Positions 1 to 28,641 of a stretch of 28,641 bases of DNA are shown piece by piece. Position 1 is the first letter of the stretch. The number at the start of each line of letters is the position of its first letter. The stretch is taken from the NCBI GenBank assembly GCA_031278595.1, contig JAITKE010000017.1, positions 1 through 28,641 on the forward strand, in the 5' to 3' direction. The position numbers and the translations under genes were made by a program. This DNA comes from Puniceicoccales bacterium. GTDB taxonomy: Bacteria > Verrucomicrobiota > Verrucomicrobiia > Opitutales > JAIRLG01. The notes below the pieces were generated by a model that searched no databases, was not told the origin of the DNA, and saw nothing but the letters and a program-made list of their open reading frames with translations.

Positions 1-9342: not shown

Positions 9343-11100
9343 ATGCTGCCTCTCCCCAGCGTCGACGACCGAGCGCCCCTGTGGCGCCTGCTACTCTGCC
9401 TCGGGTTTGGCATCGTCCTGGCGGAATGGCTCCCGCGAGGTTCTCCAGGAGCCGCATTGGGAATACTTTTCCTCCTATCTCAGCTCCTTTCTCACCGCCG
9501 TCGGAATTGGGGAGACCCAGACAAACCCTTCGGAGACAAGGGCTGGGAAGGGGCGCTGATCCGCCCGAGTTGCTGTATCCTGGCCTTTGCCGTCTATGCT
9601 CAGTGGCGTAGCCCGCCGCCGATCGACGCCGAGGGCTTTCGGGACGGCTGGTACACCCTCGACCTCCGCCTGCAGCGGACTTACGAGCGCACGAATGCCC
9701 GGGCGCAGCAGATCTACGGCCAGGGGATCCTCCTCGATGGCCCCGCCCTGGCCTCGAGTTTTAGAAATCAACGGGTCTACTTTATGCTCGACAAAAAATC
9801 CCCGCAGCGGCACTACCGCGGCCAGACCCTGCGCGTCCGCGCCCATCTCCAGCTCCTGAAGGGCAGAACCACGGCCCATTCCTTCGAATCCTATCTGCAA
9901 CGGGTGCGCATTCCGCTCCACATCGACCGCGGGAATATTCGCTCCGTCGTCCGTGAGGGCCCGGCCTTTTTTCGCCACTGCCGGCGGCTCCAGGAACGGG
10001 CCAGAGCACAACTCCTGTGCCCCCAGGGGGATACTCCTCTCCTGCGGGGCATGCTCCTCAACTGCCGGGGCGATCTGCCGCGCTCCCAGAAGCAGCTCTT
10101 CACCCGCACCGGCGTCGCGCACCTCCTGGCCATCAGCGGCCTGCACGTCGACATCATCGGCTGGGCATTGGAAGTTTTCCTTAAATGCCTGCGATTTTCC
10201 CGGCGACGGCGCCGACTGCCCTGCATCCTCCTCCTCGGCCTCTACACCTGGATCATCGGCGCTCCGCCGTCGGCCATACGGGCCTTTCTCATGCGGACCT
10301 ATCTCGGGTCGGCCGGCTTTTTCTCGCGAAGGGCCTCGACGCTCTCGGCCATCAGCTTCGCCGGCCTTCTCTCGCTGCTCGCCCATCCCCAGCAACTCTG
10401 GGATTGGGGAATGCAATTCTCCTACGGCGCCGTTCTCTGCATCGCCCTGCTAGGAAGTCCTCTGGCGAACCACCTCTCGCGCCGGCTACGGCCCCAGACA
10501 CCCAATTTCAAACCCCTCTCCTGGAGGCATTGGCTGCGCCCTTTGCTCTCCTATGGCCTGAACTCCTTCTGCATTTCGGCACCGATCGCCCTGCTGACCC
10601 TACCGCTCAGCATCGAGTATTTCGGCTCCTTCAGCCTCGGCGGCATCCTCATCAATCTCATCGCCATTCCGCTCGCCCTGGGCCTCATCATCGGCGGATT
10701 CTGCACCCTGATCATCGCTTGCCTCTTCGGCGGCCCCGGTCACTGGATTCTGACGCAGCTCCTGCTCCCCTATATCCGGGGTTTCGAGGGGATTCTCCGG
10801 TTCTGTGACGAGCATCTGGCCTGTTTCTGGACCTGTTCGACCGCCATCCCCGGCCTCGGCCTGACGACCCTTCTGGGCGTCATGGCCCTAAGCCTGGTCG
10901 GCCATCGTCATTACCGGAAACATTTCTGCCGGACGCGGGCTTATCAGATTGCCATGGAACAGAAAGCTCTAGCGTCTTGCCGTCATGGGAGAAGGGGAGA
11001 TGTCCAGCATCCACATCGCCGACCGGCTCGTCCTCCACGCCCAGAAGAGCCCCCAGCGCCCAGCATTACTCATCCCCAGGCGTCGCCTGCTGGGCCTTAG
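9343..11100 (+). CDS. comEC: ComEC/Rec2-family competence membrane protein (no C-terminal metallo-beta-lactamase domain evident)
   Basis: FTRTGVAHLLAISGLHV, GAPPSAIRAF, GMQFSYGAV and GILINLIAIPL motifs; multiple TM segments. The 3' end overlaps the next gene by about 100 nt. Confidence 0.88.
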   Translation: MLPLPSVDDRAPLWRLLLCLGFGIVLAEWLPRGSPGAALGILFLLSQLLSHRRRNWGDPDKPFGDKGWEGALIRPSCCILAFAVYAQWRSPPPIDAEGFRDGWYTLDLRLQRTYERTNARAQQIYGQGILLDGPALASSFRNQRVYFMLDKKSPQRHYRGQTLRVRAHLQLLKGRTTAHSFESYLQRVRIPLHIDRGNIRSVVREGPAFFRHCRRLQERARAQLLCPQGDTPLLRGMLLNCRGDLPRSQKQLFTRTGVAHLLAISGLHVDIIGWALEVFLKCLRFSRRRRRLPCILLLGLYTWIIGAPPSAIRAFLMRTYLGSAGFFSRRASTLSAISFAGLLSLLAHPQQLWDWGMQFSYGAVLCIALLGSPLANHLSRRLRPQTPNFKPLSWRHWLRPLLSYGLNSFCISAPIALLTLPLSIEYFGSFSLGGILINLIAIPLALGLIIGGFCTLIIACLFGGPGHWILTQLLLPYIRGFEGILRFCDEHLACFWTCSTAIPGLGLTTLLGVMALSLVGHRHYRKHFCRTRAYQIAMEQKALASCRHGRRGDVQHPHRRPARPPRPEEPPAPSITHPQASPAGP

Positions 11101-12640
11101 GACCCACTGGATTTCCAAAACATTTCGCGATCTGCACGAGGAAGTGGAGGGCCTGATGCGCCTGTTGCGGGAAAGCTTCCATCTCTCGAAGCGGCATCGC
11201 GTCCTGCTGGCGGTGCGGCCCGGGCACGAGCTCATCACCGGCGCCTTTGCCCTCCTGCGCCTGGGGGCGATTCCCATCATCATCGATGCCGGCATGGGCC
11301 TGCGGCGTTTCCTGTCCTGCGCGCGGAAGGCCCGTCCCGACTTCATCCTCGGGGCAGGCAGGCTGCGATGGGCCTCCATTTTCCTCCGCTCCTTCGAGCC
11401 CAGGCCACGCCTGATCTGGCTCACCCGGGGCTTCCTCCGCTCCTGGCAACGCTGCACCGCCTCCTCCGAATCCCCCTTCCGCCGGTCTCCCGGCGTTTCC
11501 GTACATCCCGATGACCTGGCGGCGATCCTCTTCAGCTCCGGATCGACGGGGACGGCCAAAGGTGTCCGCTACAGCCACCGGCAGTTCTCCGCCCAATTGG
11601 AGGCTTTACGGCGCAACTATCCCCTGTCCGAAGACGACGTCGATCTTCCCCTTCTACCCATTTTCTCGCTCTTCAATCCCCTCATCGGGCGCACGAGTGT
11701 CCTTCCCGAGATGGAGGCGACGAAGCCCTCGCGGCTGCGGGCCAAAAAGATCATCGAGGCCCTTCGGCAGCACCGCGTCACGAGCAGTTTCGGCGCCCCG
11801 GTGCTGTGGAGAAAAATCGCGCTCTACGGCTACCGCCACGGCCTTCAGCTGCCGGACATTCGCTTCCTATTCCTGGCCGGCGTTTCCTGCGATATCCCAA
11901 CGCTGGAGCTGCTGTGGCGCATCGTTCCCCAAGCCGAGATCCACACCCCCTACGGTGCAACGGAGGCCCTGCCCATCACCGACATCCGCGGCGACGAGAT
12001 CCTCTCCCGCTGGAAGGTCCTTCAGGAAAACGGCAGCGGCACCTGCGTCGGACGGCCCATCACCGGTGCCCAAGTGCGGATCATTCGGGTGACGGAGGAA
12101 GCCATTCCCCGATGGGAACCGGCCCTGGAGCTGGCGACGGGCCACGTGGGGGAGATCATCGTCGGCGGGCCCATGGTGACGGAGAGCTACGACGGCGAAC
12201 CCGAAAAGACCCGGTTGGCCAAGATTCAGGACGGCGACAGGGTCTGGCACCGCATGGGTGACCTGGGCTTTTTGGATCAGCAGGGCCGGCTCTGGTTCTG
12301 CGGCCGCCGGGCGGAGCGCGTCCTCGTCGGCGACGAGATCTTTTACCCCGACTGCACGGAACCCTTTTTTCTCAAGCACTCATCCGTCGCCCGCTGCGCC
12401 CTCATCGGCCTGAGGAGAAAGGGCCTCACGTTCCCCGCCATCGTCGTCCAGCCGAAACTCGGGCATTACCCGCTCTGGACCTACCAGAGAAACCGCTTCA
12501 TCGGGGAGCTTCGGGAAATTGCGGAGCGCTACGAAAAGACCCGCCGCATCCGGCATTTCTTCTTCCGCAAAAAACTGCCGGTCGATGTGCGGCACAATGC
12601 CAAAATCCATCGCCTGGCCCTGGCCAAGCGCTTCTCCTAG
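11000..12640 (+). CDS. oleC: AMP-binding (ANL superfamily) enzyme, OleC-like olefin beta-lactone synthetase
   Basis: AAILFSSGSTG, TPYGATEALP, WHRMGDLG and C-terminal LPVDVRHNAKIHR, which I recognise as OleC-typical. Start placed at ATG 11000 after GAAGGGGAG; the ORF track starts at 10985. Confidence 0.75.
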   Translation: MSSIHIADRLVLHAQKSPQRPALLIPRRRLLGLRTHWISKTFRDLHEEVEGLMRLLRESFHLSKRHRVLLAVRPGHELITGAFALLRLGAIPIIIDAGMGLRRFLSCARKARPDFILGAGRLRWASIFLRSFEPRPRLIWLTRGFLRSWQRCTASSESPFRRSPGVSVHPDDLAAILFSSGSTGTAKGVRYSHRQFSAQLEALRRNYPLSEDDVDLPLLPIFSLFNPLIGRTSVLPEMEATKPSRLRAKKIIEALRQHRVTSSFGAPVLWRKIALYGYRHGLQLPDIRFLFLAGVSCDIPTLELLWRIVPQAEIHTPYGATEALPITDIRGDEILSRWKVLQENGSGTCVGRPITGAQVRIIRVTEEAIPRWEPALELATGHVGEIIVGGPMVTESYDGEPEKTRLAKIQDGDRVWHRMGDLGFLDQQGRLWFCGRRAERVLVGDEIFYPDCTEPFFLKHSSVARCALIGLRRKGLTFPAIVVQPKLGHYPLWTYQRNRFIGELREIAERYEKTRRIRHFFFRKKLPVDVRHNAKIHRLALAKRFS

Positions 12641-12766
12641 AGAGTGTCGTCAAATAAAAGATTGGGCGGGGGCCCCGGGACGCTCGCTTCGCGAGCAAGC
12701 GGCTTTAGCCGCTTAAGCCCTCTTCGAGGGCTGTCCCGGGGCCCCAAAAAACCGATGTACCCTCTA
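12641..12766. mobile_element. Degenerate MITE (IS5-like end) containing a cloverleaf repeat
   Basis: CTAG (12637-12640, includes the oleC stop) is followed by AGAGTGTCGTCAAATAAAAG, matching the reverse complement of the 18067-18090 end. The right end is only partial (accctctaa near 12760-12768). Confidence 0.55.
12669..12745. repeat. Cloverleaf-type palindromic repeat (compact)
   Basis: Perfect 13-bp outer ggggccccgggac / gtcccggggcccc; inner gctcgc-ttc-gcgagc, aagcggc-ttta-gccgctt and agccctc-ttc-gagggct. Confidence 0.85.
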
Positions 12767-12907
12767 AAGCGAAAGTAGACTTCTTTCGGAACGATGAATT
12801 CTTCTGTCGATAAATCTTTTAAGCTCAAACATCTCCTACTTACTCCCTCAAAATTACTCTTTCTTTATATCGCCTTATCATCGTTTCGAAAGAAGCCTAC
12901 TGCCTAG

Positions 12908-13232
12908 AGGGTGTCGTCAAATCAAGCAGCGAAAAGGGAGTTATTGGATTTTGTTTTTGGGGTTGCCTTTGCGCCGAAGCCCCCGAATGGGGCTTCGGCG
13001 TGGGCCCGCCTTCGGCGGGCCGCTTCCCTTGGAAACCAAAGGCAACCCCAAAAAAGAGGAGCTTCTTGGCCTTGACACCGAGGGTGGCCCGTTCGGAGTT
13101 CCCTATGATATAAAAATTCCCTCTTTAGGCGTAAATCCCTCCGCCCAGACAGAAGGCATTTTTCACCGTAGAAGGCGAGAACCTGGCTACTGGCGAGGGC
13201 GCCCGGAGGGTTTTGGATTTCGGCGACAGCGC
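12908..13232. mobile_element. Probable MITE (IS5-like ends) containing a cloverleaf repeat
   Basis: Left end CTAG-AGGGTGTCGTCAAATCA (12904-12924). A degenerate right end, gatttcggcgacagcgc-CTAG, ends at 13236. Confidence 0.5.
12955..13053. repeat. Cloverleaf-type palindromic repeat (GCCTTTG/CAAAGGC subfamily)
   Basis: 17-bp outer ttttggggttgcctttg / caaaggcaaccccaaaa; inner cgccgaagcccc...ggggcttcggcg, ggcccgcc-ttc-ggcgggcc and ttcc-ctt-ggaa. Close relative at 24803-24901. Confidence 0.88.
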
Positions 13233-13245
13233 CTAGGTCGAACGC

Positions 13246-14421
13246 TTACTGGATTCTCAATAGCTCGGATACCGTCGTTTCCCCGTTCTGGATGTGATGG
13301 AGGCCCTCCCGCTGCAGGGGCACATAGCCTTCCTGCATCGCCAAATGCTGGATCTGCGTCCACGAGGAGTGGGCGCGGATCGCCTCACGGATCGCCAGCG
13401 AAACCGGCATCCATTCGTAGAGCGCGAAACGGCCGGCGTAGCCCGTGCGGAAACAGGCCTCGCAGCCGCGGCCCCGGTAAAGGGTCTGGCCCTTGAGCTC
13501 TGGAAAAAAACGCAGCTCCTCCGCCGTCGCTTCGCAGGCCTCTTTGCACGGCTCGCAAATGCGCCGTACCAGGCGCTGAGCTAGAATGCCCTTGACCGTA
13601 TCGGCGATCAGATAGGGCTCGGTCCCCATGTCCACCAGGCGCATCACCGTACTCGGCGCATCGTTGGTGTGCAGGGTACCCAGTACCAGATGGCCGGTCA
13701 GGGCCGCCTGAATCGCCACCCTGGCGGTTTCCGTATCGCGCAGCTCGCCGACGAGAATCTTGTCCGGGTCATGGCGCAGGAAGGCCCGCAGCGCCCGGTC
13801 GAAGCTCAGGCCCACCTCGTCGTGGACATTGACCTGGATCATCCCGTCCATCTCATACTCGACGGGATCCTCGACGGTCAGAATTTTGATCCCCTCCTGA
13901 TTGATGTACTGGAGGGCGCTGTACAGCGTCGTCGTCTTGCCGCTGCCGGTCGGCCCCGTGGTCAGTAAAATTCCGGAACCTCCATTCAGGCATTCCTTGA
14001 CCGCGGCCAAGACGGGAGCCGGCATGCCGACCTTGTCGATGTCGAAATGCCAGGAACCCTGATCCAGTACGCGCAGGACGACGCTTTCCCCGTACTGGGT
14101 TGGCAAGGTCGATACGCGAAAATCCACCAGGTGTCGGGCGTACTCGCGCTCGATGTGGCCGTCCTGCGGCAGGCGCTTCTCCGCCGAATCCAAATTAGCC
14201 AGGGTCTTCACCCGCGAGATGATCGCATCGCCCAGGTCCCGCTCCGGTGACGGATATTCCCGCAAGACCCCGTCGATGCGCAGCCGCACCAGCATGTCCC
14301 GCTCGAAGGTCTCGAAATGCACGTCCGAGGCATGAGCTTCCACCGCACGCTCCAGGATATTGTCGACGAAACGCACGATGGGAGATATTCCCCCCTCCCC
14401 ATCCAAGAGCCGTGAATCCAC
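13246..14421 (-). CDS. GspE/PilB-family secretion/pilus assembly ATPase (short N-terminus)
   Basis: ASDVHFE, DFRVSTLPTQYGESVVLRVL, Walker A GPTGSGKTT, Asp box EDPVE, Walker B ILVGELRD, His box GHLVLGTLHTND and tetra-Cys CEPC...CEAC. Confidence 0.93.
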   Translation of the reverse strand: MDSRLLDGEGGISPIVRFVDNILERAVEAHASDVHFETFERDMLVRLRIDGVLREYPSPERDLGDAIISRVKTLANLDSAEKRLPQDGHIEREYARHLVDFRVSTLPTQYGESVVLRVLDQGSWHFDIDKVGMPAPVLAAVKECLNGGSGILLTTGPTGSGKTTTLYSALQYINQEGIKILTVEDPVEYEMDGMIQVNVHDEVGLSFDRALRAFLRHDPDKILVGELRDTETARVAIQAALTGHLVLGTLHTNDAPSTVMRLVDMGTEPYLIADTVKGILAQRLVRRICEPCKEACEATAEELRFFPELKGQTLYRGRGCEACFRTGYAGRFALYEWMPVSLAIREAIRAHSSWTQIQHLAMQEGYVPLQREGLHHIQNGETTVSELLRIQ

Positions 14422-14530
14422 GGGCCCATTATGGCAGAATCTGGGCCCGGAGGCAATTTTTTAATCGCAGTACAATCGGTGTAAAACTCTTGCGCACTCC
14501 CGAGGTTTCTTTTCATGGGCTTTATAGGCT

Positions 14531-15916
14531 ATGGACTTAAGAAAGTTTGGGGGGATTAGGATGTTCGCAGGACTCCTGCTGCTGTGCTCTACTGTCGAGG
14601 CAGTACCGCCCCGCGACGCCATTTTTCAAGCGGTTTGCGATGGGGATTTGGCCGCCGTGCAGGAACTCATCGACCGTTGGCCGCGATGCGTCAACGACAT
14701 ACCGGAATTGAATCTGTACAGCGATGAGGAATATCGAGGGCTGTCGCCCTTTCTCCTGGCTGTGGAGAGAGAACAACGGCCCATCATCGACTATATGCTT
14801 CAATTTGCTGAGATCAATCATCCTCGCAGAGAGGAAATATTCTCAGCGGTTTGCGATGGAGAGCTGCTTAAGGTAAAAGCCCTCGTGACGCATTGGCCGC
14901 GATGCGTCAACGATGGATCCGACCCGCACGGCGAGAATGGAGGAATGACCCCATTCCAGCTGGCCATGACGATGGGGGAGGAGGAGATGGTCGGCTTTAT
15001 GCTTCGCCGGGGCGATGTAAATTTCTTCAGGCGCGAACCACGGCGTGGGGATAATGCCCTACTTCTCGCCCTTCGGCTCAGCGGCTACACCCGTATCATG
15101 GACGCCGTCCTGGCCCATCTGGAGCAACTCCACCAAACACTTCCCCGGAGAATTCGAAAAATCCTGGAAGCCCGCAATAACGCCAGAGAAGATGCTTTCA
15201 GCCTGACCATCCGCACCAATGTCACGAACAAAGCGGCCGTGCTCCGCCGACTGCTCCGGATCGGGCTGATCCCCACCTGGGTTCCCTTCGAATCCTTCGG
15301 TGAATATCATCCACATCAACTCCCCACCAATCCACTGTACGCCCTGCAGTGGCAAGGGGAATGGGAAGCCTTCTGCATCCTCGCGGAGCATTACCCCGTC
15401 ATGTTGTTCTTCAGCATAGAATCTATTTTTACCACGAACCGTCTCCGGCGTTTCAAGAATCAATCCGTCATCATGAGGCTGTTAAGGCCAGATACTTTCA
15501 CCGAATTCCAGGGGGCGGTTGAGCAATACGGCCAGAATAATCCATTTCTACAACTGGTGTGCGGAGATATGCCCCGAGCCGGACAGGAACTCGCTCCCGA
15601 GCTGACGAACGACTCCCTTCAGAGCTCCGAAGGAAGGACTCCACTGGACATCATCCGATATGCCGTCAAGGCATACATTTGGCATCCGAAGCGACCCGGC
15701 GTAAGCCAGAGGGCCTACGCCGTAAACGACCGATACCAAAAGGGGCAGGCGATCATCGACACGGCCATCCGAATGGGACTGCGGAAGCAGGCGAAGGAGT
15801 GGACTAGGACCAAGGCCAAAGTTAGGATCATGGCCAGAGCTAGGGCTAGAGCTAGGGATGAAAGCGACGAAGCACGTGAACGATTTCCCCAGGTACTCCA
15901 AGACCTCAATCCCTGA
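14531..15916 (+). CDS. Ankyrin-repeat protein with signal-peptide-like N-terminus
   Basis: Ankyrin-like units GLSPFLLAV..EQRPIIDYML, GMTPFQLAMTMGEEEMVGFMLRRGDVN and GDNALLLAL; hydrophobic MFAGLLLLCSTVEA (alternative start 14561); internal 72-codon duplication. Confidence 0.78.
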   Translation: MDLRKFGGIRMFAGLLLLCSTVEAVPPRDAIFQAVCDGDLAAVQELIDRWPRCVNDIPELNLYSDEEYRGLSPFLLAVEREQRPIIDYMLQFAEINHPRREEIFSAVCDGELLKVKALVTHWPRCVNDGSDPHGENGGMTPFQLAMTMGEEEMVGFMLRRGDVNFFRREPRRGDNALLLALRLSGYTRIMDAVLAHLEQLHQTLPRRIRKILEARNNAREDAFSLTIRTNVTNKAAVLRRLLRIGLIPTWVPFESFGEYHPHQLPTNPLYALQWQGEWEAFCILAEHYPVMLFFSIESIFTTNRLRRFKNQSVIMRLLRPDTFTEFQGAVEQYGQNNPFLQLVCGDMPRAGQELAPELTNDSLQSSEGRTPLDIIRYAVKAYIWHPKRPGVSQRAYAVNDRYQKGQAIIDTAIRMGLRKQAKEWTRTKAKVRIMARARARARDESDEARERFPQVLQDLNP

Positions 15917-16002
15917 GTCTAAATCCTTCCCTTGAGCCTAAATTTCCTTCCCCTTAAGCTCCAATTTCCTCTGGCCTTTGCGGCGTTGGGGTTGGTTGTT
16001 TT

Positions 16003-16106
16003 TTGGGGGCTGGCTTTGTCCGAAGGGGCAAGGACGTCCGTCCTTGCCCCTTCGGACGGCCCGCTCCGCGGGCCCGATTTCTCCGAAATCGAAAGCCAGC
16101 CCCCAA
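16003..16106. repeat. Cloverleaf-type palindromic repeat (GGCTGGCTTT subfamily)
   Basis: Outer ttgggggctggcttt / aaagccagcccccaa; inner 18-bp stem gtccgaaggggcaaggac / gtccttgccccttcggac, ggcccgc-tcc-gcgggcc and cgatttc-tcc-gaaatcg. Confidence 0.9.
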
Positions 16107-16200
16107 ACAATCCCTTCCCACTCTTCATAAAATCGCCCCTCCTCAGAACACACTGGACAGCCGAGGAGCATCCTTATGATCCTCCGGAGCCGCACGGCCT

Positions 16201-17916
16201 ATGTTTTCCGTCCTGCTCAGCATCCTCCTCTTCGGAGTCTCCATCTTCATCCATGAACTGGGCCATTACCTAGCCGCCCGGCGCCAGGGGCTCTTCATCC
16301 CGAGATTTTCCATCGGCTTCGGGCCGAAGCTCCTCTCCTGGCAGTTTCAGGGAACGGAATTCTGCCTCTCGCTCCTGCCGCTGGGCGGCTATGTGGCTCT
16401 GCCCCAACTCGCCGAACTCGAGGCCCTGGAGGGCAGCTACGTCCTCCCCGACACCTGCAAAAAACAGCTGAGCGCCTGGGACAAGTGCTCCGTTGCGCTG
16501 ATGGGCCCGCTGTTCAACCTCCTCCTGGCATTATTCGTGGCCTCCATCCTATGGATCCACGGCACACCGGGTTTTTCCGAAGACTCCTCGACCACCGTCG
16601 GCTACATTTTCCCCCATCTCCCGACTCCTTCCGGAAACATTCCCAATCCCAGCCTAGGGTCCGGACTGCAGCTGGGCGATGTCATTCTGTCCGTCGATGG
16701 GCAGCCGGTCTCCCGCTTCGAAGCCATCCAACAGGCCATCGGTCTCGGCTCCGGCCACGATGATCAAGGACGGGCAATGGTGGAATTGGAAGTGCGCCGT
16801 GGCGACGCGATCCTCCCGCTCACCCTCTATCCCGTCAAAATCTGCCTATCCAGTAATCGTTCGGACAGTCTCCGCAGCCTCGGCATCGCCCCGACCTCTT
16901 CCCTGAAGATCACGGGCATCGTGCCGAATACCCCCGCAGCTCAGGCCGGATTGCAGACAGGCGACCAGGTGCTGGCCGTTGATGGGCAGACGCTCTACTC
17001 CCTCCAACAGCTGCAGGATCATCTTCAGGGCTCCCCTTCGGCCATTCGGCTCTCGGTGCGGCGACGGGGGGAGGAGATCTCCCTCTCCGCCACACTGGCC
17101 GATGTCCCCATCAGCAAGGCCTACTGGAAGCTCGAAGATTCCCAAGGGCAGGAAATCCTCTGCCTCATCCCGCGGGACTCATCCCCCTCGCCGAAGTCCC
17201 AGTGGACCGAGGACCGCTTCGAGATCGGATTTTCGACGGGACATCGGTCGTCCTCCTCCCTGGCCGCCGGTGATGGACTCCTCCTGCCGGCGCATTCGGC
17301 CGATTTTTCCAACCTGGGCGAATGGCTATCCCGCGGCGCACCCCCCTCGCTTCGCTTTCAGAAACCCGACGGCAGTGTCTACGAATACCCACTGGGGAAT
17401 TACAGGACCCGGAACATAGCGGCGACCACCCTTCGCCGGCTGGGCATCGAATGCGCGCCGGAAATGGTCTGGCTCCACCTCTCGCCCTGGCGGCAGATTA
17501 GGAACTACGCCGCCCAGAGCGCCCAAACCCTGCGCAGCCTGCTTTCGCCGCACTCGGACGTGGCCCTGCGGCACCTGATGGGCCCCCCGGGCATTTTCAG
17601 GACGATGAACACCCTCGCCGCCCACAGCCTTTGGAACTTGCTGGCCTTTCTCGTCATGCTCAACGTCAATCTCGCCATTCTCAACCTCCTCCCGCTGCCG
17701 GTGCTCGATGGCGGCCACCTCATCCTGGCCGGGCTGCAAAAGCTCTCGGGGCGTGGCTTTCCTCTGCGGTGGTGGCAGCGCAGCCAGCTCCTCTTCATCC
17801 TCTTCTTCCTGGGCCTCATGATCTACGTTAGCTTTCATGACCTCCGGCGCTGGAGGGATGACCGACGCGATCGCTCGGCCCTGAAATTTCAGGAACAGAT
17901 CAGCCTTCACCCTTAG
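16201..17916 (+). CDS. rseP: RIP metalloprotease RseP (M50 site-2 protease with PDZ domains)
   Basis: FIHELGH (HExxH), FSIGFGP, LPLGGYV, GPLFN, two PDZ-like segments (GLQLGDVILSVDG, GLQTGDQVLAVDG) and NLLPLPVLDGG. Confidence 0.95.
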   Translation: MFSVLLSILLFGVSIFIHELGHYLAARRQGLFIPRFSIGFGPKLLSWQFQGTEFCLSLLPLGGYVALPQLAELEALEGSYVLPDTCKKQLSAWDKCSVALMGPLFNLLLALFVASILWIHGTPGFSEDSSTTVGYIFPHLPTPSGNIPNPSLGSGLQLGDVILSVDGQPVSRFEAIQQAIGLGSGHDDQGRAMVELEVRRGDAILPLTLYPVKICLSSNRSDSLRSLGIAPTSSLKITGIVPNTPAAQAGLQTGDQVLAVDGQTLYSLQQLQDHLQGSPSAIRLSVRRRGEEISLSATLADVPISKAYWKLEDSQGQEILCLIPRDSSPSPKSQWTEDRFEIGFSTGHRSSSSLAAGDGLLLPAHSADFSNLGEWLSRGAPPSLRFQKPDGSVYEYPLGNYRTRNIAATTLRRLGIECAPEMVWLHLSPWRQIRNYAAQSAQTLRSLLSPHSDVALRHLMGPPGIFRTMNTLAAHSLWNLLAFLVMLNVNLAILNLLPLPVLDGGHLILAGLQKLSGRGFPLRWWQRSQLLFILFFLGLMIYVSFHDLRRWRDDRRDRSALKFQEQISLHP

Positions 17917-18086
17917 AAGATGTCGTCAAATCAAATGGAGACTTTTCCATCTTGCAAATCAGGTCGCAACCTCCTCATCTTGTTCCACAATTCGCCTGAT
18001 AGGTCGTATCTCTTATGCGTTCTTTTTTCATTCCCTCTTTCTTCCTCTCTTTTTTCCTTTGTTCCTCTTTTATTTGACGACACCCT
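17917..18086 (-). mobile_element. MITE derived from an IS5-family element (copy A, 170 bp)
   Basis: Inverted ends AAGATGTCGTCAAAT / ATTTGACGACACCCT, flanked by TTAG (rseP stop) and CTAG. The minus strand reads KRTHKRYDLSGELWNKMRRLRP, resembling an IS5-family transposase N-terminus (RYDLTDxxW..I..LLP). Confidence 0.82.
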
Positions 18087-18202
18087 CTAGGGTACCCATT
18101 TCGTCAGCTCTTGGGTGATGGACTTCGATTGCGTGATCTCCTATGCGATTCCGGGGGCACGGATTCACCGACGATGGAAAACGTATAAAGGGAAAGGGGA
18201 TT

Positions 18203-19325
18203 TTAGTAATGTCTCCAGGGGGACATTTCGCGATACCAGTGCCAGAGGCTTGAAAACTGCAAATTTACTGTATTTTCGTCGCTGCTGTTCTGTACTAGGC
18301 CCAGCTCTTCTTTTCTAGAAAGCAGATTCAAAATGTCGGCAATAGGCTTGGTTTGAGATGGATCGGCGTCTGGCGCGAAGGTAGCTCGCACCATACCCCA
18401 GTCTTGGACGCTCGCCGAGTGAATAGATTCTATCTGTTCTGAGGTCGCTGATGATGACGGATGAAGGTACAAGGTAACGGAGAATCCCCTGCGTGCTCCT
18501 TCGAAGGTGAGCAGCGCCCACAGGTTTTTTTTGATAATCACCTTATAGGAAGAATCTCTCTGGCAGAGAATCCATGGGGCCGGCGCTGACTTGAGCCTTA
18601 TTTCATTTCTCTGCACTGGGGCGGAGTCCATTTGGGGATCAAGGGTAGCCTGAAAGGTGCAAATGGCGATGGGTGACGCAGGTACGGATATTTTTAAGGG
18701 TATTGTTGACGGACTGTCATCGGAAGCCCGAAAGTTCAAACCCACGACGGTGATGTCGAAGTCATAGCAAAGGGTTTGTTGATCCTCTTGAAGGCAGCCA
18801 AGCCGCTGGAGCACATCTCCTAGCTCAGAAATTTGTTGGATTGCGGCCCAAGCTTCCCGTGGAAGCGACGATCCTTGCGACATGGCGAGTAGTTTTTCCT
18901 TAAAGATTACTTTCTGTTCCTGCTGCAGGGAGACGGAAGGGCGTGGTATTTTTCGCTCGGAAGATCGGATGATTGGCTGCGACGAAAGGCCTCGCGTACC
19001 TGCTATAAATACAGGGGAATTCGGAATATCTAATCCTTCGGGAATATTCCATGGTTTTCTATTACTTCCTGCGAAATGTGTGATGGCTATGTTAGGATTA
19101 TTTATGTGAGGAAAGCATATGGTATTCCATTGTCTCGAGTATTAGGATATGGATAACGAGTTCGTCTTCCGCCGCCATGTTCTTGCCTATGCTGTAGGCC
19201 GCCACGCCGATGTATTCGCAGAAACGATTTTTGTCGCAAAAGAAGACGACATGGATCTTTTCCGCCGGCAAACCGAGGACGACCGACAGAAGGAGAAAAG
19301 AGGCAAAAATCTTACGGTACAACAT
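18203..19325 (-). pseudogene. Disrupted GT8-like glycosyltransferase with signal peptide and long unknown C-terminal extension
   Basis: From ATG 19325: MLYRKIFASFLLLSVVLG, then KIHVVFFCDKNRFCEYIGVAAYSIGKN...IHIL (GT8 N-terminus). A second frame, open 19141-18203, reads YSRQWN...NPNIAITHFAGSNRKPW (GT8 C-terminal motif) and continues into the 226-aa ORF. The central DxD region is absent. Confidence 0.7.
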
Positions 19326-19408
19326 AGGACAACGCCCTTTCTTTGTGCTGGGGGGGGAGTCAAGAGCAAATTTGGATGCTTTTTGATATTGGTCGGCAAT
19401 AAAACCAG

Positions 19409-19553
19409 AAGATGTCGTCAAATCAGATAGCAACCTTCTCCTCTTGTTCCACAATTCATCTGATGGGTCGTATCTCCTATGTGTCCTTTTTTCCATGCCC
19501 TCTTTTCTTCCTCTCTTTCTCCCTTTATTAGACTTTTATTTTGACGACGCCCT
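19409..19553 (-). mobile_element. MITE derived from an IS5-family element (copy B, 145 bp)
   Basis: Same ends (AAGATGTCGTCAAATCA ... TTTTGACGACGCCCT-CTAG) and a co-linear interior with copy A, minus a 28-nt segment bounded by caaatca repeats. The minus strand reads MEKRTHRRYDPSDELWNK from ATG 19496. Confidence 0.82.
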
Positions 19554-19649
19554 CTAGGTGGGCGATTTCCGAAGCGGGATTTCCGTCGGCTTTGGCGGGG
19601 ATTTTCTCACAATTTTGCTATTGACGGAAATCACGGGAATTATCTCGCC

Positions 19650-19678
19650 TTGACAATTTAGGAAATCTGTGCTAGCTT
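19650..19678 (+). promoter_or_regulatory. Sigma70-type promoter of the nucleoside-phosphorylase-like gene
   Basis: TTGACA (19650-19655), a 17-nt spacer, then TG-n-TAGCTT extended -10 (19670-19678), about 50 nt upstream of ATG 19728. Confidence 0.65.
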
Positions 19679-19727
19679 ATGCTCCGCCGCAGGGAGTTCA
19701 TGGGGTCGGTCACAAAGCCCAGTTTTC

Positions 19728-21065
19728 ATGGAATCGGAGAGCACTAAGGATCAGGCAGAAAGTCCTCAGCCCTCTTTTCACCTTCTCATCGAAAAGAAGC
19801 GGGACAACGAGGAGCTCAGCGAGGGGGAGATCCGCTATCTGGCCGAATCCATTCTCAAACAGCGCATTTCGGACACGCAGCTGGCCGCCCTGGTCATGGC
19901 CATTTACTTCCGCGGACTTTCCCTGAAGGAAGTCTCTCTCTTTACGGAGGAGATGATGCTATCCGGAGAGGTTTTTGCCCTGCCGAAAATCGCCCGGCCC
20001 AAGATCGACCGCTACGCCACCGGCGGAGTCGGGGACAAGACGGGTCTGGTGCTCATCGCCCTGGCCGCCGCCTGCGGGATCGCCGTCCCGGCCATGCTGG
20101 GGGAGGAGGAGGGCTTCATCATCAGTGATCTGAACAAGCTCAGCGCGATCCCCGGCATTTCGGTCGACCTCAAGCCCGAGCGCTTCGCCAAGCAGGTCCA
20201 CGACGTCGGCTGCGCAATTACGCGGCAGTTCCAGCAGATCACGCCGATCCATCACCTGCTCTTCCGCATCCGGCGGCAGACCGGCACCATCCCGAGCCTA
20301 TCCCTGATGACCTGCAGCCTGCTGAGCAAGAAATTTTCCGAGGGGGCCGAGGGCGTCGTGGTCGATGTCAAATGGGGCAATGGTTCCTACATCCGCGGCT
20401 TCGAGGAAGCGAAGCAGCTGGCCCGCATGATCACCCGCGTCGCCAAGGGCATGAATCGGCGCTGCGTGGCGCTGGTCACGGACATGAATCAGCCGCTGGG
20501 CAATACCGTCGGCACCGGATTGGAAATCCAGGAGATCATCCGCATCCTGCACGGCGAAGTGGATCCCGAGAGCGACGAGCTGATCCTGCGCCTCGGGATG
20601 GAAATGGTTCGGCTCGCCGGGGTCGCCGGCTCGACGCTTTCCGCCAAGCAGATGATCAAGCGCCACCTCTCCGACGGCACCGCCCTGGCCAAGTTCCGCG
20701 AAATGGTCGTAGCCCAGGGCGGGGATGGGAGCTACATCGACGATCCGGACAAATTTCCCAAAGCGTCCCAGGTGCGCCGGTTATCGGCCATGAAGCGCGG
20801 CTACGTCCACACCATCGACGCCGGCCTGATCGCCCGTGGGGTGGAGCTGCTCTCCCGACGGCCGGACAACAGCATCGATCCCTCCGTCGGGGTTTCCGAG
20901 ATCAAGAAGGTCGGCTCCCAGATCAAGCAGGGCGAATCGCTGCTGACGGTGCACTACAACGACGAGACCCATCTCGAAGCGGCCTTGGAATACCTGCGCT
21001 CCGCCCATCGCCTCGCTCCCAAACGTCCCGCCGAAAACGACCTCATCGTCGAACGGGTGGCGTAG
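19728..21065 (+). CDS. Thymidine/pyrimidine-nucleoside phosphorylase family protein (DeoA/Pdp fold, degenerate phosphate-site motifs)
   Basis: LIEKKRD, QLAALVMAIYFRG, TGGVGDK, SLLSKK, VVVDVKWGNG, TDMNQPLG..VG..LEIQE and C-terminal KKVGSQIKQGE..LLTVH. Confidence 0.88.
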   Translation: MESESTKDQAESPQPSFHLLIEKKRDNEELSEGEIRYLAESILKQRISDTQLAALVMAIYFRGLSLKEVSLFTEEMMLSGEVFALPKIARPKIDRYATGGVGDKTGLVLIALAAACGIAVPAMLGEEEGFIISDLNKLSAIPGISVDLKPERFAKQVHDVGCAITRQFQQITPIHHLLFRIRRQTGTIPSLSLMTCSLLSKKFSEGAEGVVVDVKWGNGSYIRGFEEAKQLARMITRVAKGMNRRCVALVTDMNQPLGNTVGTGLEIQEIIRILHGEVDPESDELILRLGMEMVRLAGVAGSTLSAKQMIKRHLSDGTALAKFREMVVAQGGDGSYIDDPDKFPKASQVRRLSAMKRGYVHTIDAGLIARGVELLSRRPDNSIDPSVGVSEIKKVGSQIKQGESLLTVHYNDETHLEAALEYLRSAHRLAPKRPAENDLIVERVA

Positions 21066-21215
21066 GGAGGAGTTGTATTTTCCTCTCGTCTCCTTTCGCT
21101 GTTTTCAAATCTTCTTTCGCTTTTCCGGCAAGTTCTCTCAGGGCGTGGGAGCGGATGGTGCCAGCAGGGTTTCGCCTTCGCTGTCTTTGCAAGCCTCGAT
21201 TCCTGTCTTCGTCCT

Positions 21216-21304
21216 TTCGCCGTCTTTGCAAGCCACAAACCGCAGGTTTGTGGCTTGATGCCCGCGCAAAGCGGGCGATTCCTTCGGAATCCAAAGACGG
21301 CGAA
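21216..21304. repeat. Cloverleaf-type palindromic repeat (left copy of a direct pair)
   Basis: Outer ttcgccgtctttg / caaagacggcgaa; inner caagccacaaacc-gca-ggtttgtggcttg, gcccgc-gcaaa-gcgggc and gattcc-ttc-ggaatc. Confidence 0.9.
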
Positions 21305-21362
21305 TAGAGAAAAAGACAAGAGAGCTAAAGAGCCTCGCAACCTATGAAAGAATTCACATCCT

Positions 21363-22525
21363 CTACTGGCTTCCCGACCAAGATTCAAAGCCCATGACCC
21401 TCACGCCTTTAAATTCAAAATTCTGATCCCCATTATAGAGGACTATGCCTTTAGCTTTCGGCTCTATTTCTCTGTAATACATAATATTCTTTACAAAATT
21501 CTTGTGGAAAGTAGCAGCAGATTTTATCTCGCAGAGAAAATTTCCATCTTTAGATGGTATGAGGCAGTCTATCTCGTGTCCCTTTGCGTCCCTCAGAAAG
21601 TAAATATTCCTTCTCTCTCCATGGTTGTACTGAGATTTCAGGATTTCATTCAAAACAAAATTTTCGAAAATACCCCCATAGGCGAAATGTACTTTGAGAT
21701 CATCAGTGGATCTTATGCCGAGCAAATTACAAAGCACGCCGGTATCATAAAAATACATTTTTGGCATTTTAATCATTTGCTTATTTATGTTCATCGAGTA
21801 CGGATAAATCAAATAGCTTACGTAGTTGGCCTCCAGGATGGACAACCATTGCTTCATGGTGGGAGCCGATAAACCGCAATCATTGCCGAGCGCAGAAAGA
21901 TTCACCACTTGCCCGACTCTGCCGGCGCATAAGGCAAGAAATTGATGCAACGACGACACGTTTTTGATTTGGCGAACGTCCCTTTCTATGTATGTCTGCA
22001 CATAGCCTGCAAAAAAATCTGTCGCCTGTATATTTTCATTGTAGAGCCGCGGGTAACACCCGCCATAGATTATATCCGGCAAATGTGCGGAATAATGATC
22101 GGATATTTCTCTATAACTCAATGGCAAGAGCTCGAGTATTCCGACTCTTCCGGCCAAAGTTTGCGATATTTTTTCGTTCAAAAGGAAATTTTGCGACCCC
22201 GTGAGCAGATATTGACCGGGCTTGTTTCTCTCATCGGCATGGAGCTGAATATAGGAAAAAATTAGGAAAAAATATCCGGAAAATTCTGAACTTCGTCTAA
22301 AATAATTCCATTTTCATGCTGTCTCAAAAAACCATGGGGGTCTTCCGCGATGCGCGACCTTAGAGAAGGATCCTCAAGATTAAAATACCGGACATGAGGA
22401 AATGCCATCTTGGCAAGAGTGGTTTTTCCGGACTGTCGCGGCCCGGTCAAGAAAACCACCGGAAATTTAGTGAATAATTCAATTAACTTCGGTTTTAGAC
22501 AGCGTTCTACTGTTAATTTCATCAT
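21363..22525 (-). pseudogene. AAA_14/DUF4143-family ATP-binding protein frameshifted by an 11-bp duplication
   Basis: The 5' ORF (22262-22525) has GPRQSGKTT and ILDEVQ; the 3' frame has LTGSQN..., SLAG-like TLAGRV, YGGCYP, KMYFYDTG and EID. Removing one taggaaaaaat copy joins them into a single 383-aa ORF. Clearly AT-rich. Confidence 0.9.
22252..22273. repeat. Perfect 11-bp tandem duplication (taggaaaaaat x2)
   Basis: Read directly at 22252-22262 and 22263-22273. Confidence 0.97.
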
Positions 22526-22616
22526 AATATCGTATGCGATTACGATTAATGATTATATTAACCTGAAACGGAATAATTTTAAAGTGCAAATTTGAATTTA
22601 TACTGATTTTTTGCGC

Positions 22617-22703
22617 TTCGCCGTCTTTGCAAGCCACAAACCGTAGGTTTGTGGCTTGGTGCCCGCGAAGCGGGCGATTCCTTCGGAATCCAAAGACGGC
22701 GAA
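22617..22703. repeat. Cloverleaf-type palindromic repeat (right copy of the direct pair)
   Basis: Near-identical to 21216-21304 in the same orientation; differences fall in the loops and a linker (gca/gta, gcaaa/gaa). Confidence 0.9.
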
Positions 22704-22773
22704 TAGGACATCAACAGAGCGAAATTTTTGCCCTGAGCCCCATTTTCGAGCACCGTCTCCATCCGGATGGACG

Positions 22774-22882
22774 GGTTTGCCGCCTTTTGAGCCCGAGGGG
22801 CTCTCGCCCGCTATGCGGGCCGCGACAAGAAAAAATGAAAGCTCTCGCTTTACATTTTTTCTTGTTGCAAAGGCGGCAAACC
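22774..22882. repeat. Cloverleaf-type palindromic repeat (reverse orientation)
   Basis: Outer ggtttgccgccttt / aaaggcggcaaacc; inner gagccc-gag-gggctc, gcccgc-tat-gcgggc and a long arm gcgacaagaaaaaatg...cattttttcttgttgc. Confidence 0.8.
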
Positions 22883-22935
22883 GACAAACTGAACGACCCG
22901 AAAATTTCCCTCTGAATACTTAAAATACCCCCTCC

Positions 22936-23009
22936 TGGCTGCCCGACCAGGATTCGAACCTAGACAAACTGAACCAAAATCAGTTGTGCTACCATTACAC
23001 CATCGGGCA
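22936..23009 (-). tRNA. tRNA-Gln (anticodon TTG)
   Basis: Minus strand TGCCCGATGGTGTAATGGTAGCACAACTGATTTTGGTTCAGTTTGTCTAGGTTCGAATCCTGGTCGGGCAGCCA: 7-bp acceptor stem, anticodon stem ACTGA/TCAGT with TTG, GTTCGAATC T-loop and encoded CCA. Confidence 0.97.
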
Positions 23010-23119
23010 AGTGAAAGCGAGCCGGCGGAGAGTCCTGCCAAAGGCTTGGTAGATATTCAGCCGGAGCTCAGGGAACGGCACCGAAGGAAGTCTCACCCGC
23101 GTGGCAAGCCGAAAGAGAC

Positions 23120-23689
23120 TCAAATGCCCAGCAATTCCTTCTCCTTCTTGGCCAGCAGGTCATCGATTTCTGCGATGGCGTGATCGGTCTGCTTCTGAAT
23201 CTCCTTCTCCAGCCGATTCATTTCATCCTCACCGAGATGGCTCTCCTTCTTCGCCTGTTTTATGGCATTCATGAGCTCCTGCCGCACCGCGCGCACGCCC
23301 ACACGCCCCTCTTCGGCCATGCCGTGGGCCACTTTGACCAGCTCCTTGCGCCGATCGCCGCTCATCTCGGGCACGAGGCAACGGACCAAGGGCCCCGTCG
23401 TCACGGGAGACAGGCCGATGTTCGCCAGCAGAATCGCCTTTTCGATGGGCTGAACCATGCTGCGATCCCAGGGCTGGATCTGAATCGTACGGGCGTCCGG
23501 CACCGTGATCGTGGCGATCTCCCTGAGCTTCAGGCGATTCCCATAGGCCTCGACCGCGAGATTTTCGACCATGGCCGACGTCGCCTTGCCGGTGTGCAGC
23601 GAGTGGAATTCGCCGGCCGCGTGCTCCACCGCCTGCCGCATTTTTTTCTGGGAAGATTCCAAGAAATTGGCATCCATGGTCAACTGCAT
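23120..23689 (-). CDS. frr: Ribosome recycling factor
   Basis: LHTGKAT, VEAYG, IQPWD, IEKAIL, PEMSGDRRKELVK, VRAVR and EIDDLLAKKEKEL; downstream of pyrH. The start could be ATG 23677. Confidence 0.95.
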   Translation of the reverse strand: MQLTMDANFLESSQKKMRQAVEHAAGEFHSLHTGKATSAMVENLAVEAYGNRLKLREIATITVPDARTIQIQPWDRSMVQPIEKAILLANIGLSPVTTGPLVRCLVPEMSGDRRKELVKVAHGMAEEGRVGVRAVRQELMNAIKQAKKESHLGEDEMNRLEKEIQKQTDHAIAEIDDLLAKKEKELLGI

Positions 23690-23695
23690 TGAGGG

Positions 23696-24412
23696 CTATT
23701 GGATGAGTGTCCCGAGGGACTCGCCTCTGGCTGCCCGCAGGATTTGACGCTTCCCCCATTGCATATCGAAGACCCGCACGGGCATTTGGTTCTCCATGCA
23801 CAGCGCAAAGGCCGCCGCGTCCATGATCTGCAGGCCCTTCTGCATCACTTCTGGAAAGGAAACCGTCTCGTACTTCACCGCATCGGGGTACTGGAGTGGA
23901 TCCTTGTCGTAGACCCCATCGACCTTCGTGGCCTTAAAGATAACATCGGCTTCGATTTCCACCGCCCGCAGCGCGGCCGCGGTATCCGTCGAGAACAGTG
24001 GACTGCCCGTACCGCCGGCGAAGAGCAGGATACGCCCCTCCTGCAGGGCTCGTATGGCCTTGTCCTTGCGGAAGAGCTCGGCGATCTGGGGCATTTCGAC
24101 GGCGAGCTGGATCTGAGCCGCCAAGCCATTTTGGCGCAGGGCCCCCTCGATGGCCAAGGCATTGATGACCGTCGAGAGCATGCCCATGTGGTCCCCACGA
24201 ATGCGCTCGATGCCCTGATGCTGCCCCGCCAGGCCTCGGAAGATATTCCCGCCGCCGATCACCAGAGCCACTTCGATCTTCTCCTGATGGAGCTCCTTGA
24301 GCTCATCGGCCAACAGGGTTAGCATTTTGGGATTGAGAATCTCCCCCCGCGCCCCATCGCGCAGAATCTCACCGCTGAGCTTGATCAGAATTCGATGATA
24401 AGGATTAGCCAT
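23696..24412 (-). CDS. pyrH: Uridylate kinase
   Basis: RILIKLSGE, VIGGGNIFRG, GDHMGMLSTVINAL, FSTDTAAALRA, KATKVDGVYDKDP and MDAAAFALC. Start placed at ATG 24412; the ORF track opens at 24454. Confidence 0.96.
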   Translation of the reverse strand: MANPYHRILIKLSGEILRDGARGEILNPKMLTLLADELKELHQEKIEVALVIGGGNIFRGLAGQHQGIERIRGDHMGMLSTVINALAIEGALRQNGLAAQIQLAVEMPQIAELFRKDKAIRALQEGRILLFAGGTGSPLFSTDTAAALRAVEIEADVIFKATKVDGVYDKDPLQYPDAVKYETVSFPEVMQKGLQIMDAAAFALCMENQMPVRVFDMQWGKRQILRAARGESLGTLIQ

Positions 24413-24648
24413 ATGCCTGGGTCGGTATTGTAGGTGGCCGGAATCCGGCGTCAACTCCGAGTTTTCCCATTGGGTAGATTTGTAAAGAGCCGACTCTCAG
24501 TTCCCAAACGACTGGCAAGGTATCTGACGCTATTTCCAGTTCCCGGAGATTGGCAAAACATCTGAGGTTGTTTCCGTTCCCGGGGGTTGGCGAGGCGCCT
24601 GAGGGAATTTCCGGCGTGATCCGCCCAAGCTCGAATGCGGATGCCTTC

Positions 24649-24735
24649 GCTGGCTTTCCAGGGCCCCAATGATAAAATCATTGGGGCCCTGGGGCCCGCA
24701 CAGCGGGCCCGATTTCTCCGAAATCGAAAGCCAGC
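24649..24735. repeat. Cloverleaf-type palindromic repeat (GCTGGCTTT subfamily)
   Basis: Outer gctggcttt / aaagccagc; perfect 16-bp arm ccagggccccaatgat-aaa-atcattggggccctgg; ggcccgc-aca-gcgggcc; cgatttc-tcc-gaaatcg. Confidence 0.88.
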
Positions 24736-24802
24736 CGGCATAGAAGTCTAGTCACTTGATAAATCTAGCCCCCTGATTTTAATTTTGGGGCTACCTTTGT
24801 AG

Positions 24803-24901
24803 TTTTGGGGCTGCCTTTGCGCCGAAGCCCCCGAAGGGGGCTTCGGCGGTGGCCCGCCTCCGGCGGGCCGCGTCCGTCGGAAGCCCAAGGCAGCCCCAAA
24901 A
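24803..24901. repeat. Cloverleaf-type palindromic repeat (GCCTTTG subfamily)
   Basis: Outer ttttggggctgcctt / aaggcagccccaaaa; inner cgccgaagccccc-gaa-gggggcttcggcg and ggcccgcc-tcc-ggcgggcc. The 5' arm is partly duplicated at 24783-24799. Confidence 0.88.
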
Positions 24902-25004
24902 CAACCCTTCGCTATTTTATCCTCTCCACCGGCCGGGGGCTCTTTCACTGCCGGCGATGACTTATGTCGACGAAGACCTTGTCCTTATGTCAATGGTGGC
25001 TTTT

Positions 25005-25865
25005 ATGCCGGCGGTGACTTTGTCCTTCCTGCTGGAACGGGCCGTGCGTTTTCTGCAGGGCCGAGGCGTGGGGTTTGCCCGGGCCGAGGCCGAACACCTG
25101 CTGACCCACGTCCTGGGCTGCCGGCGCTGCGAGCTCCCTCTGCGCCGAGGGGAAAGGGTCGAACGGGCACTGCTGACCGAATTCCTTCCTCTGCTGCGCC
25201 GTCGGGGCCGGCGCGAGCCGCTGGCGTATGTGCTGGGGGAATCTGATTTCCACGAACTTTCGCTGCGCTGTGACCGGCGGGCGCTGATCCCGCGACCCGA
25301 GACGGAGGAGCTGGTCGAATGGCTGCTGGGCCGATGGGAAAAAAATCCTCCGGCCCGGGTGCTGGACCTGGGGACCGGCAGCGGGGCCATCGGCCTCGCC
25401 CTGGCCCGGGCCTTTCCGAGGAGCTGCGTGATGGCCGTCGACCTCGATCCGGCCGCACTGGATTTGGCGAGGGAGAACGCGGAGAGAAATCGAGTGGACA
25501 ATATTCGCTTCGTCCGCTCGGATTGGTTCGAAAAAATCCAGGGCCGCTTCGACCTGATGGTGGCGAACCCGCCCTACCTGACGGCGGAGGAGCTGGAAAG
25601 CGCCGAACCGGAGGTGCGGGATTACGAGCCGAGAAAAGCGCTGGGCGCGGCCGAGGAGGGCCTGGCCGAGCTGCTCCGCATTTTGAGAAGCGCGAAGAAT
25701 TTCATGACCCCTTCGGCCTGGCTGGTGATGGAGATGGGTATCGCCCATGGGGAGGTGCTGAAGAGGGAAGCCGAGAGCTTAGGCTTTGGTTCGGTGCACA
25801 TTCGCCGCGACCTTTCGGGTCGACCGCGCTTTTTCCTGGCGAGCCAGGGGTTGCTGACGTTCTAG
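25005..25865 (+). CDS. prmC: Release-factor glutamine methyltransferase PrmC/HemK
   Basis: RREPLAYVLG, LIPRPETEELV, VLDLGTGSG and NPPY. The start is uncertain: in-frame ATGs at 24957, 24987, 24993 and 25005, with 25005 giving a typical length. Confidence 0.93.
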   Translation: MPAVTLSFLLERAVRFLQGRGVGFARAEAEHLLTHVLGCRRCELPLRRGERVERALLTEFLPLLRRRGRREPLAYVLGESDFHELSLRCDRRALIPRPETEELVEWLLGRWEKNPPARVLDLGTGSGAIGLALARAFPRSCVMAVDLDPAALDLARENAERNRVDNIRFVRSDWFEKIQGRFDLMVANPPYLTAEELESAEPEVRDYEPRKALGAAEEGLAELLRILRSAKNFMTPSAWLVMEMGIAHGEVLKREAESLGFGSVHIRRDLSGRPRFFLASQGLLTF

Positions 25866-26036
25866 AGGGCGCCGTCTTTACTGGTCTTGGTGGGGGCCGG
25901 CTTTGCCCGGAAGAGGAAAAGGCCTCCGGCCTTTTCCCCTCCGGGCGGCCCGCTCCGCGGGCCCGATGCCTCCGACATCGAAAGCCGGCCCCAAAAAACA
26001 CGGACCCTCCGGCAAACGCCCTTGACGAGACACCCT
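25866..26036. mobile_element. MITE (171 bp) with IS5-like ends and a CTAG target duplication, containing a cloverleaf
   Basis: CTAG at 25862-25865 and 26037-26040; ends AGGGCGCCGTC and (ttgac)GAGACACCCT resemble the 17917/19409 termini. Confidence 0.75.
25893..25992. repeat. Cloverleaf-type palindromic repeat (compensatory variant)
   Basis: Outer ggggccggcttt / aaagccggcccc; inner gcccgga..ggaaaaggcc / ggccttttcc..tccgggc, ggcccgc-tcc-gcgggcc and cgatg...catcg. Confidence 0.88.
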
Positions 26037-26585
26037 CTAGGGCTTTTCGAGGAATTTCGGCGTTTCCGGCGGCGCCATTGCCGGTGCCACCGCCTTGGCC
26101 ACCATCGGCGTTGGCAGCTGCTGCGAGCGCAGAAATCCGGTCACGAAGAGGTGGATTTTCAGCTTTTTCGCCACCCCGAGCTCGTCCACCAGGAGGCGTT
26201 GCAGTTCGAACTGGAGCCGCGAGCCCAGGTCCTGTAGCGACTGGTGCTGGAGGATTTTGAAGTGAATGCTGAGCTCGATGCGATGGGGGTGGAGACGGAT
26301 GGCGATGTGGGGCCTCGTCCGAATGCCCTGGTCGAAGCAGGTCTGGATGAGGAGATCTTTGAGGGCCGATTTCTGCAGAAATAGCTTCCCCGCCTTTCCC
26401 TGGGCGATGCAGAGCTTGCGGTGGGGTTGTGCCAGGAGACGGCCGAGGTGCAGGAAAATCCAGAGGAGGAGGAGATAGCGCAGGGGCAAGCTGTGGTAAA
26501 CGTCGTGAAACAGCGCAGTCCAGTCCATATGCCACAGCATTTCGTGCAGCTCGAAAAACCAGCGGTTGATGACATCCAAATTCAT
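26037..26585 (-). CDS. Membrane-anchored protein, possibly AmaP/Asp23-related
   Basis: One hydrophobic segment (LPLRYLLLLWIFLHLG), then G.LFLQKSALKDLL...IELSIHF...LQFELQRLL...LKIHLFV, which resembles the AmaP/Asp23 alpha/beta pattern. The family call is tentative. Confidence 0.55.
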   Translation of the reverse strand: MNLDVINRWFFELHEMLWHMDWTALFHDVYHSLPLRYLLLLWIFLHLGRLLAQPHRKLCIAQGKAGKLFLQKSALKDLLIQTCFDQGIRTRPHIAIRLHPHRIELSIHFKILQHQSLQDLGSRLQFELQRLLVDELGVAKKLKIHLFVTGFLRSQQLPTPMVAKAVAPAMAPPETPKFLEKP

Positions 26586-26595
26586 AGATCCTCCT

Positions 26596-27030
26596 TCAGC
26601 TTTCTTTTCTCACGGCTTCATCAAAAGCATGCCAGGCCAATGTGGCACATTTCACGCGCATGGGAAACTTTTTTACGCCCTCCAGGGCCAGCAGTTCCCC
26701 CTGGTTTTGAAAGAACTCCGGATTCCCCCGGTCGCAGAGGGCCGCCTGTAGCTCGGCGGAGAATCGCTGGGCCTCCTCGAGCGTTTGCCCCAAAAGCTTT
26801 TCGCTCATGAGGGAGGCGGAAGCCCTGGAAATGGCACAGCCTTCGCCCTGAAAACTGATGTCCTCAATCCTGTCCGATTGAAGGCGCAGGAAGACTCGAA
26901 TCTCGTCGCCGCAGTTGGGGTTGTAACCCCTGGCCCAGTGGGTGGCATCGCCCATCGCCTGGGCGTGGCGCGGGTGGCGATTGTGCTCCAGAATGATCTC
27001 CTGATAGAGCTCTTGCAGCGGACTGTCCAT
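26596..27030 (-). CDS. sufU: SUF-system Fe-S assembly protein, NifU/IscU family
   Basis: LYQEIILEH, GYNPNCGDEI, GEGCAISRASAS and PMRVKCATLAW; three conserved Cys plus Asp; carries the SufU-type insertion. Confidence 0.92.
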   Translation of the reverse strand: MDSPLQELYQEIILEHNRHPRHAQAMGDATHWARGYNPNCGDEIRVFLRLQSDRIEDISFQGEGCAISRASASLMSEKLLGQTLEEAQRFSAELQAALCDRGNPEFFQNQGELLALEGVKKFPMRVKCATLAWHAFDEAVRKES

Positions 27031-27172
27031 CGGTGGCGAGAAAAGTGAGCTGAGAATTTTTCCGGAGAAAAGCTTTTAGCGGAAGGCAATGGGAAAATAT
27101 TTCAAAAGTCCTTTGGAGAAGAATTTATAGCCCTGAAAGTGTTTCCCAGGCGCCTCGGGAGGTCGCTTATTT

Positions 27173-27431
27173 TTATTCACAGGGTCGATGTGAATAAGCT
27201 GTGAATATTTTCCGCTTGAGGCGGAGGCCTTTCTCTCATAGGCGGCCCTCAGGGCCCCCAATTCGGGCGGTGAGGAGGGTTTAAGCCCCCGAATTTTCCC
27301 TGGCAAATACTAGGTTGGATGCGGGATAAGCGTTGTTTTTCAGCCGGAACGGAACCGCTGTACTCCGGCGATGGGGGAAACCGAGAGTTGACGTCCCTGG
27401 GCGAATAAGTTTCAACTGTATTTGTGAATAA
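27173..27431. promoter_or_regulatory. DnaA-box cluster upstream of dnaA (candidate oriC or autoregulatory region)
   Basis: TTATTCACA at 27173-27181 (+), 27189-27197 (-) and 27423-27431 (-); a one-mismatch box at 27200-27208 (-). All fit TT(A/T)TNCACA. Confidence 0.72.
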
Positions 27432-27446
27432 GTTCCAAAATCCCTC

Positions 27447-28641
27447 ATGACCGCGGAGGGGCAGGAGTCTCTGACGGCCCTGTGGTCCGTCATTCAGGCG
27501 GACTTTCGGCACGTTTTTCCGGAAGATGTCTACCATGCCTGGTTTCTTTCCCTGAGCTGCGATGCCGTCGATAATGAAAATGTCACCCTGGGGGCGCCGA
27601 ACGATTTCGCGGCCATCTGGATCGAGGAGAATTATGCCGACGTCATCACCAAGCGCCTTCAGCTGGTGCTGGGGCATAATGTAAAGCTCTGCTTTCAGTC
27701 ACGGGCGAAGGAGAAGGCGGAAGCGGCGAGCCCGACTCCGGAGCTCCAGCCGGCGGAGAATCCGCAATTGGTCTCGATGTCCTTGGGGGATGAGGCGCTG
27801 AAGGAGTTATCCCTGGAGGGTCAGAAGGAGCATCGCGTCATCAATACGGAGGGCGATCCTTACCTCCTCAATCCCAAGAACACTTTTGAGAACTTCATCG
27901 TCGGAGCGGGAAACCAGATGGCCCATGCGGCCTGCATGGCCGTTGCCAATGCGCCGGCTCGGGCCTACAATCCTCTCTTCCTCTACGGCGATACGGGATT
28001 GGGCAAGACGCACCTGATGCACGCCGTCGCCCATTATGTGCTGAACCAGATGCCCCGAACGCGTATCGTCTACACCTCGACGGAGAAGTTCACCAACGAG
28101 TTCATCCAGGCCATTCAGACCAATGCCCTGACGAAGTTCCGCCAAAAGTACCGCCGCGTCGACATTCTCCTGATCGACGATATTCACTTCCTCTCGGGGA
28201 AGGAGCGCATTCAGGAGGAATTCTTTCACACCTTTAACGAACTCTTCGAATCCCAGAAACAGATTTTCCTGAGCAGCGACCGGCCGGCGGCGGAAATTTC
28301 CAAGCTGGAGGGCCGTCTGGTCTCGCGTTTCCAGTGGGGATTGGTGACGGACATACAGGTGCCGGATTTGGAGACCCGCATGGCGATTTTGGGGAGGAAA
28401 TCCGCCGACATGAACCTTCACCTGAGTTCGGAGGTGCTGGAGTTCCTCGCCCAGCGCGTCTCGACCAATGTCCGGCGCCTGGAAGGGGCGCTGACCCGCA
28501 TCGCGAGCTACGCCGCCCTGACCAAGGCGGCCGTCGATGTCCCAACGCTCAGCCGCCTGTTGCGCGACATTTTTCAAGAGGATAAGCAGATTCAGGTGCC
28601 CCTGGAATACATCCAGCAGAAGGTGGCGGAACACTACCATC
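27447..28641 (+). CDS. dnaA: Chromosomal replication initiator DnaA (3'-truncated by the window end)
   Basis: My translation from ATG 27447 gives W..I...F....YHAWF...APNDFAAIWIEENY, LNPKNTFENFIVG, YNPLFLYGDTGLGKTHL, LLIDDIHF, QEEFFHTFN, SRFQWGL and NVRRLEGAL. The frame is open to the end of the window, so the ORF track omits it. Confidence 0.97.
   Translation, partial: MTAEGQESLTALWSVIQADFRHVFPEDVYHAWFLSLSCDAVDNENVTLGAPNDFAAIWIEENYADVITKRLQLVLGHNVKLCFQSRAKEKAEAASPTPELQPAENPQLVSMSLGDEALKELSLEGQKEHRVINTEGDPYLLNPKNTFENFIVGAGNQMAHAACMAVANAPARAYNPLFLYGDTGLGKTHLMHAVAHYVLNQMPRTRIVYTSTEKFTNEFIQAIQTNALTKFRQKYRRVDILLIDDIHFLSGKERIQEEFFHTFNELFESQKQIFLSSDRPAAEISKLEGRLVSRFQWGLVTDIQVPDLETRMAILGRKSADMNLHLSSEVLEFLAQRVSTNVRRLEGALTRIASYAALTKAAVDVPTLSRLLRDIFQEDKQIQVPLEYIQQKVAEHYH

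What the first reader, a model, noticed from the sequence alone, without database searches (positions are those of the whole stretch)
25862..26040. MITE inserted exactly into a shared CTAG where two convergent stop codons overlapped
Seen: prmC (+) ends TTC-TAG at 25863-25865 and the amaP-like gene (-) ends CCC-TAG at 26037-26039. Both stops lie in the CTAG copies that flank a 171-bp element with inverted ends. Removing the element and one CTAG gives ...TTCTAGGGC..., two convergent genes overlapping on one palindromic CTAG. This reconstructs the empty site, fixes the target duplication as 4-bp CTAG, and shows an insertion that leaves both proteins intact.
Basis: partly seen in the sequence, partly recalled or inferred. 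Interest (0 to 1): 0.68.

Follow-up and report, generated by a model that had tools for sequence, protein, structure and literature searches.

The report
Miniature transposon between two stop codons
A 173-base non-coding jumping element landed in the four letters CTAG that two tail-to-tail genes shared as their stop codons. A sister species still has the untouched site, so the event is proven, but it is an ordinary kind of bacterial mobile DNA.

Summary
prmC (+) stops at TAG 25863-25865. The weakly AmaP-like gene (-) stops at 26037-26039. Both stops lie in CTAG words that bracket a strongly folding element with inverted ends.

The predicted empty site exists. The closest same-genus genome, G003, reads TTCTAGGGC at the orthologous junction, with both C-termini unchanged.

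One correction: the duplication is most likely 2 bp (TA) inside a YTAR target, not 4 bp. The element is then 25865-26037 (173 bp, 5'-G...C-3').
- Family-wide flanks fit TA.
- A non-palindromic empty site fits TA.
- Five genes end in TAA in G003 but in TA plus the element's G here.

The ends match an IS5-family, IS427-group insertion sequence. One degraded 834-bp copy lies in the same genome, and G003 has none.

The interior is a separate, covarying four-way-junction ('cloverleaf') repeat. It has 13 copies in this window and 136 in G003.

I could assign no function beyond neutral insertion. This scan has noted the same phenomenon in 84 earlier findings from at least 82 other genomes, so this is a new member of a known kind.

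The parts
24957..25865 (+). prmC (release-factor glutamine methyltransferase). The start codon is tentative. The stop TAG 25863-25865 is made of target TA plus the first base (G) of the element.
   Evidence: TIGR03534 258 bits, PrmC_N + MTS. The G003 orthologue is 84% identical and ends at the same residue.
25863..25864 (.). Left copy of the duplicated target dinucleotide TA (inside CTAG 25862-25865).
25865..26037 (.). The whole non-autonomous element (MITE), 173 bp under the TA model. It has no transposase.
   Evidence: Absent from the orthologous site in G003 and G001. The family is multicopy in the own genome. Rfam gives nothing above noise.
25865..25880 (+). Left terminal inverted repeat, degenerate. 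The first 12 nt match the attested GAGGGCGCCGTC variant; the following AAAT is replaced by TTTA.
25893..25992 (+). Passenger: a 'cloverleaf' four-way-junction repeat. An outer 12-bp stem closes a long arm, a 6-7-bp GGCCCGC arm and a 6-7-bp GATGCC arm. One pair of the short arm is broken in this copy.
   Evidence: Covariance model R1 scores 94 bits, E 2.7e-17. Covariation over 34 copies: 23 of 41 pairs change on both sides.
26022..26037 (-). Right terminal inverted repeat. Read inward it is GAGGGTGTC(TC)GTCAA, that is the consensus with a 2-nt insertion.
26038..26039 (.). Right copy of the duplicated TA (inside CTAG 26037-26040).
26037..26585 (-). 182-aa membrane-protein gene, weakly AmaP-like. 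Its stop (complement of 26037-26039) is the element's last base C plus target TA.
   Evidence: NF033218 28.7 bits, below the cut-off of 55. Orthologues occur in G001-G003, and the G003 C-terminus is the same.

Best explanation
The element is a fossil MITE: a non-coding element carrying the terminal inverted repeats of an IS5-family, IS427-group insertion sequence. It was moved in trans by that transposase into the TA at the centre of a CTAG in which prmC and the convergent membrane-protein gene overlapped their stop codons. The insertion happened in the lineage of this termite-gut MAG after it split from sister species G003. Insertion duplicated TA. Because the element begins with G and ends with C, each side reads TAG inward, so both genes keep a stop at the same codon and neither protein changes. 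The interior is not transposase debris. It is a copy of an independent, very abundant structured repeat (the 'cloverleaf') that rides between the IS ends. Shown: the insertion, the empty site, the shared ends, a cognate IS in the same genome, and intact C-termini. Inferred: TA rather than CTAG as the duplication at this particular site, mobilisation in trans, and selective neutrality. The degenerate ends suggest this copy can no longer move.
For: (1) Empty site. G003 has prmC and the AmaP-like gene overlapping on one CTAG, with flanks that align to the window on both sides. G001 also has a compact junction without the element.
(2) Family. The consensus end (TA)GAGGGTGTCGTCAAAT occurs 83 times in G000, 43 in G001, 132 in G002 and 0 in G003, with controls at 0. 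It bounds at least three interior types.
(3) Parent IS. G000:C100:7634-8467 (834 bp) has the same ends and is flanked by TA. Read with X at one frameshift and one in-frame TAG, it scores NF033580 IS5-family transposase at 225 bits (cut-off 110), plus DUF4096 and DDE_Tnp_1. Relatives number 8 in G001, 23 in G002 and 0 in G003. An 843-bp IS with the identical end and TA flanks occurs in a Dehalococcoidia genome. Size, 2-bp repeat and two frameshifted ORFs match IS427-group elements (832-865 bp, DR 2; PMC3281130). A TA duplication within a YTAG-type consensus (AYTAG) is published for IS1301 (PMC2193550); its assignment to the IS427 group is my recollection.
(4) TA duplication. In 36 paired elements the outer flank base varies (C 64, T 18, G 1) while the inner G/C is constant, and the pairs TTA...TAG (4) and CTA...TAA (2) occur. 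At C31:1530-1814 the element is flanked TTTC-TA-[G...C]-TA-AAC, against TTTT-TA-AAT in G003.
(5) Stop rebuilding. 14 of 82 ends close an ORF of at least 250 codons in frame, against 1 and 3 in the other two frames. At 12 orthologous stops G003 has TAG 6 times, TAA 5 times and TGA once, and all ten readable targets are YTAR.
Against: At this locus the palindromic target makes 2-bp and 4-bp duplication indistinguishable. IS5-family MITEs with a true 4-nt CTAG/YTAA duplication do exist (MITEPsy1, PMC3189936).
The only IS copy found in this 69%-complete assembly is broken, so no active transposase is shown.
No other copy in the assembly shares this element's exact left arm (25866-25880), so transposition of this precise unit is inferred, not seen twice.
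The left junction is not covered by independent contigs.
Only three insertion blocks gave clean two-sided empty sites in G003, because intergenic DNA has diverged.
Confidence: 0.88

Rival explanations
1. The insertion is the same, but with a genuine 4-bp CTAG target duplication as in the IS5 group proper. The element would be the 171 bp AGGG...CCCT.
For: CTAG flanks both sides here. 12 of 36 paired copies show CTA...TAG. MITEPsy1 of the IS5 family duplicates CTAG or YTAA (PMC3189936).
Against: Where the target is not a palindrome the inner bases stay G and C while only the outer bases vary. This holds for the IS itself (CTA|G...C|TAA), for C31 against its G003 empty site, and for five genes with TAA in G003 but TA+G here. 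IS427-group elements of this size make 2-bp repeats (PMC3281130).
Confidence: 0.07
2. The spacer is kept for a function. The structured core would act as a transcription barrier, terminator or RNA-stability element that separates two convergent genes which formerly ran into each other. The MITE would then be exapted rather than neutral.
For: The fold is very stable on both strands (z about -8). The core structure is kept by compensatory changes. G002 independently has a cloverleaf-type element in the same intergenic position.
Against: The terminator scan finds nothing here: the long arm is followed by only 4 T. Cloverleaf copies lie in tandem, convergent and divergent spacers alike and show no clear orientation bias (G000 17 same-sense and 21 opposite in tandem spacers; G003 26 and 14). 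G003 and G001 do without any spacer. G-U pairs are rare among the substitutions, which fits pairing needed on both DNA strands better than a strand-specific RNA. No RNA data exist.
Confidence: 0.12
3. The element is ancestral, and G003 (and G001) lost it by precise excision or deletion between the short repeats.
For: G000, G001 and G002 all carry the MITE family, while G003, the nearest relative of G000, has none. A simple tree would allow one loss.
Against: This needs a scar-free loss at this site, and the loss of every one of the roughly 40-130 terminal repeats and all transposase remnants in G003. The outgroup G001 also lacks the element at this junction.
Confidence: 0.03
4. It is an IS630/Tc1-mariner-type MITE. 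That family also duplicates TA and favours CTAG.
For: TA duplication in a CTAG/YTAR target.
Against: No DDE_3 transposase in G000-G003, although the positive controls ring. The same ends bound IS5-family transposase genes in this genome and elsewhere.
Confidence: 0.02

Closest known systems
IS427-group insertion sequences of the IS5 family (for example IS1248, ISPpa2; IS1301 of Neisseria meningitidis, whose group assignment is my recollection)
   Same: Ends begin GAG. The parent is about 834-843 bp with two frameshifted ORFs (DUF4096 + DDE). The direct repeat is 2 bp. TA is duplicated inside a YTAG-type target (PMC3281130, PMC2193550).
   Different: The element here has no transposase and carries an unrelated structured repeat instead. 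Subgroup assignment rests on size, repeat length, ORF layout and NF033580, not on a tree with ISfinder references.
MITEPsy1 / ISPsy2 of Pseudomonas syringae (an IS5-family MITE shown to transpose; PMC3189936)
   Same: A small non-coding element with IS5-family ends, a CTAG/YTAA target, and a parent IS in the same genome.
   Different: MITEPsy1 duplicates 4 nt and has different ends; here the evidence favours 2 nt. MITEPsy1 is 100 nt with no structured passenger.
Correia/NEMIS, RUP and other bacterial TA-duplicating MITEs (from general knowledge)
   Same: High-copy, strongly folding, TA-flanked elements that sit at gene ends in small genomes.
   Different: The terminal repeats are unrelated and the presumed transposase family differs. 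No promoter or terminator activity is shown here.
REP/BIME elements and Rickettsia palindromic elements (for the cloverleaf passenger only; from general knowledge)
   Same: A very abundant, structure-conserved palindromic repeat. Like RPEs, two copies sit in frame inside genes: mutL and a hemW-like gene.
   Different: It is a four-way junction rather than a single hairpin. No RAYT/Y1 transposase was found in G000, G002 or G003. How it moves is unknown.

Membership tests
MITE (non-autonomous derivative of a DNA transposon) | Short, with no transposase coding capacity | tested here: met
   173 bp. Only chance ORFs of at most 51 aa lie wholly inside it; none was run against a family library. The interior is a structured repeat.
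MITE (non-autonomous derivative of a DNA transposon) | Terminal inverted repeats shared with an autonomous element | tested here: met
   The ends match those of the IS at G000:C100:7634-8467 and of an 843-bp IS in L091. The left end of this copy is degenerate.
MITE (non-autonomous derivative of a DNA transposon) | Target-site duplication and a demonstrable empty site | tested here: met
   TA (or CTAG) lies on both sides. G003 has a single CTAG at the orthologous junction.
MITE (non-autonomous derivative of a DNA transposon) | Multiple dispersed copies | tested here: met
   48 matches to the element in G000 and 83 terminal repeats.
IS5 family, IS427 group (as source of the ends) | DDE transposase of the IS5 family with a DUF4096 N-terminal part, in two ORFs joined by a frameshift | tested here: met
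   NF033580 225 bits, PF13340 94 bits, PF01609 42 bits, read through one frameshift. The copy also has one in-frame TAG, so it is probably dead.
IS5 family, IS427 group (as source of the ends) | Length about 800-1000 bp and a 2-bp direct repeat | tested here: met
   834 bp and 843 bp, each flanked by TA. Compare PMC3281130 Table 2.
IS5 family, IS427 group (as source of the ends) | Placement within the IS427 clade by phylogeny against ISfinder references | not testable with these tools
   No ISfinder library is available here.
IS630 / Tc1-mariner MITEs | Cognate DDE_3 transposase | tested here: not met
   PF13358 was not found in G000-G003; it was found in 5 of the 14 control genomes.
Intrinsic (bidirectional) terminator | GC-rich hairpin followed by a T-run | tested here: not met
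   The scan of 25600-26300 finds none.
REP/BIME (for the core) | Associated RAYT (Y1 HUH) transposase | tested here: inconclusive
   PF01797 occurs only as degraded copies in G001 and was not found in G000, G002 or G003. G000 is 69% complete.
Known RNA family (Rfam) | Match at the gathering score | tested here: not met
   The best hits are miRNA models at 25 bits against gathering scores of 60-270.

The most novel reading that the evidence does not exclude
The interesting object may be the passenger rather than the insertion. The 'cloverleaf' could be an undescribed class of structure-conserved mobile DNA. It saturates these 0.8-0.9 Mb symbiont genomes (136 loci in G003, 13 in this 28.6-kb window), keeps a four-way junction by compensatory change, can sit in frame inside essential genes, and in G000 has been picked up between IS427-group ends. 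The MITE at prmC would then be one of its vehicles. A weaker corollary: the G...C termini plus TA duplication make every TAA or TAG stop codon a safe landing site, which lets such elements spread in gene-dense reduced genomes.
Probability: 0.3. Interest if true: 0.6.

Novelty: new member of a known kind. Interest (0 to 1): 0.3.

Why it matters
As a single event it matters little: a transposon landed where it does no harm.

Its value is as a clean, fully documented case. The filled site, the exact empty site in a sister species, the parent IS and the family statistics together show how TA-duplicating elements with G...C tips rebuild TAG stops. That explains why they pile up on stop codons in compact genomes.

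It also flags a genus of reduced termite-gut bacteria in which three species carry this MITE/IS family and the fourth has none. That contrast is a natural experiment for studying repeat invasion, and it points to an unexplained, extremely abundant structured repeat.

Tried and rejected
- Rfam at permissive E-values gave only noise.
- IS630 parentage: no DDE_3 was found.
- Terminator and promoter scan: nothing.
- RAYT/Y1 transposase as mover of the core: not found in G000, G002 or G003.
- Search for an empty allele in the source community: only Logan contigs are available. They show no joint that skips the element and do not cover 25844-25880. This neither supports nor refutes polymorphism.
- Genome-wide pairing of both flanks of 39 insertion blocks against the whole G003 genome gave only 3 clean two-sided empty sites, because intergenic DNA has diverged or holds other repeats. 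Individual alignments were then read by eye.
- At C97 no usable empty site emerged from the alignment; at C31 the apparent flank duplication is a second, truncated copy of the GTPase gene's 5' end.
- A crude ORF-based context analysis first put 20 cores 'inside genes'. Most of these were artefacts of over-long ORF starts, and only two are confirmed.
- Megablast of titled Puniceicoccales loci against G000 and G003 found almost nothing. tblastx shows 45-54% amino-acid identity. The order-level name is therefore an inference from record titles of other MAGs and was not tested on this genome.

Full report
**1. What is in the sequence**

One search shows ...GACG TTC TAG A GGG CGC... at 25856 onward. 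The prmC frame ends with TAG at 25863-25865, inside CTAG 25862-25865.

At 26030-26040 the sequence reads ACACCCTCTAG. The minus-strand ORF 26037..26585 ends K-P-stop, and its stop is the complement of 26037-26039, inside CTAG 26037-26040. Between the two CTAGs lie 171 bases.

The outermost 8 nt are a perfect inverted repeat (I8). The whole stretch folds far better than shuffles on both strands, at -105.8 and -117 kcal/mol with z about -8.

The gene names differ in strength:
- prmC is secure: TIGR03534 258 bits, plus PrmC_N and MTS.
- The partner gene has no Pfam hit and only a sub-threshold AmaP match, NF033218 at 28.7 bits against a cut-off of 55.

**2. The empty site**

The window is contig C11 of a 110-contig, 853-kb, 69%-complete genome, G000. 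Three same-genus genomes carry the AmaP-like gene. tblastn placed prmC next to it in all three.
- **G003** is the closest (prmC 84% and AmaP-like 76-78% amino-acid identity). Its two genes overlap, and the DNA reads ...GCGTTCTAGGGCTTTTCGAG....
- **G001** has a compact junction of different sequence without any element.
- **G002** has a spacer of about 258 bp. It holds a different, end-less element of the same four-way architecture.

Both G000 proteins end at the same residue as in G003.

The target was unusual. I fetched the complete G003 assembly. CTAG occurs there 973 times against 2933 expected from base composition. Of these, 101 are stops of long ORFs, and only 2 are shared by two convergent long ORFs. 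The prmC junction is one of those two.

**3. What the element is**

It belongs to a large family. There are 48 matches in G000 and 89 blastn HSPs. Alignment of copies with their flanks showed that similarity on the right runs to ...GACGACACCCTC followed by TA. Many copies are adjacent to, or nested with, a second element type that has the same ends.

A fuzzy search for the consensus end, (TA)GAGGGTGTCGTCAAAT, found about 115 genuine ends bounding at least three interior types. At up to 2 mismatches the counts are:

| Genome | Terminal repeats |
|---|---|
| G000 | 83 |
| G001 | 43 |
| G002 | 132 |
| G003 | 0 |
| Reversed control (each genome) | 0 |

The exact 18-mer also occurs in unrelated MAGs: Gammaproteobacteria, Waddliaceae, Dehalococcoidia and several 'Puniceicoccales bacterium' MAGs. 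In a Dehalococcoidia contig, two such ends 843 bp apart and flanked by TA enclose DUF4096 and DDE_Tnp_1 reading frames.

Using that protein as a query found one relative in G000, at C100:7659-8105. It found 8 in G001, 23 in G002 and none in G003.

The G000 copy spans C100:7634-8467 (834 bp) and is flanked CTA|G...C|TAA. It has one frameshift near an A/G-rich run and one in-frame TAG. Read with X at both breaks it scores NF033580 'IS5 family transposase' at 225 bits (cut-off 110), with PF13340 and PF01609.

The common 'B' MITE is the first 150 bp or so of this IS, including about 20 codons, fused to the other end (one search compared).

Size, 2-bp repeat and two frameshifted ORFs are the published signature of the IS427 group (832-865 bp, DR 2 bp; PMC3281130). 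A TA duplication inside the YTAG-type consensus AYTAG is published for IS1301 (PMC2193550). That IS1301 belongs to this group is my recollection, not something tested here. No IS630-type DDE_3 gene exists in any of the four genomes.

**4. TA or CTAG?**

This locus cannot decide, because the target is a palindrome. Four observations elsewhere favour TA:
- **Constant inner bases.** In 82-83 TA-flanked ends the outer base is C (64), T (18) or G (1), while the first element base is G.
- **Asymmetric pairs.** Among 36 simple pairs there are four TTA...TAG and two CTA...TAA. A 4-bp duplication would require a matching change on the inner side, which is never seen. The IS itself is CTA|G...C|TAA.
- **A non-palindromic empty site.** C31:1530-1814 is flanked TTTC-TA-[G...C]-TA-AAC, where G003 reads TTTT-TA-AAT.
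- **TAA in the sister genome.** For 12 genes whose stop abuts an element end and whose C-terminus is conserved, G003 has TAG 6 times, TAA 5 times and TGA once. G000 always has TA plus the element's G. All ten readable targets are Y-TA-R.

A 3-bp model fails for the same reason as the 4-bp model. I therefore set the element at 25865-26037 (173 bp), with TA at 25863-64 and 26038-39. I rate the 4-bp reading at about 0.07.

**5. Stop codons as landing sites**

Of the 82 TA-flanked ends, 14 close an ORF of at least 250 codons in frame with TA+G. The other two frames give 1 and 3.

About 10% of CTAG sites in the MITE-free genome are stops. By my rough count, about one third of insertion sites in G000 touch a stop. 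This fits a YTAR preference combined with selection against insertions inside genes.

This scan has reported the same pattern in 84 earlier findings from at least 82 genomes. The phenomenon is ordinary.

**6. The passenger**

Positions 25893-25992 form a four-way junction. Thirty-four copies from G000 and G003 align with 41 consensus pairs.

| Measure | Observed | Shuffled | Slid controls |
|---|---|---|---|
| Cells forming a standard pair | 96.5% | 87.0% | 38-57% |
| Pairs changed on both sides | 23 | 13.9 ± 1.5 | 7-12 |

None of 500 shuffles reached either observed value.

A covariance model finds 13 loci in the window. It finds 166 hits, or 136 distinct loci, in the 783,735-bp G003 genome, which has no IS ends. 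The cloverleaf is therefore independent of the MITE system, and the element at prmC is IS ends plus a captured cloverleaf.

Three observations argue against a terminator role or a strand-specific RNA role:
- Copies lie in tandem, convergent and divergent spacers without clear orientation bias.
- G-U pairs are rare.
- No terminator is predicted at this locus.

I can offer no mechanism for the cloverleaf's own spread. Y1 transposases were not found in G000, G002 or G003.

**7. Timing and state**

The insertion most likely occurred in the G000 lineage after the split from G003. Coding DNA of the two is 85-88% identical. This copy is 85-91% identical to its best relatives.

Its left end has lost the AAAT part of the repeat, and its right end carries a 2-nt insertion. 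With the only assembled IS broken as well, the copy is probably immobile.

G002 contig C75 holds a copy 89% identical, including the arms, although the two species' proteins are only about 60% identical. This suggests exchange between co-resident bacteria, or a mis-binned contig.

**8. Caveats**

- The left junction is unsupported by independent contigs.
- The host taxonomy (termite gut; Puniceicoccales from the titles of related MAGs) is inferred, not tested.
- Gene calls used for the statistics are crude ORF/GC3 calls made in scripts.

**9. Verdict**

The duplication length is corrected to TA, and the parent is identified as an IS427-group IS. This is a new member of a known kind, of modest interest, with an unexplained abundant structured repeat as the more novel by-product.

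Noticed in passing
window 58-167, 5352-5457, 5715-5809, 8042-8145, 12670-12744, 12959-13049, 16006-16103, 21216-21304, 22617-22703, 22776-22880, 24646-24738, 24807-24897, 25893-25992: Thirteen copies of a covarying four-way-junction ('cloverleaf') repeat lie in 28.6 kb. The same model finds 136 distinct loci in the 784-kb sister genome G003, which has no IS ends. There is no Rfam match and no known mover.
   Followed up: partly
G000:C9:9206-9302 (mutL) and G000:C49:2949-3045 (hemW-like gene): Cloverleaf copies sit in frame inside coding sequences. They add 40 aa to MutL and 41 aa to the HemW-like protein relative to the G003 orthologues, as Rickettsia palindromic elements do.
   Followed up: partly
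window 17916-19554: Two transposase-remnant MITEs (17916-18087 and 19408-19554) bracket about 1.3 kb; another first-reader note places a degraded GT8-like gene at 18203-19325. The whole block is flanked by TA and is replaced by 5 bp in G003 (C4:32459-32463). It looks like a MITE-bounded composite transposon inserted in the TAA stop of the upstream gene.
   Followed up: partly
window 12640-13238: About 600 bp of IS-end-bounded elements, including two cloverleaves, follow the stop of the upstream gene. In G003 they correspond to 3 bp (C4:28763-28765). The stop is TAA in G003 and TA+G here.
   Followed up: partly
G000:C100:7634-8467: This is the only IS5-family (IS427-group) copy found in the assembly. 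It is 834 bp, TA-flanked, with one frameshift (possibly programmed) and an in-frame TAG.
   Followed up: yes
G003 whole genome (L177-L224): The nearest relative of G000 has no terminal repeat and no transposase remnant of this IS, while the more distant G001 and G002 have 43 and 132 ends. The element family was either gained several times or lost completely once.
   Followed up: partly
G002:C75:1421-1688 (L229): A B+A composite MITE is 89% identical to the G000 element including its arms, although the two species' proteins are only about 60% identical. This could be horizontal spread between co-resident gut bacteria or a mis-binned contig.
   Followed up: no
G000:C31:1530-1814: A 285-bp composite MITE sits in the first codons of a P-loop GTPase gene (GRPNVGKS motif), with a second, truncated copy of the gene's 5' end just upstream. 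A TTG inside the terminal repeat is in frame with the rest of the gene and might serve as a new start.
   Followed up: no
G001 (L225-L228): Ten degraded Y1 (IS200/IS605- or RAYT-type) transposase fragments occur in G001 only.
   Followed up: no
L087-L166: The exact 18-nt terminal repeat recurs in MAGs of Gammaproteobacteria (often about 80 bp from contig ends), Waddliaceae, Dehalococcoidia and others. This IS clade is spread across phyla.
   Followed up: partly
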